Program-made: the position numbers and the translations under genes
Notes under the pieces: model-generated
Told to the model about the DNA's origin: nothing
The model's database searches: none
What the model saw: the letters and a program-made list of their open reading frames with translations, nothing else
Origin: Alphaproteobacteria bacterium
GTDB lineage: Bacteria > Pseudomonadota > Alphaproteobacteria > Bin95
Assembly (NCBI GenBank): GCA_963665325.3
Contig: OZ224045.1
Span: forward strand, 1,056,001 to 1,120,000
DNA length: 64,000 nucleotides
Direction: 5' to 3'
In this document: piece by piece, positions 1-64,000 of the stretch
How the letters are laid out: each line of letters opens with the position of its first letter
Position numbering within the stretch: the stretch's first letter is position 1

Positions 1-62
1 ATTCCGATTGGTTTTTCCGCGCCCTTCGACCGGAGAAACATACCGCCCTTCGCAGCCCCGGG

Positions 63-1280
63 CTAGCCTTCCGGGCCCTTAACCACGCCCGCATCGTGCA
101 GGCGGCCGATCTCCGCGTCCGGCAGGCCGAGTATGCCGGCGAGAATCTCGTCCGTGTGTTCGCCGAGGCGCGGCGCGGGCCGGGGGCGGCCGCGCTCAAG
201 GCCCTCGAAGTCGAGCGGAGAGCCAGGCACCGGCCAGGTGCCCATGCCGGGCTGCTCGATCCGCTCGAAAAGGGGGTTCCCCTCGACGAGCACCGGATCC
301 GCCGCAAGCTCCCGGAAGGTCTGGTACGGCCCCCAGAGCACCCCACTGGCGTCGAAAGACCCGGCGATCTCGGAGAGCGGGCGCGCCGCGATCCAGGGCT
401 CGACAGCCGCCGCGATCTCCTCGCGCAGGCGCCAGCGGTCCGCCTCGTCGTTCAGGTCCGCGCCGTGTTCCGCCTCGATCCTGCCGAAGGCGAGGTCGAG
501 ACCGGCCGCCTCGGCGATGCCCCGGAGGTTGCGGGAGGTGAACAGGCAGACCATGACATCGCGTCCGTCGGCAGTGCGGAAGTCGCGGCCGAAGGTGCCG
601 TATATGTGGTTGCCGACCCGCGCTCGGTCCTCTCCGTTGACGATGGCCTCCCCGACATAGCCGAGCGTCGCGGTCGCCCAGAGGCCGACATCGAGAAGGG
701 GAAGGCGTATAAGCTGCCCTTCGCCCGTGCGCGATCGTCTGCGCTCGGCCGCGAGCAGGCCGGTCGTGGCGAGCATGCCCGTTGCGATGTCCCAGGCCGG
801 AAGTACGTTGTCGACCGGCCCATCCCAGCCTTCCGGGCCGGTGACATAGGGGAAGCCGACCGAGGCGTTGACGGTGTAGTCCACCTGCGGCGCGCCGCTG
901 CGTGTGCCGAGCACGTTCAGCAGGATGAGGTCCGCGCGCAGGGCCGACAGCGCCTCATAGCCGATCCAGCCGCGCGCAGGCAGATTGGTGAGGAAGATGC
1001 CGCCGCCTGGCCCCGGCGCCGCAATCAGCGCCTGCACCAGTTCGCGCCCGCGGGGGTCGCGGATATCCACCCGAAAGGACCGCTTGCCCTTGTTGAGGCC
1101 GGCCCAGTAGATGCTGTCGCCCTTCTCCGTCACCGGCCAGCGCCGGTGGTCGAGCCCGCCTTCGAGCGCGTCGAAACGGATCACATCGGCGCCGAGCTGG
1201 CCGAGCGCCATGCCGCCGAGCGGCGCGGCGACGAAGGCCGAACCCTCCACGATGCGCAGGCCTTCCAGCAGGTCGTACAT
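63..1280 (-). CDS. CoA-transferase family III (CaiB/BaiF), mesaconyl-CoA isomerase (Mct)-like
   Basis: N-term LEGLRIVEGSAFVAAPLGGMALGQLGADVIRFD, YWAGLNKGKRS, C-term APRLGEHTDEIL; ATG at 1280 with purine-rich RBS. Confidence 0.85.
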   Translation of the reverse strand: MYDLLEGLRIVEGSAFVAAPLGGMALGQLGADVIRFDALEGGLDHRRWPVTEKGDSIYWAGLNKGKRSFRVDIRDPRGRELVQALIAAPGPGGGIFLTNLPARGWIGYEALSALRADLILLNVLGTRSGAPQVDYTVNASVGFPYVTGPEGWDGPVDNVLPAWDIATGMLATTGLLAAERRRSRTGEGQLIRLPLLDVGLWATATLGYVGEAIVNGEDRARVGNHIYGTFGRDFRTADGRDVMVCLFTSRNLRGIAEAAGLDLAFGRIEAEHGADLNDEADRWRLREEIAAAVEPWIAARPLSEIAGSFDASGVLWGPYQTFRELAADPVLVEGNPLFERIEQPGMGTWPVPGSPLDFEGLERGRPRPAPRLGEHTDEILAGILGLPDAEIGRLHDAGVVKGPEG

Positions 1281-1442
1281 GCCTCTCCCCTCCGGGCAAC
1301 GGATACGGCACGGCCGCACCGATATATTGGCGCGGACGGAAAGGGAAGCCGTCGCCGTCTGTCTTGGCGGCGGGAGGTGGGCGTTCTAAGCTTGGACTCT
1401 GGAAGATGCCGTCCGCAGCGGCCGGGCCGGAGACCTGCCTTC

Positions 1443-2933
1443 ATGCTATCGCTCGCAACGATCCTGGAGACCAGCGCCCGCGACCGGCCGGACAAGGTGG
1501 CCATAGTGCAAGGGCCAGCGCGCATCAGCTACCGGGAGCTGGACGCGCGGGCGCAGGCGGTTGCCGCGGACCTTGCCGGGCGGGGGATCGGGCCGGGGGA
1601 CATCGTGGCGCTTGCCTGCCCCAATGTGCCGGCCTTTCCGGCCTTTTATTTCGGCGTGCTGAAGGCCGGGGCGACGGTGCTGCCGGTCTCCATCCTGCTC
1701 AAGCGCGACGAGATGGCCTACCTGCTGAACGACAGCGGGGCGAAGGCGCTGGTATGCCACGAGGGCTCGGCCGAACTACCGCTGGGCGAGGTGGGCCGCG
1801 CCGCTTTCGGCGATGCGCCGGACTGCAGGCATTTCATCGAGGCGGATGGGCCCGTGGCGGACGCTGCCTTCGATACCGTGCAATGCGGCCCCGATGACAC
1901 GGCGGTCGTGCTCTACACCTCCGGCACGACCGGCCGGCCGAAGGGCGCGATGCTGACGCACTCCAACCTGCTGATGAACGCGCAGCTCTGCGTGGACCTC
2001 GGCGAAGTGCGCCTGGAGGATGTCGTGCTGGTCGCGCTGCCGCTCTTCCACGTGTTCGGCCAGGTGGTGCAGATGCTGGCCGCGTTCCGCAAGGCGGCGA
2101 CCATGGTGTTGGCGCCCCGCTTCGAGCCGGGCCTCTGCCTAGGCCTGATGGAGAGCGAGAAGGTGACGCTGTTCTCGGGCGTGCCGACCATGCTCTGGGC
2201 GCTGCTGACCTATCCCGACGCGGAGAAGCACGACCTCGCCGCCATCGCCTCGACGCTCCGGCAGGTCACGGTCGGCGGCGCCTCGACGCCGGTTGAAATC
2301 TTGCGCGGCTTCGAGACCAAGTTCGATGTGACCGTGCTGGAAGGCTACGGACTTTCGGAGACCTCGCCGGGCGTGTCCTTCAACCAGCTCGACCGCGAGC
2401 GGAAGGTGGGCTCGGTCGGCCTGCCGGTCTGGGGCGTCGAAGTGCAGGTGGTGGACCCGGACGACAATCCCGTGCTCGCGGGCGAACACGGCGAGGTGGT
2501 GGTGCGCGGCCACTGCGTGATGAAGGGCTATCTGGGCCGCCCGGAGGAGACCGCCGAGGTGCTGCGCGGCGGCTGGTTCCACACCGGCGATATCGGCCGC
2601 TTCGACGAGGACGGCTACCTGTATATCGTGGACCGGCTGAAGGAGATGATCATCCGGGGCGGGTTCAACGTCTATCCGCGCGAGGTCGAGGAGCTTCTCG
2701 TGACCCACCCGGAGGTCTCGCTCGCCGCGGTGCTCGGCGTGCCGGACGAACAGTACGGAGAAGAGATCAAGGCCTACATCGTGCCGACGGCAGGCGCTAA
2801 GCCCGACCCCGACGCCATCGTCGCCTGGGCGCGGGAGCGTCTGGCGGGTTACAAATATCCCCGTATAGTCGAACTCAGGGAAAGCCTGCCGCTGGGTGCG
2901 ACGGGCAAGATCCTGAAGCGCGACCTGAGCTGA
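1443..2933 (+). CDS. long-chain fatty acid-CoA ligase (ANL superfamily)
   Basis: YTSGTTGRPKG, EGYGLSETSP, GWFHTGD, GKILKR motifs. Confidence 0.9.
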   Translation: MLSLATILETSARDRPDKVAIVQGPARISYRELDARAQAVAADLAGRGIGPGDIVALACPNVPAFPAFYFGVLKAGATVLPVSILLKRDEMAYLLNDSGAKALVCHEGSAELPLGEVGRAAFGDAPDCRHFIEADGPVADAAFDTVQCGPDDTAVVLYTSGTTGRPKGAMLTHSNLLMNAQLCVDLGEVRLEDVVLVALPLFHVFGQVVQMLAAFRKAATMVLAPRFEPGLCLGLMESEKVTLFSGVPTMLWALLTYPDAEKHDLAAIASTLRQVTVGGASTPVEILRGFETKFDVTVLEGYGLSETSPGVSFNQLDRERKVGSVGLPVWGVEVQVVDPDDNPVLAGEHGEVVVRGHCVMKGYLGRPEETAEVLRGGWFHTGDIGRFDEDGYLYIVDRLKEMIIRGGFNVYPREVEELLVTHPEVSLAAVLGVPDEQYGEEIKAYIVPTAGAKPDPDAIVAWARERLAGYKYPRIVELRESLPLGATGKILKRDLS

Positions 2934-2947
2934 GGAGGACCGGAGCG

Positions 2948-3739
2948 ATGCAACTCACCCCCGAACAGGTCTCCCGCTACGAACGGGACGGCCACCTCTT
3001 TCTCGAAGGCATCTTCAGCGAAGAGGAGGCCGCGCTGTTGCGCAGCGAGGCCGATACGGTGTTCGCGAGCGGGCGCGAGGAGGTCTGGCGCGAGGACAAT
3101 GGCGCGCCGCGCACCGCGTTTGCCGCGCACCGCTACAACGAGATGTTCGGCCGCCTGGGCGCGCATCCGCGCCTGATCCGCCCGGTCGAGCAATTGCTCG
3201 GCGAATCGGTTTACATGCACCAGTACAAGGTGAACGCCAAGGCGGCCTTCGACGGCGCCGTCTGGCAGTGGCACCAGGATTTCGGCACCTGGCACCGCGA
3301 TGACGGCATGCCCGAGCCGCGGGCCATGAACATCGCCGTGTTCCTCGATCCCGTGACGGCTGCCAACGGGCCGCTGATGTTCCTGACGAGCAGCCACCGC
3401 GAGGGCGTGTTCGAGGCCGGACACGACCTGGAGACGACCAGCTATCCGCTCTGGACGCTGGACCGTGAGACGGTCGCGCGTCTCGCCGGCGAGGGCGGCA
3501 TCGCGGCGCCGACGGGCGAGCCGGGCTCGGTGGTGATGTTCCACAGCAACCTCGTCCATGCGAGCCCGCCCAATATCAGCCCGTGGGACCGGGTGATCGT
3601 CTATCTCAGCCTCTGCGCGGTCTCCAACCACATAACGCGCCACAAGCGCGCGGAGTGGGTCGCGCACCGGGATTTCGACCCCATCCAGCCGCTTCCCGAC
3701 GATTGCCTCATTCCGGAAGCCGCCGCAGCCGCCGAATAG
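2948..3739 (+). CDS. PhyH-family Fe(II)/2-oxoglutarate dioxygenase (ectoine/proline hydroxylase-like)
   Basis: WQWHQDFGTW HxD motif, NGPLM, LVHASPPN..R. Confidence 0.85.
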   Translation: MQLTPEQVSRYERDGHLFLEGIFSEEEAALLRSEADTVFASGREEVWREDNGAPRTAFAAHRYNEMFGRLGAHPRLIRPVEQLLGESVYMHQYKVNAKAAFDGAVWQWHQDFGTWHRDDGMPEPRAMNIAVFLDPVTAANGPLMFLTSSHREGVFEAGHDLETTSYPLWTLDRETVARLAGEGGIAAPTGEPGSVVMFHSNLVHASPPNISPWDRVIVYLSLCAVSNHITRHKRAEWVAHRDFDPIQPLPDDCLIPEAAAAAE

Positions 3740-3778
3740 ACCGGGAACTCCTTCGCGCCCGACGGACGCGGCAACGGC

Positions 3779-4735
3779 ATGAGCCTGCGCCTCCGCCTCG
3801 CTTTCGAGGACGGCACGGAGCGCGAAATCGTCGGCCAGCCTTGGCAGACGGTATTCCAGTCGGCCCAGGCGCAGGGAATCGAGCTCGCCACGGATTGCCG
3901 CGAGGGCGCCTGCGCCACCTGCAAGGCGCGCTGCACCGAAGGCGAATACGATGCCGGCGACGCCAGCCCCGAGGCGCTGACCGCCGAGGAGGAGGCCGCC
4001 GGCCTCGTGCTGACCTGCCAGATGCGCCCGTTCGGCGACTGCGCGCTCCGGTTCCCCTATCCCTTCTCGCTGACGGGAGGCGCGGTGAGCACGCAGGCGA
4101 TGCTCGCCGCGCTGGAGCGCGTTGCCGAGGACACGGTGCGCTTCGAGCTGGCGCTCGACGAAGACATGCCCTTCCTGCCGGGCCAGTACGCCCGGATCAG
4201 TGTGCCCGGCACCGGGGCCGAGCGCGCCTTTTCCTGTTCCCGTCGGGACCGGAGAGAGTTCCACGCGCGGCTGCTGCCGGACGGTCTCATGTCGGGCTAT
4301 CTGGCATCGCGCGCGAGGCCGGGTGACCGGCTCGAAATGTCCGGCCCCTATGGCGGGTTCTTCCTTCGTGAGCCGCTGCGCCCCGTCCTGATGGTGGCGG
4401 GTGGGACCGGCCTTGCCCCGATCCTTGCGATGCTGGAAGCGCTGGAAGGGCGGCAGCCGGCGGCCGTGCTGTTCGGCGCGGCCACCGCGGACCGGCTGTT
4501 CGCCCTCGACCGCCTGGCTGCGAGCGGCGCGCAGGTGAGCATCGCGGTTGGGGAGCCGGGCAGAGACCCTTCCTTCCATACCGGCTTTGTCACCGATCTG
4601 ATCGATCCGCCGGCGACGGACATCGACGCCTATGTCTGCGGCCCGCCGGCCATGATCGACGCGGCCCGGGCCCGGCTCCGGGAGGCGGGTGTCACAGAGG
4701 AGCGCATTCATTGCGAACGCTTCCTGCCGAGTTGA
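3779..4735 (+). CDS. 2Fe-2S ferredoxin:NAD(P) reductase, BenC/XylZ-like
   Basis: CREGACATC...LTCQ 2Fe-2S motif, GPYG, GGTGLAP, YVCGPP, ERF. Confidence 0.85.
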   Translation: MSLRLRLAFEDGTEREIVGQPWQTVFQSAQAQGIELATDCREGACATCKARCTEGEYDAGDASPEALTAEEEAAGLVLTCQMRPFGDCALRFPYPFSLTGGAVSTQAMLAALERVAEDTVRFELALDEDMPFLPGQYARISVPGTGAERAFSCSRRDRREFHARLLPDGLMSGYLASRARPGDRLEMSGPYGGFFLREPLRPVLMVAGGTGLAPILAMLEALEGRQPAAVLFGAATADRLFALDRLAASGAQVSIAVGEPGRDPSFHTGFVTDLIDPPATDIDAYVCGPPAMIDAARARLREAGVTEERIHCERFLPS

Positions 4736-4758
4736 GGCGCGCGCGCCGGCCGGCGGCG

Positions 4759-6165
4759 ATGCTGGCGCTGTGCGCCGCCCTGGCGGCATGGCCGCTCGCA
4801 GGTGCGCGGCTTGCGGCGGAGCCGTTGCCACCGCCGGCCGAAGCGCTGATCGCAGAGGCCGGCCTGGAAGGCGCGCGCACCGGCTACATCGTGGCCGACC
4901 TCGACGGAGGCGCGGTGCTGGCATCGCGGCGCGCGGACGAAGCCTTCCTGCCGGCCTCCACCGCCAAGATCGCGACCGCCGTAGCGGCGCTCGAAATCCT
5001 GGGCGGCGGGCACCGGTTCGAGACCGCGCTGCAACTCTCCGGCGAGGACCTCTATCTGGTCGGCGGCGGCGACCCGCTGTTGGCGGTGGAGGATCTGATG
5101 TCGCTCGCGCGGGCCGGCGTGGAGGCCGGACTGGCCGAGGCGGGGTTCTTCTACGACGACAGCCTACTCCCGCGCGCCTCCGAGATCGACGCCGGGCAAA
5201 GCGGCAGGGCGGTGTACAACCCGGGCGTTTCGGCGCTCTCGCTTTCCTTCAACCGGCGACGGCTCATTTGGCGCGCCCCGGCGGGAGGCGGGCTGGAGGC
5301 GTTTGCCCTGCCCGGCGGCGACCTGGCGCCGTTGATGGCGGCTGTGGGCAGGGGCGAACCCGTTGTGCGGCGCATCGGGACGCCGAAGGGCTCCACTTGG
5401 AATGTGGCGGGGCCGGGGGATGGCAAGACCTGGGTGCCGGTATGGCGGCCCGCGCGGTTTGCCGCCAGCCTGTTCCGGGACCTCGCGGGCATGCAGGGGC
5501 TGGCCCTCGGCGAACCGCAAGCCGGAACCGCGCCGGCCGAGGCCCGAACCGTCGCCCGGCACCGCGGGCAGAGACTGATCGATATCGTCGGCCTGACCCT
5601 CCACTACAGCAACAACCTGCTCGCCGAACTGGTGGGCCTCGGCGCGTCCCGGAAGCTGGCCGGCAAGTCCGGCGCGCTGGCGGTGTCCGCCGCGCGCTTG
5701 CAGGCCGAACTGGACCGGCGCCTCGGCGGCGACGGGACCGCCTGGCTGCTCGACCGCCATTCGGGCCTCAGCAGCAAGGCACGCGCCTCTCCGCGCCGGA
5801 TGGCGGCGCTGCTGCGCTACGCCGACGGGCGTCGCTACGGGGGCCGCAGCTTCGAGTCTCTGCTGCCGATTTCCGGCTGGAAGGGGTCGCTGGCGGGCTG
5901 GGAGGAAGAACCGGCGCTGGCGTTCCGCGTCTGGGCCAAGACCGGCACAATGTATTACGGCCGCGGCCTTGCCGGCTATCTCTACACCGCCTCTGGACGA
6001 AAACTGGCCTTTGCGCTCTTCACCAGCGACCTCGACGAACGCCGGCGGCTGGACGCGCTCGGCCCGGAGCCGGAAGCAGAGGAGAAGGAACTGGCGGAAG
6101 CCTGGCTCGCGAAGGCAAGGGATCTGGAGCGGAACTTGCTCAAACGCTGGGCGCTGGCATTCTAG
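4759..6165 (+). CDS. dacB: D-alanyl-D-alanine carboxypeptidase/endopeptidase (peptidase S13, PBP4)
   Basis: PASTAK (SxxK), SNN, AKTGT, GGGDP; signal peptide; exact start uncertain. Confidence 0.8.
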   Translation: MLALCAALAAWPLAGARLAAEPLPPPAEALIAEAGLEGARTGYIVADLDGGAVLASRRADEAFLPASTAKIATAVAALEILGGGHRFETALQLSGEDLYLVGGGDPLLAVEDLMSLARAGVEAGLAEAGFFYDDSLLPRASEIDAGQSGRAVYNPGVSALSLSFNRRRLIWRAPAGGGLEAFALPGGDLAPLMAAVGRGEPVVRRIGTPKGSTWNVAGPGDGKTWVPVWRPARFAASLFRDLAGMQGLALGEPQAGTAPAEARTVARHRGQRLIDIVGLTLHYSNNLLAELVGLGASRKLAGKSGALAVSAARLQAELDRRLGGDGTAWLLDRHSGLSSKARASPRRMAALLRYADGRRYGGRSFESLLPISGWKGSLAGWEEEPALAFRVWAKTGTMYYGRGLAGYLYTASGRKLAFALFTSDLDERRRLDALGPEPEAEEKELAEAWLAKARDLERNLLKRWALAF

Positions 6166-6205
6166 CGCCGGCCCCCGGGTATCGCGGGGGTGGGGAGAGG
6201 AGCCG

Positions 6206-6867
6206 ATGACCTTCACCTGCATTGCGCGGGATGCGGCCACGGGCGAACTCGGCATCGCCACCGCAACCCGCTCGCTCGCCGTCGGGGTCCGCGTGCCGCA
6301 TGTCTCGCGCCTCGGCGCGGTCGCCATCATGGCGATTGCGGATTACCGCTTGGGCCGGCTGGCGCAGGACCTGCTGGCCAACGGATGCCGGGCCGAGGCG
6401 GTGATCGACGGCCTCGTTGCCACCGACCCGCACCCCGAATACCGGCAGTTGGGCGTGATCGACGCCCAAGGCCGGGCGGCGGCGCGCACCGGCAGGGAGA
6501 ACCGGGATTTCGCCGGCCACCATGTGCGGGACGGGCTGATTGCGCTCGGCAATGTACTGGTCGGCGAGCATGTGCTGGACGCCATCGAGGCGGGCTTTGC
6601 GGGCGACACGTTCGCCGAGCGCCTGCTCGCCGCGCTTGAGGCCGGGCGCGACGCGGGCGGCCAGCATGGCGGGCAGAACTCCGCCGCCCTCGTCGCCTGG
6701 GCCGGGCACGGTTTCCCCAGCGTCGACCTGCGCGTGGATATCCACGACGAGCCGGTGGGCGAGCTGAGGCGCGTGTTCGATGCCTGGAAACCGGCCGCCG
6801 ACTACTATACCGAGCGCCAGCTCGACCCCCGCGTGCGCCCCCTGCACGAGACGCTGCCGGACAAGGG

Positions 6868-6874
<7 letters not shown>
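6206..6874 (+). CDS. DUF1028 family (Ntn-hydrolase-like) protein
   Basis: MTFTCIARD..G.LGIA, RQLG, GNVL, DLRVD.H.EP..EL. Confidence 0.8.
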
Positions 6875-9141
<2,267 letters not shown>

Positions 9142-9235
9142 CGCCTGTATCCCCGCCTTCCGGCTCTTCGTCGATACTGGAATCCTAGTCCGGCAGCAGA
9201 CCCTTTGCCAATGCTGCCTCCGCCGGGCGCAGCCC

Positions 9236-10336
9236 CTACCCGTCCAGCGCCGCGCAATGCTGCGACAAGGCGGGCAGGACATCCTCGGCGAGGCGTTGCA
9301 TGGAGGCGCGGCAGAGGTCCGGGTCTTCCCAGTCATGCATCCCGATCAGCAGCGTGCCGAAGGCGCCGATCTCCTCGCGGAGCGCGACCAGCCGGTCGAG
9401 CACCGTGGCCGCCGTGCCGCAGATCGGGATTTCCGCGACCGCCTCCTCCACGTCGAGCAGTGCGTTCAGCTCTTCGGCGGGCGCGTCCGCGATTGCCTTC
9501 ACCTCCGGCAGCCGGCGCAGGCTGCGCAGATAACGGAAGTAGAAATGGAAAACCCCGTCCGGGTCGCCGAGAATGTCATCCGCTTGGCCCTCGCTCTCGA
9601 CCACAAGCAGGTTGCGCGCCACCCGCCAGACGGAAGGGTCCGCGGGCCGGCCCGCCTTCTCGGCCGCCTCGGCATAGAGCGGCCAGTGGGTCGCCACGTC
9701 GCGCGAGGGGATGAAATTCGCCGAGATCGGGATCCAGCCGCGCGCGCCGCACACACCGGCCGAGCCCGAATTGGCGGAAACCATCGCCATGGCGATCGGC
9801 GGGTGCGGGTCCTGGTAGGGCTTGGCGATAAGCCCGACACCGTGGCGCGGATAGACCGCCTCGTCGATGGCGATGTCCCACCAGGGATTGTCGAAGCGGT
9901 AGGGCGGCTCGCCCTGCCAGAGCTCCAGCACGATGTCGATGGCGGCCAGCATCATGCGCTGGCGCTCGGCCGGATCGTGATGGCCGTACATCTCGGCGTC
10001 GCTGACGAGCCCGCCCGGCCCGATGCCGAACAGGAAGCGGCCTTCGCTGAGCTGGTCGAACAGCGCTACGTGGCTCGCGACCGTCACCGGATGATGGTGC
10101 GGGATGTTGATGACGCCGGTGCCGAAGCGGATCGAGCGTGTCTCGCGGATGAGCGTGGCGAGGAAGATCAGCGGCGAGGTGATCTGCTCGACCTTGGAGG
10201 TGAAATGCTCGCCGATCCACGCCTCGGAATAGCCGAGCCGGTCCGCCAGCAGGATCGCCTCGCGGTCCTCCTCCAGCGTCTGGAGAAACGGCTTTTCCGG
10301 GCGATGCAGGGGCATCGAGAACAGGCCGAGCTTCAT
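9236..10336 (-). CDS. luciferase-like (LLM) flavin-dependent monooxygenase
   Basis: MKLGLFSMPLH, AWIGEH, FGTGV..PHHHP, GIGPGGL.SD. Confidence 0.85.
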   Translation of the reverse strand: MKLGLFSMPLHRPEKPFLQTLEEDREAILLADRLGYSEAWIGEHFTSKVEQITSPLIFLATLIRETRSIRFGTGVINIPHHHPVTVASHVALFDQLSEGRFLFGIGPGGLVSDAEMYGHHDPAERQRMMLAAIDIVLELWQGEPPYRFDNPWWDIAIDEAVYPRHGVGLIAKPYQDPHPPIAMAMVSANSGSAGVCGARGWIPISANFIPSRDVATHWPLYAEAAEKAGRPADPSVWRVARNLLVVESEGQADDILGDPDGVFHFYFRYLRSLRRLPEVKAIADAPAEELNALLDVEEAVAEIPICGTAATVLDRLVALREEIGAFGTLLIGMHDWEDPDLCRASMQRLAEDVLPALSQHCAALDG

Positions 10337-10367
10337 TCCGCGCTTCCTCTCCGGCGTCGGGCGCGGG

Positions 10368-11438
10368 TCAGGCTATAGCACGGGCGCTCGTCGGGGAATC
10401 CGGAGCGGCGGCCTCCCGCGCCTCGCGGCCGAGCGCGGCCAGGCGGATGGCGTGGACCCTGCCGGCGACATTCTCCGAGGCCTTCATGTCGGCGATCAGC
10501 GCAGCGCGGGCCGGATCGCCGGGCAGGTCCAGCGCCTCGAATGCGGCGAGGAAATCGCGCTGCTGCTGCCTTGCTGCCAGCAGACGGGCATCGTCCCTGC
10601 CGGCAAGCGCGGCCAGCGCCTCGAAGGACACCAGCCGGGCCGCGAGTTCGCCGAGCGTCTCGTCCTCGAGCCCCGCCTCGGCGGCATCGTCCAGCAGCGC
10701 TTCCATCGCGCCTTGCTGCGAGCCCAGCTTGAGCAGGTCCTCGACATTGCGCAGCGGTCTGGCGAAGGAGCTCCAGATGTCGGTGTTCGGGGCAAGCTGC
10801 GCGGACGCGGGCAGGCGGACATCCCGGAGGTTGAGCCCGCAATGGCCCGTCGGGCGCAGGAACTCGACAGCGCCCGCCTCCGTGCGGGTGAGGCCGGGCG
10901 CATCCCTGGGCACGAGGAAGGTGCCGAACCGCTTGCGCCCGCCCGTTACCCCGGTAATCGCCACCACGATGAAGAGGCCGGCGGAGGGGCCGTTGGTGAT
11001 CCAGGCCTTCTCGCCGTCGAGCCGCCAGCCGCCGTCCGGTAATTCTTCGGCGCGCGCCTTCAGATATTTCGGGTGGGCGCCGGCGCCAGGCTCCGAAATC
11101 GCCGCCGCCAGCGTGGTCTCGCCGCGCGCCAGGCGGGGTAGCCATTCTTGTTTCTGCTCTTCGTCGCCGAGGCGGGCGAGCGCGAAATGGCTGAGCGTGC
11201 AATGCACCTTCCAGGCGAGCATGGCCCCGAGGCTCCGCCCGTGGCGCACCATGTCCCGGCAGCCGCCCGCAAGCCGTTCGAGGTCCCAGCCGCGGCCTCC
11301 ATAGTCCTCGGGAACGGTGAGGCCGAGCAGGCCGGCTTCGGCAAGGCCCTGCCAGAGCTCGGGCGGATAGTCGCCGCTGGAGCGCAGACCGTCACGGCCG
11401 CGGATCAGGCGGGCGGCGGCCGCCGCGACGGTGCTCAC
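10368..11438 (-). CDS. acyl-CoA dehydrogenase family protein (short, divergent C-terminus)
   Basis: VPEDYGG, ISEPGAG, LDGEKAWITNG. Confidence 0.8.
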   Translation of the reverse strand: MSTVAAAAARLIRGRDGLRSSGDYPPELWQGLAEAGLLGLTVPEDYGGRGWDLERLAGGCRDMVRHGRSLGAMLAWKVHCTLSHFALARLGDEEQKQEWLPRLARGETTLAAAISEPGAGAHPKYLKARAEELPDGGWRLDGEKAWITNGPSAGLFIVVAITGVTGGRKRFGTFLVPRDAPGLTRTEAGAVEFLRPTGHCGLNLRDVRLPASAQLAPNTDIWSSFARPLRNVEDLLKLGSQQGAMEALLDDAAEAGLEDETLGELAARLVSFEALAALAGRDDARLLAARQQQRDFLAAFEALDLPGDPARAALIADMKASENVAGRVHAIRLAALGREAREAAAPDSPTSARAIA

Positions 11439-11854
11439 CGGCGATGGATCGGGTAGCCGTGCTCGTCCGACGCGCCGTCGCGGTAGTTCACGATCCGCTT
11501 CGGGCTGAGGTGAATGCCCATGAGCCGCATGGCCTTGTCGCCGACGGCGGCGAAATTATGCCGCCGCTCGGGGGGCAGGGCCACGGTGTCGCCGGCTTCG
11601 AGGCGGGTGCGCTCGTCCTCCGCGCCCTCCAGCCAGACATCGCAGCTTCCCTCCAGGATATGCAGGATTTCCACATAGGGATGCGCATGCAGGCCCGGTT
11701 CGTAGCCGGGCTCGGCCGTCTGGATGCCCACCCGGATCGGGAAGCCCGCCTCCTCGCCGAGCAGGATGGGGTTGTAGAAGGACTCGGGCGAAAACGGCAC
11801 CGTCTCAGTATCCGCAAGGCGGACGATCTTCGCTTCGGTCATGGTATCGGACAT
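11435..11854 (-). CDS. cupin domain protein
   Basis: HAHPYVEILHILEG and LEAGDTVALPPERRH cupin motifs; GAGGAGG RBS. Confidence 0.8.
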   Translation of the reverse strand: MSDTMTEAKIVRLADTETVPFSPESFYNPILLGEEAGFPIRVGIQTAEPGYEPGLHAHPYVEILHILEGSCDVWLEGAEDERTRLEAGDTVALPPERRHNFAAVGDKAMRLMGIHLSPKRIVNYRDGASDEHGYPIHRR

Positions 11855-12271
11855 GGGGCGCGGCCTCCTCAAGCGGCATTCTCGCAGGTGCCGCGTCCGG
11901 CGTCGAGGCGTTGCGGCCCGGCGATGAACTCAGGTTTTTTTCCTAATTTATGTTGACATTACGGAACAAAACGCAATATGGAACGGGAGCGGCAAGGGCC
12001 GGAAGGAGCGGGAAGAATACGGATGCCGGAAGAATTTCCCTGACGCGCCACCGCGGTGCGGCGATCGGATGGACCGGTGTGAGGCGCAGCCCTGGCGGGC
12101 AACGGGCGAAGTGCGTCCTCAATCCGGAAAATCCGGCCGAAAATCGGAATGGGTTGATCTCCCGCCGCCTGTCCTTCAAGGCTCCCCCGACCGCTTCGCC
12201 TTACCCGCCGCACCGGTGAATTTGGTCTTCGCGGTCGACTGAGGTGGCGACAGGAAGACGTTCCGCTCAAC

Positions 12272-31151: not shown

Positions 31152-32647
31152 TGGCGGAAATCGCCGCGCTTCTGGGGGAACTGGGCGGCCTGGTCGGCCT
31201 CGCGCAGGTCAGCGCGCTGCTCATCGGCCTCATTCTGGGAATCATCGTAGGCGTCCTGCCGGGACTGGGTCCGCTGCTCGGCGTCACGCTCGCCATCCCG
31301 TTCACCTTCCACATGGACCCGGTGTCGAGCATCGCCCTGCTCATCGGCTTCTACCAAGGCGGCTCCTATGGCGGCGCGGTGACTGCCACCGTGCTCGGCA
31401 TTCCCGGCACGCCCATCGCCGCCGCAACCCTGCTGGACGCGCACCCCATGGCGCTCGCCGGGCGCGCCTCGGAGGCCGTGACGCTCGCGACGCTCGCTTC
31501 CTGGGTCGGCGGGCTGATCGGCGGCACCGTGCTGCTGCTGACCGCGCCCGCGCTTGCCAAGATCGCGATCCGCTTTGGCCCAGCGGAAACCTTCGCGCTC
31601 GCCGCGCTCGGCCTCACCGCCATCGCCAGCCTGAGCCAGGGCAGCACGCTGAAGGGCCTGCTCTCCGGTCTCTTCGGCCTGATGTGCGCGACCATCGGCA
31701 CCGACCCGTTCACCGGCATTGCGCGCTTCAATTTCGGCCGCACCGAGTTTTCCGGGGGCCTTACCTTCGTCGCCCTCCTCGTCGGTCTCTTCGCGATCTC
31801 CGAGGTGCTGATGCAGATCGAGCGCACCTTGCGCGGCTGGCAGGCGAGCGGGCGCATCGGCGTTGCGTTCTCGATGTTCAGGACCCTCTTCACCCGGTTC
31901 TTCGGCTATGTCCGGGCGAGCCTGGTCGGCGTCGGCATCGGCATCATTCCCGCTGTCGGCGGCGTGACCTCCGCCTTCCTCGCCTACAAGCTTGCGCGCG
32001 ACTTCTCGAAGGAGCCGGAGCGTTTCGGCAAGGGTGCGCCCGAAGGCGTGATCGCGAGCGAGGCCGCCAACTCGGCGACGACCGGCGGCGCGCTCATTCC
32101 CATGCTGGCGCTCGGTATCCCGGGCGACCCCATCGTGGCGGTGATGATGGGCGGGCTGCTCATCCACGGGGTCACGCCCGGCCCGATGCTGTTCTTCACC
32201 AACCTGGAAGTGCTGAACGGCATCTTCGCGACCTTCCTGATCGGCGCGCTGCTACTTCTGCCGCTCGGCCTGGCGCTGCTGCCGGTGTTCATCCGCGTGC
32301 TCAGGGTGCCGCTCGACTACATGCTCGCCGGCGTGCTGCTGCTGGCGATTTTCGGCACGTTCGCGGTCCAGCGCCAAACGCTCGACCTGTGGATCATGTG
32401 GCTGTTCGGGGTCGTCGGCTACGCGATGCGCAAGGCGGGTTTCCCGCTGGCGCCGTTGGTCATCGGTTTCGTCCTCGGCCCCATCGTGGAAGTGAACCTG
32501 CGGCGCGCCGCGACGCTCGCAAGTTCCGACATGGCGGGTTATTTCCTCGGCCGCCCGATCGCACTCGGCATACTGGTCATGGCGCTGCTGGCGCTTGCCT
32601 TCCCGGTGATGCGGGCGTTGTGGCAACGCCGGGCCGGCGCGACGTGA
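31151..32647 (+). CDS. tctA: tripartite tricarboxylate transporter large membrane subunit
   Basis: GVLPGLG, GIPGTP...AT..D, EAANSA, LGIPG, GFVLGP. Confidence 0.9.
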   Translation: MAEIAALLGELGGLVGLAQVSALLIGLILGIIVGVLPGLGPLLGVTLAIPFTFHMDPVSSIALLIGFYQGGSYGGAVTATVLGIPGTPIAAATLLDAHPMALAGRASEAVTLATLASWVGGLIGGTVLLLTAPALAKIAIRFGPAETFALAALGLTAIASLSQGSTLKGLLSGLFGLMCATIGTDPFTGIARFNFGRTEFSGGLTFVALLVGLFAISEVLMQIERTLRGWQASGRIGVAFSMFRTLFTRFFGYVRASLVGVGIGIIPAVGGVTSAFLAYKLARDFSKEPERFGKGAPEGVIASEAANSATTGGALIPMLALGIPGDPIVAVMMGGLLIHGVTPGPMLFFTNLEVLNGIFATFLIGALLLLPLGLALLPVFIRVLRVPLDYMLAGVLLLAIFGTFAVQRQTLDLWIMWLFGVVGYAMRKAGFPLAPLVIGFVLGPIVEVNLRRAATLASSDMAGYFLGRPIALGILVMALLALAFPVMRALWQRRAGAT

Positions 32648-32666
32648 AATCGAGGGAGGAAGCGAG

Positions 32667-33614
32667 ATGAAATTCGGACTGGTGATGCCGCAGCATGGCG
32701 CCTTCGCCAACCGGGCGAGCCTGGAACGCATGGCCCGTGCGGCGGAAGACACGGGCTTCGCCTCCATCTGGGCCATCGACCACATCATCATTCCCCGCCC
32801 GTTCGTCGAGCGGTTCTCCGACCGGGTCTACGGGCTGTTCAGCACGCTCGGCTTTCTCGCCGGCATCACCAGCCGGGTGAAGCTCGGAACGACAGTCATC
32901 GTGCTGCCTTACCGCCATCCCGTGACCCTCGCCAAGGAAATGGCGAGCGTGGACGACCTTTCGGGGGGGCGCACGATATTCGGCGTCGCCTTCGGCTGGA
33001 TCAGAGAGGAATACGAGGCGCTCGATATCCCCTTCGCCCGGCGCGGCGCCAGGGCGGACGAGATGCTGCGCATCCTGGACCGGCTGTGGTCGGACGGCCC
33101 GAACGACTTCGAGGGCGAGTTCTACTCCTTCGAGGATTTCGCCTTCGACCCGCCTCCCGTGCAGAAACCGCGCCCGCCGATATGGATCGGCGGCAACAAT
33201 GAGCGCGCGCTCCGGCGGGTCGTGGAATACGGGGACGGCTGGCACCCGATCACCTCGGCCCGGAGGCCGGGTTCCGTGCAATGGACCGTGGACGATCTGC
33301 GCCGCCGGCTGAAACTGCTCGACCGGATGGCCGAAGAAGCGGGGCGCGACCCCGCCAGTATCGCGCGCTCGCTGCATGCGACCTTGGCTTTCGACATCGA
33401 CGCGACGGATTTCCTCGGCGACGGCTACGCCTTTGTCGGCAGCCGGGACGATATATGCCGCAAGCTGGACATGGCGCGGGACATGGGGTTGGAGCACATC
33501 ACCCTCAATCCCTGGTACACGATCCCCGGCCGCATCCACGAGCCGACCGTCGATACGGCGATGGCGACGGTGGAGCGCTTCTTCGAGGAAGTGATGGGCG
33601 ACTACGCCGACTAG
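32667..33614 (+). CDS. LLM-class oxidoreductase, putative F420-dependent
   Basis: GFASIW..DH, LGTTV.VLPYRHP, GW.REEY, PPIWIGG, GDGWHP. Confidence 0.85.
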   Translation: MKFGLVMPQHGAFANRASLERMARAAEDTGFASIWAIDHIIIPRPFVERFSDRVYGLFSTLGFLAGITSRVKLGTTVIVLPYRHPVTLAKEMASVDDLSGGRTIFGVAFGWIREEYEALDIPFARRGARADEMLRILDRLWSDGPNDFEGEFYSFEDFAFDPPPVQKPRPPIWIGGNNERALRRVVEYGDGWHPITSARRPGSVQWTVDDLRRRLKLLDRMAEEAGRDPASIARSLHATLAFDIDATDFLGDGYAFVGSRDDICRKLDMARDMGLEHITLNPWYTIPGRIHEPTVDTAMATVERFFEEVMGDYAD

Positions 33615-34459
33615 GGTCTGTACTCGATTAGGGGATTCCGACAGAGTCTGGAATGTGATTCAAGTTTCCAAACGATATGGAGGTTTGAATGGCGCGGACG
33701 CTGTTTTGGTTGAGCGAGGAGGAATGGACACGGATCGAACCTTGGCTTCCTCATGGTCGTCGCGGCGCACACCGGGTTGATGACCGCCGGGTGATCTCTG
33801 GGATTGTCCACATGTTGAAGACCGGAGCGCGCTGGCGGGATTGTCCGGCGGAGTATGGCCCCTATACGACGATCTACAATCGGTTCAACCGGTGGAGCAA
33901 ACAGGGTGTGTGGGAGGATGTGTTCTACGCCCTGTCGGGCTCAAGTGGCGTGATCAGCACGACCGCTGTCGATTCCACCCACGTAAAGGCTCACCGTTCG
34001 GCTGCCGGCGCAAAAGGGGGGAATATGAACACGCGATCGGACGATCTCGCGGCGGACGGACGACCAAGATTCACGCCCTGACCGATGAGGCCGGCCGGCC
34101 CGTGGCATTCACCCTTACGCCCGGCCAGGCCCACGATCTTGCCGGGGTCGGGGCTCTCCTGAAGCAGGTCCCCGCACCAAAGCGATTGATCGCCGACAGG
34201 GCCTACGATGCCCGCAAGTTCCGTAACTGGCTCACCGACCGCGGCTGCGAACCGGTGATACCGCCCCAGTCCACGCGGAAGAACCCGCACTCCTTCGACG
34301 CCACAGCCTACAAGCTCCGTAACCGCATCGAGCGTATGTTCTGTCGCCTCAAAGACTTTCGCCGTATCGCAACCCGCTACGACAAACGCGCCGATACATT
34401 CTTGTCGGCCGTCTTCATCGCCGCAACTCTCGCCTGGTGGGCCAATTGAGTCCCGACCC
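33614..34459 (+). mobile_element. IS5-family insertion sequence (IS427-like), 846 bp, apparently intact
   Basis: imperfect TIRs GGGTCTGTACTCGATT / GGGTCGGGACTCAATT (rc), TA duplicated at 33612-13 and 34460-61; two-ORF transposase. Confidence 0.9.
33689..34449 (+). CDS. IS5-family transposase, OrfA/OrfB joined by a -1 frameshift
   Basis: OrfA 33689-34081 (DDRRVISG, WRDCP.EYG, DST), OrfB (GRSRGGRTTKIH, ADRAYD, IERMF, ATRYDK); slippery AAAAGGGGGG at 34012-34021. Confidence 0.88.
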
Positions 34460-34862
34460 TAGCCCGCATTTCTCGCCATGGTCATGGTCTGCGCGGTGCT
34501 GTCGGGCCGGCAGGGTAGGAGAGCCGTGCAGCGCGATGCGGGGCATCGGGCAAGCGGCTCGACGCACCCTGCCGGCCCGACAGCGCCGCCCTTCGGGTCG
34601 CGCCCAGGCGTCCGCCCGCGGCGTCGCGAGCCTCAACCGTAGGCTCTGCTACGCTTTTCGGCCCCGCTCCTTGCGGAGCGAACGCCTGGACGCGACGCAG
34701 GCCGTGACCCTGGTGAGAAATGCGGGCTAGAGCCGTATCGCATCGTTATCGAACGGGTCGAAAGAAGGAGCCGGATAGCGAGATAGAGGCCCGAACGGTG
34801 TTCGGGCCGGTGCTATGCTGCTTCCGTCCCGAGCGCGAACCGGAGAGGGAAGGAGACATGCC

Positions 34863-35783
34863 ATGAGCAAGCACCAGGGAACGGGCGTGCCGGCCCAGCC
34901 CGAGGCCTGGCAGTGGGAGGAAGCCGACTGGCGCCCGATCGTCGAGAAAGTCAGGGCCGGGCGTTCGCTCAAGCCTGCGGCATGGCCCGGCGGCGCGCGC
35001 TGCGCCGTTGCGCTGTCCTTCGACTCCGACCACGAGACGCAGACCCTGCGCTGGGCGCAGAGTTCGCCCGGCAAGCTCAGCCAGGGCCAGTACGGCGCCA
35101 GGGCCGGCGTGCCGAGGATCCTGAAACTTCTGGAACGCTACGGCGTGCCGGCGACCTTCTTCGTGCCCGCCGTAATCGCCATGCTGCATCCGGACGAACA
35201 GCGCCGGGTAGTCGGGGAAGGACACGAAATCGGCATCCATTCCTGGATTCACGAGCTCAACTCCGCCCTGCCGCCGGCCGCCGAGCGCGACCTCCAGATG
35301 CGCGCCGCCGACAAGCTGGAGGAGATATGCGGCGTCCGCCCGGTCGGCATCCGCACACCGTCATGGGATTTTTCCGAGCACACGCTGGCGATCACGCGGG
35401 AGATGGGCCTCCTCTACGACTCCTCGCTCATGGCCGATGACGAACCGTATGAATTACTGGAAGACAACGAGCCGACCGGGGTGGTCGAGCTTCCGGTGGA
35501 ATGGATTCGCGACGACGCGCCCTACTGGGCGATGGACCGTTTCACGGGCCTGCGCCCCTACACGCCGCCCGGAGGCGTGCTGGAGGTGTTCAGGCGCGAA
35601 TTCGACGGCGCTTACGAGGAGGAAGGTCTGTTTCTCCTGACCATGCACCCGCATTTCATCGGCCACCGCTCGCGCATCCAGGTGCTGGACGAGCTGGTCC
35701 AGCATATCCGCACGAAACCCGGCGTCTGGTTCGCAACCCACGGGGATGTCGCCCGCCACTGCAAGGAACAGGCCGGGCTCTGA
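34863..35783 (+). CDS. polysaccharide deacetylase family (PuuE/PgdA-like) amidohydrolase
   Basis: WPGGARCAVALSFDSD, ATFFVP, GHEIGIHSWIHE, YDSS, TMHP. Confidence 0.85.
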   Translation: MSKHQGTGVPAQPEAWQWEEADWRPIVEKVRAGRSLKPAAWPGGARCAVALSFDSDHETQTLRWAQSSPGKLSQGQYGARAGVPRILKLLERYGVPATFFVPAVIAMLHPDEQRRVVGEGHEIGIHSWIHELNSALPPAAERDLQMRAADKLEEICGVRPVGIRTPSWDFSEHTLAITREMGLLYDSSLMADDEPYELLEDNEPTGVVELPVEWIRDDAPYWAMDRFTGLRPYTPPGGVLEVFRREFDGAYEEEGLFLLTMHPHFIGHRSRIQVLDELVQHIRTKPGVWFATHGDVARHCKEQAGL

Positions 35784-35788
35784 CGGCG

Positions 35789-36790
35789 CTACCCGGGCTC
35801 AGGCTCGGGGACTGCGCGGTCGGAGAACAGGCAGGCGTCGGCGTGGCCGGGGAGGTGCTCGACCAGGGGCGGGACCTCGGCTGCGCATTCCGCCTGCGCG
35901 AGCGGGCAGCGGGTGCGGAAACGGCAGCCGGAGGGCAGGTTGCCGGGGTCGGGCGGCTCGCCTTCGAGCCAGAAGGTTTCCGTAATCCGCTGCTTGCCGA
36001 TCTGCGGGATCGCGGCCAGCAATGAGCGCGTATAGGGATGCCGGGGCGCGCTGAAGATCTGCTCCGTCGGTCCCAGTTCCACGACTTTCCCCAGATACAT
36101 GACGGCGACGCGGTCGCAGATCATCCGCACGACGCTGAGATCGTGCGAAATGAAAACATAGGTGAGGTCGAACTGCTTCTGCAGGTCGAGGAAGAGGTTG
36201 AGCACGGTCGCCTGGACGGAGACATCGAGCCCGGAGGTCGGTTCGTCCAGCACCACCAGGCTCGGCTGCAGGGTGAGGATGCGGGCGAGGCCGACGCGGC
36301 GCTGCTGGCCGCCGGAGATTTCGTGCGGGTAGAGGTCGAGATGGCTTTCCGGCAGGCCGACGGCCGAGAGGATATCGCTCACCCGTTCCCGCCGCGCCGC
36401 GCCTCCGAGACCGGTATGGATGACCAGGGGCTCGTCCAGCGCCTTGCCGATCTTCCAGCGCGGGTCGAGCGAGGCACCGGGGTCCTGGTAGGTGTATTGC
36501 AGGTCGCGGCGGAGCTCGCGCGACTGGTACGGCTTGAGGTCGGTGATGTCGTTGCCTTCGAAGACGATCCGGCCGCTGGTCGGACGGTGAATGCCCATCA
36601 CCGTCTTGCCGAGGGTGGACTTGCCGCAGCCCGACTCGCCGACGACGCCGAGGATTTCGCCCTTCTCGACCGTCAGCGAGACATCGTCCACGGCCTTCAG
36701 CCAGCCGATGCGGCGCTTCCAGACGTCGCGGATCGGGAAATATTTCTCCAGGCCCTCAAGGCGCAGCAGGTCCGGGCCGGGAGCCGTCAT
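35789..36790 (-). CDS. oligopeptide/dipeptide ABC transporter ATPase (OppF/DppF-like)
   Basis: GESGCGKST, SGGQQRR, LDEPTS, HPYT, GCRFRTRC. Confidence 0.9.
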   Translation of the reverse strand: MTAPGPDLLRLEGLEKYFPIRDVWKRRIGWLKAVDDVSLTVEKGEILGVVGESGCGKSTLGKTVMGIHRPTSGRIVFEGNDITDLKPYQSRELRRDLQYTYQDPGASLDPRWKIGKALDEPLVIHTGLGGAARRERVSDILSAVGLPESHLDLYPHEISGGQQRRVGLARILTLQPSLVVLDEPTSGLDVSVQATVLNLFLDLQKQFDLTYVFISHDLSVVRMICDRVAVMYLGKVVELGPTEQIFSAPRHPYTRSLLAAIPQIGKQRITETFWLEGEPPDPGNLPSGCRFRTRCPLAQAECAAEVPPLVEHLPGHADACLFSDRAVPEPEPG

Positions 36791-37809
36791 GACGCGGCCT
36801 CCCGAACGGCCTCTACCGGATGGTGGCAGCGGATGCGGTGGGCGGGCCCTGCTTCCGTCACGCCCGGGCGGAGGGCGGCGCACCGCTCGCTCGCAGAGGT
36901 GCAGCGCGGGTGGAAACGGCAGCCGGACGGCGGGTCGATCAGCGCCGGTATCTGGCCGGGAATGCCGCTGATGCCGTGCTCGCGGGAGGGCAGGGATTCG
37001 AGCAGGCGCTTCGTGTAGGGGTGGCGTGGCGCGGCGAAGAAGTCGTCGGAGGGCGCGCTCTCGACCTCCTGGCCCGCATACATGACGGTGATGCGGTCGC
37101 AAATCTCGTAGGCCGTTCCGAGATCGTGGGTCGTGAAGAGGACGGAGACCCCGCGCCCGGTGGCGAGGCGTTTGAGCAGCTTGAGGATTTGCGCCTGGAT
37201 GGTTACGTCGAGCGCGGTCGTGGGTTCGTCCGCGATGATGAGCTTGGGCTCGGGCAGCAGCGCCATGGCGATCATCAGCCGCTGGCGTTGGCCGCCGGAA
37301 ACCTCGTGCGGGTATTTCTTCAGGATACCTTCGGGATCGGGCAGTTGAACGGTGCGCAGGAGTTCGAGAACGCGGGCCCGGTCGGACCGGCGCCGCGCGC
37401 GCGGATAGAAGCGGGCGGCCGCGGCGGGTTCGGAGTCCGGCGATTTCCACTTCATGAGCTCGTCGATCTGGGCGCCAATGGTGAAGACGGGGTTGAAGGA
37501 GGAGAACGGGTCCTGCGGAACGAAAGTGATCTGGCGGCCCCGGACTTCTGTGGCGAGGCCCTGCGGGTCCTCCGCCAGCAGGTTGCGTCCGTCGAAGTCG
37601 ATGACGCCGGATGAGATGCGCGCCGAGATCGCCGGCAGCACGCCGAGGATCGCGCGCGCCAGCGTCGTCTTCCCGCAGCCGGACTCCCCGACAAGGCCGA
37701 CGATCTCGCCGCGCCCGACATGGAAATTCACACTGTCGAGCACGCGGGCGAGGCCGCGGTCGGTCTGGAAGCCGACCTCCAGATCGGTGACGGTCAGCAG
37801 GTCATCCAT
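36787..37809 (-). CDS. oligopeptide/dipeptide ABC transporter ATPase (OppD/DppD-like)
   Basis: GESGCGKT, SGGQRQR, ADEPTTALD, GCRFHPRC. Confidence 0.9.
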   Translation of the reverse strand: MDDLLTVTDLEVGFQTDRGLARVLDSVNFHVGRGEIVGLVGESGCGKTTLARAILGVLPAISARISSGVIDFDGRNLLAEDPQGLATEVRGRQITFVPQDPFSSFNPVFTIGAQIDELMKWKSPDSEPAAAARFYPRARRRSDRARVLELLRTVQLPDPEGILKKYPHEVSGGQRQRLMIAMALLPEPKLIIADEPTTALDVTIQAQILKLLKRLATGRGVSVLFTTHDLGTAYEICDRITVMYAGQEVESAPSDDFFAAPRHPYTKRLLESLPSREHGISGIPGQIPALIDPPSGCRFHPRCTSASERCAALRPGVTEAGPAHRIRCHHPVEAVREAAS

Positions 37810-38659
37810 CGGAGGACCGCCGGGTGCGGGGGTCGAGAATGTCGCGCAGCCCGTCGCCGAACAGGTTAAAGCCCATGACGACGAGGAAGATGGCGAGGCC
37901 GGGCGCGGTGGCATACCACCAGGCTTCCGGCAGGAACTCGCGGGATTCGGCAATCGTCCGTCCCCATTCGGGAGAGGGCGCCGGGGGGCCGAGGCCGAGA
38001 AACCCGAGCGTGGCGGCGGTCAGTATGGTGCCGCCCATGCCGATGGTCGTGCGGACGATGAGCGATGAGGAGATATTGGGAAGGACATGGAAGAGCATGA
38101 CCCGTCCGGGCGAGGCGCCGAGCGCGATGGACGCTTCCACATAGGTTTCGTTCAGCGCCGAGCGGGTTTCCGCATAGACGAGCCGCGCCCAGAAGGGCCA
38201 ATAGGTGGCCGATAGCGCGAGAATGACATTTTCGATGGAGGGGCCGAGGGTCTGGGCGATGGCGATGGCCAGCACGATCTGCGGCACGGCCAGAAAAATG
38301 TCGGAAATGCGCATGAGCGCATCGGAAACCCAATTGCGGTAATAGCCGGCGACCAAGCCGACCGGGATGCCGATCAGCACGCTGACGCCGATGGCGATGA
38401 CCGCGATGGCAATGGTGATACGGGCGCCGAACAGGATGCGCGAATACACATCCGAGCCCATCCGGTCGGTGCCGAAGAAATGCTCGACCGAAGGCGGCTG
38501 TAAGCGGCCCGGCGGGTTGAACTCGCTCACATCCTGCGGGTGCGTGGAGAGGATCGGCGCGGCGATGGCGACGACGATCAGCAGCAGGATCAGCAGCGCG
38601 CCCAGCGCCGCCGTCCTGTCGGCGGCGAGTTTCCGGAGGAGGAAGCGGGCGGTTTCCAT
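37802..38659 (-). CDS. peptide ABC transporter permease (OppC/DppC-like)
   Basis: HFFGTD..G.DVYSR, YVEAS.ALGA, LGFLGLG, PEWG. Confidence 0.9.
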   Translation of the reverse strand: METARFLLRKLAADRTAALGALLILLLIVVAIAAPILSTHPQDVSEFNPPGRLQPPSVEHFFGTDRMGSDVYSRILFGARITIAIAVIAIGVSVLIGIPVGLVAGYYRNWVSDALMRISDIFLAVPQIVLAIAIAQTLGPSIENVILALSATYWPFWARLVYAETRSALNETYVEASIALGASPGRVMLFHVLPNISSSLIVRTTIGMGGTILTAATLGFLGLGPPAPSPEWGRTIAESREFLPEAWWYATAPGLAIFLVVMGFNLFGDGLRDILDPRTRRSSDG

Positions 38660-39663
38660 CAGCCGGCTTCGCGCGGGTCGATCAGGCCATGGGAGATGTC
38701 CACCAGCAGGTTCGCGATGATGAACACGGCGCCCATGACGAGAGTGAAACCCATGATGGCGTTGTAGTCCGATTGCAGGATCGAATTGACGGCGTAAAGC
38801 CCGAGGCCCGGCCAGTCGAACACGGCCTCCACGACGACCGCATTGGCGATCAGGTTGCCGAAGATCAGGCCCAGCTGTGTCACCGTGCCGATGAGCGCGT
38901 TCCTCAGCACATAGCGCCACACGACCACCCGGCGGGGGACGCCCATCGCGTTCTGGTAATCGACATAGTTGGAGTTGATGGCGTCGAGCACGCCCGCGCG
39001 GGTGAAACGCATCACCGTCGCCATGGCGGGAAAGGAGAGCGTGACAGCCGGCAGGATCATGTGATGGGCCACCGACCGGAAGGTCTCCCAGTCGCCGGTC
39101 CAGGCCGAGTCGATCAGGAAGAAGCCGGTGACGGGCTCGGGCCCCCACCCGTCCACGCGGCCCTGGAGCGGCGTGATGCCGAGCTCCATCGCGAACAGGA
39201 GCTGGAACAGGATGGCCAGCCAGAAGGCGGCGATGGCAAGGCCGGAAACGGTGAAGACGCGGAGCACATGGTCGAGCCAGGAGTTACGGTCGATCGCTGC
39301 CAGAACGCCGAGAGGGATGCCGATGACGGCCGAGAGCAGGATGCTCACGAAGGCGAGCTCAAGCGTGGCCGGCAAGCGGGCGACCAGGTCGTCGGCAATC
39401 GGCCGCTGCGTGTAGAGGCTGACCCCGAAATCGCCCTGGGCGACGCCGAGCACATAGTTCCAGAGCTGGACCGGGATGGGCTTGTCCACCCCGAACTTGG
39501 CTTTCAGGGCCGCGATCTGCTCGGCGCTGGCATTGTCGCCGGCGATGAAGGCAATGGGATCGGCCGGAATGATGTGGCTGATCGTGAAGGTAATGGCCAG
39601 AAGGCCCAGAAGCGTGGGCACCAGCCAGAGCAGGCGGTTCAGGGTGAGGACGAGTTCGCGCAT
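38659..39663 (-). CDS. peptide ABC transporter permease (OppB/DppB-like)
   Basis: GDFGVS, LPATLEL, LRNAL, VE.VF.WPGLG. Confidence 0.9.
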   Translation of the reverse strand: MRELVLTLNRLLWLVPTLLGLLAITFTISHIIPADPIAFIAGDNASAEQIAALKAKFGVDKPIPVQLWNYVLGVAQGDFGVSLYTQRPIADDLVARLPATLELAFVSILLSAVIGIPLGVLAAIDRNSWLDHVLRVFTVSGLAIAAFWLAILFQLLFAMELGITPLQGRVDGWGPEPVTGFFLIDSAWTGDWETFRSVAHHMILPAVTLSFPAMATVMRFTRAGVLDAINSNYVDYQNAMGVPRRVVVWRYVLRNALIGTVTQLGLIFGNLIANAVVVEAVFDWPGLGLYAVNSILQSDYNAIMGFTLVMGAVFIIANLLVDISHGLIDPREAG

Positions 39664-39791
39664 CGGAATATGGCTATCCTGTCAGGCGCCGGCTGCTGCC
39701 GGACCCCGCCCTTGTCCCCTCTCGATCCGGACCGGAGCTGCGAGGGTTCCGGGAGGGGCCCGGAACCGCTGCGCAGGCCTGCCGGGCCGGG

Positions 39792-41357
39792 CTACTCCAT
39801 AGAGACCCAGCGCATCTCCTGGCCGTTGCCGATGGGCGAGAACCGGATGCCCTTGGCGTTCTTGTTGAACGGGCCGAACCACTTGGTGTTGTAGACGAAG
39901 ATGCCGGCGGCATCTTCCATCAGCAGGCGGTTGGCCTTCTCGTAGTTGGCCTTGCGCAGTTCCTGGTCGGTGGAGACGCGCGCTTCGGAGAGCAGCTTGT
40001 CCACCTCTTCGTTGCAATACCAGGAGTTGTTGCGGGCGCCGATCTGCTCGCAGGCATACATCTCGCCCAGCCAGTTGTTCGGGTCCGCATAGTAGGTGGA
40101 CTTCCACAGGAACAGCAGATCGTACATCTGCTCCTCGTCGCGCATCTTGCCCGAAGCCACAGGCCAGGTCTCGGCGACGATCTTGGTCTTGACGCCGATC
40201 TTGTTCAGGCCGTTCTGCAACAGCGCGGCGGCCTGTTCGGTCTGGCCGTATCCGGCAAGGGCGCCCAGCGTGATCTCCGGGATGTCGCCCTCGACCATGG
40301 CAAGGTGCTCCTTGGCCTTTTCAAGGTCGAGCGTGTAGCCCTCAGCATCCCCCGGCGAGCCCCACATATTGTTCGGCAGCGGCACCGGATTGCGGGCGAC
40401 CGAGCCGGACAGGATGTTGTCGATGAACCCGTCATAGTCGAAGGCGTAGCTCAGCGCCTTGCGGAAGTTGATGTCGTTCATCGGCGGGCGGGCGTTGTGG
40501 ATGATGGAATAGAAGATCCGCATGGACTCTTCTTCCTGCACAACGACATGGTCGCTGGTGCGCAGCCGCTTCACCTGGTCCTGCGGCAGGTAGCCGTCCG
40601 TGCCGTGGAAGTCGCCGTTCATCAGCCCGAGCACGCGCGAGTTGATCTCGACGACCGTGCGGAACTCGATTTCGTCGAGCGGGTTGTCCACCATGTCCCA
40701 GCCGAAGAAATGGTCCTCGAAGCGCGCCGCCTGCCAGCCGATGGCCGGGTCGTAGCGCTTGAGCTGGAAGGAGCCGGAGCCGGCGTCGTTCTTCGACAGC
40801 CACGCGGTGCCGAGGTCGCCGTCTGCTTCGTTGGCCTTCACCAGCTCGGCGTTGACGACATGGATTTCCGGAACCGTGGCGAGGAAGATGGCCGAGGGCT
40901 TGGAGAGGGTGAAGACGACCGTCTTGGCGTCCGGAGCCTTCGTGGAGCCCGGTGCGACCGTGCCCTCGAAGAGCGAGTAGGCGCCCTTCTTCATCTCCAG
41001 GATGCGGTCGATGGAATACACGACATCGGAGGCTTCGACCGGCGAGCCATCGTGGAACTTGGCGTCCCTGAGGGTGAAGGTGTAGGTCAGCCCGTCATCC
41101 GAGATATCGACCTTCTCGGCCAGCCACGGCTCCAGATGCGGAGGATTGTCGAACCACCGCATCAGCCCGTCATAGAGGTTGATGCGCGAGGCGACCCGGC
41201 CGACATCGAAGATGGCGTGCGGATCCAGCGTGTCGTAGGCGGACGAGTTGGCGAACACGAATTTGCCGCCGGCCGTCGCCGTCGTAGTTGCCGCGCCCAG
41301 CGCAATCGTCGCGACGGCGGCGATGCGGCATAGACGGGATGCATGACGAATAAGCAT
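39792..41357 (-). CDS. peptide/nickel ABC transporter substrate-binding protein (family 5)
   Basis: signal peptide, TLDPH, LYDGL, S.DGLTYTFTLR..KFHDG. Confidence 0.9.
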   Translation of the reverse strand: MLIRHASRLCRIAAVATIALGAATTTATAGGKFVFANSSAYDTLDPHAIFDVGRVASRINLYDGLMRWFDNPPHLEPWLAEKVDISDDGLTYTFTLRDAKFHDGSPVEASDVVYSIDRILEMKKGAYSLFEGTVAPGSTKAPDAKTVVFTLSKPSAIFLATVPEIHVVNAELVKANEADGDLGTAWLSKNDAGSGSFQLKRYDPAIGWQAARFEDHFFGWDMVDNPLDEIEFRTVVEINSRVLGLMNGDFHGTDGYLPQDQVKRLRTSDHVVVQEEESMRIFYSIIHNARPPMNDINFRKALSYAFDYDGFIDNILSGSVARNPVPLPNNMWGSPGDAEGYTLDLEKAKEHLAMVEGDIPEITLGALAGYGQTEQAAALLQNGLNKIGVKTKIVAETWPVASGKMRDEEQMYDLLFLWKSTYYADPNNWLGEMYACEQIGARNNSWYCNEEVDKLLSEARVSTDQELRKANYEKANRLLMEDAAGIFVYNTKWFGPFNKNAKGIRFSPIGNGQEMRWVSME

Positions 41358-41437
41358 CGTTCGTCTGTCTCCTTGTTGCAGTTCCGTTGCGGCGGGGCAC
41401 CCCCGCCTCCTCCCATGTCCGGGCCGTTTCCCGGTCC

Positions 41438-42199
41438 TCAGCGGTTCCACTGGAAGCCGTCGATGGTAATGTCTTGGCCGGTCACGAAACAGGGCTCGAC
41501 GGTCGCCAGGAACGCGACGAGTTCGGCCACGTCGCGCGGACTGCCGGTGCGGTTGAGCGCGATGCCCCGGATCAATTCGGGCTCTCGCGTGGCGATGACG
41601 GGATTCTTCTGCGTCAGCTCGGTCTTGATGAGGCCGGGGCACACGCAGTTGATGGCGATATGCGGGCCCAGTTCCTTGGCGAGCGAGCGGGTCAGGCCGA
41701 TGATGCCGGCCTTGGCGGCGGCGTAGGCCACCTTCGAGACCGCCGCCGTCACGCCGCCGGAATGGGCGTTGAGCGAGGACATCGAAACGATGCGCCCGTA
41801 TTCGCGTTCCATCATGGCCGGCGCAACCGCCTGGATATAGTTGAAGCAGCTCTTCAGATTGACGTCGATAGTTGTGTCCCACTGCTCTTCGGATAGGTCC
41901 AGAATGCCTGTCGGCATCGGCCGCCCGGCATTGTTGACGAGCACATCGATGCGGCCCCAGGCGTCGAGAACGCCGCCGGCGACTTCCTTCGCGCGGCCGT
42001 GATCGGCGACATCGGCCTCGAATGTGAGGCAGGGGACGCCATAGCCTTCGATTTCGGCCCTGGTGTTGGCCATTTCGGCGGTCAGGACATCCACCAGGGC
42101 GACGGCAAGGCCGCGCTCCGCCAGTGCATGCGCACAGCCGCGTCCGATACCGCGGGCGCCGCCGGTGACGATCGCCACCCTCATGTCGAATTCAGCCAT
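41438..42199 (-). CDS. SDR family oxidoreductase
   Basis: TGGARGIG, NNAG, YAAAK, CPG. Confidence 0.9.
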   Translation of the reverse strand: MAEFDMRVAIVTGGARGIGRGCAHALAERGLAVALVDVLTAEMANTRAEIEGYGVPCLTFEADVADHGRAKEVAGGVLDAWGRIDVLVNNAGRPMPTGILDLSEEQWDTTIDVNLKSCFNYIQAVAPAMMEREYGRIVSMSSLNAHSGGVTAAVSKVAYAAAKAGIIGLTRSLAKELGPHIAINCVCPGLIKTELTQKNPVIATREPELIRGIALNRTGSPRDVAELVAFLATVEPCFVTGQDITIDGFQWNR

Positions 42200-42367
42200 G
42201 GGACCCCTCAGGCAGGGAAGACTGACGCCTCCCGGCGGGCGCGTCAAATGCACGCCTCCCGAAAAATGCCTCGACGGCGAGGCTGGACTTGCGGGGCGCG
42301 GGGGGAAATGCTGGACGGGAGGGGCCATCGGAACCGACGGTCGCAACCCTGAACCGAACGAGGCGTT

Positions 42368-44425
42368 GTGTCGGAATTAGCAACGGGATGCCGGGTCGCC
42401 GTCGATATCGGCGGCACCTTCACCGATTTCTGCATCTTCGACGAAGCGACGGGCGAACTGCACACGCTAAAGATCCTGTCGACGCCGGAGACTCCGGGCG
42501 CTGAAGTCATGCAGGGCATCGCGGAGTTGGACCGGCGCCACGGACAGCCGGCCGCCGGCATCGGGTTCTTCACCCACGGCACCACGGTGGGCGTGAACAC
42601 TGTGATCCAGCGCCGGGGCGCGGAGCTGGCGCTCTTCACGACGCGGGAGTTCGAGGACGTGCTGGAGGTCGCGCGCCTGAAGACGCCCGACCCCTATGAC
42701 ATCTTTTCGCGCCGTCCCGCGCCTCTCGCTCCGCGCGAGCGGGTTTACGGCATTTCCGAACGGATGCTCAAGGACGGCTCCGTTGAGACGCCGGTCGATC
42801 CCGCCGATGTCCGCGAGGCGGTGGCGAAGGCGAAGGCCGCCGGTGCGGACACAATTGTCGTGGCGCTGCTGCACGCCTATGCGAACCCAGTGAACGAACG
42901 CGCGGTGCGCGAGGCGATCCGGGAGGCCGCGCCCGACATGGCCGTGACCTTGTCCTCGGATGTCTGGCCGGTCATCCGCGAATATGAGCGCACCGTGACG
43001 GCCACCGTCGCAGGCTATGTGCAGCGGCGGGTGGCCGGCTATATCGGCTCGCTTCAGGCGGCGCTGCGGGATGCGGGCGTGCCGGCCGAGCCGATGATTA
43101 CCAAGTCGAACGGCGGCATCATGGCAGCCGAGCTCGGCAAGACCGATCCCATCGCCATGCTGTTGTCGGGGACGGCTTCCGGGGCCATCGGGGCGGCGGA
43201 TGCGGCTCTCGGCATCGGGGCCATGGATGTGTTGAGCTTCGATGTCGGAGGCACCTCGGCGGATGTCGCCGTCATTCAGGGAGGCAAGCCGGCCTTCGGC
43301 GCCGGCGAACTTGTGGGCGAGTTCCCGATTTATGTGCCGACGGTCTCCGTCACCTCCATCGGCGCGGGCGGCGGCTCCATCGCCCGGGTGGACGATTTCG
43401 GCGTGCTCAAGGTCGGCCCGGAAAGCGCGGGCTCGTCGCCGGGCCCTGCCTGCTACGGCCAGGGCGGCGAGCGGCCCACAGTCACCGACGCCTTCGTTGC
43501 AATAGGGCTTCTCGGGGCGGGCGAGCTCGGCTACGGCGCCGTCAGGCTGGACCGGGACGCTGCGGAGCGGGCCGTCAGCGGGATTGCGGAGCGGCTGTCG
43601 CTCGGGCTCCCCGAGGCGGCCGAGAGCATCGTCGATGTCGCGGTCTCCGGCATGTATCTCGAGGTTGCGAAGCTGATGTCGCGCCGGGGCGCGGATCCGC
43701 GCGCCTTCGCGCTGATGGCGTTCGGCGGCGCCGGGCCGATGCTGGGATGTTTTTTCGCGCGCGAGTTGGGCATTTCGCGAGTAATCGTGCCCCCGACGCC
43801 AGGTGTCCTGTCGGCCTATGGCGGCCTGATCGCGGACATCCGCAACGACTTCATCCGCACAGCCTTCGTCGAATTGGACACGGAGGGACTGGCCGTGCTG
43901 GAAGGCCACGCCGGCGAACTGGAGGCGCAGGCGCTCGCCTGGCTGCGCGAGGAGCAGGGCTTCCGGGGCGAGGCGCATCTGGCCTGGTCCGCCGACTTGC
44001 GATACCGGGGCCAGTCCTACGAGATCGAAACACCCGTCGACCGGGCGGATATCCGCGCGAGCCGCGTCTCGGCGCTGGCCGATGCCTTCCACGAGGAGCA
44101 TGCCCGCGTTTACGACCATGCAGACGCCGAAGCGCCGGTGCAGGCGGTCAATCTGCGTCTGACGGTCAGCGGCGCCGTGCCGAAGCCGGTTCTGGCGGAG
44201 GCTGCTGCCGTGCCGGGGCCGGCGGTCCCCAAAGGCCATGCAACGGTCTTTCTGGACGGCGCAGACCGCGAGGCGGCGCTCTACGACCGGGCCGGTCTCC
44301 TGCCCGGCCAGCACTTCGCCGGCCCTGCGGTCGTCTCCCAGGACGACTGCACCACCGTCGTTCCTCCGGGCTTCTCGGCCGAGGTCGATCTCCGGAGCAA
44401 CCTGATCCTCACGCTGGAGGGCTGA
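42368..44425 (+). CDS. hydantoinase A / oxoprolinase family subunit
   Basis: DIGGTFTD, HGTT, REYER, DVGGTS, GAGGGS, SAGS.PGP.CY, RYRGQ. Confidence 0.92.
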   Translation: MSELATGCRVAVDIGGTFTDFCIFDEATGELHTLKILSTPETPGAEVMQGIAELDRRHGQPAAGIGFFTHGTTVGVNTVIQRRGAELALFTTREFEDVLEVARLKTPDPYDIFSRRPAPLAPRERVYGISERMLKDGSVETPVDPADVREAVAKAKAAGADTIVVALLHAYANPVNERAVREAIREAAPDMAVTLSSDVWPVIREYERTVTATVAGYVQRRVAGYIGSLQAALRDAGVPAEPMITKSNGGIMAAELGKTDPIAMLLSGTASGAIGAADAALGIGAMDVLSFDVGGTSADVAVIQGGKPAFGAGELVGEFPIYVPTVSVTSIGAGGGSIARVDDFGVLKVGPESAGSSPGPACYGQGGERPTVTDAFVAIGLLGAGELGYGAVRLDRDAAERAVSGIAERLSLGLPEAAESIVDVAVSGMYLEVAKLMSRRGADPRAFALMAFGGAGPMLGCFFARELGISRVIVPPTPGVLSAYGGLIADIRNDFIRTAFVELDTEGLAVLEGHAGELEAQALAWLREEQGFRGEAHLAWSADLRYRGQSYEIETPVDRADIRASRVSALADAFHEEHARVYDHADAEAPVQAVNLRLTVSGAVPKPVLAEAAAVPGPAVPKGHATVFLDGADREAALYDRAGLLPGQHFAGPAVVSQDDCTTVVPPGFSAEVDLRSNLILTLEG

Positions 44426-46420
44426 ATGCCCATCGACAAGGTCACGCTGGAAATCCTGAAGAACCATACCCGCGCGGCGGCGGAAAGCATGGCCTACACG
44501 CTCTACCGCACGGCGCATTCGACCTTCGTGAAGGAGACCGAGGATTTCACCACCGGCCTGACCACGCCGGAGGGGGAGACCTTCGCCACGCCCACGGAGC
44601 TCGGCGCCACCTGGTTCGTCGGCCTCAATTACGGCCGGGCCATCGGCATGGTGGACGACTACCGGCCGGGCGACATCGCCATGACGAACGATCCCTATTC
44701 GGGCTTCGTGAGCACCCACTCGCCGGACATGCACATCTGGAAGCCGGTCTTCCACGAGGGCGAGATCGTGGCATTTTCCGTCGGCCACATTCACAACACC
44801 GATGTCGGCGGCGCTGTGCCGGCCTCGCTCTCCCGCACGCTATCGGAAATCCACCAGGAGGGCGTGCGCATCCCGCCCGTCAAGATCCTGGAGGAGGGCA
44901 AGCTCAACCGTCAGGTGCTCGACATCTTCCTCGCCAATGTCCGCGCGCCGGACCAGAACTGGGGCGACCTGAAAGCCCAGATTGCCGCCTGCAACACGGG
45001 CGAGCGCAAGGTCCACGAGATGATCGCCCGCTTCGGCGCAGACACCTTCCGCGAGGGCGTGGCGGACCTGCTGGACTATGCCGAGGCCCAGGCCCGCGCC
45101 ATCGTCCGCACCCTGCCCAACGGCACATACCCCTTCGCGGACTACATGGACGAGGATTCCGTCGATGGGCGGCCCTGCCGCATGAAGCTCACGGTGATAA
45201 TCCGCGACGAGGAGCTGATATTCGATTTTACCGGGTCCGACCCGCAGTTGGAATCGTCGCTCAACATGCCGACCGGCGGCGACGAACGCCATGTGCTCCT
45301 GCTGGTCGGCATGACCTATGTCCTCTATTCGCTCGACCCGTCGCTCTACCTGAACTCCGGCATCGCCCGCATCTGCCGCTGCATCCTGCCGTCTGGCACC
45401 ATGGTCAATCCGGAGTTCCCGGCGGCGGTCGGCATGCGGACGCTCAGCTGCTACCGCCTGCACGGGCTCACCTTCGGCGCCTTCGCCCAGGCCGCTCCGG
45501 ACCGCATGGCGGGCGCGCCGGGGTCGGGCGGGCCGATCGTGAATGTCAACACCATAGACAACCGCACGGGCCGGCGGATCATGGCGGCGATCAGTCCGAT
45601 GAGCGGCGGCGGCGGCGGGCGCGCGATGGAGGACGGCCAGGACGGCTCGGGCGCCAATCAGGGTTTCATGAGAAATACCCCGACTGAGGTGAACGAGGCG
45701 GAGGCGGGCATCAAGGTGCTTCGCTTCGGGCTTGCGCGCGACTCCGCCGGACCCGGTGTGCATCGCGGCGGGCTCGGCACGGAGCTGGTGTTCCAGACGT
45801 TTTCGCCGAACACCCGCGTGACGGCGCGCAACCGGGACCGCACGATCTTTACCGGCTGGGGCATCGAGGGCGGCCGCCCGGGCGGTCCGTCGAAGTTCAT
45901 CAAGAACCCGGGGACCAACCGCGAGGTGGACCTCAGGAACACCGACATTCTCTCCATCGGCCCCGGCGATGTCATCCATGTCACCTGCGGGGGCGCGGGC
46001 GGTTGGGGCGACCCGTTCCGGCGCGACCCCGATGCGGTGCTGCTGGACTGGCGGCGCGGCTGGGTGACTACGGAGCACGCCCGCGACGCCTATGGCGTGG
46101 TCATCGCCGACGGCGCGGTGGACGTTTCCGCCACCGAGGCATTGCGCGCTGGTCGCGGCGGCGGGGAAGTCAACGGCTTCTACGATGTCGGACCCGAGCG
46201 GGCGGCCTTCGAGTCCGTTTGGACGGACGCCAATTACGACGCGCTGACAGAGTGCCTGGCGGCGCTGCCCGTTCACTGGCGCTTCTACGCCAAGCACCGG
46301 ATCTTCGAGGCCGTCGACATGCTCGACCCTGCCACGCGGCGGGGCGACGGCTCCGAGGTGCGCGCGGCCTTCGATGCGCTCAGGGCCGAGTTTCCGCAAC
46401 TCGACGCGGCGCGGGGCTGA
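44426..46420 (+). CDS. hydantoinase B / oxoprolinase family subunit
   Basis: NDPY...H.PD, HIH..DVGG.VPAS, EG..IPP, DFTGS, GGGGG, GG.GGWGDP. Confidence 0.92.
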   Translation: MPIDKVTLEILKNHTRAAAESMAYTLYRTAHSTFVKETEDFTTGLTTPEGETFATPTELGATWFVGLNYGRAIGMVDDYRPGDIAMTNDPYSGFVSTHSPDMHIWKPVFHEGEIVAFSVGHIHNTDVGGAVPASLSRTLSEIHQEGVRIPPVKILEEGKLNRQVLDIFLANVRAPDQNWGDLKAQIAACNTGERKVHEMIARFGADTFREGVADLLDYAEAQARAIVRTLPNGTYPFADYMDEDSVDGRPCRMKLTVIIRDEELIFDFTGSDPQLESSLNMPTGGDERHVLLLVGMTYVLYSLDPSLYLNSGIARICRCILPSGTMVNPEFPAAVGMRTLSCYRLHGLTFGAFAQAAPDRMAGAPGSGGPIVNVNTIDNRTGRRIMAAISPMSGGGGGRAMEDGQDGSGANQGFMRNTPTEVNEAEAGIKVLRFGLARDSAGPGVHRGGLGTELVFQTFSPNTRVTARNRDRTIFTGWGIEGGRPGGPSKFIKNPGTNREVDLRNTDILSIGPGDVIHVTCGGAGGWGDPFRRDPDAVLLDWRRGWVTTEHARDAYGVVIADGAVDVSATEALRAGRGGGEVNGFYDVGPERAAFESVWTDANYDALTECLAALPVHWRFYAKHRIFEAVDMLDPATRRGDGSEVRAAFDALRAEFPQLDAARG

Positions 46421-46424
46421 TCGC

Positions 46425-47174
46425 ATGGAGATCACGTTCCCCGGCAAGCGCGTCCTCATAACCGGAGTGGCGCGGGGAATCGGCCGCGCCATCGTCCACG
46501 CTTTCGCCGCCGAACGGGCAGAGGTCCATGCCGCGGACATCGAAGGCGAGCTGGCCCGGGATACTGCGGCAACGGCCGGGTTCCCGGTCGAGGCCCATAG
46601 CCTGGACGTCACCGATTCCGTGGCCGTCGATGCGCTTGTCGACGGGATCGGCCCGGTGGATATCGCCGTTCATGCCGCCGGCGGCGTGCGCGGCCGCATC
46701 GCTGGTCCGCTGGAGGAGGTGACCGACGATGACTGGCGCGCCATCCAGGCGGTGAACGTCGACGGCGCGTTCCATGTAGCCCGCGCGGTGACGCCGGGGA
46801 TGAAGGCGAAGGGGCAGGGGCGGATCGTCCTGATCTCGTCCGGTGCCGGCCTGCGTGTGTCGCGCACCGGCATCCATTCCTACGGCACGGCGAAGACAGC
46901 GCAGATCGGGCTGGCGCGCCAGCTTGCCTCCGAGTTGGGCCCGTTCGGGATTACGGTCAACGCGGTGGCGCCCGGCCTGATGCCGCAGACATCGCCGGAT
47001 TATGTCCGGCAGTGGGAGGCCCGCAGCCCGGAAGAGCGGGCCGCGATCGTCGAGGGTATCGCCATGCGCCGGCTCGGCAAGCCGGAGGACATCGCCCACG
47101 CGGTCCTGTTCCTGGCGTCAGACGGCGCCGAATGGATCACCGGCCAGGCGCTGCCGGTGATGGGTAGCCCGTGA
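46425..47174 (+). CDS. SDR family oxidoreductase
   Basis: TGVARGIG, YGTAK, VNAVAPG, WITGQ. Confidence 0.88.
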   Translation: MEITFPGKRVLITGVARGIGRAIVHAFAAERAEVHAADIEGELARDTAATAGFPVEAHSLDVTDSVAVDALVDGIGPVDIAVHAAGGVRGRIAGPLEEVTDDDWRAIQAVNVDGAFHVARAVTPGMKAKGQGRIVLISSGAGLRVSRTGIHSYGTAKTAQIGLARQLASELGPFGITVNAVAPGLMPQTSPDYVRQWEARSPEERAAIVEGIAMRRLGKPEDIAHAVLFLASDGAEWITGQALPVMGSP

Positions 47175-47224
47175 GCGTCCGCTACGCGCTCAGCCTCGAT
47201 GTCGGCGGCACTTTTACAGATATC
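47171..47224 (+). pseudogene. 5' stub of a second hydantoinase A/oxoprolinase gene
   Basis: GTG overlapping the SDR stop; translates MSVRYALSLDVGGTFTDI, then similarity stops and GC drops. Confidence 0.7.
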
Positions 47225-47471
47225 AAGATTTCGGTGATTCGGCACTCAACGACATGCCATGACGGGTATTCCAACCAACTGACAATCTAAATGTAACCCG
47301 TTGCTACAAAGATATATTTCTTATGAGGGCCGGGCTTGCGTCCGCGGCTCCAGTGCGCTTCAATGCGATCCCGATGATCCCCCGGTCGCTTTCGTATTGC
47401 TTACGCTTACGCCCCGCAGGACGACTTCCGGGAATCTCGGCCGCCGGTCGACAATCGCGAGGAGGTACTTC

Positions 47472-48629
47472 ATGGCCAAGCTGAAATACCGGACCATCTC
47501 CAAACGAACCGTTGAGGCCCTCGCGGTCGAGGACAAGGACGCCGTGTTCTGGGACGACAAGCTCCCCGGCTTCGGCGTCAGGGTGTATCCGACCGGCTCG
47601 AAGGTGTACGTGGTGCAGACGCGGCTGAAGGGCCGTTCGAGGCGGATCACGCTCGGACGCCACGGGGTGATCTCCGCCGACAAGGCGCGGCACAAGGCGG
47701 CCGAGACGATCGCGCTCATCAAGAGCGGCCAGGACCCCGAGGAGAAGCGTGCCTCGGAGGTCACGGTGGTGGAGCTCGCCGAGCGCTATCTCGAGGAGCA
47801 TGTGGACGTGCACTGCAAGCCGAGCACGCAGAAGATGTACCGCCGCATGTTGAAGCTCTTCATTCTGCCGGCCTACGGCCATCGCACGGTGGACGAGGTG
47901 GAGCGCCAGCACATCGCGAAGCTGCACCTCGAGCTGCGCGACACGCCCTATCAGGCCAACCGGGCGCTGGACATCGGGACGAAGCTGTTCAACCTCGCCG
48001 AGGAGTGGAAGCTGCGCACGGGCGGGAACCCGTGCAAGTTCGTGCGCAAGTACCGGGAGCACAAGCGCGAACGGTTTCTCACCGACGAGGAGTTCCGCCG
48101 GCTCGGCGAGGTGTTGACCGAGATGGAGACCGACGGCTCGCTGCCGGTCTACCCGGCCGCGGCGGTGCGGCTGCTGATGCTGACCGGGTGCCGTCGCAAC
48201 GAGATTCTCGAGCTCCGGTGGAAGCATGTCGACCTGACGGCGGGCGAACTGCGCCTGCCGGATTCGAAATCCGGGGCGCGCCTGGTGCCGCTGTCGCCGG
48301 CGGCGGCGCGGGTGCTGACGCGGCTGCCGCGCATCGAGGGCAACCCGTGGGTTATCCCGGGCACGAAGCCGGGGCGTCATCTGGCCGATCTCAATCACTA
48401 CTGGGAGCGCGTGCGCGAGCGGGCTGACCTTGCGGGCGTGCGCCTGCACGACCTTCGTCACAGCTTTGCGAGCCGGGCTCTGGCGCTTGGCGAGAGCCTG
48501 TCGATGATCGGGAAGCTGCTCGGTCACAACAAGATCGACACGACCGCGCGCTATGCGCATCTGGCGCGGGACTCCATCAAGGCGTCTTCGGCGCGGGTCG
48601 CCGACAGTATCGGCGCAGACATTTTGTGA
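47472..48629 (+). CDS. tyrosine recombinase/integrase with N-terminal arm-binding domain
   Basis: WDDKLPGFGVRV, TGCRRNE, SKSG, HDLRHSFAS, LLGH, TARY; GGAGG RBS. Confidence 0.92.
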   Translation: MAKLKYRTISKRTVEALAVEDKDAVFWDDKLPGFGVRVYPTGSKVYVVQTRLKGRSRRITLGRHGVISADKARHKAAETIALIKSGQDPEEKRASEVTVVELAERYLEEHVDVHCKPSTQKMYRRMLKLFILPAYGHRTVDEVERQHIAKLHLELRDTPYQANRALDIGTKLFNLAEEWKLRTGGNPCKFVRKYREHKRERFLTDEEFRRLGEVLTEMETDGSLPVYPAAAVRLLMLTGCRRNEILELRWKHVDLTAGELRLPDSKSGARLVPLSPAAARVLTRLPRIEGNPWVIPGTKPGRHLADLNHYWERVRERADLAGVRLHDLRHSFASRALALGESLSMIGKLLGHNKIDTTARYAHLARDSIKASSARVADSIGADIL

Positions 48630-48818
48630 AGTGCCTGGGAGCCTGAGCCCCACCCTGTCAACGGCGCGGTCGCCTGGGGCCGGATCGCTTCACTCACCCA
48701 GACTGTTGTTAAGCGTGGAAGATTGACCCCCTGTTGGGGGTTATCGGCGTCCAAAATTGACCCCCCATGGATTGTGTCCATGAACACGCCCTGTCGTTGG
48801 ACGGACGGGGTGGGGGAG

Positions 48819-50333
48819 ATGCTGGTTGTGGAGACGATAGCGCGGATCCGTCGGGATCATCTGGTGAAGGGCGTTCCGATCAAGAAGCTGGCGCGGGATT
48901 TGAGGGTTTCGAAGAACACGATACGCAAGGTGGTTCGGGGCGATACGACCTCGCACAGCTATGAGCGCAAGATCCAGCCGATGCCGAAGCTTGGGCCTTG
49001 GGTGGCAGAGCTTGAGCGCCAGCTGGAGGCCAACGAGAAGAAGAAGCGCCGGGATCGCCTGTCCCTGCTGCAGATCCATGAGGACCTTGGCGAGCTGGGC
49101 TACAAGGGCGGCTATGACGCGGTCCGGCGCTACGCCAGGGCGTGGCGGCGCCGACGCCGTCTGTTATCGCCGTCGCAGGCCTATGTGCCGCTGATCTTCG
49201 ATCCGGGCGAGGCCTACCAGTTCGACTGGAGCCACGAGTATGCGCGTCTGGCGGGAGCGACGACCAAGGTGAAGGCGGCGCACATGCGGCTGTGCCACAG
49301 CCGCATGTATCTGGTGCAGATCTTTCCCCGCGAGAGCCAGGAGATGGTCTTTGAGGCGCACGAGCGTGCCTTCCGCTTCTTCGGCGGGGTCTGCCGACGG
49401 GGCATCTACGACAACATGAAGACGGCGGTGAACACGATCTTCGTCGGCAAGGAGCGTGCCTACAACCGCCGCTTCCAGGAGATGTGCTCGCACCATCTGG
49501 TGGAGCCAGTGGCGTGCACGCCAGGGGCGGGCTGGGAGAAGGGGCAGGTTGAGAAGCAGGTGGGAGACCTTCGCGGGCGTCTGTTCGCGCGCAGCCCGCG
49601 GGGCCGCTCCTACACCGAGATCAACGAGTGGCTGATGGATCGGTGCATCGAGGAGGCCAGGAAGCAGCCGCATCCGACGATCGAGGGCAAGACGGTGTGG
49701 CAGGTATTCGAGGAGGAGCGGCCCTTCCTGATGGCATACCGCGGTCCCTTCGACGGCTTCCATGCCAGCGAGGTGTCAGTCTCGAAGACCTGCCTGGTGC
49801 GCTTCGACAACAACCAGTACAGCGTCTCTGCCCGCGCGGTGGGACGGCCGGTGGACGTGCGGGCCTATGCCGAGCGGATCGTCATCCGCCAGGACGGCGA
49901 GATCGTCGCCGAGCATCCCCGGAGCTTCGGGCGCGGTCGGTTCGTCTACGATCCGTGGCATTACGTGCCGATCCTGACGAGGAAGCCCGGCGCACTGAGG
50001 AACGGCGCACCCTTCAAGGACTGGCAGTTGCCCAACGCGCTGGGCCGCCTGCGAACCCGGCTCGCCGGCCACGACGACGGCGACCGGCAGTTCGTCAAGA
50101 TCCTCGCGGCGGTGCTGGAGGACGGGCTGGAGGCGGTCGAGGCGGCCTGCGCCGAGGCGCTCGCCTGCGGCGCCTGCAGCGCCGACGTCGTGCTCAACAT
50201 CCTCGCCCGGCAGCGCCAGCCGGCACCGCCGGCAATCATCCCGACGCCCGAGGGCCTGAAGCTCCGCCACCAGCCGGTGGCCGACTGTCAGCGCTACGAC
50301 AGCCTGAGGGAGGCCGGTCATGGAGCGTCATGA
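48819..50333 (+). CDS. istA: IS21 transposase
   Basis: [33 protein letters not shown]. Confidence 0.93.
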
Positions 50334-51048
50334 TGTGCTGGAGATGATGACCCAGCTGAAGCTCGCAGGCATGCGAGCCGCCTATGACGACATCCTCGCC
50401 GACGGGCTCAAGCGCCGTCATCCGGTGCAGCAGATCATCGGTACGCTGCTGCAGGTCGAGATCGCCGACAAGAGGGCACGCTCGATCAAGTACCAGATGG
50501 CGTCCGCCAAGCTGCCCACGGCCAAGGAACTGGCCGACTTCGACTTCGCCGGCTCGCCGGTCAACGAGCCCCTGATCCAGGAGCTCGCCGGCGGCGGCTT
50601 CCTCGAGGGCCAGCGCAACATCGTCCTGGTCGGCGGCACCGGCACCGGCAAGACCCATCTCGCCGTCGCCGTCGCGCGCTCCTGCATCCGCAAGGGCGCC
50701 CGTGGCCGCTGCTACAACGTCGTCGACCTGGTGAACCACCTCGAGGCCGAACTCCGTGCCGGGCGCCAGGGCCGCACCGCAGACCAGCTCGTCCGACGCG
50801 ACTTCGTCATCCTCGACGAACTCGGCTACCTGCCCTTCGCCCAAGCCGGCGGACAGCTCCTCTTCCACCTCATGAGCCGGCTCTACGAGCGAACCTCGAT
50901 CGTCATCACCACCAACCTCGCCTTCGGCGAGTGGCCGTCCGTCTTCGGCGATCCCAAGATGACCACGGCGTTGCTCGATCGTCTCACCCACCATTGCGAG
51001 ATCATCGAGACCGGCAACGAGAGCTGGCGCTTCAAGAACCGCTCCTGA
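50320..51048 (+). CDS. istB: IS21 ATPase helper
   Basis: [34 protein letters not shown]. Confidence 0.95.
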
Positions 51049-51249
51049 CCCGCCGCCGGCCTCCCCTGCGGCCCGGTTGCCCCGGTGGGTCAACAGGGAC
51101 CCCCCACGCGGCTTCGCTCCGCGTAGCGTGAGACGCTACACGAAGCCGCGCGGGTCCCCCCTATTGACTACCGGGACAACCTCCACCGTGCCTCTCAGGG
51201 GGTCAATTTTGCACGCCGATAGGGGGTCATTATTGAAAGCCGATTGACA

Positions 51250-52327
51250 GCCATGTCAGCACCGCCCGCTCGCCGACCTCGAACGGTCGCGAAATTCCGC
51301 CGCCGGCGTTCGGCCGCGAGACCCTCACCACAGCCTCGGGCCCCGCGGCGATACGGACCCCGTAGATCGACAGCCCGCCGCGGTAGCTGACTTCCTCCAC
51401 CTGTTCCGCAAGCCGGTTGGAGACGGCCATCCGGGGTGGCTCCTCCCCCGGCCGGGCGATGGCGATTGTCTCCGGCCGGATCGCGAGCCAGACGGCCTGC
51501 CCGCCCGGAATGCCGGGCGCCTTGCCCGCCGCCAGGCACGCACCCAACGACGATGCCTCGATCTCGAACGTCCCGTCGCCGGTCCGGCGGCGCGAACCGG
51601 CGATCAGGTTGACGGCGCCGATGAAGCCGGCGGTGAAGCGGTCGGCCGGACGTTCGTAGAGTTCGGCCGGCCGCGCCGTCTGTCGGATCCTGCCGCCTTC
51701 CATGACCGCCACGCGGTCCGCCATGGACAGCGCCTCTTCCCGGTCGTGGGTCACGAGCACGAAGGCGATGCCGACGGTCTCCCTGAGGCGGACGAGCTCG
51801 AAGCGCATCTGCTCGCGCAAGGGCGCGTCCAGGGCCGAGAGCGGCTCGTCCAGCAGCAGCGCCCTCGGCCGCTTGACGAGCGCCCTCGCCAGCGCGACCC
51901 GCTGGCGCTCTCCGCCGGAGAGCCGGTCCGGCCTCCGGCTCCCGTAGCCGCCGAGTGCAACCAGCTCGAGCGCCTCCGCCGCCCGGGAGCGCGCTTCCCC
52001 CCGTCCCACGCCCGACGCCCGCAACCCGTAGGCCACATTGTCGAGCGCCGAGAGGTGCGGGAACAGCGCATAGGACTGGAAGACCAGGTTGACCGGGCGG
52101 CGGTTCGCCGGCTCGAAAGTCAGGTCCCACCCGTCGATGAAGACCGATCCGGCATCGGGATGCTCGAGGCCCGCCAGCATCCTGAGCACCGTCGTCTTCC
52201 CGCAGCCCGAGGGGCCGAGCAGCGCAAAGAATTCGCCCGCGCGGATTTCCAGGCTCACACCCCGAACCGCGTCTATGGCGCCGAAACGCTTTTCGAGGCC
52301 CGTCGCGCAGATGACCGGCGCCGTCAC
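51250..52327 (-). CDS. polyamine ABC transporter ATPase (PotA/PotG-like), last residues clipped by IS21
   Basis: GPSGCGKTT, VFQSYALFPH, LSGGERQR, LLDEP, VTHD; TOBE domain runs into the IS21 right end. Confidence 0.8.
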
Positions 52328-52815
52328 AGGAAACCCTCTCGGAACCGCCAGTTCCTGAAGCCGAGGGCAAGCACCGTGGCGGCTGCCGTAACCGCAACCA
52401 GCACGGTCGAGGCGGCGTTGACCTCGGGCGTCACCGAGAAACGGACCATGGAATAGACCTTGACCGGGAAGGTGACCGTGCCAGGCCCCGAGGTGAAGAA
52501 GGTGATGACGAAATCGTCCAGCGACAGGATGAAGGCCAGCAGCGCGCCTGCCACGAGCCCGGGGCGCATATGCGGGACGACCGTGTCGCGGAGCGCCGCC
52601 CAGGGGCCCGCCCCGAGATCGCGCGCCGCCTCTTCCAAATCGCGGTTGAACCCTGCCAGCCGGGCACGGATCACGACCGCGACGAATGGAAAGGCGAAGG
52701 AGACATGCGCGACCCCGATACGCGAGAGGTTGAGCGGCCAGGGCAGGTCATCGGGCCAGCCGATGCGGGAAAAGAAGACCAGCATCGCCACGCCCATGCA
52801 GATTTCCGGAATCAC
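52324..52815 (-). pseudogene. 3' half of a polyamine ABC permease (PotC/PotI-like)
   Basis: starts mid-protein at VIPEICMG; LEEAARDLGA, SLDDFVITFF, TPEVNA. Confidence 0.8.
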
Positions 52816-53061
52816 GAAGTATCGACCAACGGCATGGAAGCCTTGTGGAGCCTCTTCAAGCGCTCATACCACGGCACGTTCCACAAGCTGTCGCAGAAGC
52901 ACCGCGTTCGCTATGTGCGAGAGTTCGCTGGACGCCAGAATATCCGCGATATGGACACCATTGACATGATGCGCGTCCTCGTGCGCGGCATGGCCGGCAA
53001 GCGGTTGCGCTACCGCGACCTCATCGCCGATAATGGACTACCAAGCGGAGCGAGAGGATGA
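52816..53061 (+). pseudogene. IS1595-family transposase C-terminal fragment
   Basis: TNGMEALWSLFKRSYHGTFHKLSQKH..RYV.EF..R.N...GKRLRY.DL. Confidence 0.82.
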
Positions 53062-53252
53062 TGGAACGCGACTCCATGGCGACCCGATGGCTTAGGGAGA
53101 ATCCGAATCCAGGCTTTGTTGCCATGGGGATGCTGCCGCTCCGTGCGCAGAAAACTGTCACAGAGGAATACATCTTCCCGGATGGGTCTATGCTACGGAT
53201 AGTCGAGAATGGAACAGACAAGGAATATATGGCATTTAGCGTACCAAAGTAG
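53058..53252 (+). CDS. hypothetical protein (64 aa)
   Basis: ATG overlaps the transposase stop; GAGG RBS. Confidence 0.4.
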   Translation: MMERDSMATRWLRENPNPGFVAMGMLPLRAQKTVTEEYIFPDGSMLRIVENGTDKEYMAFSVPK

Positions 53253-53272
53253 ACAATCTATTGCAGCATAAA

Positions 53273-53824
53273 TTAATTTTGATCCTGAAAAGTGTATTGC
53301 GGGTGTTTCATCTTAATTTTTTGTTTAGCAGACTCAATATCGTGCGATGCAAGATATGGCTTCATGCCGGTCAAATATTCCATCGCTTGATATCCAGAAA
53401 GTTTTTCATTTGGATAGAGCCCAAACTTGCGCAATTCTCCGATTGCAATCTCTATGTTGCTTTGATTTTCTGGAGAAATATTGGGAATTGAATAAACCGG
53501 GAATTGAGAACCTGGAATAATAATGGTAAGGAGATCTATCCACTCAACTAAAGCAGCCCTATTTCTATCACTTTCTCGTTTCTTTTTCTGTCGTATCTTT
53601 TCTGGAACACTTAGAATCATCACTATCTTGTGCCATGCAGAAAAGAGTATCATGGCGACACCGACAACAAAAATGCCCATGTAAATGGAATGCAAACTGA
53701 CAAAACCTCCTATCTCCTCTATCCAAATATCTCGATCTGGCCTAGATGACCATTCTCGGATAGATACAGCCGCATTGAATAAGCCAATCAATAGGGAAGC
53801 TATTTTGGAAACACGACCCAACAT
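53273..53824 (-). CDS. low-GC hypothetical membrane protein
   Basis: 183-codon ORF open in AT-rich DNA; two N-terminal hydrophobic segments. Confidence 0.6.
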   Translation of the reverse strand: MLGRVSKIASLLIGLFNAAVSIREWSSRPDRDIWIEEIGGFVSLHSIYMGIFVVGVAMILFSAWHKIVMILSVPEKIRQKKKRESDRNRAALVEWIDLLTIIIPGSQFPVYSIPNISPENQSNIEIAIGELRKFGLYPNEKLSGYQAMEYLTGMKPYLASHDIESAKQKIKMKHPQYTFQDQN

Positions 53825-53885
53825 TTTGTCGTACCTATTCTTGGACCTATTGATCCGACAGAGTCGCGACGGGATCAGAACAAGC

Positions 53886-54116
53886 CTAGTGGGGTTCCCG
53901 ACTCGCAGTCAACGCACTGACATTACCGGATACACGGAAGAACGAGTCGAAAGTCGCCCGTCCGCGAACACGCCACGTCCTGAAAGCCTCCTCCAGCAGA
54001 CGGCCGGCCTCAGGGTCATAGGGGTAGAAGGATGCGGCGAAGCCCCACAAGTCCACCGGGCCGTTCGCTTCGTCCAGTGCCTCGGCAAGACGCGACAGAA
54101 GATGTTCAAGGGTCAT
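53886..54116 (-). CDS. hypothetical protein (76 aa)
   Basis: strong AAGGAGGT RBS 5 nt upstream of the ATG. Confidence 0.55.
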   Translation of the reverse strand: MTLEHLLSRLAEALDEANGPVDLWGFAASFYPYDPEAGRLLEEAFRTWRVRGRATFDSFFRVSGNVSALTASREPH

Positions 54117-54177
54117 GGCGACCTCCTTGATACGGAGGCCGATTGACGCTCCGGTTCGCCCGCGCTATGCAGCGTAG

Positions 54178-54257
54178 CAACGTCGTTGTCCGCTTCCGGC
54201 CGCGAAACCAGCGGGCCCAAAGAGCCAGCCCGATAGCACGGTCTGGCTCTTTGTGCG
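54178..54257 (+). ncRNA. candidate antisense small RNA
   Basis: TTGACG-17-TATGCA promoter-like site upstream; ends in hairpin CAAAGAGCCAG...CTGGCTCTTTG. Confidence 0.35.
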
Positions 54258-54347
54258 TCTAGAAGAAATCTAGAGTGTCGTGCGGCAGGCCGTCAATCTA
54301 CGCAGCGTCTGCTTGACACGCCTGTCTGCGCAAGCGCAGGCTTCCTC

Positions 54348-54472
54348 TTGCACACATCCAGCGGCGCCCCTGTCGGGCCGCTCGCTGAATAGAATAGCCT
54401 CGCGAGTCGTCAGGGTAGCTCCCTGGCGCGGGTGAATAGGCGGGGCCTCCGCAATTCTCTGGATGTGTGCAA
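54348..54472 (+). ncRNA. candidate structured RNA closed by a perfect 14-bp stem
   Basis: TTGCACACATCCAG (54348-61) / CTGGATGTGTGCAA (54459-72), several internal hairpins, TTGACA at 54313-18. Confidence 0.4.
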
Positions 54473-54524
54473 CGGCCCGACGCCAGCGGGGCCGCGCTGG
54501 GCCATATGCGAAGGCACTGGACCT

Positions 54525-54941
54525 ATGAGAAAACCGACAATCGCCGTTGTCGCTGCGATTTTGCTTAGCCTTGCAGCCGCGCCCGTAACGGCGGCCACCA
54601 AGTGCCGGGGTGACTATGACGAGCGCCGGAAATGCGAGCAGGAGAAGACGGACCGGCTCATCGTGCGTTTGGAGGCCAAGACGAAAGCCCTGAAAGGCGT
54701 CGAAGAATGTGCGCGTCGGGTACTTGTGATCTCGGCCACCGTCGCCGGCGCCTCGATGGGGGTGCGCCCCGAGGCAATCCCCGTGTTGGTCAAGAACCGA
54801 CGGCAAGAGATGGACAAGCGCTTCAACGCGGCGCTGGAAAAGCCGGTCGAACTACTGGCAAGCATTCTTCAGGGACTGATCTTGGTTCCCGACGATCAGG
54901 AGCACCAGATCATTGATGACTGCCTTGCGTCTCTGAAATAG
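54525..54941 (+). CDS. hypothetical secreted protein
   Basis: signal peptide MRKPTIAVVAAILLSLAAAPVTA; four Cys. Confidence 0.6.
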   Translation: MRKPTIAVVAAILLSLAAAPVTAATKCRGDYDERRKCEQEKTDRLIVRLEAKTKALKGVEECARRVLVISATVAGASMGVRPEAIPVLVKNRRQEMDKRFNAALEKPVELLASILQGLILVPDDQEHQIIDDCLASLK

Positions 54942-54975
54942 GCGAGGCTGGTCCGTCCGCCGCGCCGTTGCTACC

Positions 54976-55446
54976 GTGACCCGCCAACACCGTGAGACCA
55001 TCATGCAGAATTCATACGAAGCGGCAGCCAAGTCCGCCCAGCAGTTCTACGACGTCGAAGCAACTTGGATGCGGCATATACTGTTGATCGCATCAAGCGC
55101 TTTGACGCTTCTCGTTATCCTGAATCAAGACATTCCCGAGCGAGATTGGCCTCGCGGTTTTCTCGCCGCTGCTTGGGCACTTCTGGGCACCGGTATCGTG
55201 GCAGGAGGCGTGGCCTCCCATGCAACGGTAAACGTCTCGCGAAGTCTTGCAATCCAGCAAGGGTTAGCTCTCGTAGAGGAACTTCGTACTGGCCGGCATG
55301 CGCTGCCAACTCCTGTGCTTGAAGAAAGAACCTATAGGGTGAGCAGGAAGATAATGGTGACCGCCCTGATCGGCGCCGTGATCTGTCTGACTGGATATGG
55401 AATGACCACGCTGCTAGGCGATGCCAAAATCTCTGCTGCACCGTAG
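54976..55446 (+). CDS. hypothetical three-TM membrane protein
   Basis: three hydrophobic segments; follows the previous ORF on the same strand. Confidence 0.6.
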   Translation: MTRQHRETIMQNSYEAAAKSAQQFYDVEATWMRHILLIASSALTLLVILNQDIPERDWPRGFLAAAWALLGTGIVAGGVASHATVNVSRSLAIQQGLALVEELRTGRHALPTPVLEERTYRVSRKIMVTALIGAVICLTGYGMTTLLGDAKISAAP

Positions 55447-55604
55447 GGTGTCCAAGCCTCACAGCGTAGAATTCGGACATCTCATCCTCCATGCGGCATC
55501 CTAGCGGGTCGGCGCTCGCCTGCCGACGGCCGCAATGCGGGCGGGGCGGATCGGGCATACCCTTCATGGACGATTCACCCCTTAACCCAATCGGAGACAC
55601 CGAA

Positions 55605-55787
55605 ATGCCAGCCTCGAAGGAGAGTGAGTCCCAGAAGCGCCCGCGCGGGCGCCCCGTGACCCGCATCGTCAAGCTGCCGACAACCAGCCCGGAGCAGGCG
55701 GCGCGGACATTCTTCTCAGGCGTGAAGCGCCCCGATCCTTCGCTTCGCATCTCCCGGAAGAAAAAGCCCATTGGCGCCAAGGCTTGA
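55605..55787 (+). CDS. small basic protein with RGRP (AT-hook-like) motif
   Basis: GGAG RBS; KRPRGRP...TSPEQAARTFF. Confidence 0.45.
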   Translation: MPASKESESQKRPRGRPVTRIVKLPTTSPEQAARTFFSGVKRPDPSLRISRKKKPIGAKA

Positions 55788-55830
55788 GGGCCGTTGGCTA
55801 GCATTCGCCATAATCACCAAAAAATTCCTT

Positions 55831-56280
55831 CTACTCGTCTTCCCACGGAAGCCGCCCCACCCGCATGTCGGCGTCGCCCTTTTTATTCCCTCGCCGTACA
55901 CTCTCTGTGCGATCTTCGATGAGGGCTGAATATTGGCGGAACACATCCTCCATCACTTCATTTTCTTCGACCCCGACATCCTCTATTCGAATAGTCCTTG
56001 TCGCCGCAGGATGCATCAAAATCGTGCCGCACACGCTCCTAATGGGTCTGCCGTTGAGCTTTGCTACTCGCAACATCTTGAACTCCACGCCCAACCCAAT
56101 ATGGTTTACGTCTATGTGGAGGTTGCTCCAGATCGACTCGGGAATACCTTTTGCCTTGCAGTAAACCTCGCTCCAATCCCCCTCCCTGAATTTTCGCCCC
56201 ATCATAGTTGCAACTTTACCCGCAAGAAGAAACTTTACCTTGCGTGCCTCTGCTAACGAAAACGACTGCAACGTACTCAC
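55831..56280 (-). pseudogene. truncated conserved hypothetical protein, possibly restriction-endonuclease-like
   Basis: low-GC ORF with MMGRKF.EGDW, WSNL.IDV, GVE.KM (PD-(D/E)xK-like D...ExK), MHPAATR; TAG appears premature. Confidence 0.45.
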
Positions 56281-56643
56281 CTTCCATCTCCCAAACACTT
56301 GCTAGCCTTCAATCGGAACTCGGCGAACCCCACCACCCCTCGATCAACTTCTATTGCCTGAGCTGGGGGAGGATCAACCGTGCATAAGGGTCCGTATACG
56401 GCGGTTCGACGGAGTTAGGCTGTTCACAGGCGTCGCAGGTGTTGACCGGCGCGCCGCTTGGAGCCGATCGGCGCCTTACGCGATTGATCCCGTCGGATCC
56501 CGCGGGGTCGGGGCCCGGCACTCAACGGCAAAACGGTCCGCGCACAGGCGCTTGCCTTGGGAGTCGGGGTCCAGCCCCGCTGCCGGGAGGCCCCCGCCGG
56601 GGTCTCCGCGGCAAGCGAGACGGCAGCTCCGCCTTTCCCGGCC

Positions 56644-56677
56644 CGCCCTTGCCGGCTGACAAGGGCGGCCGTTTTCG
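56644..56677. terminator. hairpin, possible intrinsic terminator
   Basis: CGCCCTTG-N8-CAAGGGCG followed by GCCGTTTT; just downstream of ORF 56683-56886. Confidence 0.4.
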
Positions 56678-56682
56678 TCCGG

Positions 56683-56886
56683 TCAGATCCACTCGCCGGC
56701 CACGGACAGGCGCGCTGCGCCGCTCCGGTGCTCGACGATCCAGCCGACAAGCTCCCGGTCCGTGTCCACGAGCGGAAAGGCGCGAGCCTCGCCGATCCAG
56801 TCCGCCGCCGCTTCCGCAGCCGGCAGGGTCTCGAACAGTTTCAGGCGCTCAACCTTGATCTTCTGCTGCATGAGGTCGGTCTCCAT
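56683..56886 (-). CDS. hypothetical protein (67 aa)
   Basis: ORF with host-like codon usage downstream of the nuclease gene. Confidence 0.4.
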   Translation of the reverse strand: METDLMQQKIKVERLKLFETLPAAEAAADWIGEARAFPLVDTDRELVGWIVEHRSGAARLSVAGEWI

Positions 56887-57035
56887 ATATTCGGTTCGGT
56901 GAAACGCCCTTGCGACAAGCCCGGCTGCCCGCAGGCAAACCTGTTCGCGGATGACTTGTCGACGAATGGGCAAGAGGCCGTCCTGCTCCCTGCGCCTCTC
57001 ATGACGCGGGACGGCAGGCGGGATGCGCCGGCGGG

Positions 57036-57983
57036 TCACCCGGGCAGCCGCGCGGCCGCCTCGACGCGATCCAGCATCTCCAGGATCACGGACTCCAGCG
57101 AGACGTCGTAGATCTCGCTGACAATGTTGAGGTAATCGGCGAACTCCTCCGGCGGCACCACGGCTTCGGGATAGTTGCGCCGGAGCTCGCCATGCAGGCG
57201 TTTTTCCTCGATCAGCGCCGCCCGGCCGGTCTTCATCGGGACGATCCGAAGGATGCTGGCCTCCACATGGCCGGGCACGCCCAGCTGGTAGTGCATGCGG
57301 GATTCCGGATCGCGACTCATTCCAACTTTCAGCACCGGGCGGCGGTCAGGAGGACAAAAACGCATCAGGTAAAGCGCGCTCGGCTCGGCGGACCAGACAT
57401 CGCCGCAGTTCTCGCAAGAGAAGCGCCCGGTCTGCATGTTCGCGCGCGCGATGCGCTGCGTCTCGCCGCAGCCGTCCTCATGGGCGTAAAGGCGATAATT
57501 GGGATCGCCGTCCGGATCGGGCCCCGCGAGCCGCCAGCCGCGGGCGCGGGCCTCCTCCTCCTCGCGGGCCCGGTGGCAGACCTCGCAGCGCAGCCCGGTC
57601 GTGCCCTCCACGACGCGCGCGATGAGCTCGAACTGGCGCCGGACCTCATGGCCGCATTCGGTGACGCGGTAGCGGCCGTAATGCGGGTCGTCCGGGTCCC
57701 GGCCGAGATAGGCCAGACCGGCCGACTGCGCCTTTTCCTGCCGCTCGTTGAACTGGCAGCCCTTGCACACGGGCTTGTACCGCAGGAGCACGAAGGCGCG
57801 CGCCAAGTTCAGCTCCCGGCAGATCCGGCACTCGAGCGCGACGTGGTAGCGGTCGATCACGCGGGCCACGATGCAATAGCCCTTCTCTTTGGCCGCGCGG
57901 ACCCAGGTCTCGGGCGGCGCGGCGTTGTAAACGGAGTACTCGGTATCGCCGATGCGAAGCGTGTCGGCGGTCAAACGGGACAT
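57036..57983 (-). CDS. GIY-YIG (T5orf172/MUG113-like) nuclease with N-terminal Zn-binding repeats
   Basis: CRIC, CKGC, CGH, CEVC, CENC; C-term LYLM...LKVGMS..PESR...EKRLH...SEIY; GAGAGGA RBS. Confidence 0.7.
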   Translation of the reverse strand: MSRLTADTLRIGDTEYSVYNAAPPETWVRAAKEKGYCIVARVIDRYHVALECRICRELNLARAFVLLRYKPVCKGCQFNERQEKAQSAGLAYLGRDPDDPHYGRYRVTECGHEVRRQFELIARVVEGTTGLRCEVCHRAREEEEARARGWRLAGPDPDGDPNYRLYAHEDGCGETQRIARANMQTGRFSCENCGDVWSAEPSALYLMRFCPPDRRPVLKVGMSRDPESRMHYQLGVPGHVEASILRIVPMKTGRAALIEEKRLHGELRRNYPEAVVPPEEFADYLNIVSEIYDVSLESVILEMLDRVEAAARLPG

Positions 57984-58095
57984 GATGCTGTCCTCTCTCA
58001 CGCGGGGGCCGGTCCGCGGCGCCGATGGCGCGCGGGAGGGCATCCCCGTCATTGCAGGATGGCGGCGCGGCGCCGTTCAGCGCGGCGCCGAAGAA

Positions 58096-58359
58096 TCAGG
58101 GATGCAGGGCGGTGTCCGGAGGCCCGGACGGCCGTGCGGAGCAAGCGGCCGCGCCGGGCGCACCGCGCATCGTGACCGTCGGAAGCGGCCGCGCGCCATG
58201 GGCAGCGAGGCGGCGGCAACGCCAGCCGCCACCGCGTTCGGCGCAATGCGCGAGGTCCGCAGCGAAGCCGTGCGGAAACCGCTTCGCGCCGGTCGATACG
58301 GGGGGGTCAGATGAGGTGGCAGCCGGCGCAAGCGCCGTGCTAGCGTCATCGATAGCCAT
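58096..58359 (-). CDS. hypothetical protein
   Basis: GGAGAG RBS, divergent from the RHH gene; protein unrecognised, may be decayed. Confidence 0.3.
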   Translation of the reverse strand: MAIDDASTALAPAATSSDPPVSTGAKRFPHGFAADLAHCAERGGGWRCRRLAAHGARPLPTVTMRGAPGAAACSARPSGPPDTALHP

Positions 58360-58481
58360 GTGATCTCTCCAGTAGATCGTTTGGTCAGGACGGCGCAAGA
58401 GCTTCGACCTTCTTGCGCCGTCCGTTTTATTATTATAACGTTGTTGATATCGTTTACAACCCCCATCGAGGAAATTCTTTT

Positions 58482-58664
58482 TTGGGCCGGCCACCAAAGG
58501 ACTCCCAAGGCGTCATGGTTCGCCTCCCAAGGACCATGATCGAGGCGCTTGACAGGCTGCGTGCGGAAAAGCCGGAGCATCCCTCCAGACCCGAGATGAT
58601 CCGGCGCATCGTCTCGGACTGGCTTGTGGACAACGAGCGGAGCGGCCGCAACCTGCGCGCCTGA
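58482..58664 (+). CDS. ribbon-helix-helix (CopG-like) regulator
   Basis: MGRPPKDSQGVMVRLPRTMIEALD......PSRPEMIRRIV; TTG start after GAGG. Confidence 0.7.
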   Translation: MGRPPKDSQGVMVRLPRTMIEALDRLRAEKPEHPSRPEMIRRIVSDWLVDNERSGRNLRA

Positions 58665-58798
58665 GCGAGGCGCCGCCTACTGACGGCCGTGAAGGCCATG
58701 CTCTCGGGCTCGGGGGCTCGGTTTTCCGGAGGTTCGCGAACCGCCCGGCGGCGGGCCTCGACACTCTGCCGGCATCCGAATGCGGCAGGCCGGGGACG

Positions 58799-58825
58799 GG
58801 ATCCCCGCCTTCTCGGGGACAGGCT
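58799..58825. repeat. REP-like palindrome remnant
   Basis: GGATCCCCGCCTTCTCGGGGACAGGCT resembles alphaproteobacterial ATCCCCGCCTTCGCGGGGA-type extragenic palindromes. Confidence 0.4.
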
Positions 58826-59058
58826 CCGGTTCCCGGGCCATCACGCGGCAGGTATCGGGGCGCTTCCGGTAGGTATTTTCCGGAGCTACCTCTCGATCCC
58901 TTCACTCGTGGTAGCTGCACCGGGTTCGCACGCTTGTCGGCGTCCAACAGCGACGCCTAACAATGCAACGGTCACGCCGAACGGCACCTTCGTGAACTGC
59001 GCCCAATCCGTTCACCCGACATGCTGCAGTTCAGCCGCCTGCACCTGGCAGCGATATC

Positions 59059-59952
59059 TTACGGTCGAACTCGAAACACGGCGGACACGGCGCAGTGATC
59101 CGGGTGCGGCCCCCGGCGCGGCCATTCCCGGAACGAGCCCTCCACCGGCATCGCCTCCGCTCCGCCTCCCGCCACAATGTGGTCGATGAAGGCCGGAAAG
59201 CGGGGGTCGCAGCGGAACGGCACATCCTCGGTGAGCAGCAGAAGCGGCGCCGATGGCGGCGACAGCAGACGCCAGGCCCAGTCGCCAGGCAATGCCAGAC
59301 GGCGGTTGAAGTCGCCCAGGATGACGAAGGCGGCACCCTCGGTCCGGCGCGCATCGACCCAGGCCTTGAGGGCCTCGATCTGGCCGCGCAGCATCGCGCA
59401 GGCTTTCCTGCTTTTGTTGCCCCGGTCCTGTTTCCTGCCCCAGCAGCCGGTCTTGAGATGCACGGACAGCAGGCGCAGCTCCTCGCCGCCAGTAACCGCT
59501 GCGATGTCGGCGCCCCAGCGCTGGAAGGCGTCCCCGCCTCCCGACGTCTTCAGATCGGCGTTGCGCCGATATCGAATGCCCTTCCGGATCGCGAACCCCG
59601 TCGCCAGATGCCCGAGACGCGCCTCGCGCTTGCCCCAGCAGGCCCGGCTGCGCTTCATCGGCGGGCGCCCGGACATTTCGATGTTCCAGTTCGAGGCCGG
59701 GAACACGCGGCGCGCGGCCGCCTCGTTCTCCACCTCCTGGAACGCGACGATATCTGCATCAAGTTCCTCAATCCGCTTCGCGAGTGCACTGTAGTCGGCG
59801 CCGTTGCGCCCGACGCACCCTTCGCCGTCGGTATCGTCCAGATGCTCCAGGTTCCAGTCCGCAATGTGCAGGTCGCCGGCGACCGCTGCCGCCGACGCCA
59901 GCGACAGCGCCAAGAATGCCAGCAGCGCATATCCGGCAGCGCGCATTGTCAT
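59059..59952 (-). CDS. secreted endonuclease/exonuclease/phosphatase (EEP) family protein
   Basis: signal peptide, WNLE, DIVAFQEV, VHLK, LGDFNR, IDHI, DHC. Confidence 0.85.
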   Translation of the reverse strand: MTMRAAGYALLAFLALSLASAAAVAGDLHIADWNLEHLDDTDGEGCVGRNGADYSALAKRIEELDADIVAFQEVENEAAARRVFPASNWNIEMSGRPPMKRSRACWGKREARLGHLATGFAIRKGIRYRRNADLKTSGGGDAFQRWGADIAAVTGGEELRLLSVHLKTGCWGRKQDRGNKSRKACAMLRGQIEALKAWVDARRTEGAAFVILGDFNRRLALPGDWAWRLLSPPSAPLLLLTEDVPFRCDPRFPAFIDHIVAGGGAEAMPVEGSFREWPRRGPHPDHCAVSAVFRVRP

Positions 59953-60096
59953 CTCCCTCGTCGTCCAGGCAGCCGGTGTCGGGTATCGGCGAATCCCGTC
60001 CCCCTGCTCTTGCCTGGAGACCTTCACCGCCTGCGGGATGGACGGTAGAAGAGGCATTCCATACGAATATAACCGTATGAGGGAAAGTTATCCGGG

Positions 60097-60972
60097 ATGA
60101 CGAACCGGTTTTCAGAACCCGGCGCCGGCACGCACATTTCGGCGACGGTCAAATTGTACGATCCGGCAAAGGGTTACGGTTTCCTGGTTCCCGGCGACGG
60201 CTCGCCCGACATTTTCTGCGGGAAAGCGGCATTGGCCGCGGTCGGTCTCGATACCCTTCTCGCCGGGGCGACGGTCGCCTGCGAGACGGCGCCGGGCCGG
60301 CGCGGGCCGGAGGTCTCCCGGATCCGTGCCGTCGATTTTTCCACGGCATCGCCCCGCACGGCCTCTATCGCCCGACCGCGCGATGACGGAAGGACCGCCG
60401 CCCGACCCGATGCCGGGCAGCCCGGTGCTGCAGCTTCAGGTCGCGCGGTCCGGGCCATCGTCAAATGGTTCCACCCGGACAAGGGTTACGGCTTCCTGGA
60501 GCCCGGGGACGGCTCTGCCGACCTGTTCTGCCACCTGACTGCCGTGCAGGCGTCGGGATATGACACGCTGCCCCAGGGCGCGGCGGTAAGCTGCGAGATC
60601 GCACCGGGCGACAGGGGACCCCAGGTGTCGAGGATCCTCTCGGTTGACCCGCCGGCGTCCGGGTCCGCCCGCACCGGACTCCGATCCGGGGGCCCGGCGG
60701 TCCGCAACCGCTCGTTCGAAGCCCGGCACCCGGGCCCGCTGGTCGATGATCCGCCGCGGGCAGACATGGAGGCGCCAGGCTCGGTCAAGTTCTACGATCC
60801 GGCGAGAGGGTTCGGCTTTGTCGTGCCGGACGATGGCGGCCCCGAGGTGTTCGTCCATTCCAGCGTCCTGTTTCGTTCGGGCATGACCGATCTGCTACCG
60901 GGACAACGCGTCTTCGTCCGAGCCGAAAGCGTGCCGCGCGGGCTCCAGGCAAGGGAAATAGAGCCGCTCTGA
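60097..60972 (+). CDS. protein with three cold-shock domains
   Basis: three VK.(Y/F).P.(K/R)G(Y/F)GF...(D/E).F RNP1/RNP2 units with low-complexity linkers. Confidence 0.85.
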   Translation: MTNRFSEPGAGTHISATVKLYDPAKGYGFLVPGDGSPDIFCGKAALAAVGLDTLLAGATVACETAPGRRGPEVSRIRAVDFSTASPRTASIARPRDDGRTAARPDAGQPGAAASGRAVRAIVKWFHPDKGYGFLEPGDGSADLFCHLTAVQASGYDTLPQGAAVSCEIAPGDRGPQVSRILSVDPPASGSARTGLRSGGPAVRNRSFEARHPGPLVDDPPRADMEAPGSVKFYDPARGFGFVVPDDGGPEVFVHSSVLFRSGMTDLLPGQRVFVRAESVPRGLQAREIEPL

Positions 60973-61013
60973 ACGGGCCGGCATCACAGCGGACAGCCGC
61001 ATCGGAGGAAAGC

Positions 61014-61295
61014 ATGGACGAACGGGACGCGCCGCAGTCGGCGTCCGCGGAGGAAGAAACCGCGATCGGTGAGACGCCGGCGATCTTCGCGAACAAGGTC
61101 TTCGTTTCGCCCATGGCCGGCGGCGCGAAGATCACCTTTGCCGAGGCGCGCCGCACAGCCGGTGAGAACCGGGCGTCGCCGCGCGTGGCGGTCTTCCTGC
61201 ACCACGCCGATCTCGCCGCACTGCGCCGCCTGCTCGACTGGACGGCAGGCGCCGCCGAGACGCCGTCGGAGCGCTTCGGTGGTTCGATGCACTGA
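61014..61295 (+). CDS. hypothetical protein (DUF3467-like)
   Basis: GGAGG RBS; PAIFANKVFV...ITFAE...PRVAVFL. Confidence 0.55.
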   Translation: MDERDAPQSASAEEETAIGETPAIFANKVFVSPMAGGAKITFAEARRTAGENRASPRVAVFLHHADLAALRRLLDWTAGAAETPSERFGGSMH

Positions 61296-61493
61296 GGTCG
61301 GCCTTAGCCATGGGCTGGCATCTTCCCGCCATCGTTGCTCTCTCCCCTGCGGTCTGGGGTTTGCGCTGCCGGGTAGCCGAGACCGGGTCCACCTTCGCCA
61401 CGACCGTCCCGTATTGGGCATGCGCCATTCCGTCGAGGCCGAGGAGGCGCTCGGCTCGCGCCACTTTCAAACTTGCTGCAAACGGGAACCGGC

Positions 61494-62252
61494 ATGGGCA
61501 GATTCGATGGCAAGGTTGCGCTGATCAGCGGCGGGGCTCGCGGACAGGGCGCGGCAGAGGCGCGAGCCTTCGCGGCAGAGGGCGCGGCAGTCGTTTTCGG
61601 CGATATCCTCGAGCGGGAAGGCGCGGCCGTTCAGGCCGGGATCGAGGCGTCAGGCGGGATTGCGGCCTACAGGCATCTGGATGTGACGAAGGAGGACGAC
61701 TGGCGCCGTGCGGTCGGCTACTCGATAGAAGCGCATGGCCGGCTCGACATCCTGGTGAACAATGCCGCGATCGTCATTGCCCGCGCAGCCATCGAGGATC
61801 GGACTGTGGAGGAATGGGACCGGGTGCAGGCCGTGAATGCACGCGGTGTCTTTCTCGGAACGAAGCATGCGATACCGGCGATGCGGGCGTCCGGCGGCGG
61901 TTCGATTGTCAATATCGTATCGGTGGCCGGTATCGGCCAGTCGACCCATCAGGAACCCGCCTATGCCGCAAGCAAGGGCGCGGTGCGGATATTCACCAAG
62001 GTGACGGCGGCGCAGCATGCCGGGGACGGCATCCGTTGCAACGCGGTGCTTCCCGGCCCGATAGACACCGAAATGCTGCGGAGTGCGTTGTCCGAGCCAG
62101 CAGTACTGGCCGAGCGGGTGTCACGAGTCCCCATGGGACGTATCGGAACGATCGACGAGGTCGTCGCGGCAGTGCTGTTTCTCGCGTCGGACGCCGCCTC
62201 GTACATGACCGGCGGCGAAATGGTGGTCGATGGCGGCGCGACCAGCATGTAG
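61494..62252 (+). CDS. SDR family oxidoreductase
   Basis: SGGARGQG, NNA, YAASKG, PGPIDT, YMTG.E.VVDGG. Confidence 0.9.
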   Translation: MGRFDGKVALISGGARGQGAAEARAFAAEGAAVVFGDILEREGAAVQAGIEASGGIAAYRHLDVTKEDDWRRAVGYSIEAHGRLDILVNNAAIVIARAAIEDRTVEEWDRVQAVNARGVFLGTKHAIPAMRASGGGSIVNIVSVAGIGQSTHQEPAYAASKGAVRIFTKVTAAQHAGDGIRCNAVLPGPIDTEMLRSALSEPAVLAERVSRVPMGRIGTIDEVVAAVLFLASDAASYMTGGEMVVDGGATSM

Positions 62253-62363
62253 CCGGCGCACGATCGCCAAGAGGAGGCGGGCAAGCGGGGCTTCCGAACC
62301 CGGATACGGCGCTCCGGCCGCGGATAAACCGGCGGACCGTTCCCGCGACGCCGCGCGCCGGCA

Positions 62364-62747
62364 TCAGGGCTGGCGCATGCCGCCGTCCGGGTCGGCGTAG
62401 ACGACGGCCTCGATCTCGACCGGGAACTCCTCCTTTACCAGCCAGTCGGCGATCAGCAGCGTATTCGGCGTATACGCCTCGCCGCCGAAGAGCCTGGGAA
62501 ACAACTCGGCCCGGATTGCCATGAACCGCTCGATATCTTGGGAATGGACGAGATAAGTGGTGAATTTGACGATATGGTTGAAGCGGAGGCCCGTGCCTTC
62601 GAGGACCGCGCCCAGATTGTCCAACACCTGGCGCATCTGGGCGTCGAAATCGTTCTTGCCGACCACGCCACCGTCGCGCCCGACGGAGAGCTGACCGGCG
62701 ATGTGCAGCGTCGAGCCGGCAGGTGCCGCCGTGGCGTGCGAATAGAG
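62364..62747 (-). pseudogene. RidA/YjgF family gene lacking its native N-terminus
   Basis: YSHA, IAGQ, Q...VLDN, IVK.TTY, PNTL, VEIEA; 5' end replaced by unrelated sequence. Confidence 0.7.
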
Positions 62748-62748
62748 G

Positions 62749-62889
62749 GTCGTGCCCAAGGCGAGCCTTGTCGCCCACGTCGATGCCAACCTGGGCGCAC
62801 TCGATATCACGCTCGGCGATGACGAGCTTGCGGCCCTGGACAAGGACTTCCCGCCACCCGAGGGCGGCGCGCCCCTGGAGCTTCTTTAG
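62749..62889 (+). pseudogene. aldo/keto reductase C-terminal fragment
   Basis: VVPKASLVAHVDANLGALDITLGDDELAALDKDFPPPEGGAPLELL* (IPKA...H...N...L.L motif). Confidence 0.7.
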
Positions 62890-62906
62890 GATGCACTGCG
62901 GGGAGC

Positions 62907-63055
62907 GTCAGTCTCCCAGGCCGATCATCTTCATCCGGCCGAGGCCGCGGCCGCCTGGCGAGACGCAGGTCCTTCAGCATCATGGTGGCGGTGAACCCCG
63001 ACGCGTAGTCGCGGTTGGACGGTGCGTTCGGCCCCGGCACCGGGCAGTAGGACAA
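62907..63055 (-). pseudogene. 3-hydroxyisobutyrate dehydrogenase (MmsB-like) 3' fragment with deletions
   Basis: YCPVPGP..PSNRDY.SGF...MMLKDLRLA, then MKMIG..* in another frame. Confidence 0.7.
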
Positions 63056-63232
63056 GCAGGGAGCAATAAGGGAAACGCTCTCATTTGCCGTCCGCTTTGG
63101 CTGCAACCGCTCGTGCTGGCGCCGGGTGACACGAAAACGGTAGCGGCCGCTCTATGCGGACATCCCGGCTCGGCCCTTGCCGGGATGCAGCGCCCTGAAA
63201 GTCGGGCTGACCTCATTGTGGGCCGGCTCCGC

Positions 63233-64000
63233 CTATCCGGTTCCCGGCTCGAACACGAGTTCCGGCACCACCGCCTCCCAACTGTCGCATTTCATGTCGT
63301 CCCGGAATTGCGAGTCCGATGCCTCGCGGCTCCAGCCGACGATCGCTAGGACCTCGGCCGATCGGCACCGATACCTCTGGGGCGGCGCAAAGCCTCCGGC
63401 GAGGCGACCGACAACCCTCCCCGAACGATCCAGAAGCTGCCAGCGTCCGCGGTCGTTTATCCGCGTCTCGAGCGGATCGCCGGGCGCGAGCGCCGCAATC
63501 GCGCGATGGACCGGGTGTCGATCCCGTCGCCTGCCGGCGAAGCCCAGATCCACATCCTTCAGACTTGCGCGGACGAAGCGGTAGTTCAGCGCCGGAGTCT
63601 CCGGCGCCAGGGGAACCGGCTCGCGCCGCAGGACCGAGGGATTGCCCTGTAGTGCATCCTGTATCCGGTGCGGGCTGTCGAACCGAAGCAGCGACAGGGT
63701 CTCCCGCGCCCGCGTCATGGCGACATAGTAGAGCCGCCGGGGCGCGTCCCTGTCCTCGCCGGGCCCGATGCGATCCCAGTTTCCGTCCAGTACCGCCACG
63801 TGATTGAATTCGAGGCCCTTGGCCCGGTGCGCGGAAACCAGCAGCAGCCCCTGCTGCCGCCGGCGTATCTCACGGCCCCATTCGGCCAGCCATTCGATGA
63901 AATGGTCGGCCGGCGTCTCGCCGCCCCCGGTCTCCAGCCGGTGTTCCTCCATGGCCTGCCGCAGCAGGTCGTGCCAGCGGTCCGACGGACACGCCGCCAA
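63233..64000 (-). CDS. C-terminal part of a large helicase (UvrD-like SF1 C-terminus, as in RecQ-UvrD fusions); continues beyond window
   Basis: SAHRAKGLEF.HV (motif V) and RRLYYVAMTRAR (motif VI). Confidence 0.8.
   Translation of the reverse strand: MAACPSDRWHDLLRQAMEEHRLETGGGETPADHFIEWLAEWGREIRRRQQGLLLVSAHRAKGLEFNHVAVLDGNWDRIGPGEDRDAPRRLYYVAMTRARETLSLLRFDSPHRIQDALQGNPSVLRREPVPLAPETPALNYRFVRASLKDVDLGFAGRRRDRHPVHRAIAALAPGDPLETRINDRGRWQLLDRSGRVVGRLAGGFAPPQRYRCRSAEVLAIVGWSREASDSQFRDDMKCDSWEAVVPELVFEPGTG

Follow-up and report, generated by a model that had tools for sequence, protein, structure and literature searches.

In the 64,000-nt stretch of alphaproteobacterial DNA analysed here (the window), which is rich in IS elements, a 125-nt element precedes two genes on the forward strand. 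The element is closed by a perfect 14-bp inverted repeat, TTGCACACATCCAG / CTGGATGTGTGCAA, whose arms (54348-54361 and 54459-54472) lie 97 nt apart; this confirms the perfect repeat noted in the initial annotation of this DNA. The predicted fold energy of the 125-nt RNA is -62.9 kcal/mol, compared with a mean of -48.1 kcal/mol for dinucleotide shuffles (z = -4.15), and 0 of 200 shuffles matched it. The promoter described in the same annotation, TTGACA at 54313-54318 followed by an 18-nt spacer and a weak -10 box CAGGCT at 54337-54342, was likewise confirmed. The features of the locus, with the evidence for each in brackets, are as follows.

54313..54318, + strand: -35 box TTGACA (sequence; family-wide placement of TTG)
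54337..54342, + strand: weak -10 box CAGGCT, 18-nt spacer from TTGACA; the predicted transcription start falls in the first bases of P1
54348..54361, + strand: 5' arm of the outer stem P1 (sequence; covariation; duplex energy of own arms)
54372..54380, + strand: 5' half of a putative switch element, GUCGGGCCG, with its partner at 54473-54481 as pseudoknot or alternative state (RNAalifold); a local alternative partner is CCC at 54367-54369 (predicted pairing)
54381..54386, + strand: 5' strand of P2, CUCGCU, partner 54439-54444 (compensatory C-G / U-A changes)
54387..54396, + strand: conserved internal-loop strand GAAUAGAAUA, family consensus GAAUAsAAcA (near-invariant columns)
54397..54433, + strand: P2a (GCC 54397-99 with GGU 54431-33) around the P3 hairpin (fold; RNAalifold; covariation)
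54408-54428, + strand: P3 hairpin CGUCAGGG-UAGCU-CCCUGGCG (covarying pairs; loop conserved as u-n-G-C-u)
54434..54444, + strand: conserved loop strand GAAUA, then the 3' strand of P2, GGCGGG (conserved columns; covariation)
54445..54458, + strand: linker J3', GCCUCCGCAAUUCU, pyrimidine-rich and anti-Shine-Dalgarno-like (sequence)
54459..54472, + strand: 3' arm of P1 (sequence; covariation; duplex energy of own arms)
54473..54494, + strand: conserved CGGCCCGAC (54473-54481), the 3' half of the putative switch element and also the 5' arm of a small hairpin, H (family conservation)
54510..54527, + strand: Shine-Dalgarno (SD)-like GAAGG (54510-14) and ATG start codon (54525-27) (sequence)
54525..54941, + strand: downstream gene 1, 138 aa, with a signal-peptide-like N-terminal segment and no Pfam match
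54976..55446, + strand: downstream gene 2, 156 aa, hydrophobic, no Pfam match

The interior of the element differs from the cloverleaf of four short hairpins that had been proposed for it. Comparison with other copies (see below) showed that just one of the four, CGTCAGGG-TAGCT-CCCTGGCG (54408-54428, named P3), is kept throughout the family, while the GCGGC/GCCGC, CTCGC/GCGAG, and GCGG/CCGC hairpins are specific to the window copy. In place of these three, the family consensus contains a stack of P2, an internal loop, P2a, and P3, together with a long-range pairing; in the window copy, the corresponding helix between GUCGGGCCG and 54473-54481 appears in the fold computed without the 5' arm.

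The element belongs to no Rfam family, and the initial annotation had likewise recognized none. No family of Rfam 15 reached its gathering score anywhere in the window, and a 601-nt region returned three sub-gathering matches at chance level: Xoo2 (E = 0.14, 54171-54255), TCV_Pr (E = 1), and MIR898 (E = 4.8). At the motif in 20 diverse loci Rfam found nothing, and mimicry of SRP RNA was rejected for want of an Rfam match. The element is also not a tRNA: ARAGORN detected no tRNA or tmRNA gene in 54000-54800. Full-text searches of the literature listed no description of the motif.

Covariance-model searches recovered 13 copies in the element's own genome and 3-11 copies in each of 15 of the 16 other genomes of the genus. 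None of 20 genomes from two sister genera was positive, and the other families of the class contributed one carrier among 24 genomes. An order-level search covered the same 37 genomes of the bacterial family already searched, with an unchanged result. An exact-pattern scan placed the motif in metagenome-assembled genome records labelled with at least eight phyla. Among 241 million metagenome records there were 102 matches, 55 of which came from three documented sponge metagenomes, and all 80 genome-contig loci that we retrieved carried a full-length match (81 matches in total). A megablast of the 3.1-kb locus against plasmids gave no match, and a pattern scan of viral contigs gave 0 matches. 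As far as these scans reach, the family is confined to marine sponge microbiomes. Copies of the leader share 70-78% identity, whereas the downstream proteins either are unrelated or share 48%; sequence conservation is higher in the leader than in what lies behind it. Judged from these comparisons, the window element belongs to a highly conserved family of predicted structured leaders that had not been described before and that is spread over many phyla of marine sponge microbiomes.

We then examined the consensus structure, using mostly 112 distinct copies for the family statistics and 106 for the counts of long-range pairing. The outer stem P1 (11-19 bp) has a different sequence in every copy and keeps its complementarity, and the core inside it is near-invariant, consisting of P2, an asymmetric internal loop (GAAUAsAAcA opposite GAAUA), P2a, and the P3 hairpin. 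In the paired columns, 94.8% of cells are paired, compared with 76.7% in shuffles. Covariation among homologues, which had been suggested as a check on the RNA, is pronounced: the score was 0.532, compared with 0.181 in shuffles, was reached by 0 of 500 shuffles, and fell to at most 0.081 in control models whose 3' partner was slid by 1-3 columns. Changes on both sides were seen in 26 pairs, and all 14 modelled P1 pairs covary. The arms of P1 fit their own partners, with a mean duplex energy of -27.8 kcal/mol versus -11.5 kcal/mol for arms taken from other copies, and own arms beat all 15 cross pairs in 104 of the 112 copies. Since the paired columns hold 311 G-U pairs and only 33 A-C mismatches, the structure is expected to act as RNA, on the gene strand.

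A second conserved pairing reaches across the first. A 9-nt segment of the core, GYCGGGYYK, is complementary to a conserved CGGCCCGRC directly after P1, with 9 of 9 pairs formed in 93 of the 106 copies and 8 of 9 in 12 more (98.3% paired over the helix). A terminal U of the 5' element is partnered by A in eight cases and by G in three. This long-range pairing crosses P1, and the two may either coexist as a pseudoknot or alternate; the sequences are compatible with both.

The position of the copies points to a role in the expression of the genes behind them. In 73 of the 112 distinct copies a TTG is found 33-35 nt before the stem, and in the -10 region, after a 17-nt spacer, A occupies -10 in 63 and T occupies -6 in 69. 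Each copy has its own promoter of predicted sigma-70 type, which would start the transcript at the base of P1; the same start had been predicted for the window copy, and the promoter geometry of the family agrees with it. Among sequencing data sets that contain window positions 54200-54900, five were of DNA and none of RNA. The element lies between this predicted promoter and a start codon, on the strand of the gene, with the start codon within about 30-75 nt of P1; an SD sequence and start codon follow the end of the model by 10-59 nt in 80 of the 112 copies. The earlier description of a discrete, promoter-fronted structured RNA that would serve as the leader of the downstream secreted-protein gene is supported. 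A terminator scan of the window, on the + strand downstream of P1, found no terminator-like site.

The genes behind the leader encode mostly lipoproteins, LPS/LOS glycosyltransferases of family 25 (GT25), outer-membrane proteins, and secreted enzymes. A lipobox-like N-terminus was present in 29 of 92 downstream proteins versus 22 of 1202 control genes. Among 113 downstream ORFs, Pfam identified GT25 in ten, a TbpB-type barrel in six, CsgG/LpoB in three, metalloproteases in three, an outer-membrane barrel in two, and a secreted nuclease in two; 68 had no Pfam match. These ORFs were picked as the longest in high-GC DNA, and some of the calls are therefore probably wrong. The genes have a common cellular location, not a common pathway; they indicate no single metabolite, and no gene was consistently adjacent to the leader copies.

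How such a leader could influence translation is suggested by an alternative pairing of the P1 3' arm with the ribosome-binding region. Paired with its own downstream region, the arm beats the median cross pair in 78 of the 112 copies and all 15 cross pairs in 21 (about 7 expected); the z-score of the competing pairing is below -2 in 12 copies, above 2 in one, and below -1 in 36 of the 112. The competing helix is clear in a minority of copies only. It spans the SD in L036, where it consists of 18 perfect base pairs, and in L088, L102, L082, L052, L077, and L091. In predictions for 80 leaders, forcing P1 gave an SD accessibility of 0.49 and blocking the 5' arm one of 0.30; P1 made the SD more accessible in 41 copies and less so in 3. 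Pairing of the SD to J3' and the 3' arm was 0.38 with a copy's own tail versus 0.20 with chimeric tails; since J3' acts as a generic anti-SD sequence, the SD also opened with chimeric tails, in 80 of 240 cases. Blocking the 5' arm costs on average 10.5 kcal/mol of stability relative to the P1 state, and of the 80 leaders 70 have P1 in their minimum-free-energy structure, whereas only nine have the competing helix. At 14-19 bp, P1 also far exceeds the length usual in riboswitches, which speaks against its being opened readily. No clear competing helix is evident for the window copy; by analogy with other copies, we infer that its J3' and P1 3' arm may pair with the SD region.

Taken together, these patterns suggest that the leader probably switches translation of the downstream genes on and off. 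On balance, and with modest confidence that covers the explanation as a whole, we read the class as a cis-acting structured 5' leader RNA of about 145 nt that would operate as a riboswitch-like, effector-controlled translational leader with two states. In the ON state, with P1 and the core folded, the CGGCCCGRC tail would form a pseudoknot with the core and leave the ribosome-binding site free; the 5' end would be buried in a helix, possibly protecting the mRNA. In the OFF state, the tail would instead form the small hairpin H, from which a long competing hairpin could zip up, with the P1 3' arm and J3' pairing to a downstream, copy-specific "mimic" of the 5' arm and to the SD region, and this hairpin would block initiation. 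Which state prevails would depend on an effector, a small molecule or a protein, that binds the conserved core. A more specific version, which we offer tentatively as a possibility, holds that a new class of riboswitch uses the core as its aptamer for a signal of life in the sponge, namely a small molecule of the host or the consortium, and that the leader has spread horizontally through at least eight phyla, turning on a "surface and secretome" programme. If this version is true, the programme would comprise surface lipoproteins, LOS glycosyltransferases, outer-membrane proteins, metalloproteases, nucleases, and LRR proteins, and would shape how the symbiont presents itself to its host.

The same covariation and G-U excess would be expected of an operator whose invariant core is bound by a conserved RNA-binding protein, perhaps likewise shared by these bacteria. 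With no small molecule involved, this protein would repress or activate the translation of envelope and secretome genes. A gene set united by location and not by pathway is more typical of a protein or signal regulon than of a metabolite riboswitch, and a P1 of such length may yield more readily to a protein or helicase than to fine control by a ligand. We nevertheless think this reading doubtful, as no gene is consistently adjacent to the leader and the many invariant unpaired nucleotides of the internal loops are equally typical of ligand pockets. It is unlikely that the leader is a constitutive 5' module that senses nothing, whether a 5'-end helix against decay, a device fixing the level of translation, or an RNA thermometer, spreading with its promoter as an expression cassette. 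The predicted transcript start inside P1, the thermodynamic dominance of P1, and a nested promoter and leader cassette in L251 would all suit such a module, but a mere stabilizer needs no near-invariant core of 100 nt kept across phyla, nor a covarying long-range pairing or a P1 3' arm that is complementary, copy by copy, to the SD region.

The two remaining explanations detach the element from its downstream genes or from RNA altogether. Multi-copy small RNA families exist, and a promoter of its own and a conserved hairpin after P1 could describe a trans-acting small RNA that ends at H and lies upstream of genes by chance. We regard this as very improbable, given that no U-tract terminator follows H in the window, that the same-strand start codon is held at the tight distance noted above, and that in many copies the leader's 3' arm is able to base-pair with its own SD. 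We give hardly any credence to a DNA-level element, that is, a MITE or Correia-like repeat, an invertible promoter segment, a retron msr/msd, or a phage immunity RNA, even with the inverted repeats, the many dispersed copies, and the IS-rich window in its favour. Correia elements and MITEs share with the leader a length of about 100-150 bp, inverted ends, many copies, a frequent position upstream of genes, and an RNA hairpin that could be an RNase III substrate. MITEs, however, keep their terminal repeats and vary in the interior. The initial annotation had proposed that many dispersed copies would mark a MITE; there are indeed many in the genome, but the arms vary between copies, the interior is conserved, orientation and start-codon spacing are fixed, and G-U wobbles are tolerated. 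The 3' flank is taken up by the conserved CGGCCCGRC and so shows no target duplication, and for these reasons we rejected a MITE. An inverton is disfavoured as well, since the promoter lies upstream of the 5' arm, outside the repeat, and G-U pairs far exceed A-C mismatches, which argues for selection on one RNA strand. The suggested likeness to retron msr/msd and to the P4 CI and P1 C4 RNAs extends to an inverted repeat closing a structured RNA and did not hold further: no phage context, Rfam match, or viral-contig match was found, and the reported absence of a reverse transcriptase was confirmed, with no RVT family in the 113 downstream ORFs or in 21 ORFs of the 48.7-59.2 kb region.

Several known regulators resemble the two-state leader that we favour. 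The add adenine riboswitch of Vibrio vulnificus is a translational ON riboswitch with a P1 of 4-8 bp. It shares with the present family the place in the 5' UTR, a conserved core, a variable P1, and the competition between P1 and a helix of the P1 3' strand with the ribosome-binding region, which is predicted here. In contrast, P1 of the leader is longer, its core fold is different, there is no sequence or Rfam relation, and its genes belong to envelope and secretome instead of one pathway. JUMPstart/ops is a short DNA/RNA-polymerase pause signal in the leaders of RfaH-dependent LPS and surface operons. It too is a conserved leader element before LPS and surface-structure genes, but it is without a large covarying structure, whereas the present leader has no Rfam match and stands mostly before single genes, with competition at the level of the SD.

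The c-di-GMP-II riboswitch forms a pseudoknot with its 3' tail and controls adhesins, pili, and proteases in Clostridia. The pairing of a core segment with the 3' tail and the heterogeneous surface or secreted genes recall our family, but no covariance-model match was obtained, and the leader's own genome (100% complete) has no match to a GGDEF domain, while control genomes matched. Since no GGDEF domain is encoded, endogenous c-di-GMP is not the signal in this genome. Endogenous c-di-AMP was rejected as the ligand there as well, as the same genome has no DAC match, again with matches in control genomes. It does encode six class-III cyclase domains, and cAMP and cGMP are among the candidate ligands. 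In a search of this genome for RF01051, no control genome matched.

If the proposed reading is true, bacterial regulatory RNAs gain a new class, with a sequence that is kept across phyla more faithfully than the genes behind it and a regulon defined by where proteins go (the cell surface and the outside) and not by a metabolic pathway. It would offer a handle on surface control in uncultured sponge symbionts, which is an open question because these symbionts must escape being eaten by their filter-feeding host. Compact and described by a strong, covariation-supported model, the RNA would also suit ligand hunting and structure determination. Even without a ligand, a habitat-wide, horizontally shared expression leader would be useful for genome annotation, as most of the genes behind it are currently orphans. 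Finally, an apparent tandem riboswitch in G007 proved to be a nested second promoter and leader, and not a tandem aptamer.

The initial annotation described a perfect 14-bp inverted repeat behind promoter-like boxes, and both were borne out: the arms lie at 54348-54361 (TTGCACACATCCAG) and 54459-54472 (CTGGATGTGTGCAA) with 97 nt between them, and TTGACA at 54313-54318 is followed, after 18 nt, by CAGGCT. The corresponding 125-nt RNA folds at -62.9 kcal/mol (z = -4.15 against dinucleotide shuffles, with 0 of 200 shuffles equally stable). Since the fold of the opposite strand is almost as stable (-59.4 kcal/mol), the strand cannot be chosen from folding energy alone. The element is indeed not a tRNA, as ARAGORN found none there, and no part of the window reached gathering score in the suggested Rfam scan (Rfam 15), which for a 601-nt region gave just three matches, all at chance level. 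A sub-threshold match to the Xoo2 sRNA at 54171-54255 (20.5 bits against a gathering score of 45, E = 0.14) lies a short way upstream of the promoter and is probably due to chance. Mobile-element debris is abundant around the leader.

Features around the leader in the window
48723-50333, istA of an IS21-type pair (Mu-transposase C-terminal and rve domains)
50320-51048, istB of an IS21-type pair
52324-52815, minus strand, truncated ABC permease
52570-53061, IS1595 transposase fragment
54525-54941, gene 1, 138 aa, signal-peptide-like N-terminus, no Pfam match
54976-55446, gene 2, 156 aa, hydrophobic, no Pfam match

A BLASTN search of the region against its own genome (5 contigs, 5.58 Mb, 67% G+C) recovered 7 further copies at 72-78% identity. 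The covariance model R1, built from the 8 copies of this genome (alignment A3), matched 13 places in it, 8 at 124-154 bits and 5 at 40-69 bits. Four of the five weak matches fall within a segment of ~9-10 kb present on both contigs C1 and C3, where the same two weak copies recur with ~8.9-kb spacing and opposite orientations (C1:804391-813454 and C3:1328964-1337944). One of these segments lies at a contig end, and the arrangement is either a duplicated segment or an assembly repeat; one of its weak copies, L020, continues straight into a GT25-like coding sequence. Within the same genus, 15 of 16 other genomes carried 3-11 R1 matches each. Two sister genera gave none in 20 genomes, and in other families of the class one of 24 genomes had matches (G049, 3 copies).

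To look beyond the genus, we scanned for exact matches to an IUPAC pattern that covers two conserved segments of the core. At least 99 stretches matched in a species-representative genome collection; among the matches listed, all 99 were in records titled MAG, with labels of Alphaproteobacteria (most), Gammaproteobacteria/Pseudomonadales, Gemmatimonadetes/Longimicrobiales, Bryobacterales/Acidobacteriota, Latescibacterota, Chloroflexota, Binatota, Opitutia and Rhodothermales. Several pattern-bearing records are megabase-scale chromosomes, so mis-binning cannot account for all of the cross-phylum spread. All 80 fetched loci contained full-length model matches (81 in total, 40-145 bits). Only 102 stretches matched among 241 million metagenome records, and none in viral contigs. 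The prefixes MKWU01 (39 stretches), LXNI01 (9) and LXNJ01 (7) belong to metagenomes that PMC5099237 describes as those of the sponges Aplysina aerophoba, Sarcotragus foetidus and Petrosia ficiformis. LXNH, the seawater assembly from the same study, which may or may not be part of the collection, does not occur among the 102 matches. The remaining 47 stretches are in JGI record sets, sponge origin being documented for 55 of the 102, and the distribution is apparently restricted to sponge microbiomes.

The sequence of the closing helix, P1, differs in every copy while its complementarity is kept. A copy's own arms form a duplex of -27.8 kcal/mol on average, compared with -11.5 for pairing with arms of other copies, and in 104 of 112 distinct copies the own pair was better than all 15 cross pairs. 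In the 81-row alignment A5, which was fitted to the model and therefore favours its structure, 94.8% of cells are standard pairs, compared with 76.7% after column shuffling. Both sides change in 26 of the 39 pairs. The covariation score was 0.532 versus 0.181 shuffled, and none of 500 shuffles matched it; displacing the 3' partner by 1-3 columns brought it down to at most 0.081. The test of own against cross arms is independent of A5. Leaving out the two outermost P1 columns, where C often stands opposite A, the paired columns held 2688 Watson-Crick, 311 G-U, 33 A-C and 59 other combinations; this preponderance of G-U over A-C shows that the structure is selected as RNA, on the gene-sense strand. 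Four inner hairpins had been read from the window copy, and while P3 is kept in the family comparison, the other three do not survive it.

Consensus order of the leader
Part 1: P1 5' arm, CcCg, GuCGGGyyg, P2 (CcyGCy), GAAUAsAAcA, P2a (GCC)
Part 2: P3 hairpin (loop u-n-G-C-u), P2a' (GGc), gAAuA, P2' (gGCgGG)
Part 3: J3' (pyrimidine-rich linker of ~10 nt), P1 3' arm, (a)aC-GGCCCGgCrcC

RNAalifold further proposed that GuCGGGyyg pairs with the CGGCCCGRC tail directly 3' of P1. All 9 pairs are present in 93 of 106 copies, and a further 12 copies form 8 of the 9. Where the last pair has U on its 5' side, A faces it 8 times and G 3 times; a 5' G mostly faces C. Because this pairing crosses P1, it represents a pseudoknot or an alternative state. 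The MFE fold of the window copy without its 5' arm contains it.

Upstream of the model start, TTG occurs at 33-35 nt in 73 of the 112 distinct copies, with at least 5 of 6 bases matching TTGACA in 45. Position -10 is A in 63 copies and position -6 is T in 69, giving a family-wide -10 box at -11 to -6 and a 17-nt spacer. Judging from this geometry, transcription should start within the first few bases of P1. Past the model end (16 nt beyond P1), a Shine-Dalgarno (SD)-like sequence and start codon follow within 10-59 nt in 80 copies and within 200 nt in 92. The window scan returned no terminator-like site on the plus strand 3' of P1.

The leader is conserved better than the genes behind it: own-genome copies are 70-78% identical, yet unrelated proteins follow them, and the GT25 behind the copy in a Paracoccaceae-labelled MAG shares only 48% identity with the own-genome GT25. 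Defining the downstream ORF as the longest one starting at most 260 nt downstream, we obtained 113 distinct ORFs, some of them surely miscalled in this high-GC DNA, of which 68 matched no Pfam family at E <= 0.001.

Pfam families among the 113 downstream ORFs
Glyco_transf_25, 10
TbpB_B_D barrel of surface lipoproteins, 6 (2 above the curated cut-off)
CsgG/LpoB, 3
Rhodanese lipoproteins, 3
Astacin or matrixin metalloproteases, 3 (one with RTX repeats)
OMP beta-barrel/Opacity, 2
Staphylococcal-type nuclease, 2

Single cases were an inverse-autotransporter barrel, LRR, MORN, a dienelactone hydrolase and a BLIP-like domain; the few non-envelope genes encode a serine recombinase, HTH regulators, T5orf172, GmrSD and DUF932. 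By crude rules, 64 of 92 downstream proteins with SD-based starts have a hydrophobic N-terminal segment and 29 a lipobox-like motif, versus 465 and 22, respectively, of 1202 control genes on C1.

A small, G+C-rich hairpin, H, lies 3' of P1, with the conserved GGCCCGRC as its 5' arm. In many copies, H is followed by a mimic of the copy's own P1 5' arm that extends into the SD; mimic and H together make a long hairpin that pairs the mimic and the SD with the P1 3' arm and J3'.

Competing pairings at individual leader loci
L036, 18 bp, perfect, ending CAGGUAAA directly before the start codon
L088, UUUUCCUA pairs with UAGGAAAA
L102, UCCUGC pairs with GCAGGA
L082, L052, L077, L091 and L109, similar competing pairing

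Pairing of the P1 3' arm with its own downstream region beat all 15 cross pairs in 21 of 112 copies (~7 expected) and the median cross pair in 78; with 30 cross pairs as the reference, 12 copies had z below -2 and one had z above 2. The 5' arm gave no such signal in the same test (best in 7 and above the median in 57 of 112). For 80 leaders we computed partition-function folds. The SD window was unpaired with a mean probability of 0.49 when P1 was forced and 0.30 when the 5' arm was blocked; forcing P1 left the SD more open in 41 leaders and less open in 3. Own tails gave a probability of 0.38 for SD pairing with J3' and the 3' arm, and chimeric tails gave 0.20; SD opening also occurred in 80 of 240 chimeras because J3' is a generic anti-SD sequence.

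Most likely, we infer, the leader is a conformational switch acting on translation initiation. In the folded state, P1 and the core would be formed and the CGGCCCGRC tail docked on the core segment GYCGGGYYK, with the SD free and the 5' end held in a helix. In the alternative state, the tail would lie in H instead, and H would nucleate the long hairpin that takes up the P1 3' arm, J3' and the SD. An effector binding the invariant internal loops would keep the docked state. Several observations make an easy switch less likely: the P1 state is favoured by a mean of 10.5 kcal/mol, MFE folds of the 80 leaders contain P1 in 70 and the competitor in only 9, and the window copy has no distinct mimic. 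By sequence, GAAGGC at 54510-54515 is a possible partner for the J3' of the window copy (GCCUCC).

We rejected a MITE or Correia-type repeat because the arms vary, the interior is constant and the orientation to genes is fixed, and a MITE target duplication because the 3' flank is a conserved functional segment; an inverton was rejected on account of a promoter outside the repeat and tolerated G-U pairs. The retron likeness raised in the initial annotation was also rejected, with no reverse transcriptase among the 113 downstream ORFs or the 21 window ORFs at 48.7-59.2 kb. As for the effector of a switch, a sensor of endogenous c-di-GMP or c-di-AMP was rejected, since the 5.6-Mb own genome, scored 100% complete, contains neither GGDEF nor DAC domains, control genomes being positive. 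It does encode six class-III nucleotide cyclase domains, five in open frames of ~620-635 aa; cAMP or cGMP is a possible effector, the cyclase domains being no evidence for either.

Neither the window copy nor any of 20 diverse copies has a match in Rfam 15, and no description of the motif was found in the full-text literature, judged at the level of search results. We file the leader as a new class within a known kind, a structured cis-regulatory leader or riboswitch candidate, with unusual traits: a very long P1, sequence conservation across phyla, an apparent restriction to sponge microbiomes and a regulon united by the destination of its proteins. Likenesses to the add and c-di-GMP-II riboswitches, JUMPstart, Correia elements, retrons and the P4/P1 immunity RNAs are drawn from general background, the comparison with data being the Rfam scans alone.

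Several loci show further features. At L037 (G003:C3:1260705-1263851), tandem paralogous lipoprotein genes each have a divergent leader copy; directly before their start codons stand runs of 10 and 7 G, respectively, possibly a tract prone to slippage. At L251 (G007:C125:3800-5700, minus strand 1760-1100), a second promoter and leader start 13 nt past the SD and ATG of the first leader, which looks like a promoter-leader-gene cassette inserted in the start of another such unit. In L055, the segment of P1 3' arm and H is duplicated in tandem downstream of the leader. At three MAG loci from different phyla (L120, L126 and L129), tRNA genes lie ~100-900 nt from the leader.
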